Positions 1 through 64,000 of a stretch of 64,000 bases of DNA are shown piece by piece. The translations under genes were made by a program, and so were the position numbers. The DNA is from Escherichia phage vB_EcoM-CHD94UKE2. The stretch is from the sequence record MZ234031.1, one strand, 5' to 3'. The notes beneath the pieces are model-generated. The model worked only from the letters and a program-made list of their open reading frames with translations. It was not told where the DNA came from and searched no databases. Position 1 is the first letter of the stretch. Each line of letters begins with the position of its first letter.

Positions 1-969
1 ATGAAAACTGTAACTATCAATAAGGGTATCTACTTCGGTAAAGAAATCTCTGGAACTTTTGAGCTCTTAGGTGAATGGTTCCCAGATAATGCTCCGGTAG
101 ATGCACAAGGAGATGGTAAAGTTTTTGTTGAAATTGACGGTAAGCGTCGCGGTGTTTGGGTTTACAAATCAGACATTTCATATGATGGTGTAAAAGTTGA
201 AGAAGTTAAAGAATCATATGAAGATATGAAAACCCGCATTAATAAAAGATTTAATGTTATGGGAATGATGACGAATGGTATTATTAACGGAAACATTCGT
301 TCATTAATTATCTCTGGTGCGGCGGGTATTGGTAAAACGTATTCTTTAGATAAAGCTTTGAATAAAGCAAATGATAATGGATACATTGAATATAAAAGCA
401 TTAACGGTAAAATCTCCGGTATCGGTCTTTATGAACAACTTTGGAATAATCGTGAAGAGAATTCTGTCCTTTTGATTGATGATGTGGATGTTTTCTCTGA
501 TATGGACATTCTTAATCTTCTGAAAGCTGCTCTGGACACTGGAGAGACCCGTAAAGTCTGCTGGAGCACCGCATCTTCTTACTTAGAAGAAAAAGGCATT
601 GAGCGTGAGTTTGAATTTAAAGGAACGATTGTTTTTATCACAAACGTTGACATTGACCGCGAATTAGACCGTGGTACTAAACTTGCTCCACATTTACAAG
701 CATTAGTGTCCCGCTCGGTTTATTTGGATTTGGGTGTTCACACTAATGAAGAAATTATGGTCAGGGTTGAAGATGTTATTCTTTCAACTGACATGATGCA
801 AAAGCGCGGTCTTTCTGATGAAGAAACTTATAAAGCATTATCATGGATGAAAGTTAATGTTAATCGTTTACGCAATGTTTCACTGCGTACTGCTCTTTAT
901 CTTGCTGACTTTATTATGACCGACAAAAACGGTTGGGAAGAAATTGCTGAGGTTACTCTTCTGAAATAA
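1..969 (+). CDS. P-loop NTPase (AAA-like ATPase), nrdC-upstream region protein
   Basis: 322-aa ORF from ATG at window position 1 (5' end may be cut by window edge); Walker A GAAGIGKT and Walker B LLIDDVD. Confidence 0.6.
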   Translation: MKTVTINKGIYFGKEISGTFELLGEWFPDNAPVDAQGDGKVFVEIDGKRRGVWVYKSDISYDGVKVEEVKESYEDMKTRINKRFNVMGMMTNGIINGNIRSLIISGAAGIGKTYSLDKALNKANDNGYIEYKSINGKISGIGLYEQLWNNREENSVLLIDDVDVFSDMDILNLLKAALDTGETRKVCWSTASSYLEEKGIEREFEFKGTIVFITNVDIDRELDRGTKLAPHLQALVSRSVYLDLGVHTNEEIMVRVEDVILSTDMMQKRGLSDEETYKALSWMKVNVNRLRNVSLRTALYLADFIMTDKNGWEEIAEVTLLK

Positions 970-1070
970 TTCATAAGAGGACTTCTATGACAAAAAGGCA
1001 GTTCAGAAATAGATTATATGGACTGCCATTAAAAAGATGACTAGAATTAAACTGGTGAATGGAGGTAATG

Positions 1071-1373
1071 ATGTTATACTCAAAGGCTCGTGAAATTTAC
1101 GAAACTAAAATTAAAGAAGCAGTATTTAAGTTCGCAACGACAATGCGATGGACAAATGACTGGGAGTATTCAAAAAATCATAAGAAGCCCATGGTGACAA
1201 GAAAGGCTCATATGTTAGTGTTAATAGACCGTGAGCAGATTAAAGCCCGAGAAGCCCTCCAGAATCATAAAAAGGCTGCCTTTGAATGGTTTATGGATAA
1301 CACTGCTCCTGAGACTAAGAAAGCGGTAAGCGCATGGTTCAGTGGAAAAAATTGTGAAAGAAGTTTCTTTTAG
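1071..1373 (+). CDS. hypothetical protein (~100 aa)
   Basis: ORF 1059-1373; ATG at 1071 is 5 nt after GGAGG; start choice uncertain. Confidence 0.4.
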   Translation: MLYSKAREIYETKIKEAVFKFATTMRWTNDWEYSKNHKKPMVTRKAHMLVLIDREQIKAREALQNHKKAAFEWFMDNTAPETKKAVSAWFSGKNCERSFF

Positions 1374-1375
1374 TG

Positions 1376-1405
1376 GTTTACAAGACTGTTCCTCTGTGGT
1401 ACTAT
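1376..1405 (+). promoter_or_regulatory. T4-type early promoter (GTTTAC-N18-TACTAT)
   Basis: -35 GTTTAC 1376-1381, -10 TACTAT 1400-1405; near-identical copy at 27491-27520. Confidence 0.6.
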
Positions 1406-1433
1406 ACAACTATCAACTACGGAGGAACACAAA

Positions 1434-1961
1434 ATGAACGCTAAAGATATTTTCAACCTGGTAAATTACAACGATGGTAAATTTAAATCTGAAGCACAAA
1501 GTAAGTTCTTTAATGACATCTCAATCGAAGGTGAAATCACGGTTGACGGAGGACAAATTTACAAATCTCGTTGGAATTGGATCGTTATTATCGATGAGAT
1601 TGGTATTGTAGAAATTTACAAGAATACGAATAAAAATCGTACATTACACTGGTCTCGTGATACTAACGAACAGTACAAAAAGGATAAAGCATCTAAATTA
1701 TCTCGTGTAACTCAAGAAGATATTGAGTTCATCAAGAAAGATATTTTGATGTATGATAACTTAATTGCTGAAGAGCAAGCTGTTATTGATAAATTTGATG
1801 AGATTAAAGCTTCTCGTGAAATTCCTGATTTTATGAAAGAATCAGTAAATGAACGATACACTCTCATTTCAGAGCGTATTGAAACTTACAAAAAGCAAAG
1901 AGCTGAACGCCAGAATACTCTTCGGAAGTTTGAAGAACGGTTAAAGACGGTACTCGCATAA
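1434..1961 (+). CDS. hypothetical protein (175 aa), C-terminal helical region
   Basis: ATG preceded by GGAGG; downstream of early promoter. Confidence 0.55.
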   Translation: MNAKDIFNLVNYNDGKFKSEAQSKFFNDISIEGEITVDGGQIYKSRWNWIVIIDEIGIVEIYKNTNKNRTLHWSRDTNEQYKKDKASKLSRVTQEDIEFIKKDILMYDNLIAEEQAVIDKFDEIKASREIPDFMKESVNERYTLISERIETYKKQRAERQNTLRKFEERLKTVLA

Positions 1962-2016
1962 CCGCTTTATACCAAGGATGGTATAATGGTTCTAAGCCCT
2001 TTTAATTGAGATTATT

Positions 2017-2424
2017 ATGAAACAGTTGATAATTAAAAGATTGAATTTATTGATATGTTGTTTATGTATAGCAATTGCATATGGTTATTACGCAATTAAT
2101 GATTATATGCATTATAAAGATTATGATGTTACTGTAGTTAATACCATTACAGGAACACAAGGAAAAGGGTCTAGTTTATCGTTTATTGCCGTATATGAAC
2201 TCAAAGATGGTTATAGATTTAGTGAATATATTTCCCCAGAGATGTATTCATCAATAGAAAAAGGTGATAATATTACTGTAAGTTTACGTCCTTTCGACGT
2301 AAAACAGACATTGTTTGATAATATTGTTTGGTTCTTTGGAATGGTATTAGTTCAATCTGTGTGTGGTGCTTATATAGTCTGTTCCATCTTATTCTGTATA
2401 TTTAGTAAAATTGAAATTGAGTGA
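2017..2424 (+). CDS. hypothetical membrane protein (135 aa)
   Basis: ORF with N- and C-terminal hydrophobic segments. Confidence 0.5.
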   Translation: MKQLIIKRLNLLICCLCIAIAYGYYAINDYMHYKDYDVTVVNTITGTQGKGSSLSFIAVYELKDGYRFSEYISPEMYSSIEKGDNITVSLRPFDVKQTLFDNIVWFFGMVLVQSVCGAYIVCSILFCIFSKIEIE

Positions 2425-2431
2425 GGAAAAT

Positions 2432-3319
2432 ATGTCAGTAGTAATTAATAATGTCAATGCAGTAATTAAATCTTTAGTTAATAAAAAATTAAATGAATGG
2501 ACTGTACTTCGTCGTGGAGAGCCAGATAAATTTTTTCATAGATTTAACCCAACTTTGGATTTGAATGTTATTGACAGAGATGTTCATGCTGAAATTTTAG
2601 ATAAATTTAAAGTTGATATTGGGTTTGGGTTAGATAAACATTTGCAACGAACAAACGGATCTGGAATGGGTTTATCTAATCGCATCATGAAAGCCCTTAA
2701 TAAAATTGGAGCGTTGTCTCGTATTAATGCGAGTGAAATCCTTCGCAATTATAATAAAGGATATGACCTTTATGGTCGACTAATGCCGAAATTATCATTT
2801 GACCAAATGATTGCGGATTTGTGGGAAAATCAACGACGATTATTAGCATTAGGCGCTCGATTAGCTAAAGGTCTAGATAAACAAATGATTTTTAAGACCA
2901 ATAATACAGAAGACCTTAAATGCTTTAAATTTAGTACTCGTGGAGATGATTATTACATCAGAGCTCGCTCTACAGATTATGTTAATATGGGGCATCATCT
3001 CTGTTTAGCTTTTGAAGTTTTAAAAGAAGCCGGAACATTAGAATATGTGTCTGGTGCTAAATGTCCGATTGGTTCAAATTGCATTTTAATTTATCGCCCA
3101 GATGAATCCAGTTCAACTAAATTACCTACAAAACCTGTACCAGTTCGCAGTAATGAAAAACATTCTGAACAAATTGCTTATTTTAATAAGCAGATTGAAG
3201 AGCTAAATATTTCTATTCAGCAATATGATGATGAAATTTTCAGACTATCTGGATTGAGTAGTAAAGCTAAATCTGAGCGTGAAAAATTAATTAAAATCGT
3301 TGATTTACTTAAATCTTAA
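2432..3319 (+). CDS. hypothetical protein, paralogue A of a 4-gene array (295 aa)
   Basis: ATG 2432 after TGAGGAAAAT; C-terminal amphipathic helix; ORF-track start 2411 is TTG. Confidence 0.55.
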   Translation: MSVVINNVNAVIKSLVNKKLNEWTVLRRGEPDKFFHRFNPTLDLNVIDRDVHAEILDKFKVDIGFGLDKHLQRTNGSGMGLSNRIMKALNKIGALSRINASEILRNYNKGYDLYGRLMPKLSFDQMIADLWENQRRLLALGARLAKGLDKQMIFKTNNTEDLKCFKFSTRGDDYYIRARSTDYVNMGHHLCLAFEVLKEAGTLEYVSGAKCPIGSNCILIYRPDESSSTKLPTKPVPVRSNEKHSEQIAYFNKQIEELNISIQQYDDEIFRLSGLSSKAKSEREKLIKIVDLLKS

Positions 3320-3327
3320 GGAACACC

Positions 3328-4356
3328 ATGAAAACTCGTTCTCAAATTGAAGATATGGTTCGTAATGCCAGCTATACTCGTGATGTTATGACATTTTTGT
3401 GTGAAAATAATTTAGACCCTGATAAAGTTAATCGTGTTATTCATCACTTTAAGTATACGAATAGCAGTGAATGGGTGCGTAATTTTAGTAAAGCAGGGTA
3501 TATTACACAAATGACTGCTCGTGAACAGCTCACCGATTTCTGTAAAACTATTGATTATAAAAATCCTTTGATTGTTCAAGGCGTTGGTCAAAGTAAGGTC
3601 GATTTATCATCTGGATTTTTCAATCCAAATCATTATCGTATTGAATGGAGATTTATTGCTCTATTCCGTAAACAATTAAAGCAAATTTTGTCTACTGCTA
3701 GTCGATTAAAAGGCTCTGATATTAACTTAAAGAACCTGAAATTTGATGGTTATACTCTTCAGATGGAAGTAAGACCGTTAAAAGAAAATAATAGAACTGC
3801 ACGAATTAGCTTTAAGCCTAATACTAAAAATTCTCTTTCAATTTGTGAATGTCTTAAATCACAGCTGACAGAAGCATTTAAGTATATGGATGTTGTTGCT
3901 GCTGTTCAATCTAAGATTTTACCTCGTTTTGAGCGAAATTGGGAACATACAACAACATATGAACTTGATATGATCGTTTCATTTAAATATGAATTTTTGA
4001 GAAAGGATGAAATTGTTCAAGAGAAAAAGCAGGAAGTGCAAGATACCTTAAATTTAAATTTATCCAATTACTTATCAAACGATCCTAAATTTTGGATGTA
4101 TAGCTCAAGCAATATAGATGCATGTAAACTTAATAAAGTGAGTTTTCTTCCTACTGAAAATTCAAATTTTAAACCTGTAGAAAAATGGCACGCTGACGCG
4201 ATTGAGAAGTCTCTTAAGGCAGTAGATGATGAACTCGTTAAAGCGACCAATGAAGTGCTAGAAGCTGAAAAGGCGTTAGAACAAGCTCAGTCAAGGGTTC
4301 AAAATCTGACAAAGCAACGTTCTAAACTGAACAATGCACTAAATGCACTGAACTAG
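3328..4356 (+). CDS. hypothetical protein, paralogue B (342 aa)
   Basis: AAGGAA SD; N-terminus MKTRSQIEDM; C-terminal coiled-coil-like segment. Confidence 0.6.
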   Translation: MKTRSQIEDMVRNASYTRDVMTFLCENNLDPDKVNRVIHHFKYTNSSEWVRNFSKAGYITQMTAREQLTDFCKTIDYKNPLIVQGVGQSKVDLSSGFFNPNHYRIEWRFIALFRKQLKQILSTASRLKGSDINLKNLKFDGYTLQMEVRPLKENNRTARISFKPNTKNSLSICECLKSQLTEAFKYMDVVAAVQSKILPRFERNWEHTTTYELDMIVSFKYEFLRKDEIVQEKKQEVQDTLNLNLSNYLSNDPKFWMYSSSNIDACKLNKVSFLPTENSNFKPVEKWHADAIEKSLKAVDDELVKATNEVLEAEKALEQAQSRVQNLTKQRSKLNNALNALN

Positions 4357-4385
4357 TTTACTTTGCCACAAGGATGTGGTATAAT
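4356..4385 (+). promoter_or_regulatory. T4-type early promoter (GTTTAC-N18-TATAAT)
   Basis: -35 GTTTAC 4356-4361, -10 TATAAT 4380-4385, upstream of ATG 4414. Confidence 0.6.
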
Positions 4386-4413
4386 GTTTTTACTTTCTAC
4401 TGAGGAGATTATT

Positions 4414-5415
4414 ATGACTCGTAACGAATATATCAAATCATTCAATAGCGTTATTGATGATAAAGCTATACCGATGTTTGGCCAAAATAGCGTTCTTTCT
4501 ATTATCAATCAATGGCTCAATAGTGTTGATGCAAGTATTGTTTCTTCTACTAAATTTATTCATGAAATTCGTAAAATTTCTAGCCGTGTAGATAAAGATG
4601 TTATCAAGAAAACCTTTAAAGAGTCTCGTCTTCTTTCATATTTGGTTAATCGGGATATTCTTGGTAATTTTGGGAAAGAAATTAAACGAACTAAAGATGT
4701 AGTAGGATACAATTGGTTCGGTGATGTTAATTCTTATCATCTTAATATTAAAGAAGACCCTGAGAATATTTTTACTCGTCGTTGGATCAGTAATTTCAGA
4801 CTTTTTAAGAAACAAATTCTAAAATCAGCTTCTAAATTATGTTATGGCGATTATCGTCAAATTCATCCTTTGGCTTCTGATATGATTATCATAAAAGAAT
4901 ATGAACTTGATAAAAATAAAGTATCTATTTTTGTGAATTATGGATTTTTTACACCAGAAACTAACCAAAAGAATATTAATAAATTTTTCTCAATTGCTAG
5001 CACTATAACTCGTCAATTAGAGACCGCATTACTTTGTATGGAAACAGTAGAAAATATTCATACATATCCTTTTAAGAATATATGCGGTTGGGAAGGATAT
5101 AAACTCGTAATTAGCCTTCGTGAAGTGAAATGTGCTTATTCACCTACTGATAAAGAAATTTACCAACAAAAATGTGATGAAATTGTGAATACTCCTAAAG
5201 AAGAAACTACCCTTGAGGAACTAATGGAATGTCTTGATGATTCACCTGAACCGATAGAAATTCGTCCAGAAGTTATTGCACTAGAAAAAGCTTATAAAGA
5301 AGTTCTAGAAATTTCTAATAAAGCGCAGAAAGAATATGAGCAGGCTAAAAGGATTTGGGAAGAATCTGTTAATCGTCTTGATCGTCTGGAACAAGCTTTA
5401 CAGTTAATTAAGTAA
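4414..5415 (+). CDS. hypothetical protein, paralogue C (333 aa)
   Basis: ATG 4414 after GAGGAG; ORF-track start 4363 lies inside the promoter; C-terminal coiled-coil-like segment. Confidence 0.55.
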   Translation: MTRNEYIKSFNSVIDDKAIPMFGQNSVLSIINQWLNSVDASIVSSTKFIHEIRKISSRVDKDVIKKTFKESRLLSYLVNRDILGNFGKEIKRTKDVVGYNWFGDVNSYHLNIKEDPENIFTRRWISNFRLFKKQILKSASKLCYGDYRQIHPLASDMIIIKEYELDKNKVSIFVNYGFFTPETNQKNINKFFSIASTITRQLETALLCMETVENIHTYPFKNICGWEGYKLVISLREVKCAYSPTDKEIYQQKCDEIVNTPKEETTLEELMECLDDSPEPIEIRPEVIALEKAYKEVLEISNKAQKEYEQAKRIWEESVNRLDRLEQALQLIK

Positions 5416-5467
5416 TTTAAAGCCAAGGATGGCTCGGAGTATAAATCATTAACCAAGTGAGAAGAAC

Positions 5468-6394
5468 ATGAAAACTCGTAAACATTATATTGATTATTTT
5501 GACAGTCTTATTACTAAACATCGTAATTATCAGATAGGACACAGAGCAGTAATCAATAATATTCTTCGTGATTTTTTAGACTATATTGGATGGGAAAACC
5601 ATATTTGTAAAGATACACAAAATGCGTATTCACATTCTCTTGGTTCTTTGCTCGAGTGGTTCAAACGTTCCCGATTACTATCTTCTGTGATAGCTGTTAA
5701 TAATGTTAAAAAATTTATGTATCCAAGCTACATTGAGACTAATGTATCAAATGCTAGTGTTGTTACATTTAATATTATTAACGACGTGAAAAGAACTTAT
5801 TTAGAAGAATGGTTTTCTAAAGATAGTAAAGAAAAATTTGCTAGTGAATTTTCACACGAATTCAATAATAACGTGAATATGCTTTTTAAGCATTCTCGTA
5901 GACTGTTTTGTCATGGTGATAACCGTACTATTAATGTGAATGTAAAAGACTGGGTTACGGCTAAATTCACTCCATCGTCCCAGAATGGGCAATTTGAATT
6001 GTCAATTATCATTTGTGCTCCGCACGAGATATATAAAAACCTTCCGTATATGAAACCACGCGAAGCTAATAAACACAATGAAACTATTAGTTCTTTGGCT
6101 TATAATTTACGCGTGTTATTATCTGATATGGATGTAGTCAAATCCTTTGATGATAATACGAATTATGGTCTTTCGCTGTTTGAAACTAAATTTGTTATTA
6201 AATTAAAGGACCCTAGTGAATTTAAACCTACACCAAAATCCAATCATGGAAATGATACTATGAAAGAAGAACGCGAATATCTCAGTGCCCGTTTGATTGA
6301 AGTTGAAAAACAGATTGAAGAGCATACTAAAGTTCTTAAGGCTTTAACCGCCAAAGCAAATGGTTTACGTAATGCTATTGAGGTATTGAAATGA
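5468..6394 (+). CDS. hypothetical protein, paralogue D (308 aa)
   Basis: N-terminus MKTRKHYIDYF resembles paralogue B; C-terminal amphipathic helix. Confidence 0.6.
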   Translation: MKTRKHYIDYFDSLITKHRNYQIGHRAVINNILRDFLDYIGWENHICKDTQNAYSHSLGSLLEWFKRSRLLSSVIAVNNVKKFMYPSYIETNVSNASVVTFNIINDVKRTYLEEWFSKDSKEKFASEFSHEFNNNVNMLFKHSRRLFCHGDNRTINVNVKDWVTAKFTPSSQNGQFELSIIICAPHEIYKNLPYMKPREANKHNETISSLAYNLRVLLSDMDVVKSFDDNTNYGLSLFETKFVIKLKDPSEFKPTPKSNHGNDTMKEEREYLSARLIEVEKQIEEHTKVLKALTAKANGLRNAIEVLK

Positions 6395-6780
6395 AAAAGC
6401 GTTTATTAGAAGACATTGCAGCTTCAAGTAATTCCAGTTTAATTAAAATTATTATGGCTGGTGAGGAAGATGATATGGAAATGCGTGGAAAGATTCACGG
6501 CTGCGACGATTTAGATTTTAAACCTCCAGCATGGGATGCTATTATGGCTATGGTTGAACGACGTGAAAGAGCTTCTAAAAACGTTCCTAATTGCCCTGAA
6601 TGCGGTACTGAACAAGTTCAATTGATTAACTGGCGTAAACCAGAGCTTGAATATAAATGCCGTCAATGTAAACATAAATTCAGTAAGCATGCTCCGGAAA
6701 TGGTTAAATTGCCTGACTCTACTGAGTTCTTTAAAGAACTTGTGAGTGTTCAACCAATGCCTAATAATATTTTGGATTAA
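6391..6780 (+). CDS. zinc-ribbon protein (129 aa)
   Basis: CPECG...CRQCKH four-Cys motif; ATGA overlap with upstream gene. Confidence 0.55.
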
Positions 6781-6782
6781 AA

Positions 6783-7025
6783 ATGACCAAGCGTAAAGAA
6801 TATATGGAGGCTGCTGAAAAGGCAGTCCGTGAATTAGCAATAGCTTATTATAATGAACATGGTAAATTTCCTGATAGATACAGCGTGCTTAAATCTGCTT
6901 TAACTCGTTCATATAAAAATATGCTATCAGAAGTAAGTGATATTATATACAAACATAAAGAACAAACGGGCCAAAGTCTTGATTACGACGAGACTTTTAA
7001 ACAAGTACTAGGAATTAAGGAATAA
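6783..7025 (+). CDS. hypothetical protein (80 aa)
   Basis: ORF immediately upstream of nrdC. Confidence 0.45.
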
Positions 7026-7026
7026 T

Positions 7027-7290
7027 ATGTTTAAAGTATATGGTTATGATAGCAACATTCATAAATGTGTGTATTGCGATAATGCAAAACGTCTTTTGAC
7101 CGTGAAGAAACAGCCGTTTGAATTTATCAACATTATGCCGGAAAAAGGTGTTTTTGATGATGAGAAAATTGCTGAGCTTCTGACTAAACTAGGTCGTGAT
7201 ACTCAAATCGGCTTGACAATGCCCCAGGTATTTGCTCCTGATGGAAGTCATATTGGTGGATTTGACCAACTGCGAGAATATTTTAAATGA
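7027..7290 (+). CDS. nrdC: glutaredoxin/thioredoxin NrdC
   Basis: 87 aa, CVYC active site, AAGGAA SD; matches T4 NrdC by recall. Confidence 0.9.
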   Translation: MFKVYGYDSNIHKCVYCDNAKRLLTVKKQPFEFINIMPEKGVFDDEKIAELLTKLGRDTQIGLTMPQVFAPDGSHIGGFDQLREYFK

Positions 7291-7502
7291 TGCTCGAAGG
7301 AACTGACTATATTCATGATTACCGCGGAAGCGCGGTATATGTAGGTGATGAAGTTGCAGTTTATTATGGGTATAGAACTTTGATGACAGCCAAGGTTATT
7401 CAAATTAAAAATAATCGTGCTAAACTCGAAGTTTATTATTCTAATGGTGAAAAGTCTATTTCTAAGTGGAAATACGGCGATTGTATGGTTAAATTGGGGT
7501 AA
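7287..7502 (+). CDS. hypothetical protein (71 aa)
   Basis: ATGA overlap with nrdC stop. Confidence 0.45.
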   Translation: MMLEGTDYIHDYRGSAVYVGDEVAVYYGYRTLMTAKVIQIKNNRAKLEVYYSNGEKSISKWKYGDCMVKLG

Positions 7503-7504
7503 AT

Positions 7505-7675
7505 ATGATTTACGATATTAATGTATCAAGAACTCCGTCAATGGTTACTATTCCAGCCGAAGAACTAGATCGTCTTCAGAAAATTGAAGAGCTTCTTTGG
7601 GAAATTGAATCTGATTTGCCATCAGGATTAGAATCCTGGATTGATTATGAAGAACTTAATAAGCTTCGGGGTTAA
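7505..7675 (+). CDS. hypothetical protein (56 aa)
   Basis: short ORF, acidic; below 60-aa track cutoff, found by reading the sequence. Confidence 0.3.
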   Translation: MIYDINVSRTPSMVTIPAEELDRLQKIEELLWEIESDLPSGLESWIDYEELNKLRG

Positions 7676-7727
7676 ACCTTGGTGGGCGGCTAGATGGGAA
7701 ACTGTAGAGCCAGAGCCGGAAGAACCG

Positions 7728-7757
7728 GTTTACATTGATGAAGAAACAGTATATAAT
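7728..7757 (+). promoter_or_regulatory. T4-type early promoter (GTTTAC-N18-TATAAT)
   Basis: -35 7728-7733, -10 7752-7757, upstream of ATG 7798. Confidence 0.5.
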
Positions 7758-7797
7758 GAACCAACGATAAATGACTTAATTGATATGGAGATGGGAC

Positions 7798-8283
7798 ATG
7801 ATTACAGTAGATAAGTGGTTTAGAATTAATCGTGTTGATACAGGGCTATGTAATTACTGGCCGGAACTTAGTGCAGGTACTGTCTTTAAAGTTCGTGAAC
7901 TTGCAAAAGAATGCGAAGATGATATAGAACCTGATACTGGAATTATTGAAATTGAACTTTCCGACGGAAAGATTATTAACATCTATGATAAGCCAATTAC
8001 ATACTGGTGTTTGTGGAATACTGAATCCGTTGAAAATGGCGAAATTGAAGAAGTTGTAGAGAGAACTAGCCAAGATGTTCAGAAGCCTAAAGCCGCTTTT
8101 CAAGGTGAACGTATTTCATACGCATTAGCTAAATTAGCTGCGCAAGAAAATAACGATGGCTATGAAGGTAACCTGATGCAAGCTGCCGCAGAGTACATTG
8201 AATGGCTTGAAACTCAAATTTCTTTTTCTGACCAAAAGATTCGGCAATATAAGCGATTGCATCAAATGTTTTACAATACTTGA
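7798..8283 (+). CDS. pin: Pin-like protein (161 aa), assigned by size and position only
   Basis: ATG 7798 after GGAG; 161 aa between nrdC and gene 49 as in T4; ORF-track start 7780 is TTG. Confidence 0.45.
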   Translation: MITVDKWFRINRVDTGLCNYWPELSAGTVFKVRELAKECEDDIEPDTGIIEIELSDGKIINIYDKPITYWCLWNTESVENGEIEEVVERTSQDVQKPKAAFQGERISYALAKLAAQENNDGYEGNLMQAAAEYIEWLETQISFSDQKIRQYKRLHQMFYNT

Positions 8284-8499
8284 AAAAACTCAAAATTCTT
8301 TTTCTGACAGGACATTTTAATGAAAACCGAATTGGTTTATACTGAAAAGTTAAATGGCGGTAAGGTTTGGAAACTTTTTATTAAAGGACATTCTACGGAC
8401 CCTCATATGACCACTTGCGTAGGAACCTATTCTCGTCCTACTAAAAAGATGATTCGACAGTATAAACGATTGCATCGAATGTTTTACAATACTTAAAAA
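8213..8499 (+). repeat. imperfect direct repeats: 3' end of pin duplicated around a 135-bp unique insert
   Basis: 8213-8233 vs 8288-8308 (20/21); 8238-8287 vs 8451-8499 (about 45/50, all transitions). Confidence 0.8.
8320..8496 (+). CDS. small chimeric ORF (58 aa) sharing C-terminal 15 aa with Pin-like protein
   Basis: C-terminal MIRQYKRLHRMFYNT vs Pin KIRQYKRLHQMFYNT; weak SD. Confidence 0.35.
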   Translation: MKTELVYTEKLNGGKVWKLFIKGHSTDPHMTTCVGTYSRPTKKMIRQYKRLHRMFYNT

Positions 8500-8500
8500 T

Positions 8501-8539
8501 AATAAATACCCTTATCTATTTAAGGTAAGGGTATTTATT
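8501..8539 (+). promoter_or_regulatory. 14-bp perfect inverted repeat abutting the gene 49 start codon (possible RBS-sequestering hairpin)
   Basis: AATAAATACCCTTA 8501-8514 pairs with TAAGGGTATTTATT 8526-8539; ATG at 8540. Confidence 0.5.
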
Positions 8540-9013
8540 ATGTTATTGACTGGCAAATTATACAAAGAAGAAAAACAAAAATTTTATGATGCACAAAATG
8601 GTAAATGCTTAATTTGCCAACGAGAACTAAATCCTGACGTTCAAGCTAATCATCTTGATCATGACCATGAATTAAATGGACCAAAAGCAGGAAAGGTACG
8701 TGGATTGCTTTGTAATCTCTGCAATGCTGCAGAAGGTCAAATGAAGCACAAATTTAATCGTTCTGGCTTAAAGGGACAAGGTGTTGATTATCTTGAATGG
8801 TTAGAAAATTTACTTACTTATTTAAAATCCGATTACACCCAAAATAATATTCATCCTAACTTTGTTGGAGATAAATCAAAGGAATTTTCTCGTTTAGGAA
8901 AAGAGGAAATGATGGCCGAGATGCTTCAAAGAGGATTTGAATATAATGAATCTGACACCAAAACACAATTAATAGCTTCATTTAAGAAGCAGCTTAGAAA
9001 GAGTTTAAAATGA
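8540..9013 (+). CDS. 49: endonuclease VII (Holliday-junction resolvase)
   Basis: 157 aa, MLLTGKLYKEEKQ..., Cys cluster; matches T4 gp49 by recall. Confidence 0.9.
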   Translation: MLLTGKLYKEEKQKFYDAQNGKCLICQRELNPDVQANHLDHDHELNGPKAGKVRGLLCNLCNAAEGQMKHKFNRSGLKGQGVDYLEWLENLLTYLKSDYTQNNIHPNFVGDKSKEFSRLGKEEMMAEMLQRGFEYNESDTKTQLIASFKKQLRKSLK

Positions 9014-10827
9014 CAATTGAAAAAGAAATTGAAGGATTGATTCATAAAACTAATAAAGACCTTTTAAACGAGAATGCTAATAAAGATTCTCGTGTTTTTC
9101 CAACTCAACGGGACCTTATGGCTGGTATTGTGTCTAAACACATTGCCAAAAATATGGTCCCGTCTTTTATTATGAAAGCGCATGAAAGCGGAATTATTCA
9201 TTTCCATGATATTGATTATTCCCCTGCTCTTCCATTTACTAATTGTTGTTTAGTAGATTTAAAAGGAATGCTTGAAAACGGATTTAAGCTTGGTAATGCA
9301 CAGATTGAAACTCCTAAATCAATTGGCGTTGCTACTGCAATTATGGCGCAAATTACTGCACAGGTTGCTTCTCACCAATACGGCGGAACGACTTTTGCTA
9401 ATGTAGATAAAGTACTTTCTCCTTATGTTAAACGCACCTATGCAAAACATATTGAGGATGCAGAAAAATGGCAAATCGCTGATGCGTTAAATTATGCTCA
9501 ATCTAAAACAGAAAAAGATGTATACGATGCATTCCAAGCTTATGAATATGAAGTAAATACTCTCTTTAGTTCAAACGGACAGACTCCTTTTGTAACAATT
9601 ACATTTGGTACGGGAACTGACTGGACTGAACGAATGATTCAGAAAGCAATTCTGAAAAATCGTATTAAAGGTCTCGGTCGTGATGGGATAACTCCTATTT
9701 TCCCTAAGCTTGTTATGTTCGTTGAAGAAGGCGTTAATCTTTATAAAGACGATCCGAACTATGATATTAAGCAGCTTGCTTTAGAGTGTGCAAGCAAAAG
9801 GATGTATCCTGATATTATTTCAGCTAAGAACAATAAAGCTATCACCGGCTCATCTATTCCTGTTTCTCCAATGGGTTGCCGCAGTTTCTTGAGCGCGTGG
9901 AAAGATTCAACCGGTAATGAAATTCTTGATGGACGTAATAATCTTGGTGTTGTAACACTGAATCTTCCTCGTATTGCGTTGGATTCTTATATTGGAACAC
10001 AGTTCAATGAACAGAAATTTACTGAATTGTTCAATGAGCGAATGGATTTATGTTTTGAAGCTTTGATGTGTAGAATTAGTTCCTTAAAAGGAGTTAAAGC
10101 GACTGTTGCTCCTATTCTTTACCAAGAAGGTGCATTCGGGGTTCGTCTTAAACCTGATGACGACATAATTGAGTTATTTAAAAACGGTAGAAGTTCAGTG
10201 TCTTTAGGATACATTGGTATTCATGAATTGAATATTCTTGTCGGTCGTGATATTGGACAAGAAATTTTAACTAAAATGAATGCTCGTCTTAAACAGTGGG
10301 CTGAAAGAACTGGGTTTGCTTTTAGTTTGTATTCGACTCCTGCTGAAAACCTTTGTTATCGCTTCTGTAAACTTGATACAGAAAAATATGGAAGTGTAAA
10401 AGATGTTACCGATAAAGGATGGTACACTAACAGTTTCCATGTTTCAGTAGAAGAAAATATTACTCCGTTTGAAAAGATTTCTCGCGAAGCCCCATATCAT
10501 TTCATTGCGACAGGTGGTCACATTTCTTATGTTGAACTTCCTGATATGAAAAATAACCTAAAAGGTCTTGAGGCTGTCTGGGATTATGCTGCACAACATT
10601 TAGATTATTTTGGTGTTAATATGCCAGTAGATAAGTGTTTTACATGCGGAAGTACCCATGAAATGACTCCTACTGAAAACGGATTTGTTTGTTCTATTTG
10701 TGGAGAAACTGATCCTAAAAAGATGAACACAATAAGAAGAACATGCGGCTATCTTGGAACTCCTAGCGTTGTTCCATGGAATTTAGGTAAAATGAAAGAA
10801 ATGGTAAAACGAGTAAAACATGCATAG
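9010..10827 (+). CDS. nrdD: anaerobic ribonucleoside-triphosphate reductase NrdD (uninterrupted)
   Basis: 605 aa continuous ORF, C-terminal glycyl-radical motif RRTCGYLG; no intron. Confidence 0.95.
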   Translation: MTIEKEIEGLIHKTNKDLLNENANKDSRVFPTQRDLMAGIVSKHIAKNMVPSFIMKAHESGIIHFHDIDYSPALPFTNCCLVDLKGMLENGFKLGNAQIETPKSIGVATAIMAQITAQVASHQYGGTTFANVDKVLSPYVKRTYAKHIEDAEKWQIADALNYAQSKTEKDVYDAFQAYEYEVNTLFSSNGQTPFVTITFGTGTDWTERMIQKAILKNRIKGLGRDGITPIFPKLVMFVEEGVNLYKDDPNYDIKQLALECASKRMYPDIISAKNNKAITGSSIPVSPMGCRSFLSAWKDSTGNEILDGRNNLGVVTLNLPRIALDSYIGTQFNEQKFTELFNERMDLCFEALMCRISSLKGVKATVAPILYQEGAFGVRLKPDDDIIELFKNGRSSVSLGYIGIHELNILVGRDIGQEILTKMNARLKQWAERTGFAFSLYSTPAENLCYRFCKLDTEKYGSVKDVTDKGWYTNSFHVSVEENITPFEKISREAPYHFIATGGHISYVELPDMKNNLKGLEAVWDYAAQHLDYFGVNMPVDKCFTCGSTHEMTPTENGFVCSICGETDPKKMNTIRRTCGYLGTPSVVPWNLGKMKEMVKRVKHA

Positions 10828-11650
10828 GTATTATATAATTTATAAAATAACAAATATAATTAATTCAAAGGAATATATCGGTGCGCATAGCACCGATAAC
10901 ATAAATGACGGTTATATGGGGTCAGGAACATTGATTCGTGCCGCTTTATTAAAATATGGTAGAAAAAATTTTAATAAAGAAATTTTACATGTTTTTGATA
11001 ATGAAAAACAAATGTATGATAAAGAAGCTGAACTTGTAACCGAAGAGTATTGTCTAAAAGAAAATACATATAATATTAAACCTGGTGGAAAAGGTGGAAC
11101 TGCTTATGAACAGACACTTGAACATCGCCACAAAAATAGTTTAGCAAATAAAGGTAAAAAGAAAACAGCAGAAACTAAAATAGCTATTTCACGTGCTTTA
11201 AAGAAATATAAACGTACACCAGAGCATCAAGCAAATTTAAATAAAGCTGTAAGCATAGCTATGAAGCGAAAAGATGTTAGAAGTAAATTAGTTGGAGAGC
11301 GGTCTGAGAAAGATAAATTATCTATATCAAACGGTGTTAAAAAATATTACAATTCTTTGAGCGAAGAAGAACGCGAACTTCATCGCAAGCGAATTATTGA
11401 AGGTAAAAAGAATTCTCCCATGTCATTGGAATCTAGACAAAAGCTTTCAAAAGCTTTAAAAGGACTTCAAGTTGGTTCAAAAAATCCAATGTATGGAAAA
11501 ATTTCTCCAACTAGTAAAACCGTTTCAGTTGACGGTATTAAATATGATTCAATTAAAAAGTGCTCAAATGCCATAAAAGTTTCTAGACATCTTATACTGA
11601 AACGCTGTAATTCTACTGATGAAGCTTGGAAAAATTGGATATTATTATGA
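10820..11650 (+). CDS. free-standing GIY-YIG homing endonuclease (SegH-like by position)
   Basis: 276 aa; YIIYKITN...KEYIGAHS GIY-YIG core, C-terminal NUMOD-like basic repeats; overlaps nrdD stop and nrdG start. Confidence 0.8.
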   Translation: MHRYYIIYKITNIINSKEYIGAHSTDNINDGYMGSGTLIRAALLKYGRKNFNKEILHVFDNEKQMYDKEAELVTEEYCLKENTYNIKPGGKGGTAYEQTLEHRHKNSLANKGKKKTAETKIAISRALKKYKRTPEHQANLNKAVSIAMKRKDVRSKLVGERSEKDKLSISNGVKKYYNSLSEEERELHRKRIIEGKKNSPMSLESRQKLSKALKGLQVGSKNPMYGKISPTSKTVSVDGIKYDSIKKCSNAIKVSRHLILKRCNSTDEAWKNWILL

Positions 11651-12173
11651 ACTATGACAGAATATACCCGTGCTGCTTTGTGAATGGTCCTGGATGCAGG
11701 ACCGTTCTTTTCGTGAATATACCCGTGCTGCTTTGTGAATGGTCCTGGATGCAGGACCGTTCTTTTCGTTACAGGTTGTTTGCATAAATGCGAAGGGTGT
11801 TATAATAAATCAACATGGAATGCTAGAAATGGTATTCCATTCACTGGTGAAACACTAGAACAATTAATTGAATGTTTGAATAATGATTATATAGAAGGAT
11901 TAACTATAACCGGAGGTGACCCTCTTTATCCTGATAACAGAGACGTGATTCATTGCATCGTTCAAACAGTAAAAAAATCTTTATCCCAATAAAAGCATTT
12001 GGTTGTGGACAGGATATAAGTTTGAAGATATTAAACAACTAGAAATGCTTAAATATGTTGATGTTATTATTGATGGAAAGTATGAGAAAAATCTTCCGAC
12101 TAAAAAGCTGTGGCGAGGATCAGATAATCAGCGACTTTGGTCAAATACCTATGGGGTGTGGAAACATGATTAA
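11647..12173 (+). pseudogene. nrdG: nrdG (anaerobic RNR activase) disrupted by 55-bp tandem duplication and +1 frameshift
   Basis: MNYDRIYPC... start at 11647; radical-SAM CLHKCEGC in second frame (ORF 11735-11992); conserved SIWLWTGYK...WRGSDNQ C-terminus in third frame to stop 12171-12173. Confidence 0.8.
11660..11769 (+). repeat. perfect 55-bp tandem duplication inside nrdG
   Basis: 11660-11714 identical to 11715-11769. Confidence 0.95.
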
Positions 12174-12293
12174 ATTGAATTATATTATATTATGGATACT
12201 ATAAATGATATGATTTTTCATTTTGGTCCAGAATTTTATTCCCAATATAGTTTAGTGCTTATCAATGCTTGGTTAATTAATTAAGGGTAAAAT

Positions 12294-12509
12294 ATGTATA
12301 AATTTCGTAAAGGTTTAGCTGATTTTCTTACAACTGTAACATTCTTTCTGTTTATGGCAGTTGGAGCTATTTTCCTTATTCCTTTTATTGCTATATTTTT
12401 CGTGATTAGTTTAATTTCTCCAGAAAAGGGCTTATCTTCTAGTGAGTTTAATGAGCGTCTGGATAAAATTACTAACAAGCTGAATGCTGTTCTTGATAAA
12501 AAGGCTTAA
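12294..12509 (+). CDS. hypothetical membrane protein (71 aa)
   Basis: one long hydrophobic segment, AAGGG SD. Confidence 0.45.
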   Translation: MYKFRKGLADFLTTVTFFLFMAVGAIFLIPFIAIFFVISLISPEKGLSSSEFNERLDKITNKLNAVLDKKA

Positions 12510-12511
12510 TT

Positions 12512-12823
12512 ATGATTAGTTTTGAGCGGTATGTAGTAGAGAGTTGGAATGGTTTTGATATGTTCGGTAATGACTATTATTTCTATGAATGTAGTCTGAA
12601 CCCAAGCTTCTGGGCTGGACGTGAACAAGACCTCGAAGAAATCAACGCTCGTGCCGATTTGTTAGGTGAACTGCCTACTACTTATTTCACCTTTGATGAA
12701 TCCGGCTTCGTTATCCAGGTTTATTTTCCTGAAGAAAACTCTGGTGAGGATTCTGTTAATCCTCCTTATTGGGCTTACCAAGGAATTATTTCTCGTGGAA
12801 CAAAACTCGAACTTAAAGAATAA
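12512..12823 (+). CDS. hypothetical protein (103 aa)
   Basis: AAGG SD, acidic protein. Confidence 0.5.
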   Translation: MISFERYVVESWNGFDMFGNDYYFYECSLNPSFWAGREQDLEEINARADLLGELPTTYFTFDESGFVIQVYFPEENSGEDSVNPPYWAYQGIISRGTKLELKE

Positions 12824-13118
12824 GATTGAAGTCTATGGAATTCCAGATGAAGTAGGTCGTTGTCCTGGATGTCAATCAGTTACAAAACTTCTAAAGGAGC
12901 TCAATGCTCCTTTTACTTTCTATAAAGTTCTTACAAATAATGGTAAGATTGAGTATGATCGTCCACTGATTGTATCTCTTGCTAAACGCGCTGGATTCAC
13001 ATCTCTTAGCATTCGTTATCCAGTCATTTTCATTAATGATTCTAGACAAAAGAACATTAAACACTTCAAAGAAACTCTCATTTCACTTGGATATGATAGA
13101 GATATCATAGAAGACTAA
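12822..13118 (+). CDS. nrdH: glutaredoxin-like redoxin (NrdH-like by position); start codon unresolved
   Basis: KIEVYGIPDEVGRCPGCQ with CPGC active site; no in-frame ATG/GTG/TTG near the conserved N-terminus (ATT at 12825). Confidence 0.45.
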   Translation, partial: KIEVYGIPDEVGRCPGCQSVTKLLKELNAPFTFYKVLTNNGKIEYDRPLIVSLAKRAGFTSLSIRYPVIFINDSRQKNIKHFKETLISLGYDRDIIED

Positions 13119-13121
13119 GAC

Positions 13122-13140
13122 GGGCCCTCTGGGCCTTTCT
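13122..13140 (+). terminator. hairpin terminator-like element
   Basis: GGGCCC-TCT-GGGCCT followed by T-rich tract. Confidence 0.45.
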
Positions 13141-13215
13141 TTCTCACATTCTGTATATTACCATTCTAAGCTATCGTTCCCTTCTTATCATTCCCTAAAA
13201 TAATTTCACAAAGTT

Positions 13216-13245
13216 GTTTACAACAAGTTCAAACTGTGGTATTAT
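13216..13245 (+). promoter_or_regulatory. T4-type early promoter (GTTTAC-N18-TATTAT)
   Basis: -35 13216-13221, -10 13240-13245. Confidence 0.5.
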
Positions 13246-13275
13246 TAACATATGAATTGCCTTTGAGGATTTGAT

Positions 13276-13458
13276 ATGGTTGTGGTTGATAAAGAGATTA
13301 AAAAGGGACAATATTATTTTATTAATGGTAATGTTGTTCGTGTTACTTATGTAAACGGTTTTGAAGTTTATTATCTTATACTCAAGTTACATAAACAGAT
13401 GATTTGTGATCGTGCTGTATTTAGTTCAGTTGCTAAGGAAATTAAACTCCATGGGTAA
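13276..13458 (+). CDS. hypothetical protein (60 aa)
   Basis: GAGGA SD. Confidence 0.4.
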   Translation: MVVVDKEIKKGQYYFINGNVVRVTYVNGFEVYYLILKLHKQMICDRAVFSSVAKEIKLHG

Positions 13459-13744
13459 AACGTATCGTCGTAAAGATTTAAAAGTACGTGATTATGACTA
13501 TTTCGGAAAGCGTAAAGCTCCTGATGGTGTAAGTCATAAAGATATGGTTGAAAACATTTTTCGCTCTGATAAATGGCGTAGAATGAAAGGCATTGATTCA
13601 GAAGTTAAAGATGAGCTAAATCGTCAATTACGTAGTGAAGTAAGAAAGTTGAAAAAATCAGTTTACATTGACGATGATTTTGATTACAATACTTCTCAAC
13701 GAGTTGCTAAGCGCAAATCAAACGAGTGTTATCGTTATAGCTGA
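13451..13744 (+). CDS. hypothetical basic protein (97 aa)
   Basis: ATG 13451 (MGKTYRRKDLK...); ORF-track start 13406 overlaps upstream gene. Confidence 0.4.
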   Translation: MGKTYRRKDLKVRDYDYFGKRKAPDGVSHKDMVENIFRSDKWRRMKGIDSEVKDELNRQLRSEVRKLKKSVYIDDDFDYNTSQRVAKRKSNECYRYS

Positions 13745-13751
13745 GGAAAAT

Positions 13752-13883
13752 ATGAATATCAAACGCATGCTTTTTAAGCAAGGGCTATATACTTTAAATG
13801 CTACTCCAAAAGGAGATACAACTAAGTGGTTAGTAAATGACTGGATTAAATTTATTGATGAAAATGGTAATTGGGAAATTTAA
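13752..13883 (+). CDS. hypothetical protein (43 aa)
   Basis: ATG after GAGGAAAAT; short. Confidence 0.3.
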   Translation: MNIKRMLFKQGLYTLNATPKGDTTKWLVNDWIKFIDENGNWEI

Positions 13884-14084
13884 ATGAATCCTGAATCTAA
13901 ATTATCGCAGCGAATTGCTGAAGAACGCGCCAAATTTTTCCAGAACATGAAACACAATGGTATTGAGGATGAAGTTTTTCTAAATTGGTTCTGGAATAAT
14001 AAGTATGCAGCATGCGAAGGAGCTTTGTCATTGTCAGTCGCAATGATGTACGAAGGCTGGAAGGGTGCCAAAAAGTTTAGCTAA
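13884..14084 (+). CDS. hypothetical protein (66 aa)
   Basis: TAAATG junction; followed by terminator. Confidence 0.45.
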   Translation: MNPESKLSQRIAEERAKFFQNMKHNGIEDEVFLNWFWNNKYAACEGALSLSVAMMYEGWKGAKKFS

Positions 14085-14101
14085 GGGCTTCGGCCCTTTT
14101 T
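14085..14101 (+). terminator. intrinsic terminator (GGGC-UUCG-GCCC + T5)
   Basis: GGGCTTCGGCCC then TTTTT. Confidence 0.7.
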
Positions 14102-14136
14102 GGATAATAAAATTTTAATGCAATTGAGGATAATGT

Positions 14137-14463
14137 ATGACTATTCAAATTAAAAACGCCATCAATTCTTACGCATATGATAAAGTAGTTTCTCTGCTAG
14201 AAAAAGGCGATATTGTAACTCCTCAAATTTTGGATAAATGGGAAAAAGAGCTTCATCAGACGATGAAACAGAATGATCAGAAGATTGGACGCAATACTGT
14301 CCGTGAATTGTTGGTTCAATATATCTTGTCAGAATTTGATGTTAAAGCTTTTGGTGTAGAATCTAAAGCTTATCAAAAGCATGAAATTTCCGATAAAACT
14401 ATTCGTCGTATGAAAAATCAACGCAAGAAAAAATTTGCAGACCTGAAAATTACTAAGGTATAA
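14137..14463 (+). CDS. hypothetical protein (108 aa)
   Basis: GAGGA SD. Confidence 0.5.
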   Translation: MTIQIKNAINSYAYDKVVSLLEKGDIVTPQILDKWEKELHQTMKQNDQKIGRNTVRELLVQYILSEFDVKAFGVESKAYQKHEISDKTIRRMKNQRKKKFADLKITKV

Positions 14464-14465
14464 TT

Positions 14466-14681
14466 ATGAACGAAGCTCTTATTAACGATTTGCGTCTTGC
14501 CGGATATGAAGTAAATACAAATGGCATTGGTTTAACTCAAATTGAAGGAAACGGATTCATCCTTGAGTATGAATTTAGCCAATGGTGGTTATATGCCAAT
14601 TACGGCGAATTGATTGAATATGTTGACCAATTTGATTCACTAGATGCAGCTCTTGAAGCGGCTAAGTTGATGAATGTATGA
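14466..14681 (+). CDS. hypothetical protein (71 aa)
   Basis: AAGG SD. Confidence 0.45.
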   Translation: MNEALINDLRLAGYEVNTNGIGLTQIEGNGFILEYEFSQWWLYANYGELIEYVDQFDSLDAALEAAKLMNV

Positions 14682-14947
14682 AATTAATTAATATTTCTAT
14701 TGCTATTGAAAATTTTGGTATTTTCTATGTTGACCAATACATGAAAATTTCATTTTTCCCAAATAAAACTGGTGTTGGATATTGGGAAAGCCATGTTTCT
14801 GAATTAAATGAAAGTGAATATGTTAGTACACATAAAAAGTTTTTAGACTTTTTATATCGCGCTGATATTAATGATCATTACATAGATATTCATGAATTTA
14901 AAAAGATGATGGAGAAAGTGTTCCAAGCATACTGCTTACTTAGATAA
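14678..14947 (+). CDS. hypothetical protein (89 aa)
   Basis: ATGA overlap. Confidence 0.45.
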   Translation: MKLINISIAIENFGIFYVDQYMKISFFPNKTGVGYWESHVSELNESEYVSTHKKFLDFLYRADINDHYIDIHEFKKMMEKVFQAYCLLR

Positions 14948-15025
14948 CTGATATCCTCTATGCTTTAAGATAGATCTTCAAATATTATGATATAATAGAT
15001 CTATGAATTGAGCTAAGAGGTGAAA

Positions 15026-15583
15026 ATGTCAGAAACTAAGCCTAAATATAATTACGTAAACAATAAAGAGCTTTTACAAGCTATTATTGATTGGAAAACA
15101 GAATTAGCAAATAATAAAGACCCAAATAAAGTAGTTCGTCAGAATGATACTATCGGATTAGCCATTATGCTTATTGCAGAAGGCTTATCTAAACGTTTCA
15201 ACTTTTCAGGATACACCCAGTCTTGGAAACAAGAAATGATTGCAGATGGTATAGAAGCTTCTATTAAGGGGCTTCACAATTTTGATGAAACGAAATATAA
15301 AAACCCACATGCGTATATAACTCAAGCTTGTTTTAATGCATTTGTCCAACGTATTAAAAAAGAACGTAAGGAAGTTGCAAAGAAATATAGTTACTTCGTT
15401 CACAATGTCTATGACAGTCGTGACGACGATATGGTTGCGTTAGTAGATGAAACTTTTATTCAAGACATCTACGATAAAATGACGCATTACGAAGAATCAA
15501 CCTATAGAACACCGGGGGCTGAAAAGAAAAGTGTTGTAGACGATTCTCCTAGTTTGGATTTTTTATATGAGGCTAACGATTAA
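15026..15583 (+). CDS. 55: late-transcription sigma factor gp55
   Basis: 185 aa from ATG 15026 ([20 protein letters not shown]...); matches T4 gp55 by recall; ORF-track start 15020 is GTG. Confidence 0.9.
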
Positions 15584-15786
15584 CCTCTCCGGATTCTTGG
15601 AAGAAATACCTGAAGTTGAAGCTATTCCCTATTTACTTAAAATGTATCTCAGGGAAGTTTTAGCTCTTGACATTGATATTGATCCAGAAAATCCGTATGA
15701 TACCGCTTTTAAATCTAATGGTGTAGAATTAAACTATCGGTATCATTTAACAGATGATGATTTTTATTTTATATTAGAGAAATAAT

Positions 15787-16104
15787 ATGACTGATAAACC
15801 CGAAATTAATGATGAAGTGGAAAAGCTTATTTCTTCTATTGAAGAAAAGAACCGTCTTGAAGCAGAAAGAAAAGCAAATAAGTTATTGTCTAAAAACAAA
15901 CGCGAACTGAATCGTCTTTATAAGCACGCTCAGATCGCAGCTGAAAACAATAATTTTGCTCAATACGAATATGCTATCAAGAAAAGTCGGGATATTCTGA
16001 AACAGCCATATAACGATGAACTCATCAGTATTCTTTGGAAGACTACTAGATCGCAGATTGAGGATATGATTGATGCTTACACACGTAAAATTCAAGCGTC
16101 TTAA
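15787..16104 (+). CDS. hypothetical protein (105 aa), helical
   Basis: GAGA SD, TAATATG junction. Confidence 0.45.
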   Translation: MTDKPEINDEVEKLISSIEEKNRLEAERKANKLLSKNKRELNRLYKHAQIAAENNNFAQYEYAIKKSRDILKQPYNDELISILWKTTRSQIEDMIDAYTRKIQAS

Positions 16105-16519
16105 AATTAATGCAGGATTTACTGAATCTTTGAATGGTCATCTTTGTGTGAAAATTTCTGAAAAAGAATACCATGATAGTTCAATTAAAGAAGTTAATCC
16201 TCCTATTGTAAGAGCAGACCCCAATATGAAAGTGTGGGTTGATTCTTATCAAGTCAAAAAATGGTGGCAGTTATGAAAGATGAACACCCAGACTTCTGAA
16301 ATAGATTATAATAAAATTCGTTCCTCTAAAGAGGAAATGATGAGACGCTTTAAAGAGTCTCATGATAAAGCTAAAGCAGAAGGAACTATAAAATATAAGC
16401 GCATAAAATTTAAAAGTTCTAACGAGCCTCTGTATGGCGTATTATGTGGATAGGAGCTTCGGCTCCTATATTGCTTTATAAATTTTTGGTAAAATAAACC
16501 AAAACAAAGAGGATATTAA

Positions 16520-17722
16520 ATGAAAGTATGTATTTTTATGGCTCGAGGTCTTGAAGGTTGCGGTGTAACTAAATTTTCTCTTGAGCAGCGTGATTGGTTT
16601 ATTAAAAATGGTCATGAAGTAACTTTGGTTTATGCTAAAGATAAATCATTTACTCGTAATTGTGCGCATGATTATAAATCATTTTCAATTCCGGTTTTAT
16701 TAGCAAAAGAATACGATAAAACACTTAAGCTGGTAAATGATTGTGATATTCTAATTATCAATTCAGTTCCTGCTACTTCGGTTGAAGAAGACACTATTAA
16801 TAACTATAAAAAAATTATTGATAACATTAAACCTTCTGTTCGTGTTGTAGTTTATCAACATGACCATTCTTCTCTTTCTTTGCGCCGAAATTTGGGATTA
16901 GAAGAAACTGTTCGTCGAGCTGATGTTATTTTTAGCCATTCTGATAATGGTGATTTTAATAAAGTTCTGATGAAAGAATGGTATCCTGAAACAGTTTCTC
17001 TGTTTGATGATATTGAAGAAGCACCGACAGTATATAACTTTCAGCCTCCTATGGATATTGCGAAGGTTCGGTCAACCTACTGGAAAGATGTTTCTGAAAT
17101 TAACATGAATATCAACCGTTGGATTGGTCGTACGACTACATGGAAAGGTTTTTATCAGATGTTTGATTTTCATGAAAAACATCTTAAACCTGCAGGACTA
17201 AGTACTATTATGGAAGGTCTGGAACGTTCTCCAGCGTTCATTCCTATTAAAGAAAAAGGAATTCCATACGAGTATTATCGTCTTCATCAAGTAGACCAAA
17301 TTAAAATTGCTCCTAATTTGCCAACGCAAATTCTTGACCGTTATGTAAATAGCGAAATGCTTGAACGCATGAGTAAATCCGGATTTGGTTATCAGCTGAG
17401 TAAGTTGGACAAAAAATATCTACAACGTTCTTTAGAATATACTCATCTCGAGCTTGGTGCATGTGGAACAATTCCTGTTTTCTGGAAATCTACTGGCGAA
17501 AATTTAAAATTCCGTGTTGATAATACTCCTTTGACCTCACATGATAGCGGTATCATTTGGTTTGATGAAAATGACATGGAATCAACATTCGAGCGTATTA
17601 AAGAATTGTCATCTGACCGAGCTCTTTATGACCGTGAGCGAGAAAAAGCATATGAATTTTTGTATCAGCATCAAGATTCAAGCTTCTGTTTTAAAGAACA
17701 GTTTGACATTATTACAAAATAA
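16520..17722 (+). CDS. agt: DNA alpha-glucosyltransferase
   Basis: 400 aa, MKVCIFMARGLEGCGVTKFSLEQRDWFIKNGHEV...; matches T4 a-gt by recall. Confidence 0.9.
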   Translation: MKVCIFMARGLEGCGVTKFSLEQRDWFIKNGHEVTLVYAKDKSFTRNCAHDYKSFSIPVLLAKEYDKTLKLVNDCDILIINSVPATSVEEDTINNYKKIIDNIKPSVRVVVYQHDHSSLSLRRNLGLEETVRRADVIFSHSDNGDFNKVLMKEWYPETVSLFDDIEEAPTVYNFQPPMDIAKVRSTYWKDVSEINMNINRWIGRTTTWKGFYQMFDFHEKHLKPAGLSTIMEGLERSPAFIPIKEKGIPYEYYRLHQVDQIKIAPNLPTQILDRYVNSEMLERMSKSGFGYQLSKLDKKYLQRSLEYTHLELGACGTIPVFWKSTGENLKFRVDNTPLTSHDSGIIWFDENDMESTFERIKELSSDRALYDREREKAYEFLYQHQDSSFCFKEQFDIITK

Positions 17723-17723
17723 A

Positions 17724-17738
17724 GGGCTTCGGCCCTTT
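17724..17738 (+). terminator. intrinsic terminator hairpin (GGGCUUCGGCCC)
   Basis: GGGCTTCGGCCC + TTT directly after agt stop. Confidence 0.65.
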
Positions 17739-17898
17739 AGCTTTATACGGAGTTTGATATAATGATATTTCTTGGATATGTGATACTTTTTCTTGCATTT
17801 TATCTATTCACTAGAGCATGTTGGATTGGGTTCTTTAGCACTCCAGATGGATTTATTTCAATAATTTTATTTTGCATTTCAATGACGGTTCTTGATAT

Positions 17899-18918
17899 AT
17901 GAAAATTTTAAATTTAGGTGATTGGCATTTAGGCGTTAAAGCCGATGATGAGTGGGTTCAATCTATTCAGTTGGATGGAATTAAACAAGCAATAGAATAT
18001 TCTAAGAAAAATGGAATTACTACATGGATTCAATATGGCGATATTTTTGATGTGCGAAAAGCAATCACACATAAAACTATGGAGTTCGCCCGTGAAATAG
18101 TTCAAATGCTTGATGATGCTGGTATTACCCTACATACTGTTGTAGGAAACCATGATATGCACTTTAAAAATACTTTAACCCCAAATGCTTCTACTGAGCT
18201 TTTGGCTAAATATCCTAATGTTAAAGTATATGATAAGCCTACTACAGTAGATTTTGACGGATGTTTGATTGATTTAATTCCTTGGATGTGTGAAGAAAAT
18301 ACTGGTGAAATTCTTGAGCATATCAAAACTTCATCTGCTTCTTTTTGTGTTGGTCACTGGGAACTGAATGGATTTTATTTTTATAAAGGAATGAAATCTC
18401 ATGGTCTTGAACCTGATTTCCTTAAGACTTATAAAGAGGTGTGGTCTGGTCACTTCCATACTATTTCTGAGGCTGCTAACGTCAGATATATTGGGACACC
18501 ATGGACACTAACTGCAGGTGACGAGAATGACCCTCGTGGGTTCTGGATGTTTGACACAGAAACAGAACGAATGGAATTTATTCCAAACAATACTACCTGG
18601 CATCGTAGAATTCATTATCCATTTAAAGGAAAAATTGACTATAAAGATTTTACAAATCTATCAGTACGTGTTATAGTAACTGAAGTAGACAAAAATCTGA
18701 CGAAGTTCGAATCTGAACTAGAAAAAGTTGTGCATTCATTACGAGTTGTGTCAAAGATTGATAACTCTGTCGAGTCAGATGACAGTGAAGAAGTTGAAGT
18801 TCAATCTCTTCAGACGTTGATGGAAGAGTATATTAATGCAATTCCAGACATCACTGATTCTGACCGTGAAGCACTTATTCAATATGCAAATCAGCTATAT
18901 GTAGAGGCAACACAATGA
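17899..18918 (+). CDS. 47: recombination endonuclease subunit gp47 (Mre11-like)
   Basis: 339 aa, phosphoesterase motifs GDWHLG, GNHD. Confidence 0.9.
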   Translation: MKILNLGDWHLGVKADDEWVQSIQLDGIKQAIEYSKKNGITTWIQYGDIFDVRKAITHKTMEFAREIVQMLDDAGITLHTVVGNHDMHFKNTLTPNASTELLAKYPNVKVYDKPTTVDFDGCLIDLIPWMCEENTGEILEHIKTSSASFCVGHWELNGFYFYKGMKSHGLEPDFLKTYKEVWSGHFHTISEAANVRYIGTPWTLTAGDENDPRGFWMFDTETERMEFIPNNTTWHRRIHYPFKGKIDYKDFTNLSVRVIVTEVDKNLTKFESELEKVVHSLRVVSKIDNSVESDDSEEVEVQSLQTLMEEYINAIPDITDSDREALIQYANQLYVEATQ

Positions 18919-19178
18919 CTTTTGATGAATTTAAAAATGTTATGATGAGTCAGCATTTTGAATGCGAAGTAAAAGATGATATTGGGCATAAAGAAATTAT
19001 TGAATATTGGTTTGAACCGTTAGAGGTTGAAGATAATTGTATTAAAAAGGTTACAGTCTGCACTGACTGGGCTGTATCTTTTAACTTCAACATTTTAGAT
19101 AATGACACACCTAAATCATTACGAGATATGGCTGTATCTTGTATTAAGGATGCATACTGTGAAGTTTTCGACATTTGA
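18915..19178 (+). CDS. hypothetical protein (87 aa)
   Basis: ATGA overlap with gene 47 stop. Confidence 0.45.
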   Translation: MTFDEFKNVMMSQHFECEVKDDIGHKEIIEYWFEPLEVEDNCIKKVTVCTDWAVSFNFNILDNDTPKSLRDMAVSCIKDAYCEVFDI

Positions 19179-19361
19179 CATTAATGATGAATTCATAGCA
19201 AATATTGATTACACCGAAGAAGATTCTAGATATGTTGGAATAATTTATATCACATCAAAAGCAGCACAAGGTGTTGTTTGCATGGCTGAATTTGATGAAT
19301 ACTTTTTAGATTATGATGATATGATAGAATGGTCTAAAAGATACATTAAAAGGAATCTTTT

Positions 19362-21044
19362 GTGAAGAATTTTAAACTAAACCGAGTTAGGTATCAAAAT
19401 ATAATGTCAGTAGGTGGAAATCCTATTGACATTCAACTAGATAAGGTTCAAAAAACTCTTATTACTGGACGAAATGGTGGTGGTAAGTCTACTATGTTAG
19501 AAGCCATCACATTTGGGCTTTTTGGCAAGCCATTTCGTGATGTAAAGAAAGGTCAATTAATAAACAGCACAAATAAGAAAGAACTTTTAGTTGAACTGTG
19601 GATGGAATATGATGAGAAAAAGTACTATATCAAAAGAGGACAAAAACCGAACGTTTTCGAAATCACCGTTAACGGTACACGTCTTAATGAATCTGCCAGC
19701 AGTAAAGATTTCCAAGCAGAATTTGAACAGCTTATCGGAATGTCATATGCCAGTTTCAAGCAGATTGTTGTCCTTGGTACAGCAGGGTATACCCCTTTCA
19801 TGGGTTTGTCGACCCCTGCGCGAAGAAAGCTTGTGGAAGACCTGCTTGAGGTAGGAACATTAGCTGAAATGGATAAGCTTAATAAAGCACTAATACGTGA
19901 ATTAAATTCACAAAACCAAGTGCTTGATGTTAAAAAAGATAGTATTATCCAACAAATTAAAATATATAATGATAACGTTGAACGCCAGAAAAAATTAACG
20001 GGTGACAACCTTACTCGTCTTCAAAATATGTATGATGATTTGGCAAAAGAAGCTAGAACGCTAAAATCGGAAATAGAAGAAGCTAATGAAAGATTAGTTA
20101 ATATTGTTTTAGATGAAGACCCGACTGATGCATTTAATAAAATCGGTCAAGAAGCAGTTTTAATTAAATCAAAAATTGACTCGTATAATAAAGTCATTAA
20201 TATGTATCACGAAGGTGGATTATGTCCAACCTGCTTGTCACAATTAAGTTCCGGTGATAAAGTTGTTTCTAAAATTAAAGATAAAGTTTCTGAATGTACG
20301 CATTCGTTTGAACAGCTTTCAACACACCGTGATAATTTAAAAGTTCTTGTTGATGAATACCGAGATAATATTAAAACCCAACAGTCGTTGGCAAATGATA
20401 TTCGCAATAAAAAGCAATCTCTAATCACGACGGTAGATAAAGCTAAAAAAGTTAAAGCGGCTATAGAAAAAGCATCTTCTGAGTTTATTGACCATGCTGA
20501 TGAAATAGCACTGCTTCAAGAAGAACTTGATAAAATTGTTAAGACAAAAACTAATTTAGTAATGGAAAAATACCACCGAGGAATTTTGACTGATATGCTC
20601 AAAGATTCTGGTATTAAAGGTGCTATTATTAAAAAGTACATTCCATTATTTAATAAGCAGATTAACCATTATCTTAAAATAATGGAAGCGGATTATGTGT
20701 TTACATTAGATGAAGAATTTAATGAGACAATTAAATCCCGTGGTCGCGAAGATTTTAGTTATGCTTCATTTAGTGAAGGTGAAAAAGCAAGAATTGATAT
20801 TGCTCTTTTATTTACTTGGCGTGATATTGCTTCTATTGTATCTGGTGTTAGTATTAGTACATTAATACTCGATGAAGTGTTTGATGGGTCATTTGATGCC
20901 GAAGGTATTAAAGGTGTAGCTAATATTATAAATTCAATGAAAAACACTAATGTTTTTATAATTTCGCATAAAGACCATGACCCGCAAGAATATGGTCAGC
21001 ATCTTCAAATGAAGAAAGTTGGTCGATTTACTGTAATGGTTTAA
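19362..21044 (+). CDS. 46: recombination endonuclease subunit gp46 (Rad50-like ATPase)
   Basis: 560 aa, Walker A GRNGGGKST, CPTC zinc hook; apparent GTG start after AAGGAA. Confidence 0.9.
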   Translation: MKNFKLNRVRYQNIMSVGGNPIDIQLDKVQKTLITGRNGGGKSTMLEAITFGLFGKPFRDVKKGQLINSTNKKELLVELWMEYDEKKYYIKRGQKPNVFEITVNGTRLNESASSKDFQAEFEQLIGMSYASFKQIVVLGTAGYTPFMGLSTPARRKLVEDLLEVGTLAEMDKLNKALIRELNSQNQVLDVKKDSIIQQIKIYNDNVERQKKLTGDNLTRLQNMYDDLAKEARTLKSEIEEANERLVNIVLDEDPTDAFNKIGQEAVLIKSKIDSYNKVINMYHEGGLCPTCLSQLSSGDKVVSKIKDKVSECTHSFEQLSTHRDNLKVLVDEYRDNIKTQQSLANDIRNKKQSLITTVDKAKKVKAAIEKASSEFIDHADEIALLQEELDKIVKTKTNLVMEKYHRGILTDMLKDSGIKGAIIKKYIPLFNKQINHYLKIMEADYVFTLDEEFNETIKSRGREDFSYASFSEGEKARIDIALLFTWRDIASIVSGVSISTLILDEVFDGSFDAEGIKGVANIINSMKNTNVFIISHKDHDPQEYGQHLQMKKVGRFTVMV

Positions 21045-21099
21045 TTTATAAGAGATTATGCTTTAATTTATTAGAGTATAATCTCTATGGAGGAAAAAC

Positions 21100-21288
21100 A
21101 TGGAATATTCAACTGGACAGCATCTATTAACTATTCCTGAAATAAAACGATATATTCTGAGAAATAATTTTTCTAATGAAGAGCATATAGTTACTGAATC
21201 TATGCTTAGGAATGCATTTAAAGCAGAATATACAAAAATAATGTCCAATAGAAATGAAGCTTGGACTGTTACTGATTATTATGACTAA
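21100..21288 (+). CDS. hypothetical protein (62 aa)
   Basis: GGAGG SD. Confidence 0.45.
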   Translation: MEYSTGQHLLTIPEIKRYILRNNFSNEEHIVTESMLRNAFKAEYTKIMSNRNEAWTVTDYYD

Positions 21289-21297
21289 AGGTGTATT

Positions 21298-21687
21298 ATG
21301 ACTAAAATTACTGTGAATTATAACGTTGATGTAAAAGATATTCAGCCAAAACACGTGCGTTCTGAATCAAATCCACAAAACCAAAATAAAATTCGTCGAG
21401 CATGGGTTTTGTCTCTTTCTGATAACGCAATGGAAGTTATTCAGAACAAAATTAAATCTGCACCTGCTCGTCATGCGTATTATGAAGCTATCGATCGTGA
21501 AGTAAGTAATAAATGGATTGAACTAATGCGCAAACATACTACAGAATCCCTAAACGCCGGTGCTAAATTTATTATGACTTCATGTGGTGAACGTCTTGAA
21601 GATGATTATTGCGGTAATGCAGATGAACGTCTAATTGTTGCTGCTCAAATTGTTGCGGAAACAATTGCGGCTGATTTTAATCGTTAA
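21298..21687 (+). CDS. rpbA: RNA polymerase-binding protein RpbA (by size and position)
   Basis: 129 aa between 46 and 45. Confidence 0.55.
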
Positions 21688-21742
21688 TTGCTTTATTAAA
21701 TTAGTTATAAAATTAAATCTCATTTGAATTGAAGGAAATTAC

Positions 21743-22429
21743 ATGAAACTGTCTAAAGATACACTGAATATTTTGAAAAATTTCGCTACTATTAACTCTG
21801 GCATTATGCTTAAATCCGGTCAATTTATTATGACTCGCGCAGTTAATGGTACAACTTATGCGGAAGCAAATATTTCTGACGTTATTGATTTTGATGTAGC
21901 AATTTACGATTTGAACGGTTTTCTCGGTATTCTGTCTCTAGTTAATGATGATGCAGAAATTTCCCAGTCAGAAGATGGAAATATTAAAATTGCTGATGCT
22001 CGTTCAACAATTTTTTGGCCAGCAGCCGATCCGAGTACAGTAGTTGCTCCTAATAAACCAATTCCATTCCCGGTAGCATCTGTTGTTACTGAAATTAAAG
22101 CTGAAGACCTTCAACAACTGTTGCGTGTATCTCGTGGTCTGCAAATTGATACAATTGCTATCACGGTAAAAGAAGGTAAAATCGTAATTAACGGTTTTAA
22201 TAAAGTAGAAGATTCTGCTCTGACCCGTGTTAAATATTCTTTGACTCTTGGTGATTATGATGGTGAAAATACATTTAATTTCATTATCAATATGGCAAAT
22301 ATGAAAATGCAACCAGGAAATTATAAACTTCTGCTCTGGGCAAAAGGTAAACAAGGTGCTGCTAAATTTGAAGGTGAACACGCGAATTATGTAGTAGCTC
22401 TTGAAGCTGATTCTACCCACGATTTTTAA
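21743..22429 (+). CDS. 45: sliding clamp gp45
   Basis: 228 aa, matches T4 gp45 by recall. Confidence 0.95.
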   Translation: MKLSKDTLNILKNFATINSGIMLKSGQFIMTRAVNGTTYAEANISDVIDFDVAIYDLNGFLGILSLVNDDAEISQSEDGNIKIADARSTIFWPAADPSTVVAPNKPIPFPVASVVTEIKAEDLQQLLRVSRGLQIDTIAITVKEGKIVINGFNKVEDSALTRVKYSLTLGDYDGENTFNFIINMANMKMQPGNYKLLLWAKGKQGAAKFEGEHANYVVALEADSTHDF

Positions 22430-22433
22430 TAGA

Positions 22434-22448
22434 GGGCTTCGGCCCTTT
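22434..22448 (+). terminator. hairpin terminator (GGGCUUCGGCCC)
   Basis: GGGCTTCGGCCC + TTTAT. Confidence 0.6.
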
Positions 22449-22480
22449 ATAATTTACACTAAAACTTGAATGAGGAAATT

Positions 22481-23440
22481 ATGATTACCGTAAATGAAAA
22501 AGAACACATTCTTGAACAGAAATATCGTCCATCTACTATCGATGAATGTATTCTTCCCGCCTTTGATAAAGAAACCTTTAAATCTATTACAAGTAAAGGT
22601 AAGATTCCACATATTATTCTTCATTCTCCTTCTCCAGGAACAGGTAAAACAACTGTAGCAAAAGCATTGTGTCATGATGTAAATGCTGATATGATGTTTG
22701 TAAATGGATCAGACTGTAAAATTGATTTCGTTCGCGGTCCTTTGACTAATTTTGCCAGTGCAGCTTCATTTGATGGTCGTCAAAAAGTAATCGTTATTGA
22801 TGAATTTGACCGTTCAGGGCTAGCAGAGTCTCAGCGACATCTTCGTTCATTTATGGAAGCTTATAGTTCAAACTGTAGTATTATTATTACTGCTAACAAT
22901 ATTGATGGTATTATTAAACCACTTCAGTCACGCTGCCGAGTTATTACATTCGGTCAACCGACCGATGAAGATAAAATTGAAATGATGAAGCAGATGATTC
23001 GTCGATTGACTGAAATCTGTAAGCATGAAGGAATTGCTATAGCTGATATGAAAGTTGTAGCAGCTTTGGTTAAAAAGAATTTTCCTGATTTTCGTAAAAC
23101 TATTGGCGAGCTCGATAGTTATTCATCTAAAGGTGTTTTGGATGCTGGTATTTTATCACTGGTTACTAACGATCGTGGTGCTATTGATGATGTTCTTGAG
23201 TCTCTCAAAAATAAAGATGTTAAACAACTCAGAGCTTTAGCACCAAAATATGCAGCTGATTATTCGTGGTTCGTGGGTAAACTTGCCGAAGAAATCTATA
23301 CACGCGTAACTCCGCAAAGTATTATTCGTATGTATGAAATTATTGGTGAAAATAACCAGTATCATGGTATTGCAGCTAATACTGAATTGCATCTAGCTTA
23401 TCTTTTCATTCAGTTAGCATGTGAAATGCAGTGGAAGTGA
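22481..23440 (+). CDS. 44: clamp-loader subunit gp44
   Basis: 319 aa from ATG 22481 ([17 protein letters not shown]), Walker A GTGKTT. Confidence 0.95.
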
Positions 23441-23441
23441 T

Positions 23442-24005
23442 ATGAGCTTATTTGAAGATGATATTCAATTAAACGAGCATCAAGTTGCTTGGTATTCAAA
23501 AGATTGGACAGCTGTCCAATCCGCTGCTGATTCTTTTAAAGAAAAAGCTGAAAATGAATTTTTTGAAATAATTGGAGCTATTAATAATAAAACTAAATGC
23601 TCTATTGCTCAAAAAGATTATTCAAAATACATGGTTGAGAATGCATTATCACAATTTCCTGAATGCATGCCAGCTGTATATGCTATGAATTTAATTGGAT
23701 CAGGTTTAAGTGATGAAGCTCATTTTAATTATCTGATGGCTGCAGTTCCTCGTGGTAAAAGATATGGTAAATGGGCAAAACTGGTTGAAGATTCCACCGA
23801 AGTATTGATTATTAAGTTACTTGCTAAACGGTATCAAGTTAATACAAATGATGCAATTAACTATAAATCAATTCTTACTAAAAATGGAAAACTTCCTTTA
23901 GTATTAAAAGAACTAAAAGGTTTAGTCACGGATGATTTTTTGAAAGAAGTGACTAAGAACGTAAAAGAACAGAAACAACTCAAAAAACTAGTATTGGAAT
24001 GGTAA
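23442..24005 (+). CDS. 62: clamp-loader subunit gp62
   Basis: 187 aa from ATG 23442 ([14 protein letters not shown]...). Confidence 0.9.
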
Positions 24006-24006
24006 A

Positions 24007-24375
24007 ATGATTGAAATTACTCTTAAAAAACCTGAAGATTTTCTGAAAGTAAAAGAAACTTTGACTCGTATGGGAATTGCTAATAATAAAGATAAAGTTC
24101 TGTATCAGTCCTGTCATATTCTTCAGAAAAAAGGACTATACTATATCGTTCATTTTAAAGAAATGCTTCGTATGGATGGTCGCCAAGTTGAAATGACAGA
24201 AGAAGATGAAGTTCGTCGTGATTCGATTGCATGGCTGTTAGAAGATTGGGGACTGATTGAAATCGTTCCTGGTCAAAGAACTTTTATGAAAGATTTAACT
24301 AATAACTTCCGAGTTATTTCTTTTAAACAAAAACATGAATGGAAGCTCGTTCCTAAATATACGATTGGTAATTAA
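24007..24375 (+). CDS. regA: translational repressor RegA
   Basis: 122 aa, MIEITLKKPEDFLKVKETLTRMGIANNKDKVLYQSCHIL... Confidence 0.85.
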   Translation: MIEITLKKPEDFLKVKETLTRMGIANNKDKVLYQSCHILQKKGLYYIVHFKEMLRMDGRQVEMTEEDEVRRDSIAWLLEDWGLIEIVPGQRTFMKDLTNNFRVISFKQKHEWKLVPKYTIGN

Positions 24376-24376
24376 T

Positions 24377-24598
24377 ATGACTGCTATAACTCCGCAAGAA
24401 TACATGGCGTCTCTTAAAGAAAAATATAATCTTTCTGCAACAGAAACACTTTTTGATTTACCAGAAAACCTTCAACTAAAATTTCAGGTAGAATTTCAAA
24501 AATTAATTCATCCAGAACAAAAACACTTTACCGCAGTCGTTAAGTCAATTAATGCAGATGGAATGACAATTTTTCACCGACAAATAGTACTAATTTAA
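24377..24598 (+). CDS. hypothetical protein (73 aa)
   Basis: ATG 24377 directly after regA stop. Confidence 0.45.
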   Translation: MTAITPQEYMASLKEKYNLSATETLFDLPENLQLKFQVEFQKLIHPEQKHFTAVVKSINADGMTIFHRQIVLI

Positions 24599-24602
24599 GC
24601 AA

Positions 24603-24621
24603 GGGGCTTCGGCCCCTTATT
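24603..24621 (+). terminator. hairpin terminator (GGGGCUUCGGCCCC)
   Basis: GGGGCTTCGGCCCC + TTATTT. Confidence 0.6.
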
Positions 24622-24640
24622 TGGAGTATAATATATCAAG

Positions 24641-24658
24641 AGCCTAATAACTCGGGCT
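24641..24658 (+). promoter_or_regulatory. gp43 translational operator hairpin
   Basis: AGCCT-AATAACTC-GGGCT, 5-bp stem and 8-nt loop, 18 nt before gene 43 ATG. Confidence 0.8.
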
Positions 24659-24676
24659 ATAAACTAAGGAATATCT

Positions 24677-27373
24677 ATGAAAGAATTTTATATCTCTATT
24701 GAAACAGTCGGAAATAACATCGTTGAACGTTATATTGATGAAAACGGAAAGGAACGTACTCGTGAAGTAGAATATCTTCCGACTATGTTTAGGCATTGTA
24801 AGGAAGAGTCAAAGTACAAAGACATCTATGGTAAAAACTGCGCTCCTCAAAAATTTCCATCAATGAAAGATGCTCGAGATTGGATGAAACGAATGGAAGA
24901 CATCGGTCTCGAAGCTCTCGGTATGAACGATTTTAAACTCGCTTATATCAGTGATACATATGGTTCAGAAATTGTTTATGACCGAAAATTTGTTCGTGTA
25001 GCTAACTGTGACATTGAGGTTACTGGTGATAAATTTCCTGACCCAATGAAAGCTGAATATGAAATTGATGCTATCACTCATTATGATTCAATTGACGATC
25101 GTTTTTACGTCTTTGATTTGTTGAATTCAATGTACGGTTCAGTATCAAAATGGGATGCAAAGTTAGCTGCTAAGCTTGACTGTGAAGGTGGTGATGAAGT
25201 TCCTCAAGAAATTCTTGACCGAGTAATTTATATGCCATTCGATAATGAGCGTGATATGCTCATGGAATATATCAATCTTTGGGAACAGAAACGACCTGCT
25301 ATTTTTACTGGTTGGAATATTGAGGGATTTGACGTTCCGTATATCATGAATCGCGTTAAAATGGTTCTCGGTGAACGCAGTATGAAACGTTTCTCTCCAA
25401 TCGGTCGAGTAAAATCTAAACTAATTCAAAATGTGTACGGTAGCAAAGAAATTTATTCTATTGATGGCGTATCTATTCTTGATTATTTAGATTTGTATAA
25501 GAAATTCGCATTTACTAATTTGCCGTCATTCTCTTTGGAATCAGTTGCTCAACATGAAACCAAAAAAGGTAAATTACCATACGACGGTCCTATTAATAAA
25601 CTTCGTGAGACTAATCATCAACGATACATTAGTTATAACATCATTGACGTAGAATCAGTTCAAGCAATTGATAAAATTCGCGGGTTTATCGATCTAGTTT
25701 TAAGTATGTCTTATTATGCTAAAATGCCTTTTTCTGGTGTAATGAGTCCTATTAAAACTTGGGATGCTATTATTTTTAACTCATTGAAAGGTGAACATAA
25801 GGTTATTCCTCAACAGGGTTCGCACGTTAAACAGAGTTTTCCGGGTGCATTTGTGTTTGAACCTAAACCAATTGCTCGTCGATATATTATGAGTTTTGAC
25901 TTGACGTCTCTGTATCCGAGCATTATTCGTCAGGTTAACATTAGTCCTGAAACTATTCGTGGTCAGTTTAAAGTTCATCCAATTCATGAATATATCGCAG
26001 GAACAGCTCCTAAACCAAGTGATGAATATTCTTGTTCTCCGAATGGATGGATGTATGATAAGCATCAAGAAGGTATCATTCCAAAGGAAATCGCTAAAGT
26101 ATTTTTCCAGCGTAAAGATTGGAAAAAGAAAATGTTCGCTGAAGAAATGAATGCCGAAGCTATTAAAAAGATTATTATGAAAGGCGCAGGGTCTTGTTCA
26201 ACTAAACCAGAAGTTGAACGATATGTTAAGTTCAGTGATGATTTCTTAAATGAACTATCGAATTACACCGAATCCGTTCTCAATAGTCTGATTGAGGAAT
26301 GTGAAAAAGCAGCTACACTTGCTAACACAAATCAGCTGAACCGTAAAATTCTTATTAACAGTCTTTATGGTGCTCTTGGTAATATTCATTTCCGTTACTA
26401 TGATTTGCGAAATGCTACTGCTATCACAATTTTCGGTCAAGTCGGTATTCAGTGGATTGCTCGTAAAATTAATGAATATCTAAATAAAGTATGTGGAACT
26501 GATGGTGAAGATTTCATTGCCGCGGGTGATACTGATTCGGTATATGTTTGTGTAGATAAAGTAATTGAAAAAGTAGGTCTTGACCGCTTTAAAGAACAAA
26601 ATGATTTAGTTGAATTCATGAATCAGTTTGGTAAGAAAAAGATGGAACCTATGATTGATGTTGCATATCGTGAGTTATGTGATTATATGAATAATCGCGA
26701 GCATCTGATGCATATGGACCGTGAAGCTATTTCTTGCCCTCCACTTGGTTCAAAGGGCGTTGGTGGATTTTGGAAAGCGAAAAAGCGTTATGCTCTGAAC
26801 GTTTATGATATGGAAGATAAACGATTTGCTGAACCGCATCTAAAAATCATGGGTATGGAAACTCAACAGAGTTCAACACCAAAAGCAGTGCAAGAAGCTC
26901 TCGAAGAAAGTATTCGTCGTATTCTTCAGGAAGGTGAAGAGTCTGTCCAAGAATATTACAAAAACTTCGAGAAAGAATATCGTCAGCTTGACTATAAAGT
27001 TATTGCTGAAGTAAAAACTGCGAACGATATAGCGAAATATGATGATAAAGGTTGGCCAGGATTTAAATGTCCGTTCCATATTCGCGGTGTGCTAACTTAT
27101 CGTCGAGCTGTTAGTGGTCTGGGTGTAGCTCCAATTTTGGATGGAAATAAAGTAATGGTTCTTCCATTGCGTGAAGGAAATCCATTTGGTGACAAGTGCA
27201 TTGCTTGGCCGTCGGGCACAGAACTTCCAAAAGAAATTCGTTCTGATGTACTATCTTGGATTGACTACTCAACTTTGTTCCAAAAATCGTTTGTTAAACC
27301 GCTTGCGGGCATGTGTGAATCGGCTGGTATGGACTATGAAGAAAAAGCTTCGTTAGACTTCCTGTTTGGCTGA
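24677..27373 (+). CDS. 43: DNA polymerase gp43 (family B)
   Basis: 898 aa; motifs SLYPS, KILINSLYG, AGDTDS. Confidence 0.97.
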   Translation: MKEFYISIETVGNNIVERYIDENGKERTREVEYLPTMFRHCKEESKYKDIYGKNCAPQKFPSMKDARDWMKRMEDIGLEALGMNDFKLAYISDTYGSEIVYDRKFVRVANCDIEVTGDKFPDPMKAEYEIDAITHYDSIDDRFYVFDLLNSMYGSVSKWDAKLAAKLDCEGGDEVPQEILDRVIYMPFDNERDMLMEYINLWEQKRPAIFTGWNIEGFDVPYIMNRVKMVLGERSMKRFSPIGRVKSKLIQNVYGSKEIYSIDGVSILDYLDLYKKFAFTNLPSFSLESVAQHETKKGKLPYDGPINKLRETNHQRYISYNIIDVESVQAIDKIRGFIDLVLSMSYYAKMPFSGVMSPIKTWDAIIFNSLKGEHKVIPQQGSHVKQSFPGAFVFEPKPIARRYIMSFDLTSLYPSIIRQVNISPETIRGQFKVHPIHEYIAGTAPKPSDEYSCSPNGWMYDKHQEGIIPKEIAKVFFQRKDWKKKMFAEEMNAEAIKKIIMKGAGSCSTKPEVERYVKFSDDFLNELSNYTESVLNSLIEECEKAATLANTNQLNRKILINSLYGALGNIHFRYYDLRNATAITIFGQVGIQWIARKINEYLNKVCGTDGEDFIAAGDTDSVYVCVDKVIEKVGLDRFKEQNDLVEFMNQFGKKKMEPMIDVAYRELCDYMNNREHLMHMDREAISCPPLGSKGVGGFWKAKKRYALNVYDMEDKRFAEPHLKIMGMETQQSSTPKAVQEALEESIRRILQEGEESVQEYYKNFEKEYRQLDYKVIAEVKTANDIAKYDDKGWPGFKCPFHIRGVLTYRRAVSGLGVAPILDGNKVMVLPLREGNPFGDKCIAWPSGTELPKEIRSDVLSWIDYSTLFQKSFVKPLAGMCESAGMDYEEKASLDFLFG

Positions 27374-27386
27374 TAGAATAAATCTA

Positions 27387-27407
27387 GGGACCTCCGGGTC
27401 CCTTTTT
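27387..27407 (+). terminator. intrinsic terminator
   Basis: GGGACC-TCCG-GGTCCC + TTTTT. Confidence 0.7.
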
Positions 27408-27490
27408 CATACAAGTAATATAAATCTATACTTAGGAAAAATAGATGATTCTAGGTCCTGTAAATTCATTAAAAATTTTTTCACAAAACT

Positions 27491-27520
27491 GTTTACAAGA
27501 CTGTTCCTCTGTGGTACTAT
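27491..27520 (+). promoter_or_regulatory. T4-type early promoter (GTTTAC-N18-TACTAT)
   Basis: about 45-bp near-identity with the promoter at 1376. Confidence 0.6.
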
Positions 27521-27554
27521 ACAATTATCAACTAATACGGATTTGGAGAATAAA

Positions 27555-27791
27555 ATGAAAATTGTTATGGGATGCTTAGCAGTTTGTTTAGTTGCATTAG
27601 CAGCAGTTCCATTTGTTAGTGTTGAAAATGATACTCAACCTGTGATTGAATCTAGCACCGTTATTCACACTAATGGTAAAATATCAGTTAAAATTGATGA
27701 TAATCTTCATGTGAATACTAATGGAACGCTGGGTGTTCAATTAGGTAATATCTGTGTAAGCACTACTGGAGTAATTACTACTTGTATTTGA
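27555..27791 (+). CDS. small secreted protein (78 aa) with N-terminal signal peptide
   Basis: MKIVMGCLAVCLVALAAVPF...; GGAGAATAAA SD; ORF-track 27366 start runs through terminator and promoter. Confidence 0.5.
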   Translation: MKIVMGCLAVCLVALAAVPFVSVENDTQPVIESSTVIHTNGKISVKIDDNLHVNTNGTLGVQLGNICVSTTGVITTCI

Positions 27792-27801
27792 GGAAATTAT
27801 T

Positions 27802-28182
27802 ATGAAAATCGCTATTTTGGTTATTGCATTAGGTCTTACTGGTTGTGTAGCTCAAGGACCGGTAGTAAATCAGTCTGATGCAGGAAAAATTGTAAACTGT
27901 TCAAGCAAATTTTATAATCCTAATGTCAAGTGTTATAAAGAAGCTCCAAAGCAAACAGTCGAACAAATGCAGGCGAATTTTGACGAAGCTATTCGTCCAG
28001 ATGAATCTGCTCAAGCATATCGTAATTCTGATGTAATTACACGCGAAGAAAAAATTGAAAACTACTGCGCCGAAATTTGGGCTAATTGGGCTAATAATTA
28101 CCAATGGCGTACTGGTAAAAATGCTCCGATGGAGTATGTAGTGAATTCTTATAATTCATGCGTAAAAAATTTGACTAAGTGA
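27802..28182 (+). CDS. predicted lipoprotein (126 aa)
   Basis: signal peptide with lipobox LTGC (MKIAILVIALGLTGCVAQ), GAGGAAA SD. Confidence 0.6.
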   Translation: MKIAILVIALGLTGCVAQGPVVNQSDAGKIVNCSSKFYNPNVKCYKEAPKQTVEQMQANFDEAIRPDESAQAYRNSDVITREEKIENYCAEIWANWANNYQWRTGKNAPMEYVVNSYNSCVKNLTK

Positions 28183-28189
28183 GGAAAAC

Positions 28190-28441
28190 ATGGAAACTTT
28201 AGTAGCAGGTTCAATTTTTATGGTTTTAGTATCAGGCGTGTTGGCTATTATTATATACATGCTTCCATGGTTTATCGCCTTGATGCGTGGGTCAAAATCG
28301 ACAGTAGGAATCTTTTTCACATCTTTACTGTTTAACTGGTCAATTATTGGTTGGTTTATTACATTTATTTGGTCAATTGTAGGTGAAACTAAAAAGTCTG
28401 CGCAGCCAAATCAGGTAATTATCATCAGAGAGAAGGAATGA
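28190..28441 (+). CDS. imm: superinfection immunity protein Imm (by size, topology and position)
   Basis: 83 aa, two hydrophobic segments, between 43 and 42. Confidence 0.6.
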   Translation: METLVAGSIFMVLVSGVLAIIIYMLPWFIALMRGSKSTVGIFFTSLLFNWSIIGWFITFIWSIVGETKKSAQPNQVIIIREKE

Positions 28442-28587
28442 AAAGCAAAATTATAGCAGTGTTGCTTTTAATCTTGATGGTTATAATAAGTATATACTAT
28501 AGTGTAACGGTTCCTCTTATGATTCCAACTATTATTTTAGGTTGGAGTTTATTACTGTTACAAATTAAATATGAATGCATCAATTGA
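28438..28587 (+). CDS. small membrane protein (49 aa)
   Basis: ATGA overlap with imm stop; hydrophobic. Confidence 0.35.
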   Translation: MKSKIIAVLLLILMVIISIYYSVTVPLMIPTIILGWSLLLLQIKYECIN

Positions 28588-28594
28588 GGTTTAA

Positions 28595-29335
28595 ATGATT
28601 AACGATTATATGACAGTTGAAGAAATCCGTCTTGATTTGGGTCTTGCATTAAAGGAAAAAGATTTCGTAATTGATAAAACCGGGGTTAAAACTATTGAAA
28701 TTATTGGTGCATCATTTGTAGCAGATGAACCTTTTATTTTTGGCGCTCTTAATGATGAATACATTCAGCGTGAACTTGAATGGTATAAATCTAAGAGCTT
28801 GTTCGTTAAAGATATTCCAGGTGAAACACCGAAGATTTGGCAGCAGGTAGCATCTTCTAAAGGCGAAATTAACTCGAATTATGGTTGGGCTATCTGGTCA
28901 GAAGATAACTATGCTCAGTATGATATGTGTTTAGCTGAACTTGGTCAAAATCCTGATTCTCGACGTGGTATCATGATTTATACTCGTCCATCCATGCAAT
29001 TTGACTACAATAAAGATGGTATGTCAGATTTCATGTGTACGAATACAGTACAGTACCTGATTCGTGATAAGAAAGTCAATGCAGTAGTAAGCATGCGCTC
29101 AAATGACGTGGTCTTCGGATTCCGTAATGATTATGCATGGCAAAAATACGTATTAGATAAATTAGTATCTGATTTGAATGCAGGCGATTCAACTCGTCAG
29201 TATAAAGCAGGTTCTATTATATGGAATGTTGGAAGTCTTCATGTATATTCTCGTCATTTTTACTTGGTTGATCATTGGTGGAATACTGGCGAAACTCATA
29301 TTGTGAAAAAAGATTATAACGGTGAGTGGAAATGA
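28595..29335 (+). CDS. 42: dCMP hydroxymethylase gp42
   Basis: 246 aa, matches T4 gp42 by recall. Confidence 0.9.
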   Translation: MINDYMTVEEIRLDLGLALKEKDFVIDKTGVKTIEIIGASFVADEPFIFGALNDEYIQRELEWYKSKSLFVKDIPGETPKIWQQVASSKGEINSNYGWAIWSEDNYAQYDMCLAELGQNPDSRRGIMIYTRPSMQFDYNKDGMSDFMCTNTVQYLIRDKKVNAVVSMRSNDVVFGFRNDYAWQKYVLDKLVSDLNAGDSTRQYKAGSIIWNVGSLHVYSRHFYLVDHWWNTGETHIVKKDYNGEWK

Positions 29336-30174
29336 TTCAATTCGTAATTCCAAGCTATCAACGCGTAGGGGCAGTTTCTGCCCTTGATATGTTTCCGACT
29401 GATTATGAACCACATATTGTAGTGCGTGAACACGAAGAAAAAGCTTATTATGATGCTTATGGGTCTAGAGCTAAAATTGTAACTATTCCTGATGATGTTA
29501 ATGGAATTGCCGGTACTCGTAAAGCAATTACTGATATGTATGCAGGTCAACGAATCTGGATGATTGATGATGATACTACTATTCGTATGAGTTCAATACG
29601 AAAGAGAGACGATAAACGGCGCGTAGATAAAATTAATCAATTAACTCGTGAACAGTTCTATGAATTAATTCAATACGTTGAGGATGCTATGGATTGCGGG
29701 TATTATCACGGTCATGCTCGTCTACCAATTTTTAAAATTACTTCATCTTGGGGTAATTATCGTGAAAACTCATATGGATTCACGAATACATGGTATGACC
29801 TCGGAAAACTTACGACAGAACAAATTGGGTATGGAAAAATTGATTTATGTGAAGATATGTACGCATTTCTCAATTTAATTAATCAAGGTTATCCGCATTT
29901 GGCCTTGTTCAAATATCTAGTTGTATCTGGAAAATCACACGCTCCCGGCGGGTGCAGTTCAATTCGTAGTAATTCTAAACATAATAGAGCGCTTGAACAA
30001 ATCAATAGAGAGTTTCCAGAGCAAGCTCGTTGGAAAACTTCTAATATTGAAAAACGAAAATCGTTGGGTGAAGAAGACGAGCCATTAAAGGTTCTTCGCA
30101 TGTGTGTTTCTCGTAAAGAAAAATCAGAAGCATTTCATAAGTTTAATGCTATTCATCCAATAGCAGTTGATTAA
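29332..30174 (+). CDS. glycosyltransferase with DxD motif (possibly beta-glucosyl-HMC alpha-glucosyltransferase-like), not T4 beta-gt
   Basis: 280 aa, RIWMIDDDTTI motif; occupies the slot between 42 and uvsX. Confidence 0.5.
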   Translation: MIQFVIPSYQRVGAVSALDMFPTDYEPHIVVREHEEKAYYDAYGSRAKIVTIPDDVNGIAGTRKAITDMYAGQRIWMIDDDTTIRMSSIRKRDDKRRVDKINQLTREQFYELIQYVEDAMDCGYYHGHARLPIFKITSSWGNYRENSYGFTNTWYDLGKLTTEQIGYGKIDLCEDMYAFLNLINQGYPHLALFKYLVVSGKSHAPGGCSSIRSNSKHNRALEQINREFPEQARWKTSNIEKRKSLGEEDEPLKVLRMCVSRKEKSEAFHKFNAIHPIAVD

Positions 30175-30251
30175 TGCCTAAATTTATTGTGTTATAATTA
30201 CTCTATCTTTAACCAGTGAGGAAAATATAATGATGCCTATGGAAAAAATGA

Positions 30252-31433
30252 ATGTCTATTGCAGATTTAAAATCCCGTTTGATTAAAGCTTCCACTTCTA
30301 AAATGACTGCTGAGCTGACTACATCTAAATTCTTTAATGAAAAGGATGTAATTCGTACAAAAATTCCAATGCTTAATATTGCTATTTCTGGTGCGATTGA
30401 TGGTGGTATGCAGTCTGGTTTAACTATTTTCGCAGGGCCTTCTAAACACTTTAAATCAAATATGTCTTTGACTATGGTTGCGGCGTATTTGAACAAATAT
30501 CCTGACGCGGTTTGTCTATTCTATGATAGCGAATTTGGTATTACTTCAGCTTATTTGCGATCCATGGGAGTTGATCCGGAACGTGTAATTCATACACCAA
30601 TCCAGTCAGTTGAACAGCTGAAAATTGATATGGTGAATCAGCTTGAAGCTATTGAGCGTGGTGAAAAAGTTATTGTATTCATCGACTCAATTGGTAATAT
30701 GGCTTCTAAGAAAGAAACGGAAGATGCCTTGAATGAAAAATCTGTGGCAGATATGACTCGTGCTAAATCACTGAAGTCATTATTCCGTATTGTTACTCCT
30801 TATTTTAGTATTAAAAACATTCCATGTGTTGCGGTTAACCACACAATTGAAACAATTGAAATGTTTAGTAAGACCGTGATGACAGGTGGTACAGGCGTAA
30901 TGTATTCGGCTGATACTGTATTCATTATCGGTAAGCGTCAGATTAAAGATGGTTCTGATCTTCAGGGGTATCAATTTGTTCTAAATGTAGAAAAATCTCG
31001 TACCGTTAAAGAAAAAAGTAAATTCTTTATTGATGTTAAATTTGACGGTGGCATCGATCCTTATTCTGGATTGTTAGATATGGCTCTAGAATTAGGATTT
31101 GTAGTAAAACCTAAGAATGGTTGGTATGCTCGTGAATTTCTTGACGAAGAAACCGGTGAGATGATTCGCGAAGAAAAATCTTGGCGTGCAAAAGATACCA
31201 ACTGCACTACATTCTGGGGTCCTTTATTTAAGCATCAACCATTCCGAGATGCTATTAAACGTGCTTATCAGTTAGGTGCTATTGATAGTAATGAAATTGT
31301 TGAAGCTGAAGTTGATGAATTGATTAACTCAAAGGTTGAAAAATTTAAATCTCTAGAAAGTAAAAGTAAATCAGCTGCTGATTTAGAAACTGACCTCGAG
31401 CAGTTAAGTGATATGGAAGAATTTAATGAATAA
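30252..31433 (+). CDS. uvsX: recombinase UvsX (RecA-like)
   Basis: 393 aa, Walker A GPSKHFKS. Confidence 0.95.
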   Translation: MSIADLKSRLIKASTSKMTAELTTSKFFNEKDVIRTKIPMLNIAISGAIDGGMQSGLTIFAGPSKHFKSNMSLTMVAAYLNKYPDAVCLFYDSEFGITSAYLRSMGVDPERVIHTPIQSVEQLKIDMVNQLEAIERGEKVIVFIDSIGNMASKKETEDALNEKSVADMTRAKSLKSLFRIVTPYFSIKNIPCVAVNHTIETIEMFSKTVMTGGTGVMYSADTVFIIGKRQIKDGSDLQGYQFVLNVEKSRTVKEKSKFFIDVKFDGGIDPYSGLLDMALELGFVVKPKNGWYAREFLDEETGEMIREEKSWRAKDTNCTTFWGPLFKHQPFRDAIKRAYQLGAIDSNEIVEAEVDELINSKVEKFKSLESKSKSAADLETDLEQLSDMEEFNE

Positions 31434-31770
31434 AGATGATTTAGACTTAGATCTAGAAATTATCGATGAATCCCCCTCTTCGGAGGGGGAAGAAGAAAGA
31501 AAAGAACGTCTTTTTAATGAGTCTCTTAAGATAATTAAATCTGCTATGGAAAATGTTATCCAGGAGATTGTCATTAAACTAGAAGATGGTTCTACACATA
31601 TAGTGTATGTAACTAAACTGGATTGGGTTGATGGAAAGGTTGTAATGGACTTTGCTGTTCTTGACCAAGAAAGAAAAGCTGAGTTAGCTCCTCATGTAGA
31701 AAAATGTATTACAATGCAACTGCAAGATGCATTTAATAAAAGGTCAAAGAAAAAATTTAAATTCTTTTAA
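31426..31770 (+). CDS. 40: head vertex assembly protein gp40 (by position)
   Basis: ATG 31426 overlapping uvsX stop; between uvsX and 41. Confidence 0.55.
   Translation: MNKDDLDLDLEIIDESPSSEGEEERKERLFNESLKIIKSAMENVIQEIVIKLEDGSTHIVYVTKLDWVDGKVVMDFAVLDQERKAELAPHVEKCITMQLQDAFNKRSKKKFKFF
31472..31489 (+). other. stable UUCG-tetraloop hairpin inside gene 40 coding sequence
   Basis: CCCCCTC-TTCG-GAGGGGG, no downstream T-run. Confidence 0.6.
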
Positions 31771-31779
31771 GGAGTAAGT

Positions 31780-33207
31780 GTGGTAGAAATTATTCTTTCT
31801 CATCTCATATTTGATCAAGCTTATTTTTCAAAAGTTTGGCCATATATGGATTCAGAATATTTTGAAAGTGGTCCAGCTAAAAATACATTCAAATTAATTA
31901 AATCTCATGTCAATGAGTATCATAGCGTTCCATCTATTAATGCGTTAAATGTTGCATTAGAAAATAGTTCATTTACTGAAACAGAATATTCTGGTGTAAA
32001 AACACTTATTTCAAAACTAGCTGATTCTCCGGAAGACCACAGCTGGTTAGTAAAAGAAACAGAAAAATATGTTCAGCAAAGGGCGATGTTTAATGCTACG
32101 TCTAAAATAATCGAAATTCAAACTAATGCTGAGCTTCCTCCGGAAAAACGAAATAAGAAAATGCCAGATGTAGGTGCTATTCCTGACATCATGCGCCAAG
32201 CATTATCAATTTCATTTGATAGTTACGTTGGTCATGATTGGATGGATGACTACGAAGCACGCTGGCTATCTTATATGAATAAAGCTCGTAAAGTTCCATT
32301 TAAACTCAGAATTCTAAACAAAATTACGAAAGGCGGAGCTGAAACTGGAACACTGAACGTTTTAATGGCTGGCGTTAACGTTGGTAAGTCATTAGGTCTG
32401 TGTTCATTGGCAGCAGATTATTTGCAGCTCGGACATAATGTTCTTTACATTTCCATGGAAATGGCAGAAGAAGTCTGTGCTAAGCGTATTGACGCTAACA
32501 TGCTTGATGTTTCTCTTGATGACATTGATGATGGGCATATTTCTTACGCTGAGTATAAAGGAAAAATGGAAAAATGGCGTGAGAAATCTACTCTCGGCCG
32601 TTTAATCGTTAAACAGTATCCTACTGGTGGAGCAGATGCTAATACATTTCGGTCGCTTTTAAATGAATTAAAGCTCAAGAAGAATTTTGTTCCAACAATC
32701 ATTATTGTTGACTATCTAGGTATTTGTAAATCTTGCCGCATTAGAGTTTATTCAGAAAATAGTTACACAACTGTTAAAGCCATCGCAGAAGAATTGCGTG
32801 CTCTGGCTGTTGAAACTGAAACTGTTCTTTGGACTGCAGCACAGGTTGGTAAACAAGCTTGGGACTCTTCCGATGTTAACATGAGTGATATCGCAGAATC
32901 TGCTGGTCTTCCAGCGACAGCTGATTTTATGCTTGCGGTCATTGAAACCGAGGAGTTAGCAGCTGCTGAACAACAACTCATTAAGCAAATCAAATCACGA
33001 TATGGTGATAAGAATAAATGGAATAAGTTTTTGATGGGTGTTCAAAAAGGAAATCAGAAATGGGTAGAAATTGAACAAGATTCTACTCCAACTGAAGTGA
33101 ACGAAGTAGCAGGTTCACAACAGATTCAGGCTGAACAGAATCGCTATCAAAGAAACGAATCGACTCGAGCTCAGTTAGATGCTTTGGCGAATGAATTAAA
33201 ATTTTAG
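31780..33207 (+). CDS. 41: replicative helicase gp41 (DnaB-like)
   Basis: 475 aa, GTG start 5 nt after AAGGAG, Walker A GVNVGKS. Confidence 0.95.
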   Translation: MVEIILSHLIFDQAYFSKVWPYMDSEYFESGPAKNTFKLIKSHVNEYHSVPSINALNVALENSSFTETEYSGVKTLISKLADSPEDHSWLVKETEKYVQQRAMFNATSKIIEIQTNAELPPEKRNKKMPDVGAIPDIMRQALSISFDSYVGHDWMDDYEARWLSYMNKARKVPFKLRILNKITKGGAETGTLNVLMAGVNVGKSLGLCSLAADYLQLGHNVLYISMEMAEEVCAKRIDANMLDVSLDDIDDGHISYAEYKGKMEKWREKSTLGRLIVKQYPTGGADANTFRSLLNELKLKKNFVPTIIIVDYLGICKSCRIRVYSENSYTTVKAIAEELRALAVETETVLWTAAQVGKQAWDSSDVNMSDIAESAGLPATADFMLAVIETEELAAAEQQLIKQIKSRYGDKNKWNKFLMGVQKGNQKWVEIEQDSTPTEVNEVAGSQQIQAEQNRYQRNESTRAQLDALANELKF

Positions 33208-33236
33208 TTTACAAGCTGACAAGACTATGGTATAGT
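33207..33236 (+). promoter_or_regulatory. T4-type early promoter (GTTTAC-N18-TATAGT)
   Basis: -35 33207-33212, -10 33231-33236. Confidence 0.5.
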
Positions 33237-33265
33237 AGTCTTGTTGGTTAAATGAGGAGATTGTT

Positions 33266-33448
33266 ATGGAATTGGTAAAGGTAGTTTTTATGGGGTGGTT
33301 TAAGAATGAAAGCACGTTTACTAAAGAAACCACAATGATGAAAGATGACGTTCAATGGGCTACTACTCAGTATGCTGAAGTTAATAAAGCATTAGTTAAA
33401 GCTTTCATTGATGACAAGAAAGTATGTGAAGTGGATTGCCGAGGATAA
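33266..33448 (+). CDS. dmd: Dmd (discriminator of mRNA degradation; antitoxin against RnlA/LsoA)
   Basis: 60 aa, MELVKVVFMGWFKNES... Confidence 0.8.
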   Translation: MELVKVVFMGWFKNESTFTKETTMMKDDVQWATTQYAEVNKALVKAFIDDKKVCEVDCRG

Positions 33449-33449
33449 T

Positions 33450-33707
33450 ATGCATATTGTTTTATTTAAACCTACTCCGTATAACGTCAGGAAAAATACA
33501 CAATTCAAAGCACTTATTGCCGATACGTGGGAATTGGTGTTAGATATTCCAGCAGAAGAAAGTCCTCCATTTGGTCGAGTGGAATTTATTAAGTTTGCTG
33601 TTCGCCCTACGAAGCGGCAGATTCGTCAGTGTAAAAGGTATTTTCGTAAGATCGTTAAGCTAGAGAAACAGTTTGTAACATGTGATTACGCAAAAGTTTT
33701 AAAATAA
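33450..33707 (+). CDS. hypothetical protein (85 aa)
   Basis: ATG 33450 after GAGGA. Confidence 0.45.
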   Translation: MHIVLFKPTPYNVRKNTQFKALIADTWELVLDIPAEESPPFGRVEFIKFAVRPTKRQIRQCKRYFRKIVKLEKQFVTCDYAKVLK

Positions 33708-33765
33708 CTGTTTACTTTTATTGGAAATTGAGATACTATAAACATAAACTACTGAGGAGATTATC

Positions 33766-34059
33766 ATGAAAAAATTTATCTTTGCTACAATTTTTGCTTT
33801 AGCTTCTTGTGCTGCTCAGCCTGCTATGGCAGGTTATGATAAAGATTTGTGCGAATGGTCTATGACTGCGGATCAGACTGAGGTTGAAACTCAAATTGAA
33901 GCAGATATTATGAATATCGTTGAGCGTGATCGTCCTGAAATGAAAGCTGAAGTGCAAAAACAGCTTAAGTCTGGTGGTGTAATGCAGTATAATTACGTTC
34001 TGTATTGTGATAAAAACTTTAATAATAAAAATATCATCGCTGAAGTGGTAGGTGAATAA
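33766..34059 (+). CDS. sp: Spackle periplasmic protein
   Basis: 97 aa, signal peptide MKKFIFATIFALASCAAQPAMA. Confidence 0.75.
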   Translation: MKKFIFATIFALASCAAQPAMAGYDKDLCEWSMTADQTEVETQIEADIMNIVERDRPEMKAEVQKQLKSGGVMQYNYVLYCDKNFNNKNIIAEVVGE

Positions 34060-34071
34060 TTAGAGGCTAAT

Positions 34072-34236
34072 ATGAAAACGTTTAAAGAATTTATCAAAGA
34101 AGATATGGTCGCTGGAGATTCAGGTGGTAGTCCTGAAAATATCTCTACTGGAACAACGTCAGGCGCTGTAGTAAATAAAGGTCCTGAACAGATTCCTAAA
34201 AAGAAAAAAGAGGAATCTAAAGAAAAAGAAGAGTAA
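34072..34236 (+). CDS. hypothetical protein (54 aa), Lys/Glu-rich tail
   Basis: short ORF found by reading. Confidence 0.35.
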   Translation: MKTFKEFIKEDMVAGDSGGSPENISTGTTSGAVVNKGPEQIPKKKKEESKEKEE

Positions 34237-34238
34237 AA

Positions 34239-35267
34239 ATGTCATCAATACCTTGGATTGATAATGAGTTTGCATACCGTGCATTAGCTCATTTACCTAA
34301 ATTCACACAAGTAAATAATAGTTCAACTTTTAAATTACGGTTTAGATGCCCAGTTTGTGGAGATTCAAAAACCGACCAGAATAAAGCCCGTGGATGGTAT
34401 TATGGTGATAATAATGAAGGAAATATTCATTGTTATAACTGTAACTATCATGCACCAATCGGAATATATTTAAAGGAGTTTGAACCTGATTTATATCGTG
34501 AGTATATCTTTGAAATAAGAAAAGAAAAAGGTAAAAGTCGTCCAGTAGAAAAACCTAAAGAACTTCCTAAACAACCTGAGAAGAAAATAATTAAATCTCT
34601 TCCGTCATGTGTTAGATTAGATAAACTGGCGGAAGACCATCCAATTATAAAATATGTAAAAGCTCGTTGTATTCCAAAGGATAAATGGAAATATCTTTGG
34701 TTTACAACCGAATGGCCTAAATTAGTTAATAGCATAGCACCGGGAACATATAAAAAGGAAATTTCTGAGCCTCGTCTTGTTATTCCAATTTATAATGCTA
34801 ATGGAAAAGCTGAGTCTTTTCAAGGACGCGCATTAAAGAAAGATGCTCCTCAAAAATATATCACCATCAAAGCTTATCCTGAAGCAACAAAAATTTATGG
34901 AGTCGAACGAGTTAAAGATGGTGATGTATATGTTCTAGAAGGACCTATAGATTCACTTTTTATTGAAAATGGTATAGCTATTACGGGTGGTCAATTAGAC
35001 CTAGAAGTTGTTCCATTTAAAGATAGACGAGTGTGGGTTTTAGATAATGAACCTCGTCACCCTGACACTATTAAACGAATGACTAAATTAGTTGATGCAG
35101 GAGAAAGGGTTATGTTTTGGGATAAATCTCCCTGGAAATCAAAAGATGTTAATGATATGATTAGAAAGGAAGGTGCAACCACTGAACAAATTATGGAATA
35201 TATGAAAAATAATATTGCCCAGGGGTTAATGGCTAAAATGCGGCTATCTAAATATGCTAAGATTTAA
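34239..35267 (+). CDS. 61: DNA primase gp61
   Basis: 342 aa, zinc ribbon CPVCGDS...CYNCNYH. Confidence 0.95.
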   Translation: MSSIPWIDNEFAYRALAHLPKFTQVNNSSTFKLRFRCPVCGDSKTDQNKARGWYYGDNNEGNIHCYNCNYHAPIGIYLKEFEPDLYREYIFEIRKEKGKSRPVEKPKELPKQPEKKIIKSLPSCVRLDKLAEDHPIIKYVKARCIPKDKWKYLWFTTEWPKLVNSIAPGTYKKEISEPRLVIPIYNANGKAESFQGRALKKDAPQKYITIKAYPEATKIYGVERVKDGDVYVLEGPIDSLFIENGIAITGGQLDLEVVPFKDRRVWVLDNEPRHPDTIKRMTKLVDAGERVMFWDKSPWKSKDVNDMIRKEGATTEQIMEYMKNNIAQGLMAKMRLSKYAKI

Positions 35268-35464
35268 ATTAACCCAACTAAAGCAAATGCTAAATCTACG
35301 AATGTATCAAGAGTAACTACTGGAATACTAACGCCATGAGCAATAGCAACTGGCGATAAAACAAAATTCCAAAGTAAAATTCCTATCATAGCAGTAATAG
35401 TAAAAGCTATACGTTTCTTATTACCTTTTATGGCATTAACAAGTGCCATTAATTTTTGTACCAT
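35264..35464 (-). CDS. small hydrophobic protein (66 aa), convergent to gene 61
   Basis: minus-strand ORF with AGGAGG 4 nt upstream of ATG; not overlapped by a plus-strand gene. Confidence 0.5.
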   Translation of the reverse strand: MVQKLMALVNAIKGNKKRIAFTITAMIGILLWNFVLSPVAIAHGVSIPVVTLDTFVDLAFALVGLI

Positions 35465-35537
35465 ATGTCCTCCTTATTGCTTTATATATTTATTGTATAA
35501 TTAATCTACTAACCCATGAATTGAAAGGAAAAATAAC

Positions 35538-36053
35538 ATGCCACATTTCAACGAATGTAGTCAACTGATCGAAGGCGCTGATAAAGCTCAAAATGAATAT
35601 TGGGATATTCTCGGTGATGAAAAAGACCCGCTGCAGGTAATGCTTGATATGCAGAAATCTTTACAGATTCGTTTAGCAAATGACCGCGAATACTGTTATC
35701 ATCCAGATAAATTAGAAACTGCCGGTGATGTTGTTTCTTGGATGCGTGAACAAAAAGACTGTATTGATGATGAATTCCGCGAACTTCTGACTTCTCTTGG
35801 TGAAATGTCACGTGGTGAAAAAGATGCATCGGCAGTTTGGAAAAAATGGAAAGCACGTTATATTGAAGCGCAAGAAAAACGCATTGATGAAATGTCCCCA
35901 GAAGATCAGCTCGAAATTAAATTTGAGCTTGTGGATATATTTCATTTCGTATTAAATATGTTTGCTGGCCTTGGAATGAATGCGGAAGAAATCTTTAAAC
36001 TTTATTATTTGAAAAATAAACATAATTTTGAACGTCAAGATAATGGGTATTAA
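35538..36053 (+). CDS. 56: dCTPase/dCTP pyrophosphatase gp56
   Basis: 171 aa, matches T4 gp56 by recall. Confidence 0.85.
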   Translation: MPHFNECSQLIEGADKAQNEYWDILGDEKDPLQVMLDMQKSLQIRLANDREYCYHPDKLETAGDVVSWMREQKDCIDDEFRELLTSLGEMSRGEKDASAVWKKWKARYIEAQEKRIDEMSPEDQLEIKFELVDIFHFVLNMFAGLGMNAEEIFKLYYLKNKHNFERQDNGY

Positions 36054-36717
36054 ACAAAAATTTTATAGAACATATATCGTAAAAGTTAGGACGCCGAAAG
36101 GCGTCTTTTGGTACGCTGGGAAACATGAATCATTTATTGTAAATCCATATGATGATAAATATCCGGGGTCAGGCAAAATACTATGGAACATATATCGTAA
36201 GTATGGTTTTAATTATAAAATACGTTGGTCAAAATGCCATGGTTCTAGAGAAAAATCATATGAAGTTGAACGCGAGCTAATATCTGCATTAAAACGTAAA
36301 CACCCAGATACTTGCATTAATATTTCTCCTGGTGGTCAGGGTGGAGAAGGAAGAAAATGGACTGAGCAACAACGATTAGAACATAAACTTAGATTAAACA
36401 ATCCTGAAACAAAAACTCGGATGAAGAATTCACAACGTATAGCCCAAAATAGAGCAGAACGAAAAGCTCGGCAATCTGAAGTAATGAAAAAGTTTTATTC
36501 GAATGGCGGAAATAAAAAGATTTCAGAAGGAACTTCAAGGGCGCAAAGAAAAGCGCCGCATTGGCATGAACCGCTTAAAAGCGAAATACATGAGTTATGG
36601 GTTTCTTTAGGTAAACCAGCAACAGGCCCGGTTGTAAAGGCGCTTAAAGGAAAATATGATGTAACAAGTTCAGCTCTTAAGAATTTAATTTACTTATTCA
36701 GAAAAGAAGATGTATAA
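36043..36717 (+). CDS. degenerate GIY-YIG endonuclease-like protein (SegF-like by position and size)
   Basis: 224 aa from ATG 36043; YPGSGKILWNIYRKYG resembles YMGSGTLIRAALLKYG of the 10820 GIY-YIG protein. Confidence 0.55.
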   Translation: MGIKQKFYRTYIVKVRTPKGVFWYAGKHESFIVNPYDDKYPGSGKILWNIYRKYGFNYKIRWSKCHGSREKSYEVERELISALKRKHPDTCINISPGGQGGEGRKWTEQQRLEHKLRLNNPETKTRMKNSQRIAQNRAERKARQSEVMKKFYSNGGNKKISEGTSRAQRKAPHWHEPLKSEIHELWVSLGKPATGPVVKALKGKYDVTSSALKNLIYLFRKEDV

Positions 36718-36720
36718 ATA
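36713..36720 (+). promoter_or_regulatory. late promoter TATAAATA upstream of soc
   Basis: exact TATAAATA 31 nt before soc ATG. Confidence 0.7.
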
Positions 36721-36750
36721 ATCATGTAATTTAAATAAAAGGAGAATTAC

Positions 36751-36996
36751 ATGGCTAGTACTCGCGGTTATGTTAATATTAAAACATTTGAGCAGAAATT
36801 AGATGGAAATAAGAAAATTGAAGGAAAGGAAATTTCTGTAGCTTTCCCTCTTTATTCTGACGTTCACAAAATTTCTGGTGCTCATTACCAGACGTTCCCT
36901 TCAGAAAAAGCAGCATATACTACTGTATATGAAGAAAATCAGCGTACTGAATGGATTGCTGCAAACGAAGATTTGTGGAAAGTAACTGGTGGTTAA
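36751..36996 (+). CDS. soc: small outer capsid protein Soc
   Basis: 81 aa, MASTRGYVNIKTFEQKLDGNKKIEGKEISVAFPLYSDVHK... Confidence 0.95.
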   Translation: MASTRGYVNIKTFEQKLDGNKKIEGKEISVAFPLYSDVHKISGAHYQTFPSEKAAYTTVYEENQRTEWIAANEDLWKVTGG

Positions 36997-37003
36997 TAAT
37001 TCA

Positions 37004-37028
37004 AGGACTCCTTCGGGAGTCCTTTTTT
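37004..37028 (+). terminator. intrinsic terminator
   Basis: AGGACTCC-TTCG-GGAGTCCT + T6. Confidence 0.75.
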
Positions 37029-37038
37029 CATTTAAATG

Positions 37039-37068
37039 GTTTACTTTCCAAAATGAGTATGGTATAAT
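37039..37068 (+). promoter_or_regulatory. T4-type early promoter (GTTTAC-N18-TATAAT)
   Basis: -35 37039-37044, -10 37063-37068. Confidence 0.6.
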
Positions 37069-37094
37069 AGAATTATCTTATAGAGGAGAGCGCT

Positions 37095-37301
37095 ATGTTA
37101 AATCGTTGGATTAAACCGAATGAAGATTTAGATATTATCATTTCACGACACGTAATGAAGAAATATGAATTGCAACCATGGTCTACAGAAGTTGTTGTGC
37201 ATTCATTTATGATGTACGCAGATGGTTCTGTTGAATTTAATGCAGAGATTCGATACGATTATGGCGAGAAGCAAGTTGAATTCAAAAGAGGCTTTTTGTA
37301 A
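37095..37301 (+). CDS. hypothetical protein (68 aa)
   Basis: GAGGAG SD. Confidence 0.45.
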   Translation: MLNRWIKPNEDLDIIISRHVMKKYELQPWSTEVVVHSFMMYADGSVEFNAEIRYDYGEKQVEFKRGFL

Positions 37302-37642
37302 TGTTTATCTTTAATTGGTTTAAAAATTTCTTTACGGATTTTTTCTCTACAGTTCCTGGGGAAGGTGTAGTTCCTATTTCAAATGACGACCTTCCTTTAA
37401 CTGTAGTTGAGTATGTTTATATGGGAGATGGAACAGTAGAAGCAGTCACTATGACTTATGAAGAAGCCCAAGAATATTATAAAAATCCTTGGCGCTGGTC
37501 AGTACCTACTACATCATCTAATGCACAGAATACACAGTCTAGTTCTGATTCATATGATACTAATGTTCCTGTTCATGTATGGACGGGCGATTCATGTGGA
37601 AGTTCTTGTGATTCTAGTTGTTCATCTACATCTTGTGATTGA
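37301..37642 (+). CDS. hypothetical protein (113 aa) with Ser/Cys-rich C-terminus
   Basis: C-terminus [18 protein letters not shown]. Confidence 0.45.
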
Positions 37643-37650
37643 GGAAAATT

Positions 37651-38136
37651 ATGGAAGCAATTTTGTTTGAAATGTCTATCAATAGTATTAGTATGGCGTT
37701 TGTCAAGGATGTTCCAATTACCGTAGCAGTAATGATTGATAAAAGATATGACAATGACATGTATCTAGTAGAAGATTTTATTTCAATGCCAGTTCCAGAA
37801 GATGTTGAAATAAAACTTAAAAAGATCGGAATTATTGAAACTGTACAAAATTCTCCATTTATGGCAATTCAAGCATTTACTAAATCTAACTATATTGATG
37901 TTGCTGAAGCATACTATAATAATAAACCGTTATCCTTCTATTCATATGATTCAATATATGACTGGAAAATTGATAAGGGAAATAAATTTATAATTACGGA
38001 CGAAAGTGCGCTATCATATTTTATTACCTCTTTATGGAATAATTTAAATCCTAATTTGCTAAAAATTCATGAATTTGACGGTGTCCATACTATTGTTTTA
38101 GGTAAAATAAATGAAAGCTCTCAAGAAGATTCTTGA
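37651..38136 (+). CDS. hypothetical protein (161 aa)
   Basis: ATG 37651 after GAGGAAA; size and position fit T4 mrh but sequence not recognised. Confidence 0.45.
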
Positions 38137-38314
38137 ATGGTTCAATAGACCAAACTCAATGTACATTGATGATGGTTGGGTTGAACAAGCAAATAAAGAA
38201 ATGCAGAACGAATCAGAAGAATGGATGAAATCAATGATTAGTGCTGAGAAAGAAAAGAAATTAGAACGCTCAGCGCTTAAATTAATGAGAGACATCTATG
38301 GGGATAAATCGTGA
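38111..38314 (+). CDS. hypothetical protein (67 aa)
   Basis: ORF; start overlaps upstream gene by 26 nt. Confidence 0.4.
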
Positions 38315-38475
38315 ACAAAGATATGACGTTAGAAGAGGCTAAAGCAAAAGCAAATGAAGCATTGGATTTGCTTCTTAAAATTGGCAGTAAAATGATGGAA
38401 GAAAATGAGAAATATATCCAGGAAAACAAAATTCCTGACGGCCCATTAGTAGGCAAGAGGAAATCACATGATTGA
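38311..38475 (+). CDS. hypothetical protein (54 aa)
   Basis: GTG start after GGGGA; short. Confidence 0.3.
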
Positions 38476-38938
38476 AGTAGCAAAACATTATTCAATAGAA
38501 TTTATGTCTAAAGAAGGTAAATCAGTAAATACACTTGACAAAAAGTGCTCGTTAATTATTCCTTTAGCAGAAAATCCGGATATTTTAATTAAAGATATAA
38601 AAGAAAGAAAATACCCAGAAAATGTTATTCTAATTATAAAGCATACTGAAGATATTTTGCAGAATACTGATTCACCGTTTTCTTCTTCTGAAGCTTTAAC
38701 TATTAAAGGCTATAAAAGAGCTCATGAATATGGTCTTTTTGACCTGTTTGAAGACGATAAAGTTAAATTAGCGAGTCAACCTTCTAAAAGTAAAACATTC
38801 ATTATTGAAGATATTAAAGATATAAATGCATTCGTTAAGATGGTCTGGGCTCATTTTGATGTTGGACTACGCTGGAGAATGTCCGAAGAAGAAAGAAAGA
38901 TTATTGAAGCTAATCGTCAATTTGGTTTTTATCGCTAG
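38468..38938 (+). CDS. hypothetical protein (156 aa)
   Basis: GAGGAA SD. Confidence 0.5.
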
Positions 38939-38946
38939 GAATTAAT

Positions 38947-39129
38947 ATGGATTTATTTGAGATGTTAGAAGATAATCATTCTACGAATATCCAGAATGAT
39001 TCTAGTGATTATAAGAAAGAGTACCGTATAGTATTACAGAATTATGGAATTGAAGCCCCAGATGCTCTTCTAGAAGAACTAGCTTCATACCATCTTGACC
39101 CTCCGCCTTGGGCTCCTTGGGCAAAATAA
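38947..39129 (+). CDS. hypothetical protein (60 aa)
   Basis: AGGAA SD. Confidence 0.4.
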   Translation: MDLFEMLEDNHSTNIQNDSSDYKKEYRIVLQNYGIEAPDALLEELASYHLDPPPWAPWAK

Positions 39130-39140
39130 TTCAAAAAGTT

Positions 39141-39170
39141 GTTTACTTTCCTTTCTAACGATGATATGAT
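39141..39170 (+). promoter_or_regulatory. T4-type early promoter (GTTTAC-N18-TATGAT)
   Basis: -35 39141-39146, -10 39165-39170. Confidence 0.45.
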
Positions 39171-39196
39171 AGCTTCTGAAGTATACGGAGGCTATC

Positions 39197-39820
39197 ATGA
39201 TTATTAATCTTGCAGATGTTGAACAGTTATCTATAAAAGCTGAAAGCGTTGATTTTCAATATGATATGTATAAAAAGGTCTGTGAAAAATTTACTGACTT
39301 TGAGCAGTCTGTTCTTTGGCAATGTATGGAAGCTAAAAAGAATGAAGAGCTTCATCGGCAATTGAATAAAATCATTAAAAAGCATTTAACTAAATCGCCT
39401 TATCAGTTATATCGTGGTATATCAAAATCGACAAAAGAACTTATTAAAGATTTACAAGTTGGAGAAGTGTTTTCAACGAACAGGGTAGATTCATTTACTA
39501 CTAGTTTGCATACAGCGTGTTCTTTTTCTTATGCTGAATATTTTACTAAAATAATACTTCGTTTAAAAACTAATAAAGCTTTTAATTATTCTGACCATAT
39601 CAGCGATATTATACTTTCTTCTCCTAATACTGAGTTTAAGTACACGTATGAAGATACTGATGGGCTAGATTCAGAGCGTACTGATAACTTAATGATGATT
39701 GTGCGTGAACAAGAATGGATGATTCCAATTGGAAAGTATAGAATAACTTCTATTTCAAAAGAAAAATTACACGATTCATTTGGAACATTTAAAGTTTATG
39801 ATATTGAGGTAGTTGAATGA
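39197..39820 (+). CDS. modB: ADP-ribosyltransferase ModB-like
   Basis: 207 aa; R (YRGI), STN and EQEWMIP motifs consistent with the R-S-E ART fold; size and order as in T4. Confidence 0.6.
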   Translation: MIINLADVEQLSIKAESVDFQYDMYKKVCEKFTDFEQSVLWQCMEAKKNEELHRQLNKIIKKHLTKSPYQLYRGISKSTKELIKDLQVGEVFSTNRVDSFTTSLHTACSFSYAEYFTKIILRLKTNKAFNYSDHISDIILSSPNTEFKYTYEDTDGLDSERTDNLMMIVREQEWMIPIGKYRITSISKEKLHDSFGTFKVYDIEVVE

Positions 39821-40419
39821 AATACTCAGTAATGCAACTAAAAGATTTTAAAATAAAATCAATGGATGCATCGGTGCGTGCTTCTATTCGTGAAGAATTA
39901 CTTTCTGAAGGGTTTAATTTATCTGAAATTGAACTTTTAATTCATTGTATTACTAATAAGCCAGATGACCATACTTGGTTAAATGAAATAATCAAATCTC
40001 GTTTGGTTCCAAACGATAAACCTCTTTGGAGAGGTGTTCCAGCTGAGACTAAACAAGTATTAAATCAAGGAATTGATATTATTACATTTGATAAAGTCGT
40101 ATCAGCTTCATATGATAAAAATATAGCTCTACATTTTGCTTCCGGTTTAGAGTATAACACACAAGTTATTTTTGAATTCAAAGCTCCTATGGTATTCAAT
40201 TTCCAGGAGTATGCTATAAAAGCTCTGCGCTGTAAAGAATACAATCCAAACTTTAAGTTTCCGGATAGCCATCGTTATCGTAATATGGAATTAGTTTCAG
40301 ATGAACAAGAAGTAATGATACCAGCTGGAAGTGTATTTAGAATTGCAGATAGATATGAGTATAAAAAGTATTCAACATACACTATCTATACTCTTGATTT
40401 TGAAGGATTTAATCTATAA
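39817..40419 (+). CDS. modA: ADP-ribosyltransferase ModA-like
   Basis: 200 aa; WRGV, SAS, EQEVMIP motifs; paralogue of upstream gene. Confidence 0.6.
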   Translation: MKYSVMQLKDFKIKSMDASVRASIREELLSEGFNLSEIELLIHCITNKPDDHTWLNEIIKSRLVPNDKPLWRGVPAETKQVLNQGIDIITFDKVVSASYDKNIALHFASGLEYNTQVIFEFKAPMVFNFQEYAIKALRCKEYNPNFKFPDSHRYRNMELVSDEQEVMIPAGSVFRIADRYEYKKYSTYTIYTLDFEGFNL

Positions 40420-40475
40420 TGGAAGGACTTAGATTCATTATACCATGAAATTTTTGAAGCATTTTTCATAAAATT

Positions 40476-40505
40476 GTTTACAAGCCAAGGTAAAAATGTT
40501 ATAGT
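40476..40505 (+). promoter_or_regulatory. T4-type early promoter (GTTTAC-N18-TATAGT)
   Basis: -35 40476-40481, -10 40500-40505. Confidence 0.5.
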
Positions 40506-40540
40506 ATAGTAGTCAATCGTCCGTAAGATGTGAGAAAAAT

Positions 40541-41287
40541 ATGAAACTGTCTAATAATCAAATTCGTAAAATTAAACGTCGTTTAGAGCACACTCAGGCA
40601 TCTGCAAAAAGACGTTCTAAAGATTTTAACTTAGACTTCAATTACATTAAGAATATTTTAGATCAAAAAGTTTGTGCCTATTCAGGAGAACCTTTTGATA
40701 ATCGTATTGAAGGAGAGAAATTATCATTAGAACGTTTTGATAATAACATTGGATACATTAAAGGGAATGTTATTGCAGTAAAGAAAAAGTATAATACATT
40801 TCGTTCTGATTATACTTTAGAAGAGTTGATTGAAAAACGGGATTTATTTGCTTTGCGAATTGGTCGTTCATCTGCGAAAAAAGTTCATAAACTAAATTTA
40901 GATGAAAAGAAATGGGCTAAAATCAAAAAGACTTATAATCAAATTAAAGCTATACAGAAAAAGCGTGAAAATCGAATTGAACACATTTCTCAGCTTTCTA
41001 AATCAAAACAGACCTCTGACATTAAGCTAAGAATTATAGCACTTAAAGCTCGTATTGATGGTTCTCGCATAGCAGAAGGCGCTGAAGTTGTTAAACTGAA
41101 CGTTCTTCTTAAAGGCTCGGATTGGAAAATTGTGAAAAAGTTGTCAGAAGCAGAAATGCAATATGATGTGTGTGATAAAATTATTCAAGGTGTAGAGCGG
41201 TATCAAAACTTGTCTTTTATTGATAAACTTAAACTGAAAAGAGGATACCCGCTAAATTGTTCAATTTTTAAACTTATCCGAGGATAA
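40541..41287 (+). CDS. hypothetical basic protein (248 aa)
   Basis: size and position fit T4 srd but sequence not recognised. Confidence 0.45.
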   Translation: MKLSNNQIRKIKRRLEHTQASAKRRSKDFNLDFNYIKNILDQKVCAYSGEPFDNRIEGEKLSLERFDNNIGYIKGNVIAVKKKYNTFRSDYTLEELIEKRDLFALRIGRSSAKKVHKLNLDEKKWAKIKKTYNQIKAIQKKRENRIEHISQLSKSKQTSDIKLRIIALKARIDGSRIAEGAEVVKLNVLLKGSDWKIVKKLSEAEMQYDVCDKIIQGVERYQNLSFIDKLKLKRGYPLNCSIFKLIRG

Positions 41288-41288
41288 T

Positions 41289-41600
41289 ATGGTTTATGTA
41301 TATGCGATAGTTTACCGAGACAAAGACGGATTTACGGCGCCAGTTCCACTTGATGAACATCGTCCTGCTGTGTTTTTTGAAAGAGAGATTGCTGATAGAG
41401 TTTTTACTACTCTCAAAGACCAATATAAACTAGCTTTAGGTATGGGAATTCCAAGACTAGTTGAGACTCCACGCAAGTTTTGGTTTAATAAAATAGAAGT
41501 TAAACATGTTAAGCCTGATGTAGATACACAAAGATTATATCAACGAATTCTAGATACTGGGCGTATTGTTAGTATTCCAATTGCAGGGACTTTCCGATGA
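41289..41600 (+). CDS. hypothetical protein (103 aa)
   Basis: ORF immediately upstream of dda. Confidence 0.45.
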   Translation: MVYVYAIVYRDKDGFTAPVPLDEHRPAVFFEREIADRVFTTLKDQYKLALGMGIPRLVETPRKFWFNKIEVKHVKPDVDTQRLYQRILDTGRIVSIPIAGTFR

Positions 41601-42916
41601 CATTTGATGATTTGACAGAAGGCCAGAAAAATGCCTTTAACATCGTTATGAGGGCTATTAAAGAAAAGAAACATCATGTAACTATTAATGGACCTGCTGG
41701 TACTGGTAAGACTACTCTTACTAAGTTCATCATTGAAGCTTTAATATCTACGGGTGAAACTGGTATTATTTTAGCAGCTCCTACACATGCAGCTAAAAAG
41801 ATTCTTTCAAAACTGTCGGGGAAAGAAGCGAGTACTATTCACAGTATTCTTAAAATTAACCCAGTTACGTATGAAGAAAACGTTCTTTTTGAACAGAAGG
41901 AAGTACCAGATTTAGCTAAATGCAGGGTATTAATCTGCGACGAAGCGTCAATGTATGATAGAAAGCTATTTAAAATTCTGCTTTCAACTATTCCACCTTG
42001 GTGTACTATAATTGGAATAGGTGATAATAAGCAAATTAGACCTGTTGATCCAGGAGAAAATACTGCTTATATCAGTCCATTCTTTACACATAAAGATTTT
42101 TATCAGTGTGAACTCACTGAAGTTAAACGCAGTAATGCTCCTATTATTGATGTAGCTACTGACGTTCGTAACGGTAAGTGGATTTATGATAAAGTTGTTG
42201 ACGGGCATGGAGTACGTGGATTTACTGGTGATACCGCTTTACGCGATTTTATGGTAAATTATTTTTCAATCGTCAAATCTCTAGATGATTTGTTTGAAAA
42301 TCGCGTAATGGCATTTACGAATAAATCTGTTGACAAGTTAAATAGCATTATTCGTAAAAAGATTTTTGAAACTGATAAAGATTTTATTGTCGGTGAAATT
42401 ATTGTAATGCAGGAACCATTAATTAAAACATATAAAATTGATGGAAAGCCTGTGTCAGAAATTATTTTTAATAACGGACAATTAGTTCGTATTATAGAAG
42501 CAGAGTATACATCAACATTTGTTAAAGCTCGTGGTGTTTCTGGAGAATACTTAATTCGTCATTGGGATTTAACAGTAGAAACTTACGGCGATGATGAATA
42601 TTATCGTGAAAAGATTAAAATAATTTCATCTGATGAAGAGCTATATAAGTTTAACCTATTTTTAGGTAAAACAGCAGAAACTTATAAAAACTGGAATAAG
42701 GGTGGAAAAGCTCCATGGAGTGATTTTTGGGATGCTAAATCACAGTTTAGTAAAGTGAAAGCACTTCCTGCATCAACATTCCATAAAGCGCAGGGTATGT
42801 CTGTAGACCGTGCTTTCATCTATACACCTTGTATTCATTATGCAGATGCTGAATTGGCTCAACAACTTCTTTATGTTGGTGTTACCCGTGGTCGTTATGA
42901 CGTATTTTATGTGTGA
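41597..42916 (+). CDS. dda: DNA helicase Dda (SF1)
   Basis: 439 aa, Walker A GPAGTGKTT. Confidence 0.95.
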   Translation: MTFDDLTEGQKNAFNIVMRAIKEKKHHVTINGPAGTGKTTLTKFIIEALISTGETGIILAAPTHAAKKILSKLSGKEASTIHSILKINPVTYEENVLFEQKEVPDLAKCRVLICDEASMYDRKLFKILLSTIPPWCTIIGIGDNKQIRPVDPGENTAYISPFFTHKDFYQCELTEVKRSNAPIIDVATDVRNGKWIYDKVVDGHGVRGFTGDTALRDFMVNYFSIVKSLDDLFENRVMAFTNKSVDKLNSIIRKKIFETDKDFIVGEIIVMQEPLIKTYKIDGKPVSEIIFNNGQLVRIIEAEYTSTFVKARGVSGEYLIRHWDLTVETYGDDEYYREKIKIISSDEELYKFNLFLGKTAETYKNWNKGGKAPWSDFWDAKSQFSKVKALPASTFHKAQGMSVDRAFIYTPCIHYADAELAQQLLYVGVTRGRYDVFYV

Positions 42917-42922
42917 GGATAT

Positions 42923-43183
42923 ATGATTAACATCAATTCAAAATATTTAAATCGTCTAATAGATTGTATAAGGAAGCATACTAATAAGCAAGATAATCTC
43001 GATGTTATGGTAACAGGAGCTGAGCTCCTTCATAAGCTTTATCTTATAAGTGATACTATATTAGCAATTAAACGAATTGAAAAACAATCATATCACAGTA
43101 ATACAGATACGGTAATTACACTAGATGAAAGTGTCTGTAAATTACTAATTAAATTTGAGGAAGCTATTCGTGGAAATAACTAA
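42923..43183 (+). CDS. hypothetical protein (86 aa), first of three tandem similar small ORFs
   Basis: ORF after dda. Confidence 0.45.
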   Translation: MININSKYLNRLIDCIRKHTNKQDNLDVMVTGAELLHKLYLISDTILAIKRIEKQSYHSNTDTVITLDESVCKLLIKFEEAIRGNN

Positions 43184-43415
43184 AGACCAGTTTTATCTGC
43201 TTCAAGATAAAGTGAGCGAAATTTATGAAATAGCTTATAGTAAAAATCGTGAAACTGTAAAAATTGAATCTAGTAAGTTGATGCTTCAATTAGAAGAAAT
43301 TGAACGAGATTTAATTGCGTTAGAATTCTTTTGTGGTGAAGTGAAAACTGTCACAATCAGTGATTATGTTTTAGGTGAAATTAGCTATCTTTATAAGGCG
43401 ATTATTAATGATTGA
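43170..43415 (+). CDS. hypothetical protein (81 aa), second tandem ORF
   Basis: GTG 43170 after GAGGAA; start uncertain. Confidence 0.4.
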   Translation: MEITKDQFYLLQDKVSEIYEIAYSKNRETVKIESSKLMLQLEEIERDLIALEFFCGEVKTVTISDYVLGEISYLYKAIIND

Positions 43416-43650
43416 ATTAAGTTGGTGTCAGTTTAAATCTCTTATGACAAATGTTAAAGCTGTCATTGAGAAAAATTCTGGTCCTGAAAATATTACTATT
43501 CGCGAAAAAGCTTTAAAGATAATATACAGTCTTGAAGAGATGCAAAAAGATATTGAATCTATGGCAAAATTTATTGATGAACCTATTAATAAAGTTTATA
43601 TTCAAGACTATACTGTAGGCCAAATTCGCGATTTAGCGAGGAAAATTTAA
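43408..43650 (+). CDS. hypothetical protein (80 aa), third tandem ORF
   Basis: ATG 43408; start uncertain. Confidence 0.35.
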   Translation: MIELSWCQFKSLMTNVKAVIEKNSGPENITIREKALKIIYSLEEMQKDIESMAKFIDEPINKVYIQDYTVGQIRDLARKI

Positions 43651-44333
43651 TGTTTGATTTTATTATAGATTTTGAAACAATGGGAAGTGGTGAAAAAGCA
43701 GCTGTTATTGATTTAGCTGTAATTGCTTTTGACCCTAACCCAGAAGTAGTTGAAACATTTGATGAATTAGTTTCACGCGGCATTAAAATCAAATTTGATT
43801 TAAAAAGCCAAAAAGGACATCGTCTTTTTACTAAAAGCACTATCGAATGGTGGAAAAATCAGTCTCCTGAAGCTCGAAAAAATATTGCACCGTCCGATGA
43901 AGATGTAAGCACTATCGACGGTATTGCGAAATTTAATGATTACATCAATGCACATAATATCGATCCTTGGAAATCTCAAGGCTGGTGCCGTGGAATGTCG
44001 TTTGATTTTCCAATTTTAGTCGATCTCATTCGTGATATTCAACGTCTTAATGGTGTTTCTGAGAATGAACTTGACACATTTAAGTTAGAACCATGTAAAT
44101 TCTGGAATCAGCGTGATATTCGTACCAGAATTGAAGCACTTCTGCTTGTTCGTGATATGACCACGTGTCCTCTTCCAAAAGGAACTTTAGATGGATTCGT
44201 TGCGCATGATTCTATTCATGACTGCGCGAAAGACATCCTGATGATGAAGTACGCTTTGCGATATGCTATGGGTCTTGAAGATGCTCCATCAGAGGAAGAT
44301 TGCGATCCTCTATCTCTTCCAACAAAACGATAA
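43650..44333 (+). CDS. dexA: exonuclease A DexA
   Basis: 227 aa, MFDFIIDFETMGSGEKAAVIDLAVIAF (DEDD-like exonuclease N-terminus). Confidence 0.85.
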   Translation: MFDFIIDFETMGSGEKAAVIDLAVIAFDPNPEVVETFDELVSRGIKIKFDLKSQKGHRLFTKSTIEWWKNQSPEARKNIAPSDEDVSTIDGIAKFNDYINAHNIDPWKSQGWCRGMSFDFPILVDLIRDIQRLNGVSENELDTFKLEPCKFWNQRDIRTRIEALLLVRDMTTCPLPKGTLDGFVAHDSIHDCAKDILMMKYALRYAMGLEDAPSEEDCDPLSLPTKR

Positions 44334-44339
44334 AAAGTT

Positions 44340-44369
44340 GTTTACTTCCTCGGTTAGTTGTGGTATTAT
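44340..44369 (+). promoter_or_regulatory. T4-type early promoter (GTTTAC-N18-TATTAT)
   Basis: -35 44340-44345, -10 44364-44369. Confidence 0.5.
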
Positions 44370-44396
44370 AACACCATAGCTACTGAGGATAATAAA

Positions 44397-44897
44397 ATGA
44401 AAATTTATCGTGTTGAATCATCGTTTAGTATTCTTGATTATGAAGATGCTATAACAATACGTCGAAATCTTTGTGTTCAAATAACGCCGTACAGGAGTAT
44501 AATAGATTCATGGAGCGAAGAGTGGCTATTACACGTAGGTTATGACAGACCTAATTTTATGCATCATAGCGATAATAATAAAAGAATTCCTTTACCACAC
44601 GAAGATAAACTATTAGTTAAAAACGCTAATATAGTAATTAATACTAAGTTCAAGAAAGATTATGTTGGAGTAGAATATCATATTCCAGGATGGTTTATAG
44701 CTCTTTATCATTTTGCTTTCGCTAGCGAATATGATATGATGAGATGGTTCACACGAGAAGAGCGTGAAGAATTAGCTTCGAAAGGATTTTATCTTGCTGT
44801 ATACGAAGTACCAGATGACCAAGTTATCGTTGGCGGGCATCAAGTAATGTTCCGTAAATCCCATGCTGAACTTGTAGATTTTATTGAAATGAGATAA
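44397..44897 (+). CDS. hypothetical protein (166 aa)
   Basis: ATG 44397 after GAGGA; ORF-track start 44358 lies in the promoter. Confidence 0.5.
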   Translation: MKIYRVESSFSILDYEDAITIRRNLCVQITPYRSIIDSWSEEWLLHVGYDRPNFMHHSDNNKRIPLPHEDKLLVKNANIVINTKFKKDYVGVEYHIPGWFIALYHFAFASEYDMMRWFTREEREELASKGFYLAVYEVPDDQVIVGGHQVMFRKSHAELVDFIEMR

Positions 44898-44899
44898 TT

Positions 44900-45445
44900 A
44901 TGAAATTTAATTATAATCCTGAATACACACCGAATCCGGCAGCTAAACTGATTGATTTTGACGTTGTAAGTACTTATGTATGCCCTGTTAAACCACTGGA
45001 AATTAAGGAACCTACTATGACTACCGCTATTGAAATCGGCAAAACCTACAAACTGGTTGAACCTAAAATTAAAACTAATGCCTTGATTTCTGGTCATAAA
45101 ACTCTGACTGATGTTTTTGGCGAAGGCGAATTTATTGTTGAAGAATTTGCCAAAAGTGAGTGGTTTGACAAATCTTACGTCATCCACGGTCGCCGGTTAG
45201 ATAATAACAAAATAAAGAAAAACCTGGTTTATGAAGATGAGTTCATCCTGTTCCAAGAAGTTGAAGAACAAGACCCTACAGACCTGTTGTGTGCTGCTGT
45301 GTCTATCCGTCGTCCTTTTGATAATCCTATCTGTGGTTGGGTAACAGACCAGTGGATTGAAGATGGTGTTGAGCTTCTGAACGTTGTCCATGCAGGAGAT
45401 TTTAGTGTAGTACCTCGTAGTGCGGTGGTAGCTATTTTGAATTAA
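44900..45445 (+). CDS. hypothetical protein (181 aa)
   Basis: ORF directly after upstream stop. Confidence 0.5.
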   Translation: MKFNYNPEYTPNPAAKLIDFDVVSTYVCPVKPLEIKEPTMTTAIEIGKTYKLVEPKIKTNALISGHKTLTDVFGEGEFIVEEFAKSEWFDKSYVIHGRRLDNNKIKKNLVYEDEFILFQEVEEQDPTDLLCAAVSIRRPFDNPICGWVTDQWIEDGVELLNVVHAGDFSVVPRSAVVAILN

Positions 45446-45447
45446 TA

Positions 45448-45477
45448 GTTTACAAACTCTTGGGACCAGAGTATAAT
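45448..45477 (+). promoter_or_regulatory. T4-type early promoter (GTTTAC-N18-TATAAT)
   Basis: -35 45448-45453, -10 45472-45477; -10 embedded in GGACC...GGTCC palindrome. Confidence 0.55.
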
Positions 45478-45521
45478 GGTCCTGTGGAGTATAAAATCTT
45501 TTTAACAAGTGAGAGATAACT

Positions 45522-46010
45522 ATGATTATTAATATTGGTGAAATTGCTCGTGTATCTGATAAATCCCGTTCTAAAGCAGCAGGAAAATTGGTCGAAGTTG
45601 TAAGCATTCAGCTTAAACACGGTGTTAAAGATGAAGATTCTGAAGTAAAAGTACGTATCATTGCTAAAGATGGAATGTCTAAGCCCCAGTTTGGTTATGT
45701 TCGATGGAAATTTCTTGAGCCTGCGTTTTTGAAAGCTGTTCCTGCTAAAGGAATTGAAACGATTGATACTTCGCATGTAGGTGTAGACTTTAAGTGGAAA
45801 CTCGGTCAAGCTATCAAGTTCATTGCTCCTTGTGAATTTAAATTTATCAAAGATGATGGAAAGGCTGTTTATACTCGCGCTATGTGTGGATACATTACCG
45901 ATCAATGGGTAGAAGATGGCGTTAAGTTGTACAACGTGGTATTTTTAGGAACATATAAAGTCATTCCTGAAAGTTGGATTAAACACTACAGCAATGCTCT
46001 CTATGCATAA
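45522..46010 (+). CDS. hypothetical protein (162 aa)
   Basis: size and position fit T4 motB but sequence not recognised; paralogous to the 181-aa upstream protein. Confidence 0.5.
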   Translation: MIINIGEIARVSDKSRSKAAGKLVEVVSIQLKHGVKDEDSEVKVRIIAKDGMSKPQFGYVRWKFLEPAFLKAVPAKGIETIDTSHVGVDFKWKLGQAIKFIAPCEFKFIKDDGKAVYTRAMCGYITDQWVEDGVKLYNVVFLGTYKVIPESWIKHYSNALYA

Positions 46011-46040
46011 AGTTTAAAATTTTTTCATAAAACTATATAC

Positions 46041-46083
46041 ATCAGTAGTTGATTATGGTACTATATCAATATCAACTACTGAT
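46041..46083 (+). repeat. 13-bp perfect inverted repeat flanking a promoter -10-like TGGTACTATA
   Basis: ATCAGTAGTTGAT 46041-46053 pairs with ATCAACTACTGAT 46071-46083. Confidence 0.8.
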
Positions 46084-46181
46084 ACAGAAAACAACTTGGA
46101 GAATAAAATGGATAATTCGTTAAAGGTGCGCTGATACTCTTCTGAAACGCATCGCTCCAATGTTCAATTAATGAGGAAATT

Positions 46182-46400
46182 ATGATGAAACGTAAAATTG
46201 TTCAGAATTGCACTAATGATGAATTTGAAGATGTATTATTCGATCCAGATTTGGTAGTAGTTCAAAAGGAACACACTATCAAGTTTACTCACTTGACTTC
46301 GGTTTATGTGTATGAAAAGGTTGGGGATAAACAACCAATTTACGGTGTATTTCGTGAAATCACTGAAGATGGTACAACTTACTGGAAGGAAATTTATTAA
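46182..46400 (+). CDS. hypothetical protein (72 aa)
   Basis: GAGGAAATT SD, ATGATG start. Confidence 0.4.
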
Positions 46401-46813
46401 TGGCTATTAAATTTGAAGTTAATAAATGGTATCAATTTAAAAATAAACAAGCTCAAGAAAATTTTATTAAAGACCATACTGATAACGGAATCTATGCACG
46501 CCGTTTAGGTATGCATCCTTTTAAAATTTTAGATGTGGATGCTCTTGGGCGTCCTATTAAAATTATGTCATTTGCTGGAAATTTAGTACTATCTTCTGGT
46601 AAAGATATTTTGGATGAAGATTTTATTTGGCTTTCATCGAATGAAGCTGAATTCTTTAATGAAGTTGAAAATCCATACCAGGCAGCTGAAGAGCAGGAAG
46701 AATCTGCACCGATAACTGATCAATCTAAATTCCCTGTAATGAAAGTTACTATTGAAAATGATGAACAGGCATGGTCCTTGTATCAGATGTTGAAAGCTCA
46801 CTTTAAGGAATAA
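46400..46813 (+). CDS. hypothetical protein (137 aa)
   Basis: TAATG junction. Confidence 0.45.
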
Positions 46814-46815
46814 TT

Positions 46816-46992
46816 ATGCCGCTTTATGATTATAAATGTCAATCAAAAGACTGCGCAAAAGAATACGAAAAAATCAAGAAAATTTCTGAAAGAGATACTG
46901 ATGTATGTCCTGATTGTCATCGGATTGCTATTCGGTTAGTCTCTGCCCCTAAGCATGTGAATGGCGGATTTTACGACTTACTTAAAGGGTAA
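46816..46992 (+). CDS. FmdB-type zinc-ribbon protein (58 aa)
   Basis: MPLYDYKCQSKDC...CPDCH, characteristic MPxYxYxC N-terminus. Confidence 0.5.
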   Translation: MPLYDYKCQSKDCAKEYEKIKKISERDTDVCPDCHRIAIRLVSAPKHVNGGFYDLLKG

Positions 46993-46994
46993 TT

Positions 46995-47366
46995 ATGTTT
47001 AAAATCGGTAAGAAATATCGCATTCGCGAAGGTGAAGAAAAGAAATATCTATTTTCTGCTATTTATAGGAATGGTTCTATTAATGCTGTAATATCTACAA
47101 GCGAATTTATCGTTGAAGATATGAAAGGTAATAATGTTACAATGATTAGTACAGCATCTGGAAATGACGGAAAAATTCTTCACAGTTTTCAGAGTAATGT
47201 TCTAATTTATGATGAAGAATTTGACTTCTTCGAAGAAGTTCCCGAAGGTTTTGCTTTTGAATGCACTATCACTATGAAATCTGGTGACCCTCTTTCTTTT
47301 ACAGTTAAAGATGAAGGAAGTCGCTTGAGAATTATTAGTCTTCTTCAAGCCATTAAATTTAAGTGA
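46995..47366 (+). CDS. hypothetical protein (123 aa)
   Basis: AAGGG SD. Confidence 0.5.
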   Translation: MFKIGKKYRIREGEEKKYLFSAIYRNGSINAVISTSEFIVEDMKGNNVTMISTASGNDGKILHSFQSNVLIYDEEFDFFEEVPEGFAFECTITMKSGDPLSFTVKDEGSRLRIISLLQAIKFK

Positions 47367-47632
47367 AAATTATGAAATATATTAATCGTTCTATCGCGGC
47401 ATTAGTATTAGCAGTGTCTTTAGTAGGATGTACTGATGCTGATAATGCAACCAAAGTTTTGTCTTCAAGCGGTTTTACTAATATTGAAATCACTGGATAT
47501 AACTGGTTCGGTTGTTCTGAAAATGATTTCCAACATACTGGATTTCGTGCTATTGGACCTACTGGGCAGAAAGTAGAAGGAACAGTATGTTCTGGGCTGT
47601 TCTTTAAGGATTCAACTATTCGTTTTAAATAA
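47363..47632 (+). CDS. predicted lipoprotein (89 aa)
   Basis: signal peptide with lipobox LVGC. Confidence 0.5.
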   Translation: MKIMKYINRSIAALVLAVSLVGCTDADNATKVLSSSGFTNIEITGYNWFGCSENDFQHTGFRAIGPTGQKVEGTVCSGLFFKDSTIRFK

Positions 47633-47633
47633 A

Positions 47634-47652
47634 AGGCCTTCGGGCCTTTAGC
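47634..47652 (+). terminator. hairpin terminator (AGGCC-UUCG-GGCCU)
   Basis: AGGCCTTCGGGCCT + TTAGCTTT. Confidence 0.55.
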
Positions 47653-47701
47653 TTTATGATTACCGGAGTATAATATTCCCGAAACCAAACGAGGATAAGT
47701 G

Positions 47702-49519
47702 ATGATTAAGAATGAAATTAAAATTCTGAGCGATATTGAACATATCAAAAAGCGTAGCGGCATGTACATTGGCTCTTCTGCTAATGAAATGCATGAGCGC
47801 TTTCTGTTTGGTAAATGGGAAAGTGTTCAGTATGTACCTGGTCTTGTTAAGCTTATTGATGAAATTATCGATAACTCAGTAGATGAAGGTATTCGTACTA
47901 AGTTTAAATTCGCAAATAAAATTAATGTTACTATTAAAAACAATCAAGTAACAGTTGAAGATAACGGTCGTGGTATTCCACAAGCGATGGTTAAAACACC
48001 TACCGGTGAAGAAATTCCTGGTCCAGTTGCTGCATGGACTATTCCAAAAGCGGGTGGTAACTTCGGTGATGATAAAGAACGCGTCACCGGCGGTATGAAT
48101 GGTGTTGGTTCTAGTTTGACAAACATTTTTTCTGTGATGTTTGTCGGTGAAACTGGTGATGGTCAAAATAATATTGTAGTTCGTTGTTCAAATGGCATGG
48201 AAAATAAATCATGGGAAGATATTCCTGGAAAATGGAAAGGAACTCGTGTTACTTTCATTCCAGATTTTATGTCATTTGAAACTAATGAATTATCTCAAGT
48301 TTATCTTGACATTACACTAGATCGTCTCCAGACACTTGCTGTTGTTTATCCTGATATTCAATTTACCTTTAATGGTAAAAAGGTTCAGGGCAATTTTAAG
48401 AAATATGCACGACAGTATGATGAACATGCTATCGTTCAAGAACAAGAAAATTGTTCTATTGCGGTTGGTCGTTCACCCGACGGTTTTCGTCAATTAACAT
48501 ACGTCAATAACATTCATACTAAGAATGGTGGCCATCACATTGACTGTGTTATGGATGATATTTGTGAAGACCTTATTCCACAAATCAAACGCAAGTTCAA
48601 AATTGATGTAACTAAAGCACGCGTTAAAGAATGTTTGACTATCGTTATGTTTGTTCGTGATATGAAAAACATGCGATTTGATTCTCAAACTAAAGAGCGT
48701 TTGACTTCTCCATTTGGTGAAATCCGTAGTCATATTCAGCTTGATGCTAAAAAGATTTCACGTGCTATTTTGAATAATGAAGCAATTCTGATGCCAATTA
48801 TTGAAGCTGCTTTGGCTCGTAAATTGGCGGCAGAAAAAGCAGCAGAAACTAAAGCAGCTAAAAAGGCATCTAAAGCTAAGGTTCATAAACATATCAAAGC
48901 GAATCTTTGTGGTAAAGATGCTGATACTACATTGTTCTTGACTGAGGGTGATTCTGCTATCGGATATCTTATTGATGTTCGTAATAAAGAACTTCATGGT
49001 GGTTATCCATTACGTGGTAAAGTTCTCAACAGTTGGGGTATGTCATATGCTGATATGCTTAAAAACAAAGAACTATTTGATATTTGCGCAATCACTGGAT
49101 TAGTTCTTGGTGAAAAAGCTGAAAACTTGAATTATCATAATATTGCTATTATGACTGATGCTGACCATGATGGTCTAGGAAGCATTTATCCTTCTCTGCT
49201 TGGATTTTTTAGTAATTGGCCAGAACTGTTTGAGCAAGGAAGAATTCGCTTCGTCAAAACTCCTGTAATCATCGCTCAGGTCGGTAAAAAACAAGAATGG
49301 TTTTATACAGTCGCTGAATATGAGAGTGCCAAAGATGCTCTACCTAAACATAGCATCCGTTATATTAAAGGACTTGGCTCTTTGGAAAAATCTGAATATC
49401 GTGAGATGATTCAAAACCCAGTATATGATGTTGTTAAACTTCCTGAGAACTGGAAAGAGCTTTTTGAAATGCTCATGGGAGATAATGCTGACCTTCGTAA
49501 AGAATGGATGAGCCAGTAG
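47702..49519 (+). CDS. 39: DNA topoisomerase II large (ATPase) subunit gp39, unsplit
   Basis: 605 aa from ATG 47702 (MIKNEIKILSDIEHIKKRSGMYIGS, GyrB-like); no separate gene 60. Confidence 0.9.
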   Translation: MIKNEIKILSDIEHIKKRSGMYIGSSANEMHERFLFGKWESVQYVPGLVKLIDEIIDNSVDEGIRTKFKFANKINVTIKNNQVTVEDNGRGIPQAMVKTPTGEEIPGPVAAWTIPKAGGNFGDDKERVTGGMNGVGSSLTNIFSVMFVGETGDGQNNIVVRCSNGMENKSWEDIPGKWKGTRVTFIPDFMSFETNELSQVYLDITLDRLQTLAVVYPDIQFTFNGKKVQGNFKKYARQYDEHAIVQEQENCSIAVGRSPDGFRQLTYVNNIHTKNGGHHIDCVMDDICEDLIPQIKRKFKIDVTKARVKECLTIVMFVRDMKNMRFDSQTKERLTSPFGEIRSHIQLDAKKISRAILNNEAILMPIIEAALARKLAAEKAAETKAAKKASKAKVHKHIKANLCGKDADTTLFLTEGDSAIGYLIDVRNKELHGGYPLRGKVLNSWGMSYADMLKNKELFDICAITGLVLGEKAENLNYHNIAIMTDADHDGLGSIYPSLLGFFSNWPELFEQGRIRFVKTPVIIAQVGKKQEWFYTVAEYESAKDALPKHSIRYIKGLGSLEKSEYREMIQNPVYDVVKLPENWKELFEMLMGDNADLRKEWMSQ

Positions 49520-49548
49520 TTTACTTTACCACAAGGATGTGGTATAAT
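49519..49548 (+). promoter_or_regulatory. T4-type early promoter (GTTTAC-N18-TATAAT)
   Basis: -35 49519-49524, -10 49543-49548. Confidence 0.6.
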
Positions 49549-49573
49549 TAATTGGGCAAATGAGGATATTGAA

Positions 49574-49777
49574 ATGAAATCATATAAAGTAAATTTAGAA
49601 CTTTTTGATAAAGCAGTTCATCGAGAATATAGAATCATTCAACGCTTTTTCGATATGGGAGAAGCTGAAGAGTTTAAAAACCGCTTTAAGGATATTAGAG
49701 ATAAAATTCAATCCGACACCGCAACTAAAGATGAACTACTAGAAGTTGCTGAAGTTATTAAACGCAATATGAATTAA
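49574..49777 (+). CDS. hypothetical protein (67 aa)
   Basis: GAGGA SD. Confidence 0.45.
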
Positions 49778-49787
49778 TGAGGAAATT

Positions 49788-51965
49788 ATGATTATCACCA
49801 CTGAAAAAGAAACAATTCTTGGTAATGGTTCTAAATCAAAAGCATTTAGCATCACAGCATCTCCTAAAGTATTTAAAATTCTATCATCTGATTTGTACAC
49901 AAACAAGATTCGCGCAGTAGTCCGTGAATTGATTACCAACATGATTGATGCCCATGCTCTCAATGGAAATCCTGAAAAATTTATCATTCAAGTTCCTGGA
50001 CGTTTAGACCCACGATTTGTTTGTCGAGATTTTGGTCCGGGTATGAGTGATTTTGATATTCAGGGTGATGATAATTCTCCTGGGTTGTATAATTCATACT
50101 TCAGTTCATCTAAAGCTGAATCTAATGACTTTATTGGCGGATTTGGTTTAGGTTCTAAATCTCCGTTTAGTTATACTGATACGTTTAGTATTACTTCGTA
50201 TCATAAAGGTGAAATTCGTGGTTATGTAGCTTACATGGATGGTGATGGCCCACAGATTAAACCTACATTCGTAAAAGAAATGGGTCCAGATGATAAAACT
50301 GGTATTGAAATCGTAGTTCCAGTTGAAGAAAAAGACTTTAGAAACTTTGCTTATGAAGTTTCTTATATCATGCGACCATTCAAAGATTTGGCTATCATTA
50401 ATGGTCTTGACCGCGAAATTGATTATTTTCCGGATTTTGATGATTATTACGGCATAAATCCAGAAAGATACTGGCCTGATCGTGGTGGATTATATGCTAT
50501 CTATGGCGGTATTGTTTATCCTATCGATGGTGTTATTAAAGACCGTAACTGGCTAAGCATTCGTAATGAAGTGAATTACATTAAGTTTCCAATGGGTTCG
50601 CTTGATATTGCTCCATCACGCGAAGCTCTTTCACTAGATGATCGTACTCGTAAAAATATTATTGAACGAGTTAAAGAACTCAGTGAGAAAGCATTTAATG
50701 AAGATGTAAAACGATTTAAAGAATCTACATCTCCTCGTCACACATATCGTGAATTGATGAAGATGGGATATTCTGCTCGAGATTATATGATTAGTAATTC
50801 AGTCAAATTCACGACTAAAAATCTGTCATATAAAAAGATGCAGAGCATGTTTGAACCTGACAATAAGTTATGTAATGCAGGAGTTGTGTATGAAGTAAAT
50901 CTTGATCCTCGACTGAAGCGCATTAAGCAAAGTCATGAAACTTCAGCCGTTGCATCAAGTTATCGTCTGTTTGGTATTAATACAACAAAAATTAATATCG
51001 TTATTGATAATATTAAAAATCGTGTTAATATTGTTCGTGGATTAGCACGAGCGTTAGATGATAGTGAATTTAATAACACTTTGAATATTCATCATAATGA
51101 GCGTCTTCTGTTTATTAATCCAGAAGTAGAATCGCAGATTGATTTGCTTCCTGATATTATGGCGATGTTTGAAAGTGATGAAGTTAACATTCATTATTTG
51201 TCAGAAATTGAAGCTTTAGTTAAAAGCTATATTCCAAAGGTAGTTAAAAGTAAAGCTCCTCGTCCTAAAGCTGCTACAGCATTTAAGTTTGAAATTAAAG
51301 ACGGGCGCTGGGAAAAAGAGGAATTATTTACGCTCACATCAGAAGCAGATGAAATTACTGGGTATGTAGCGTATATGCATCGTTCTGATATTTTCTCTAT
51401 GGATGGTACTACATCTCTTTGTCATCCATCTATGAATATTTTGATTCGTATGGCTAATCTTATTGGCATTAATGAGTTTTATGTTATTCGTCCGCTTTTG
51501 CAGAAAAAGGTAAAAGAACTCGGTCAGTGCCAATGTATTTTTGAAACTCTGCGTGATTTATATGTAGATGCTTTTGATGATGTAGATTATGATAAGTACG
51601 TAGGTTATTCAAGTTCAGCTCAACGATATATTGATAAAATTATCAAGTATCCTGAACTAGATTTTATGATGAAGTACTTCAGTACAGATGAAGTTTCTGA
51701 AGAATATACACGACTCGCTAATATAGTTAGTTCATTGCGCGGTGTATATTTTAATGGTGGAAAAGATACCATCGGTCATGATATCTGGACAGTAACTAAT
51801 CTTTTTGATGTATTATCAAATAATGCTTCAAAAAACAGTGATAAAATGGTTGCTGAGTTTACCAAGAAATTCCGTATTGTTTCCGACTTCATCGGATATC
51901 GCAACTCTTTAAGTGATGATGAAGTTTCCCAAATCGCTAAAACTATGAAGGCCCTTGCGGCCTAA
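49788..51965 (+). CDS. rIIA: rIIA protein
   Basis: 725 aa, matches T4 rIIA by recall. Confidence 0.95.
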
Positions 51966-51976
51966 TAAGGAAAATT

Positions 51977-52915
51977 ATGTACAATATTAAATGCCTGACC
52001 AAAAACGAACAAGCTGAAATTGTTAAACTGTATTCAAGTGGTAATTACACCCAGCAGGAATTGGCTGATTGGCAAGGTGTATCGGTTGACACAATCCGTC
52101 GTGTTTTGAAAAATGCTGAAGAAGCAGAACGCTCTAAAGTTACTATTAGCGGTGACATTACAGTTAAAGTTAATAGCGATGCAGTTATTGCTCCAGTTGC
52201 TAAATCTGACATTATTTGGAATGCATCTAAAAAATTCATTTCAATTACTGTTGACGGTGTAACTTATAACGCAACTCCTAATACTCATTCAAACTTCCAG
52301 GAAATTCTTAATCTGCTTGTAGCGGATAAGTTGGAAGAAGCGGCACAAAAAATTAATGTTCGTCGCGCTGTTGAAAAATATATTTCCGGCGATGTTCGAA
52401 TTGAAGGTGGAAGCTTATTCTATCAAAATATTGAATTGCGGTCTGGTTTGGTTGATCGTATTCTTGATTCGATGGAAAAAGGCGAAAACTTTGAATTTTA
52501 TTTTCCGTTCTTGAAAAATCTGCTGGAAAACCCAAGCCAGAAAGCGGTATCTCGACTCTTTGATTTCTTGGTAGCAAACGATATTGAAATTACAGAAGAT
52601 GGTTACTTCTATGCTTGGAAAGTAGTTCGTAGCAATTACTTTGATTGTCACTCAAACACTTTTGATAACAGTCCTGGTAAAGTAGTTAAAATGCCGCGTA
52701 CTCGTGTGAATGACGATGATACGCAAACTTGTTCCCGCGGTTTGCATGTATGTTCTAAATCTTATATTCGTCACTTTGGCAGTTCAACCAGCCGAGTCGT
52801 AAAAGTTAAAGTACATCCGCGTGATGTAGTATCAATTCCGATTGATTACAACGATGCTAAAATGCGTACCTGCCAATACGAAGTAGTTGAAGACGTTACT
52901 GAACAATTTAAATAA
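51977..52915 (+). CDS. rIIB: rIIB protein
   Basis: 312 aa, matches T4 rIIB by recall. Confidence 0.95.
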   Translation: MYNIKCLTKNEQAEIVKLYSSGNYTQQELADWQGVSVDTIRRVLKNAEEAERSKVTISGDITVKVNSDAVIAPVAKSDIIWNASKKFISITVDGVTYNATPNTHSNFQEILNLLVADKLEEAAQKINVRRAVEKYISGDVRIEGGSLFYQNIELRSGLVDRILDSMEKGENFEFYFPFLKNLLENPSQKAVSRLFDFLVANDIEITEDGYFYAWKVVRSNYFDCHSNTFDNSPGKVVKMPRTRVNDDDTQTCSRGLHVCSKSYIRHFGSSTSRVVKVKVHPRDVVSIPIDYNDAKMRTCQYEVVEDVTEQFK

Positions 52916-52928
52916 GGGCTTCGGCCCT
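52914..52928 (+). terminator. hairpin (GGGCUUCGGCCC) after rIIB
   Basis: GGGCTTCGGCCC, weak T tract. Confidence 0.45.
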
Positions 52929-52943
52929 TAACTAAGGAAAATT

Positions 52944-53138
52944 ATGTTAGGTTATCAAGCACGAGTAAAAGAAGAATACGATCAATTAATGCTCAAAATT
53001 AATGCACTTAGCAATTTTTTAGAAAGCACAAAGTTTCTAACGGTTAGTGCAGTTGAGCAAGAATTGCTACTTTCGCAGTTTATCTCAATGAAATCTTACG
53101 CAGATTGTTTAGAAAAAAGAATTGCACAATTCAAATAA
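52944..53138 (+). CDS. hypothetical protein (64 aa)
   Basis: AAGGAAA SD. Confidence 0.45.
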   Translation: MLGYQARVKEEYDQLMLKINALSNFLESTKFLTVSAVEQELLLSQFISMKSYADCLEKRIAQFK

Positions 53139-53143
53139 AATAA

Positions 53144-53163
53144 GGGCTTCGGCCCTTTTGTTT
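53144..53163 (+). terminator. intrinsic terminator
   Basis: GGGCTTCGGCCC + TTTTGTTTT. Confidence 0.7.
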
Positions 53164-53201
53164 TAAGGGAAATTATGATTCCGACATAAAGGAAAGTTTA
53201 A

Positions 53202-53759
53202 ATGCAGAAAACGAATCCGGGTTTGCAGAGACTATTTCAGATTCCGTCATTTACCCTATCGAACAGTGACTTGACTAGTGAAATGAAGGTCAAAATTGCT
53301 GATACTGCAAGATACTCTTTAAAACAAAACCCGAACCAGGATAAAGCAGAAGTTATCGAAAGATGTCGTATCGCTGTGTACGCAGAGTTTTTTGTGGCAG
53401 ATTGGCTAAGAGGGTATGTTAACAAAGGCCAAGAGGATGTTAATGACCCGTATACATACGCATGGGATGTACTGGCGCATCCAAAATACTGCGGGCTTCG
53501 TGTAGAAGTTAAGACACATCAAACTGACTCACGTTGGATTTCGGTAACAACAGGATGCAGCGGAGAGTATCCATATGGTTCTGGAATAAATCTAGGGCCC
53601 ATTCTAAATCATCAAGTCGCTGACTGTATAATTATATTCAACACTAAAGAAATTCATCCAGGTGTCATCCAGTACACTCCGAAGTTCATCGGTGACAGAG
53701 AAGACCTTCGTAAGGTTGTAAGAAAAAGCAACTACAATGGATGGTATCTTTCCATTTAA
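53202..53759 (+). CDS. denB: endonuclease IV DenB-like (by size and position)
   Basis: 185 aa downstream of rIIB. Confidence 0.55.
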   Translation: MQKTNPGLQRLFQIPSFTLSNSDLTSEMKVKIADTARYSLKQNPNQDKAEVIERCRIAVYAEFFVADWLRGYVNKGQEDVNDPYTYAWDVLAHPKYCGLRVEVKTHQTDSRWISVTTGCSGEYPYGSGINLGPILNHQVADCIIIFNTKEIHPGVIQYTPKFIGDREDLRKVVRKSNYNGWYLSI

Positions 53760-53775
53760 AAATTTTCACAAAACG

Positions 53776-53805
53776 GTTTACATACCACAAGGACTGTGGT
53801 ACTAT
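53776..53805 (+). promoter_or_regulatory. T4-type early promoter (GTTTAC-N18-TACTAT)
   Basis: -35 53776-53781, -10 53800-53805. Confidence 0.55.
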
Positions 53806-53832
53806 ACAACTATCAGCTACGGAGGAGTAAAA

Positions 53833-54096
53833 ATGAAATTTAAATTTTATTACGCTAAACATAAAATTACCGGTGAATTTATTGCATTTACGACTTCAAC
53901 TACAGATGAAGGAGATATTTTTACTGCAGTATTTTTATCAAAATGGGAATCAGATCAACCTTACTTATCATCACGTGAAGATCTCCAACGATTAGTTAAT
54001 GGAGAATATAATGATTCATGGTCATATTTAGTCCATGATTGTGTTAAAAAGGCAATAAAACAAAAACACTTGGAAATCGTTGAGATTGAACTATGA
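53833..54096 (+). CDS. hypothetical protein (87 aa)
   Basis: ATG 53833 after GGAGGAG. Confidence 0.45.
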   Translation: MKFKFYYAKHKITGEFIAFTTSTTDEGDIFTAVFLSKWESDQPYLSSREDLQRLVNGEYNDSWSYLVHDCVKKAIKQKHLEIVEIEL

Positions 54097-54281
54097 GTTC
54101 ATTATGGTGGTGTTTCGTTTGGTTAATTAGTATTCCATTAATTTGTTTAACATTTACTTTTGTGATGAGGTTATTATGAAAATTTTGAATTCTGTGCTTA
54201 TTGCTTGTGCGTGGTGGGTTGCGCAAGTTTCAGCAGTAGTAGTTGGTATTCACATTTATTACGAATATTTTTAAAAAAGTT

Positions 54282-54311
54282 GTTTACAAGACTGTTCTTC
54301 CGTGGTATTAT
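54282..54311 (+). promoter_or_regulatory. T4-type early promoter (GTTTAC-N18-TATTAT)
   Basis: -35 54282-54287, -10 54306-54311. Confidence 0.5.
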
Positions 54312-54339
54312 TACCCTATCAACTACGGAGGAACAGAAA

Positions 54340-54453
54340 ATGAAAAAGATTGTTAAAGCTATATGGAATGTAGTTATAATACTAATAGTTTTGAGTATAT
54401 TCCCAATCGTTTTAATGATTGATGTATTAAACGCTTACTTTGGATTTATGTGA
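54340..54453 (+). CDS. small hydrophobic peptide (37 aa)
   Basis: ATG after GGAGGAACAGAAA. Confidence 0.35.
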   Translation: MKKIVKAIWNVVIILIVLSIFPIVLMIDVLNAYFGFM

Positions 54454-54460
54454 GGAAAAT

Positions 54461-54658
54461 ATGAAGCGTAAACGCAGTGCTTTTACATTTATTGAATGGT
54501 TTTTCGATAATATTTTTCCGGCTTTATTCATTTTCATGCTGATTTTTGCTTTAGGTTCAGTTGTAGTTGGAATCTATTTGATGACAGTAGTCGGAATTGA
54601 TATTCATCAAAATGGTTTAAAATCCGTAGTTGAAACAATTTGGAACGGTGTAAAATGA
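54461..54658 (+). CDS. small membrane protein (65 aa)
   Basis: ATG 54461 after GAGGAAAAT. Confidence 0.4.
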   Translation: MKRKRSAFTFIEWFFDNIFPALFIFMLIFALGSVVVGIYLMTVVGIDIHQNGLKSVVETIWNGVK

Positions 54659-54773
54659 TGAATTTGCTGAGCGGTTGGTTTTATATTCTTATGTTTTACA
54701 TTGGCGCAAATTTTCCATATTGGATGGGATGGTCAACAACTGCGTTTGGATTTTATACTCCTTGAGGTGAATT

Positions 54774-54989
54774 ATGAAAATCTTTAAAGATGTAAAAGTT
54801 GGTGAAATTTTCTGTTTAGATAACGGTGATCAGTTAATTCGTATTTCACCTCTTAAGAGCACTAGCGAGAAACCGACAGTTAACGCTACTTTAGCAAACA
54901 ATAGTAATGAACGTTTCTGTATTGAAAATGATACTGAAACTTATACCGTAGAAGAGTTTTGGGAATTGAGCGTCGACTGCGACGATTAA
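54774..54989 (+). CDS. hypothetical protein (71 aa)
   Basis: GAGGTGAATT SD. Confidence 0.45.
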   Translation: MKIFKDVKVGEIFCLDNGDQLIRISPLKSTSEKPTVNATLANNSNERFCIENDTETYTVEEFWELSVDCDD

Positions 54990-55049
54990 TTTAATGGCCG
55001 TGTGTATTCATGCGGCCTTGGAGTAGAAAATAATTTAGAGGAAATTAAT

Positions 55050-55508
55050 ATGAAATACATGACTGTTACTGATCTGAATAATGCAGGCGCTACCGTTATT
55101 GGTACAATCAAGAACGGTGAATGGTTTTTGGGAGTTCCACATAAAGATATTTTATCTAAACCTGGATTTTACTTTTTAGTAAGTAAATTAGATGGTCGTC
55201 CATTTAGTAATCCATGTGTGTCTGCACGATTTTATGTAGGTAATCAGCGTTCTAAGCAAGGATTTAGTGCGGTTCTAAGTCATATTCGTCAACGTCGGTC
55301 TCAGCTTGCGCGTACTATTGCAAATAACAATGTTCCATACACAGTATTTTATCTGCCTGCTTCTAAGATGAAACCTCTGACTACGGGATTTGGAAAAGGT
55401 CAGTTAGCTTTGGCGTTTATTCGTAATCATCATTCTGAGTATCAAACACTTGAAGAAATGAACCGTATGTTGGCTGATAACTTTAAATTCGTTTTGCAGG
55501 CATATTAA
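55050..55508 (+). CDS. ndd: nucleoid disruption protein Ndd-like (by size and position)
   Basis: 152 aa from ATG 55050 after GAGGAAATTAAT; directly upstream of stp. Confidence 0.55.
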
Positions 55509-55588
55509 TGAGTAATTTCCACAACGAACATGTGATGCAGTTCTATCGTAATAATTTTAAAACTAAAGGCGTCTTCGGACGCCAGTGA
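55508..55588 (+). CDS. stp: Stp peptide (activator of the host PrrC anticodon nuclease)
   Basis: 26 aa [31 protein letters not shown] overlap with upstream stop. Confidence 0.7.
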
Positions 55589-55595
55589 GGAAAAT

Positions 55596-55754
55596 ATAAA
55601 TATTGCAAAATTATTAGGAGTTATTTCATTTATTTGTTGGATAGTAGCATGTGTTTTAACTATCTGTATTGATGTCAGCAGTGTGTTTTCGCAAGCTTTA
55701 GCTCAGGGTATGTGTGCATATTTAACATTTGTGTTGTTATCTACTAATGATTAA
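55596..55754 (+). CDS. small membrane protein, ac-like by position; no canonical start codon
   Basis: ATA occupies the start position after TGAGGAAAAT; hydrophobic 52 codons. Confidence 0.3.
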   Translation: MNIAKLLGVISFICWIVACVLTICIDVSSVFSQALAQGMCAYLTFVLLSTND

Positions 55755-55887
55755 GAAAATCTTGGGCTATTCATTAGCCCTTGCTATTTTATTGATAGCA
55801 TTATATTACGGAATAATGTTCGGATTAATTCAAGTCGTGCTTTTCATTTCTGATGTTATTATGGCACTACATTCACTAGTATGGTAA
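55747..55887 (+). CDS. small membrane protein (46 aa)
   Basis: ATG overlapping upstream stop; hydrophobic. Confidence 0.35.
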   Translation: MIKKILGYSLALAILLIALYYGIMFGLIQVVLFISDVIMALHSLVW

Positions 55888-55891
55888 ATTT

Positions 55892-57220
55892 ATGCAACTG
55901 AATAATCGTGATTTAAAAAGTATCATTGATAATGAAGCATTGGCTTATGCTATGTACACGGTTGAAAATCGTGCCATTCCAAATATGATTGACGGATTTA
56001 AGCCAGTTCAACGATTTGTTATTGCTCGAGCTCTTGATTTGGCACGAGGAAATAAAGATAAGTTTCACAAACTCGCTTCTATCGCAGGCGGTGTAGCGGA
56101 CCTTGGATATCATCATGGTGAAAACTCTGCGCAAGACGCAGGTGCTTTGATGGCTAACACTTGGAATAATAACTTTCCTCTGTTAGACGGTCAAGGAAAC
56201 TTTGGTTCTCGTACTGTCCAAAAGGCAGCAGCAAGTCGTTATATTTTTGCTCGTGTAAGTAAAAATTTCTATAACGTATATAAAGATACTGAATATGCTC
56301 CAGTACATCAAGATAAAGAACACATTCCGCCTGCTTTCTATTTGCCTATTATTCCTACTGTTCTTCTTAATGGCGTTTCCGGTATTGCAACTGGTTATGC
56401 AACTTACATTCTTCCTCATAGTGTTTCTTCTGTCAAGAAAGCTGTACTGCAAGCTCTTCAAGGAAAGAAAGTAACTAAACCGAAGGTAGAATTCCCAGAA
56501 TTTCGTGGTGAAGTCGTTGAAATTGATGGGCAATATGAAATTCGTGGAACATATAAGTTTACTTCACGAACTCAAATGCATATCACTGAGATTCCATATA
56601 AGTATGATCGTGAAACTTATGTGAGTAAAATCTTAGACCCGCTTGAAGATAAAGGCTTCATTACATGGGATGATGCTTGTGGTGAGCATGGCTTTGGCTT
56701 CAAAGTTAAATTCCGAAAAGAATACTCTTTGAGCGATAATGAAGAAGAACGCCATGCAAAAATTATGAAAGACTTCGGGTTGATTGAGCGTCGTTCCCAG
56801 AATATTACCGTCATTAATGAGAAAGGAAAGCTGCAAGTTTACGATAATGTAGTTGATTTAATCAAAGACTTCGTTGAAGTTCGTAAAACTTATGTCCAAA
56901 AACGAATTGATAACAAAATCAAAGAAACTGAATCAGCATTTCGTTTAGCTTTTGCCAAGGCACATTTCATTAAGAAAGTAATTTCAGGTGAAATTGTTGT
57001 ACAAGGTAAAACTCGCAAAGAACTGACCGAAGAACTTTCTAAAATTGATATGTATTCTTCTTATGTTGATAAACTAGTTGGAATGAACATTTTTCATATG
57101 ACTTCCGACGAAGCAAAGAAACTTGCTGAAGAAGCTAAAGCCAAAAAAGAAGAAAACGAATATTGGAAAACTACTGATGTAGTTACAGAATACACCAAAG
57201 ATTTAGAGGAAATCAAATGA
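55892..57220 (+). CDS. 52: DNA topoisomerase II medium subunit gp52
   Basis: 442 aa, GyrA-like N-terminus. Confidence 0.95.
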   Translation: MQLNNRDLKSIIDNEALAYAMYTVENRAIPNMIDGFKPVQRFVIARALDLARGNKDKFHKLASIAGGVADLGYHHGENSAQDAGALMANTWNNNFPLLDGQGNFGSRTVQKAAASRYIFARVSKNFYNVYKDTEYAPVHQDKEHIPPAFYLPIIPTVLLNGVSGIATGYATYILPHSVSSVKKAVLQALQGKKVTKPKVEFPEFRGEVVEIDGQYEIRGTYKFTSRTQMHITEIPYKYDRETYVSKILDPLEDKGFITWDDACGEHGFGFKVKFRKEYSLSDNEEERHAKIMKDFGLIERRSQNITVINEKGKLQVYDNVVDLIKDFVEVRKTYVQKRIDNKIKETESAFRLAFAKAHFIKKVISGEIVVQGKTRKELTEELSKIDMYSSYVDKLVGMNIFHMTSDEAKKLAEEAKAKKEENEYWKTTDVVTEYTKDLEEIK

Positions 57221-57366
57221 GTCCATTCATTGGTATCACAAGCGCTGCATTAGTATCTGGTGGCATTTTACTGGCGGGTTTAGGTGTTGTTCCTGCCGTA
57301 GCAGGAGGTCTTCTTGCGTTCGGAATTCAACGTGTTATCATGACAGTTATCACAGTCATGCAGTAA
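57217..57366 (+). CDS. small Gly/Ala-rich membrane protein (49 aa)
   Basis: ATGA overlap with gene 52 stop. Confidence 0.4.
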   Translation: MSPFIGITSAALVSGGILLAGLGVVPAVAGGLLAFGIQRVIMTVITVMQ

Positions 57367-57371
57367 TTTTA

Positions 57372-57396
57372 GGGAGAGCCTCGGCTCTCCCTTTTT
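57372..57396 (+). terminator. intrinsic terminator
   Basis: GGGAGAGC-CTCG-GCTCTCCC + TTTTT. Confidence 0.75.
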
Positions 57397-57421
57397 ATTT
57401 CAAAAATTTTTTCACAAAACG

Positions 57422-57451
57422 GTTTACAACCAAAGCATACTGTGGTACTAT
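57422..57451 (+). promoter_or_regulatory. T4-type early promoter (GTTTAC-N18-TACTAT)
   Basis: -35 57422-57427, -10 57446-57451. Confidence 0.55.
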
Positions 57452-57455
57452 ACAA

Positions 57456-57478
57456 CTATCAAATAAATGAACTGAAAC
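57456..57478 (+). promoter_or_regulatory. conserved 23-nt leader element CTATCAAATAAATGAACTGAAAC (second copy at 57801-57823)
   Basis: identical 23-mer begins 5 nt after the -10 of two consecutive early promoters; contains ATG-AAC-TGA minicistron. Confidence 0.7.
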
Positions 57479-57500
57479 AAACAACCCGGAGATACAAAAA

Positions 57501-57728
57501 ATGAAATTTAAAATCGAAAACGAAATCGTTAAAGCTAAAAATGCTCTGACTGCTAACAAACTGGTTGTAGATGGTATTGAATATGATATCTGTGGAGTTC
57601 GTGAAGAAAAACCTGGTGTTCTGACTTTCTTCACAATGATTTTTAAATTTAAAGGTGACACAGAATTCAAACAGTTTGATTTTGCCCATGAAGACGAAAT
57701 CGAAGTTCGTAATCTGAACATTAAGTAA
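57501..57728 (+). CDS. hypothetical protein (75 aa)
   Basis: GGAGA SD. Confidence 0.5.
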   Translation: MKFKIENEIVKAKNALTANKLVVDGIEYDICGVREEKPGVLTFFTMIFKFKGDTEFKQFDFAHEDEIEVRNLNIK

Positions 57729-57767
57729 GTACTTTATTAGAGCTCTTGAAAAAGAGTGCAAAAAAGT

Positions 57768-57796
57768 GTTTACTTCTGCTTTAAACATGATACTAT
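57768..57796 (+). promoter_or_regulatory. T4-type early promoter (GTTTAC-N17-TACTAT) for motA
   Basis: -35 57768-57773, -10 57791-57796. Confidence 0.55.
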
Positions 57797-57833
57797 AGAC
57801 CTATCAAATAAATGAACTGAAACGGAGATTAAA

Positions 57834-58469
57834 ATGTCTAAAGTAACTTACATCATCAAAGCTTCTAACGATATTCTGAATGAAAAAACTGCTGCGATTT
57901 TAATTACCATTGCTAAGAAAGATTTCATTACAGCTGCAGAAGTTCGTGAGGTGCATCCAGATTTAGGCAATGCAGTAGTTAATAGTAATATTGGGGTATT
58001 GATTAAAAAAGGCCTGGTGGAGAAATCTGGTGATGGATTAATCATTACTGGTGAAGCTCAGGATATTATTTCAAATGCAGCAACTTTATACGCACAGGAA
58101 AACGCTCCGGAACTGCTGAAAAAACGAGCAACTCGTAAAGCTCGCGAAATTACTTCTGATATGGAAGAAGATAAAGACTTCATGTTAAAACTTTTAGATG
58201 AAAATGGATTTGTTCTTAAAAAGGTTGAAACTTACCGCAGTAACTATCTCGCTATTTTAGAAAAACGCACTCACGGAATTCGTAATTTTGAAATTAACAA
58301 CAATGGAAATATGCGAATTTTTGGATACAAAATGATGGAACATCATATTCAGAAATTTACTGACATCGGAATGTCATGTAAAATCGCTAAAAACGGTAAT
58401 GTGTATCTTGACATTAAACGTTCGGCAGAAAACATTGAAGCTGTAATCACTGTAGCATCTGAACTGTGA
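57834..58469 (+). CDS. motA: middle-transcription activator MotA
   Basis: 211 aa, MSKVTYIIKASNDILNEKTAAILITIAKKDFITAAEVREVHPDLGN... Confidence 0.95.
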   Translation: MSKVTYIIKASNDILNEKTAAILITIAKKDFITAAEVREVHPDLGNAVVNSNIGVLIKKGLVEKSGDGLIITGEAQDIISNAATLYAQENAPELLKKRATRKAREITSDMEEDKDFMLKLLDENGFVLKKVETYRSNYLAILEKRTHGIRNFEINNNGNMRIFGYKMMEHHIQKFTDIGMSCKIAKNGNVYLDIKRSAENIEAVITVASEL

Positions 58470-58479
58470 GGAATAAATA

Positions 58480-58809
58480 ATGAACAAGTTAGAAATTGTC
58501 AATGAACTTCGTCGTTGTGTAGAACCTACTCAAGAGGGTTGGGACATCTGGTACCATGGAGCTTATCTTGGAACTATCGTAAAGATTAAGACTGGCAAAT
58601 ACATGATTATTCGTGAAAGTAAAGATGCTCCAGTAGGTATTCGCAATAATTTCATGGCAGCTATAAGTTCCTTTATGGATTCAGCTTACGAAATTTACCT
58701 TGCTGATTATAAAGAATTCCATGAATCTCAACCAGTTATTCGCTCAATTGGTGTTAACAAAGCTCAACAGAAAACTTTATGGCAACGTATTAAAGGATGG
58801 TTTAAATGA
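58480..58809 (+). CDS. hypothetical protein (109 aa)
   Basis: GAGGAATAAATA SD. Confidence 0.5.
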   Translation: MNKLEIVNELRRCVEPTQEGWDIWYHGAYLGTIVKIKTGKYMIIRESKDAPVGIRNNFMAAISSFMDSAYEIYLADYKEFHESQPVIRSIGVNKAQQKTLWQRIKGWFK

Positions 58810-58961
58810 AAACATTTAAAATTGTCGTAGAATTTTATAACGGCGAAGGTGTAGTCCATCTTAAAGCGGCCAACCAGTTTGATGCGGTAAGAGTATATTG
58901 TCAATGCTTTGAAAGTTCTAAACAAGCTATAAAAATTAAAAGTGTTGAGGAAACCAAATGA
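58806..58961 (+). CDS. hypothetical protein (51 aa)
   Basis: ATGA overlaps at both ends. Confidence 0.35.
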
Positions 58962-59425
58962 AAACCTTCAAAGAGCGTCTTGAATTATTAGACCTGGCTT
59001 TATTACGTGAAACTCCAGAAAGTCTAGCAGCTAAATTACAGGCCTATGGCGACTACACCGAATATACGGAAGAGGATGTTTTAGAAGAGGTTCCTGAAAT
59101 CTGTTGGCAAGTAGCTCATTGGAACAATAATGAAAAATATCAACGTCGAATTGTGTGTGCAGCCAACCGCTTTAAGTTAAAAGATGGTGGGACTCTGGTT
59201 ATTCCTGGTGCTCGTCATTATTCTAAAGATATGGCTGAAGTTCTTGACCAGGTAAGTGATAAACTTGTATCAGACCATGTTTGTGGTGAAGACCAAGGAT
59301 TTATTGACCAGTATAGCAATTACTGGACACGTGAAGAAGCAATGATTATTGCAACTTACGCTGGACAAGTGCGTATTGAACGTGGTGGTAGTGAAAAAGA
59401 ACTTTACTCTGAGGACCTTTACTAA
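58958..59425 (+). CDS. hypothetical protein (155 aa)
   Basis: GAGGAAA SD. Confidence 0.5.
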
Positions 59426-59721
59426 TGAATATTAAAAAGTTTCAAATTGATGGAATTAAGAATCAAATCCAGGCGTTGGAATATGCCAATAAAATGATGT
59501 CAACTAATTGGGGAATTTATACAAATGAACCGGCATTTCAGTTCTGTGATATGGAATTCACTAAAAAGCTCGTAGGAAAAGATTATGTATGCCCATTTAG
59601 TTTTCCGGTAAATGGAATGCTAAAACCTGCTTTACGCGATCTTTATATTGCGATGAACGAAGAAATGATAAAAGAATTAAAACGTCAACTGAAGGTGATT
59701 CAATTTGGCCAGGGAAATTAA
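59425..59721 (+). CDS. hypothetical protein (98 aa)
   Basis: TAATG junction. Confidence 0.5.
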   Translation: MNIKKFQIDGIKNQIQALEYANKMMSTNWGIYTNEPAFQFCDMEFTKKLVGKDYVCPFSFPVNGMLKPALRDLYIAMNEEMIKELKRQLKVIQFGQGN

Positions 59722-60006
59722 TTCAAAATCTGATTATTTTAATTCTCTCAATGATAAAGATAAAAATCTAATACGGCATTTTATTGTTGAGATGGGATAT
59801 ACTGATACACGTGATTTAAGAGAACATATATTTGAATGTGGTGTAGCTAAAAAGTTTTCATTCACATGCAAATGTTTAAGAGAGGTAATTCAGCATTATG
59901 AACAATTTAGTCGCAAAACATAATTTTAATAAAGCTTCTGTCCATAAAGATAAGAAGAAAGCGTTTAAAGAATCTAATCGCAAACAGAAACATAAGGGGA
60001 AGGTCT

Positions 60007-60285
60007 ATGATTATTGATTCTCAATCTGTGGTTCAATATACAATCAAAATTGATATTCTAGAAAAGCTATATAAGTTTCTACCAAATTTATACCACTCAA
60101 TTGTTAATGAATTAGTTGAAGAACTACATCTTGAGAATAATGATTTCTTGATTGGAACTTATAAAGACCTCTCAAAAGCAGGATATTTTTACGTAATTCC
60201 AGCTCCAGGAAAAAGTATTGATGATGTATTAAAAACTATAATGATTTATGTCCATGATTATGAAATTGAAGATTATTTCGAATGA
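60007..60285 (+). CDS. acidic protein (92 aa)
   Basis: AAGGGGAAGG SD; net negative charge; size and position fit T4 arn but sequence not recognised. Confidence 0.4.
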   Translation: MIIDSQSVVQYTIKIDILEKLYKFLPNLYHSIVNELVEELHLENNDFLIGTYKDLSKAGYFYVIPAPGKSIDDVLKTIMIYVHDYEIEDYFE

Positions 60286-60434
60286 GTTATAATCTTGAAA
60301 TGGTAATCGAGCATAATGTAGCTCAGGAACGTGAGTCGTTCAAGGAATTCGTAGAAAAAATTTTTGAAGAAAATAACACAGACCAGTTTACAAATCAAAC
60401 GTCTGATGATATTATAACAAAGTCAACTAATTGA
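60282..60434 (+). CDS. hypothetical protein (50 aa)
   Basis: ATGA overlap. Confidence 0.3.
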   Translation: MSYNLEMVIEHNVAQERESFKEFVEKIFEENNTDQFTNQTSDDIITKSTN

Positions 60435-60447
60435 GTGGTATAAGTTA

Positions 60448-60720
60448 ATGAATAAAAATATTGATACAGTTCGTGAAATTATTACTGTTGCGTCTATTTT
60501 GATTAAATTTTCCAGAGAAGATATTGTTGAGAATCGCGCTAATTTTATTGCATTTCTGAATGAGATTGGAGTAACGCATGAAGGTAGAAAGTTAAATCAG
60601 AATTCATTCCGTAAAATTGTTTCTGAATTAACTCAAGAAGATAAGAAAACCCTCATCGACGAATTCAACGAGGGTTTTGAGGGTGTATATCGATATCTAG
60701 AGATGTATACGAACAAATAA
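60448..60720 (+). CDS. asiA: anti-sigma-70 factor AsiA
   Basis: 90 aa, MNKNIDTVREIITVASILIKFSREDIVENRANFIAFLNEIG... Confidence 0.95.
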   Translation: MNKNIDTVREIITVASILIKFSREDIVENRANFIAFLNEIGVTHEGRKLNQNSFRKIVSELTQEDKKTLIDEFNEGFEGVYRYLEMYTNK

Positions 60721-61377
60721 TTATTTAGCCCTTCCTAATATTCTGGCCGCCTGAGCACATATTGATTCAAGGCGGTCATTACTTATATGATCATTTCTAT
60801 ACCAGTACATGGTTATTGTTCCAGCATAGATATTATCCAAATTAAAATATGGACAACTGTACATGTAGTTTATTTCGGGAGTAGGCTTTTTAGTTGGTAA
60901 AAAAGCAAATTTTGAGTCGGAATAATAATGACGTCCATTTAAATGAACTGTATATTCATCCATAGTTTTATCAACAGGATATCCTCCAAGTGATTTTTCA
61001 CTTATTGTTGAAGGTAATTTTCCTTCATATGCTATAATATCAACAAAATAGTTTAAGTTTTTAGGGCGGAAAGAATACACCGCACTAAAGTCTGCCTCAG
61101 ATGATATATGAACTATCTGGAGTTGTTCCAGGGCGACAGATTCAAAGCGTGCATTTCTTTCCTTTTCAATAATTTCACTGTATGTTTCATACTTTGATTG
61201 CTTATAGTACTCAAAGAAACTATCTCCCCTATACCAAACAATCGCCATCATAAATAAAAGAATTACGACAGCTACCCGGGAAGCAAGAACTTTCCCGGTA
61301 GCGTTATCTTTGAACAAGCGATCTAGAACACCAAACAGAATACCAGAGGGCGAAAATGATATTCTAGGTGCTGCCAT
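60721..61377 (-). CDS. t: holin T
   Basis: 218 aa, N-terminal TM helix then large periplasmic domain; AAGGAGGG SD; abuts asiA stop. Confidence 0.95.
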   Translation of the reverse strand: MAAPRISFSPSGILFGVLDRLFKDNATGKVLASRVAVVILLFMMAIVWYRGDSFFEYYKQSKYETYSEIIEKERNARFESVALEQLQIVHISSEADFSAVYSFRPKNLNYFVDIIAYEGKLPSTISEKSLGGYPVDKTMDEYTVHLNGRHYYSDSKFAFLPTKKPTPEINYMYSCPYFNLDNIYAGTITMYWYRNDHISNDRLESICAQAARILGRAK

Positions 61378-61407
61378 AGACCCTCCTTTTAAGGGTATTT
61401 ATTCACA

Positions 61408-62190
61408 TTATACTCTTGGACCATATATTGCTCCAACATTTTGCCATGTTGGAGCGGACCCTATGACAGCATAACCAGCAGCGCCGCCATTATATTCAGA
61501 TCCTTGACCGCGAATATTGCATCTACCTCCCGCGGAACCTACTTCACCACCGTTTCCACCATTATAGATACCATTCACGGATCCTGAGCCAGGTGCAGAA
61601 ATAGTACCGCCAGTCGCGCCTGATTGCATATCAATAGATCCTCCTGGCGCACCAAAAGGACGACCGCCACCACCACCAAAGGTCAATCTCATTTGTGAAA
61701 AAGGAGAATAATATCCGCCGCCGCCACCGCCGCCACCGCCTGCAATAGCTCCGCCATTATTAATTCTTAGTCTCCCACCAATATCGTTTTGAATACAATG
61801 ACCTCCAGCTGAGCCAGGACTATTGCTACCGCCATTACCTCCACGACCATACATCGTTACGCCATGTATATTTAACTGAACATATTCATTTGGTGTATCT
61901 CCGTACATGAAGAATAAAGGAACATCTTTAGAATAAGAAACGATATCACCAACAATATTGAATACAATAGGTGCACCGCCAGCTTCAAAGCATCTATCAC
62001 GGAACCACTGACCATTAAAATTGTGGTTTGCTCCTACAGTATGAATAATTTCTCGTGAGCGACCTGCAAATTGACTCATCCAGCAAGGAACACCCAATCT
62101 TAATTGACCAGCCGCTTGACTCATCCAGCGCTGTCCTGTTTCATTTGCGGCTGAACTTCCAATCCAACCAGGAACACCAACTACTGCCAT
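61408..62190 (-). CDS. 38: tail-fibre adhesin gp38 (T2-type, glycine-rich motifs)
   Basis: 260 aa with poly-Gly blocks ([26 protein letters not shown]) separated by variable segments. Confidence 0.75.
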
Positions 62191-62200
62191 AATTTATACT

Positions 62201-62220
62201 CCAAAGGGGGCATTTCCCCC
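62201..62220 (-). terminator. hairpin between genes 37 and 38
   Basis: GGGGG-AAATG-CCCCC on minus strand, short U tract. Confidence 0.4.
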
Positions 62221-62226
62221 TTGTTG

Positions 62227-64000
62227 TTAGAATTTAAAATATTTACTAATTTTGCGAGCAATTTTAGTAAAGAGAGGCGTTTTCAATTCTTTAATTTCTT
62301 CACTCATTTCCTGAATAGCCTTAATTAAAAGAGCATTCACAGCAGAGTTAGAAATTGTCAGAACATCAGATCCATCAACTTCAACTTTAGATACAGCTTC
62401 CGGTAATTCCTTTTCAAGGTCCTGAGCAATAATACCAACTTCACGTTTAATAACACTACGGTCTTTAATAGACTTAACTTTATCGTAAATATAAACTTTC
62501 AGTCGGCAAACTTTTTCGACTGCTCCATATTCTAATTCTTCTTTATTAATCTTGAGACGGGAGTCAGAACGAATATACACATCGCTAAAGCTACCATTTC
62601 CTGGTGTATAAAAGAATCCATCATGATGGAATTCAAACACAGCTTGTGGGTGTCCAGCATCAGGAGAAGCCTCCGTGGATCCGACACGAATGATTGCTTG
62701 CCCCCACTGTGATGGAATACGACGCATACCAAAGTCAACAGCGGTGCTATATCCTTGATTGGTTATAACGCTTCTTGCTTTAAGAATAGGATAATAACTA
62801 TCTTGACCAACATAACCATGATCAACGAATAATGGAGCTTCTACTCGCCATTGGTTGCCCCAATCACCCGGTTGTCTAGCAATCCATCCAGAACCGTTAA
62901 TGTGTACACGGTCACGGTTAACGTTAACCATTGCGGTATTTTGCGGGTTTAACGCAATCTCACCATTGTTTGTGATATGTACTGCCGCCTGAGAAGCATA
63001 GCTATAAAATGCTAGCGAATTATCAGCACCACCCTTGCCAATATACCAGTTACCAGTCCCGTCTATGTCACCGCGAATATGCAAAGAATTACTAGCAGTT
63101 GTTGATAATACAATAGAATCATTAGGTGCATTGATTGTTAACCGACCTGTCATCGTATCACCGCCTTTACCTAGGCGAGTATTCAAGGCAGCATCTAAAT
63201 TGGTTGCATCGTTGTATTTCTTCCAGATTGAACCAGCAATGTTACCATCAGTGTTCAAGAATGCTGCGCCAGCATAAACTCGGCTTTGTGACATGAATCG
63301 GCCAGACGGCAAGAAACGCCATATAGCTAATTCAGTGGCTGTAGTTCCAGTAGCGGATAAATCACCCTGAGCAACGATACGATATTCTGAACTAGCAATA
63401 TCCATACCAGAAGCCATAGTAATATTTGTTACAGTGTTTTTCTGTTTAACAATTGGCGCAAACTGGTTTTTATTTGAATCGTCAATAGCCTGATATAATG
63501 GCGCAATGGTAGTATTCTGATTTGCGTAAGTATTAGAACCAGAACCGCTAGCAGGGGCTTGAATATATGCTCCTGGAGCAAGTGAAATTTTCTGATTAGC
63601 ACCAAGATTAACAGCAGCAGTGATATTCAGCAATCCCCTAAAGTTTTGTTGAGCAGTCCAAGTGTGTGATCCGTCTTCAAGAACAACACGACGACAAGTA
63701 TTAGTCCTACTTCCTGGATTACCAGCGATACGAACAACGAAATAACGATAGTTCGCCTGAGATACAGTACCGCGCCACACTTGAACAGTTCGACCCGTTC
63801 CGGTATGTTCGCTAGGACCGACAGAAAACATAACCAGGTTTCCATCAATCGTGCCCCAATCCATATTTGCTGGCATATTCTTTATTTTGTTCAAAGGAAC
63901 ACTAAACATACTACCAGGGACAAAATCAAAGGTTTGCCAATCTAACTCCGCTAATTGAGCTTTAATACCACCCATACCCAAAGTAATTGGCAGAGAATAA
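62227..64000 (-). CDS. 37: long tail fibre distal subunit gp37, C-terminal part (5' end beyond window)
   Basis: open frame continues to window edge; C-terminal SDSRLKINKEELEY... chaperone-like domain. Confidence 0.85.
   Translation of the reverse strand, partial: YSLPITLGMGGIKAQLAELDWQTFDFVPGSMFSVPLNKIKNMPANMDWGTIDGNLVMFSVGPSEHTGTGRTVQVWRGTVSQANYRYFVVRIAGNPGSRTNTCRRVVLEDGSHTWTAQQNFRGLLNITAAVNLGANQKISLAPGAYIQAPASGSGSNTYANQNTTIAPLYQAIDDSNKNQFAPIVKQKNTVTNITMASGMDIASSEYRIVAQGDLSATGTTATELAIWRFLPSGRFMSQSRVYAGAAFLNTDGNIAGSIWKKYNDATNLDAALNTRLGKGGDTMTGRLTINAPNDSIVLSTTASNSLHIRGDIDGTGNWYIGKGGADNSLAFYSYASQAAVHITNNGEIALNPQNTAMVNVNRDRVHINGSGWIARQPGDWGNQWRVEAPLFVDHGYVGQDSYYPILKARSVITNQGYSTAVDFGMRRIPSQWGQAIIRVGSTEASPDAGHPQAVFEFHHDGFFYTPGNGSFSDVYIRSDSRLKINKEELEYGAVEKVCRLKVYIYDKVKSIKDRSVIKREVGIIAQDLEKELPEAVSKVEVDGSDVLTISNSAVNALLIKAIQEMSEEIKELKTPLFTKIARKISKYFKF

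Follow-up and report, generated by a model that had tools for sequence, protein, structure and literature searches.

A T6-like distal long-tail-fibre tip module in Escherichia phage vB_EcoM-CHD94UKE2, with a predicted self-cleaving gp37 and a gp38 adhesin of the Tsx-associated subtype

The window analysed here is a stretch of 64,000 nucleotides from Escherichia phage vB_EcoM-CHD94UKE2 (MZ234031.1), which ends in genes of the long tail fibre. The gene order, 37-38-t/asiA, is canonical for T-even phages (the holin context was also taken from the annotations of G3F10 and WilhelmHis). The following features were assigned:

60721..61377, minus strand: holin gene t, directly downstream of gene 38 (Pfam Phage_holin_T, 1.3e-116)
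61408..62190, minus strand: gene 38, an ORF for gp38, a tail-fibre adhesin of 260 aa and 26.2 kDa, T6/Tsx subtype
61471..61848, minus strand: gp38 specificity domain, aa 115-240, with GRM1-5 alternating with HVS1-4 (from the segment list)
62065..62190, minus strand: gp38 N-terminal attachment domain, aa 1-42 (Pfam Gp38_N)
62199..62222, minus strand: spacer between genes 37 and 38 with a GC-rich stem-loop, GGGGG-AAAUG-CCCCC at 62206-62220
62227..64000, minus strand: 3' part of gene 37, for the distal long-tail-fibre subunit gp37 (residues 393-982 of 982; Pfam gp37_trimer and Peptidase_S74)
62230..62568, minus strand: gp37 intramolecular-chaperone (Peptidase_S74) domain, Ser870-Phe982, 113 aa, 12.9 kDa
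62947..63099, minus strand: match to the gp37 trimerization region, aa 301-351 of the fragment (Pfam PF20744 gp37_trimer, E 3.9e-07, 30.4 bits, cut-off 21.7)

The window coordinates of the gp38 and gp37 reading frames are exact. The gp37 frame is cut by the window end, so that its C-terminal 590 aa are visible, and the full length of 982 aa was taken from near-identical records. A 36-nt spacer separates the stop codon of this S74-bearing gp37 from gene 38. The DNA of the region was 99.9-100% identical to four deposited Tequatrovirus genomes, namely G3F10, Isf-Pm2, WilhelmHis and UTI-E2. The record of Isf-Pm2, which has an identical gp38, names Proteus mirabilis as the host, and this is unexplained. 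A sigma-70 scan of positions 60600-64000 found fewer promoter-like sites than shuffled sequence (4 vs 10.4), which is uninformative here because late genes use a different promoter type.

The stem-loop in the spacer lies directly 5' of the gene-38 Shine-Dalgarno sequence GGAG (62199-62202) and has a minimum free energy of -15.8 kcal/mol (z -2.06). Hairpins of different sequence occupy the same place in T6, T2, IME339, AV115, STP4-a, JS98 and ZX14; the structure persists in Tequatrovirus, Mosigvirus, Gelderlandvirus, Dhakavirus and Kanagawavirus, with a sequence that varies between them. If the hairpin were a dedicated regulatory element fixing the gp37:gp38 output at 3:1, it could act, for example, as a partial 3' barrier or a site of processing, or it could modulate the translation of gene 38. 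We regard such a role as doubtful, the alternative being a generic intercistronic hairpin of T-even mRNAs. The annotation of phage PST places the start of gene 38 further upstream (MPPLEKIM...). In the window, the hairpin loop contains an AUG, but its frame is not that of gp38, and it is therefore not an alternative start.

The Pfam matches of both proteins lie far above chance level. The profile PF05268 GP38 matched gp38 over its entire length (positions 1-218 of 218) with an E-value of 3.4e-70 and 236.7 bits (cut-off 25), and PF21721 Gp38_N matched aa 1-42 (6.3e-20, 71.3 bits, cut-off 25). In the PDB, gp38 aligned over its whole length with the adhesins of PP01 (9V85, 1e-75) and S16 (6F45_D, 1e-50). 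Glycine accounts for 37% of residues 115-245 vs 12% of residues 1-114, with runs of nine (151-159) and five (172-176). In this C-terminal half, five Gly-rich motifs (GRM1 115-121, GRM2 146-159, GRM3 171-180, GRM4 211-219, GRM5 235-240) alternate with four variable segments (HVS1-4), and GRM1-5 aligned column for column with those of T6, T2, PP01 and S16. The initial annotation had described a 260-aa gp38 with poly-glycine blocks between variable segments, and the reading frame, the two runs and the layout bear this out. The same arrangement has been described for such adhesins (PMC3157838, PMC12032242). The specificity domain is described as a predicted polyglycine-II sandwich with receptor-binding loops; this fold, and a gp38 monomer at the virion fibre tip, are what homology to 6F45_D and 9V85 suggests. 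In the N-terminal domain, Trp9, Trp22 and Trp37 match the three Trp residues of S16 gp38 in the alignment. The docking role of the latter was described for 6F45 (PMC6851490), and the three residues of the present protein are likewise predicted to dock into the gp37 trimer.

By sequence, the module belongs to the T6 rather than the T2 subtype. The gp38 was identical to that of T6 at 250/260 positions (96.2%), the two proteins differing by ten substitutions and one single-residue indel. Over the specificity domain (residues 115-260), the alignment suggested by the initial annotation gave 142/146 identities with T6 vs 75/141 (about 53%) with T2; the values for PP01 and S16 were 56% and about 53%, respectively. 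HVS1 was the same as in T6, and HVS2, HVS3 and HVS4 carried 1, 2 and 1 substitutions. The four differing positions are S165/P, D187/N, A199/S and N234/D. The label "T2-type" used earlier therefore holds as a generic term of the literature (PMC12892980), but not as the subtype, which is T6 (96% vs 53% for T2).

The receptor, previously stated to be unreadable from the sequence, can be read once databases are consulted: the gp38 is that of WilhelmHis/Bas35, and its segments are the T6/Tsx set (Trojet 2011). All 260 residues were identical to the gp38 proteins of WilhelmHis and Isf-Pm2, and the specificity domain matched that of CM8 at 145/146 positions. Infection by WilhelmHis/Bas35 is tsx-dependent and fully complemented (PMC8594841), the receptor of CM8 is Tsx by RB-TnSeq, and one set of variable segments is common to Tsx-recognising adhesins (PMC3157838). 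We can confidently predict from the gp38 sequence that Tsx is the primary receptor, because the protein is identical to the adhesin of the experimentally tested, Tsx-dependent WilhelmHis/Bas35. One altered residue in a variable segment of gp38 can switch the specificity or broaden it, as in PST compared with T6 (PMC3157838) and in RB68, where gp38 Q206L switched the receptor from OmpF to OmpW. Near-identity alone is therefore no proof; here, the identity to a tested adhesin is complete. The nearest record carries a gp38 Q166R variant, at a known host-range position; R166 is the state of G3F10 and Q166 that of the window.

A wider or different specificity would mean that OmpA or LPS is used besides Tsx, as by the Yersinia phage PST, or that the receptor lies outside E. 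coli, e.g. in Proteus. Changing a few residues of HVS2 and HVS3 is enough to widen specificity (PMC3157838; RB68 Q206L), four positions of the specificity domain (S165, D187, A199, N234) are not those of T6, and Isf-Pm2, with the same gp38, was recorded on Proteus mirabilis. Against this, the tsx-dependence of WilhelmHis, with infection restored by complementation, was found with an identical adhesin, and host labels at the CDS level in GenBank, such as Proteus, are no evidence of a receptor. The PST-type extension was rejected, as the window has the T6 state at all three PST-specific positions (Q166, M167 and G207). We consider a widened or altered specificity quite improbable, and Tsx is kept as the predicted primary receptor.

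The C-terminal part of gp37 had been noted earlier as resembling an intramolecular-chaperone/autoproteolysis motif. The quoted string, YIRSDSRLKINKEELEY, was found in gp37, and the resemblance was substantiated by a match to Pfam PF13884 Peptidase_S74 at fragment residues 478-536 (E 2.8e-10, 40.7 bits, cut-off 22) and by a Ser-x4-Lys dyad. Position 1 of the profile is Ser870, the serine that opens S870-D-S-R-L-K875. The motif S-D-x-x-x-K was invariant in the 11 gp37 sequences compared; VYIRSDxRLK was unchanged in the window, T6, RB9 and T2, and S-D-x-x-x-K was retained in six further genera or species. The S16 gp37 chain (6F45_A) aligned across the S74 domain. When either the gp37 fragment or its chaperone domain served as the query, single-sequence phmmer searches of the PDB returned S16 gp37 and weak matches only. 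A profile built from five gp37 chaperone domains reached the ICA domain of MYRF (7DC3, 4.4e-10) and the chaperone domain of GA-1 (3GUD, 1e-4), with no match to T5 pb1 or K1F endosialidase in the PDB. The 3GUD chain starts at the aligned SDERHK, and its residue 1, i.e. that of the released GA-1 domain, aligns with Ser870 of gp37. For T5 pb1, a Ser/Lys dyad mechanism with cleavage N-terminal to the Ser has been reported (PMC4690869). Autocleavage of gp37 is accordingly placed, as a prediction, between Arg869 and Ser870, with Ser870 and Lys875 as the dyad.

That the S74 domain is instead retained uncleaved, or is catalytically dead, appears highly improbable. Cleavage is predicted here from the sequence, and for the family fold, a trimeric coiled coil with a flanking alpha/beta domain, the single-sequence AlphaFold2 model of the 133-residue gp37 C-terminus had a pLDDT of 45, too low to be of use. 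However, Ser870 and Lys875 are both present and invariant in all gp37 proteins compared, and residues 851-950 of the S74 region are 100% identical to T6, whose gp37 is reported to be cleaved. A retained domain would also block the fibre end needed for gp38 docking.

The analysis supports placing gp38 among the T2/T6/S16 adhesins, as opposed to the T4-type chaperones, because its Pfam matches are to the GP38 adhesin families only and it aligns at full length with 6F45_D and 9V85, in line with the initial annotation; no tail-fibre assembly protein family was matched in Pfam at E ≤ 0.01. A mere assembly chaperone, with gp37 bearing the receptor-binding tip as in T4, would fit the position of gene 38, which is that of T4 gene 38, and the names of some homologue records ("distal long tail fiber assembly catalyst", "tail assembly protein"), but it is already contradicted by the Pfam result, by full-length homology to adhesins whose structures were solved at the tip of the fibre and by a gp37 that terminates in a removable S74 domain and not in a T4-type needle tip; the names are legacy annotation carried over from T4, and we assign this reading next to no probability.

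The locus thus very probably encodes the distal long-tail-fibre tip module of a T6-like Tequatrovirus, with a self-cleaving gp37, a gp38 cap and binding to Tsx. By analogy with its homologues, three gp37 chains would form the beta-helical fibre, each chain contributing its C-terminal S74 domain as a chaperone. When the trimer has formed correctly, Ser870, activated by Lys875, would cut the Arg869-Ser870 bond, and the fragment of 113 residues (12.9 kDa) would depart. One gp38 would then cap the new fibre end through the N-terminal helical domain that carries Trp9, Trp22 and Trp37, giving a predicted gp37:gp38 stoichiometry of 3:1. Its Gly-rich motifs would pack as a polyglycine-II sandwich and display the four variable loops, by which the primary receptor, the E. 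coli nucleoside channel Tsx, would be bound.

Such a module is an ordinary, well-described T6-like receptor-binding tip. Cleavage of gp37 and capping by gp38 are already in the literature, reported for T2 and T6 (Drexler 1986, as cited in PMC3157838). It is this module that determines the host range of the phage; the value of the present assignment lies mainly in correct annotation, and no open question is advanced. The Tsx call is useful for the design of phage cocktails and helps to predict the resistance that arises when tsx is lost. We must also note that receptor calls for gp38 are now feasible by comparison with experimentally typed collections.

Among known systems, the closest is WilhelmHis (Bas35, MZ501113, BASEL collection), which belongs to the same species, Tequatrovirus gee4498, and differs by 4 nucleotides in 3.3 kb. 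Its gp37 has one residue different over the 590 visible aa. This change, I618T, lies in the shaft, and the loop of the hairpin between genes 37 and 38 differs at one base; functionally, these differences are unremarkable. T6 has the same 37-38-t gene order, and its gp37 is 96-100% identical over residues 1-450 and 800-982, S74 domain included, whereas residues 500-700 are only 14-46% identical, indicating a mosaic shaft.

In the S16 gp37(3)-gp38 complex (6F45), gp38 aligned over residues 5-257 (1e-50), including the three docking Trp residues and all Gly-rich motifs, and SDRRIK of its gp37 S74 domain aligned with SDSRLK of the window. S16 is unlike the present module in its variable loops, with about 53% identity in the specificity domain, and in its receptor, Salmonella OmpC. 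The gp38 proteins of PP01 (9V85) and T2 belong to the same family and have the same GRM/HVS layout, and the beta-helix region of PP01 gp38 is near-identical to residues 44-120 of the window gp38. In contrast, the variable segments of PP01 (OmpC) and T2 (FadL/OmpF) have no sequence relation to those of the window.

T4 gp38, a 183-aa assembly chaperone, is an unrelated protein that has nothing in common with the present one except its gene name and its map location, downstream of gene 37; T4 gp38 is absent from the virion, and T4 gp37 itself binds the receptor (PMC6851490, PMC12892980). The S74 domains of K1F endosialidase, T5 pb1, the GA-1/phi29 appendage and MYRF share with that of gp37 the Pfam S74 family, the Ser-x4-Lys dyad and the location at the very C-terminal end of a trimeric fibre, and they agree in size (113 aa here vs 133 in T5 pb1). 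In those systems, loss of the domain uncovers the final receptor-binding or enzymatic tip itself, whereas in gp37 it would uncover a site at which another protein, the adhesin, docks.

The module at 61408-64000 comprises gene 38, encoding a glycine-rich adhesin, and the 3' part of gene 37, encoding the distal long-tail-fibre subunit. Together with the adjoining gene t, both lie on the minus strand:

60721-61377, minus strand: T holin, 218-aa ORF (Pfam Phage_holin_T, 1.3e-116)
61408-62190, minus strand: gp38, 260-aa ORF (Pfam GP38 PF05268, 3.4e-70; Gp38_N PF21721, 6.3e-20)
62227 to window end, minus strand: 3' part of gp37, 590-aa fragment, an open frame with its start beyond the window

The module coordinates and the 260-aa length of gp38 agree with the initial annotation. 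The gp38 ORF covers the complete GP38 profile, and the gp37 fragment matched gp37_trimer (PF20744, 3.9e-07). A TTG at 63981, given as the gp37 start in the ORF listing, was rejected as an artefact of the window cut. In near-identical records, those of G3F10 and WilhelmHis among them, gp37 has 982 aa, so the window holds residues 393-982. Those two records also show the canonical T-even gene order, 52-motA-arn-asiA/t-38-37.

Deposited genomes carry practically the same DNA. The 3.3 kb from 60700 to 64000 shared 99.9-100% identity with four of them, namely Escherichia phage vB_EcoM-G3F10 (1 nt difference), Proteus phage Isf-Pm2 (2 nt), Escherichia phage WilhelmHis (4 nt) and Escherichia phage UTI-E2. 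Altogether the region had matches in 548 phage records; these are Tequatrovirus phages, with G3F10 and WilhelmHis assigned to the species Tequatrovirus gee4498. The module is a known feature, correctly recognised, and every element of it is in the literature. The adhesin family was reportedly described by Riede, Drexler and Henning and by Trojet in 2011, its structure reportedly by Dunne in 2018 and for PP01 in 2026, and the mechanism of the gp37 C-terminal Peptidase_S74 (S74) chaperone is known from K1F and T5 work.

Glycine made up 37% of gp38 residues 115-245 vs 12% of residues 1-114. Four hypervariable segments (HVS) were set apart by five glycine-rich motifs, with runs of nine and five glycines, which bears out the poly-glycine blocks and intervening variable segments initially described. 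Full-length gp38 aligned with the receptor-binding domain of PP01 gp38 (9V85, 1e-75; PMC12892980) and with S16 gp38 (6F45_D, 1e-50). In S16, pockets of the gp37 trimer take up three tryptophans of gp38 (PMC6851490), and the counterparts of these residues here are W9, W22 and W37. In CM8 gp38 (MK962750) residue 37 is Leu (W37L), leaving two of the three docking tryptophans; CM8 is nonetheless viable and uses Tsx, the E. coli nucleoside channel. A T4-like chaperone role, from which the initial annotation had already set gp38 apart, was excluded by the adhesin-family assignments, and 'assembly catalyst' and similar names in some records are legacy transfers.

Identity of the gp38 specificity domain (residues 115-260) to that of other phages
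Phage; identical/compared; receptor
CM8; 145/146; Tsx
T6; 142/146; Tsx
RB9; 140/146; -
PST; 139/146; Tsx plus OmpA
PP01; 81/144; OmpC
T2; 75/141; FadL/OmpF
S16; 70/132; OmpC (Salmonella)

Judged by these alignments, gp38 is a T6-subtype adhesin. 'T2-type', as the module was first called, holds as the literature's generic label for phages bearing gp38 at the fibre tip (PMC12892980), but not as a subtype: whole gp38 was identical to that of T6 at 250/260 positions vs 53% for T2, and the specificity domain with its variable segments gave 142/146 for T6 vs 75/141 for T2. One set of four variable segments is common to nearly all Tsx-recognising gp38 adhesins (Trojet et al., PMC3157838). CM8 was typed Tsx/HepI by RB-TnSeq, and exchange of the distal half of its gp38 turned it to OmpA (bioRxiv 10.64898/2026.04.02.716166). 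Moreover, gp38 was identical (260/260) to that of WilhelmHis (Bas35), whose tsx dependency 'could be fully complemented' in the BASEL study; the receptor of this very adhesin has been on record since 2021 (PMC8594841). We counted this identity as decisive; Tsx is thus the expected primary receptor, and database comparison overturned the earlier statement that the receptor cannot be read from sequence.

A broadened or different receptor is possible in principle, as single variable-segment substitutions can switch it. The identity of gp38 to the WilhelmHis adhesin makes such a change unlikely in this phage. The Yersinia/OmpA-extended PST adhesin is distinguished from T6 by 167R, 168I and 208I in T6 numbering (PMC3157838); at these three positions gp38 carries the T6 residues (Q166, M167, G207). 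The sole G3F10 difference in the 3.3 kb, at 61694, falls in gp38 codon 166 (Q166R), and R166 is the PST state in HVS2 (167R in T6 numbering), a position linked to extended host range. We also observed that Isf-Pm2 (OL741432, 1209-1991) encodes an identical gp38 (260/260) with Proteus mirabilis as the deposited host; either its hosts extend beyond E. coli or the label naming the host is doubtful.

The 36-nt spacer between genes 37 and 38 contains a GC stem-loop at 62206-62220 (region 62199-62222, minus-strand RNA; MFE -15.8 kcal/mol, z -2.06), which follows the gp37 stop codon and adjoins the gene-38 Shine-Dalgarno on the 5' side. Hairpins occupy the equivalent site in T6 (GGGGC-UUU-GCCCC), in T2, IME339 and AV115 (GAGGGC-UUCG-GCCCUC) and in STP4-a, JS98 and ZX14 (GGGCC-(U/C)UCG-GGCCC); in the comparison records these hairpins lie at ~8700-8727 (L005), ~3975-4000 (L003) and ~370-400 (L009-L012 and L014). 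The structure is conserved while the stem sequence differs between T6, T2 and Gelderland/Dhaka/Kanagawa types, and a UUCG loop is frequent. Among the phages compared, only Cronobacter phage S13, in which genes 37 and 38 overlap, had no such hairpin. Stable C(UUCG)G intercistronic hairpins have long been known from T4 transcripts, and ours resembles them; it probably belongs to the stable hairpins of a generic kind that separate cistrons in T-even mRNAs. In PST (KF208315, 7639-7659) gene 38 is annotated to start 7 codons upstream (MPPLEKIM...), at an AUG in the hairpin loop. The loop AUG of the window does not share the gp38 reading frame, so this upstream start in PST is probably an over-extension of the gene.

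Compared with T6, gp37 residues ~500-700 (window 62900-63700) were 14-46% identical, vs 96-100% in both flanks. The shaft is thus mosaic, and this low-identity middle between near-identical ends fits recombinational exchange, which is usual in these tail-fibre genes. RB9 gp38 was 95% identical to that of the window, but its distal gp37 was only ~20% identical over gp37 residues 700-850, save for a stretch of ~30 residues just ahead of the cleavage site. From this divergence, gp38 may dock on nothing more than the extreme tip of mature gp37.

Residues 478-536 of the gp37 fragment matched Peptidase_S74 (PF13884, 'chaperone of endosialidase'; 2.8e-10, 40.7 bits, cut-off 22 bits). A five-domain gp37-type profile matched 7DC3, the MYRF ICA domain (4.4e-10), and 3GUD, the GA-1 chaperone domain in its released form (1e-4), confirming the chaperone-like C-terminus of the initial annotation, whose quoted motif was found as stated. 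Ser870 occupies profile position 1 within S870-D-S-R-L-K875, and the 3GUD chain start, SDERHK, aligned exactly with it. 'VYIRSDxRLK' was invariant in gp37 of the window, T6, RB9 and T2, and S-D-x-x-x-K was kept in IME339, AV115 (Mosigvirus), STP4-a (Gelderlandvirus), JS98 (Dhakavirus), S13 and ZX14 (Kanagawavirus), in all six of which an adhesin-type gene 38 follows. The single-sequence AlphaFold2 model of the domain had a pLDDT of 45, too low to confirm the fold. By homology, an autoproteolytic intramolecular chaperone forms the C-terminus of gp37, with cleavage predicted before Ser870; mature gp37 would then have 869 aa (94.1 kDa) and the fragment cut off 113 aa (12.9 kDa; computed values). 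A non-cleaving S74 domain is unlikely, as the Ser870/Lys875 dyad is intact and invariant and residues 851-950 are 100% identical to T6 gp37. Such processing is already on record for T2 and T6 (Drexler 1986, as cited in a passage of PMC3157838).

In the mechanism we propose, the S74 domain would assist gp37 trimerisation, as in K1F and T5, and Ser870/Lys875 autocleavage would free residues 870-982. One gp38 would then dock onto the new gp37 end via W9, W22 and W37 in a 3:1 complex, as suggested by 6F45. A polyglycine-II sandwich of its glycine-rich motifs, like that of 6F45 and 9V85, would present the variable loops, which would bind Tsx as expected from the identical adhesin of a Tsx-dependent phage. 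The serine of T5 pb1 homologous to Ser870 is Ser1264. Lys1269, which lies five residues further on, activates it, and the Thr1263-Ser1264 bond is cleaved only after correct trimer folding, the serine departing with the chaperone (PMC4690869). Ser870 and Lys875 show the same five-residue spacing.
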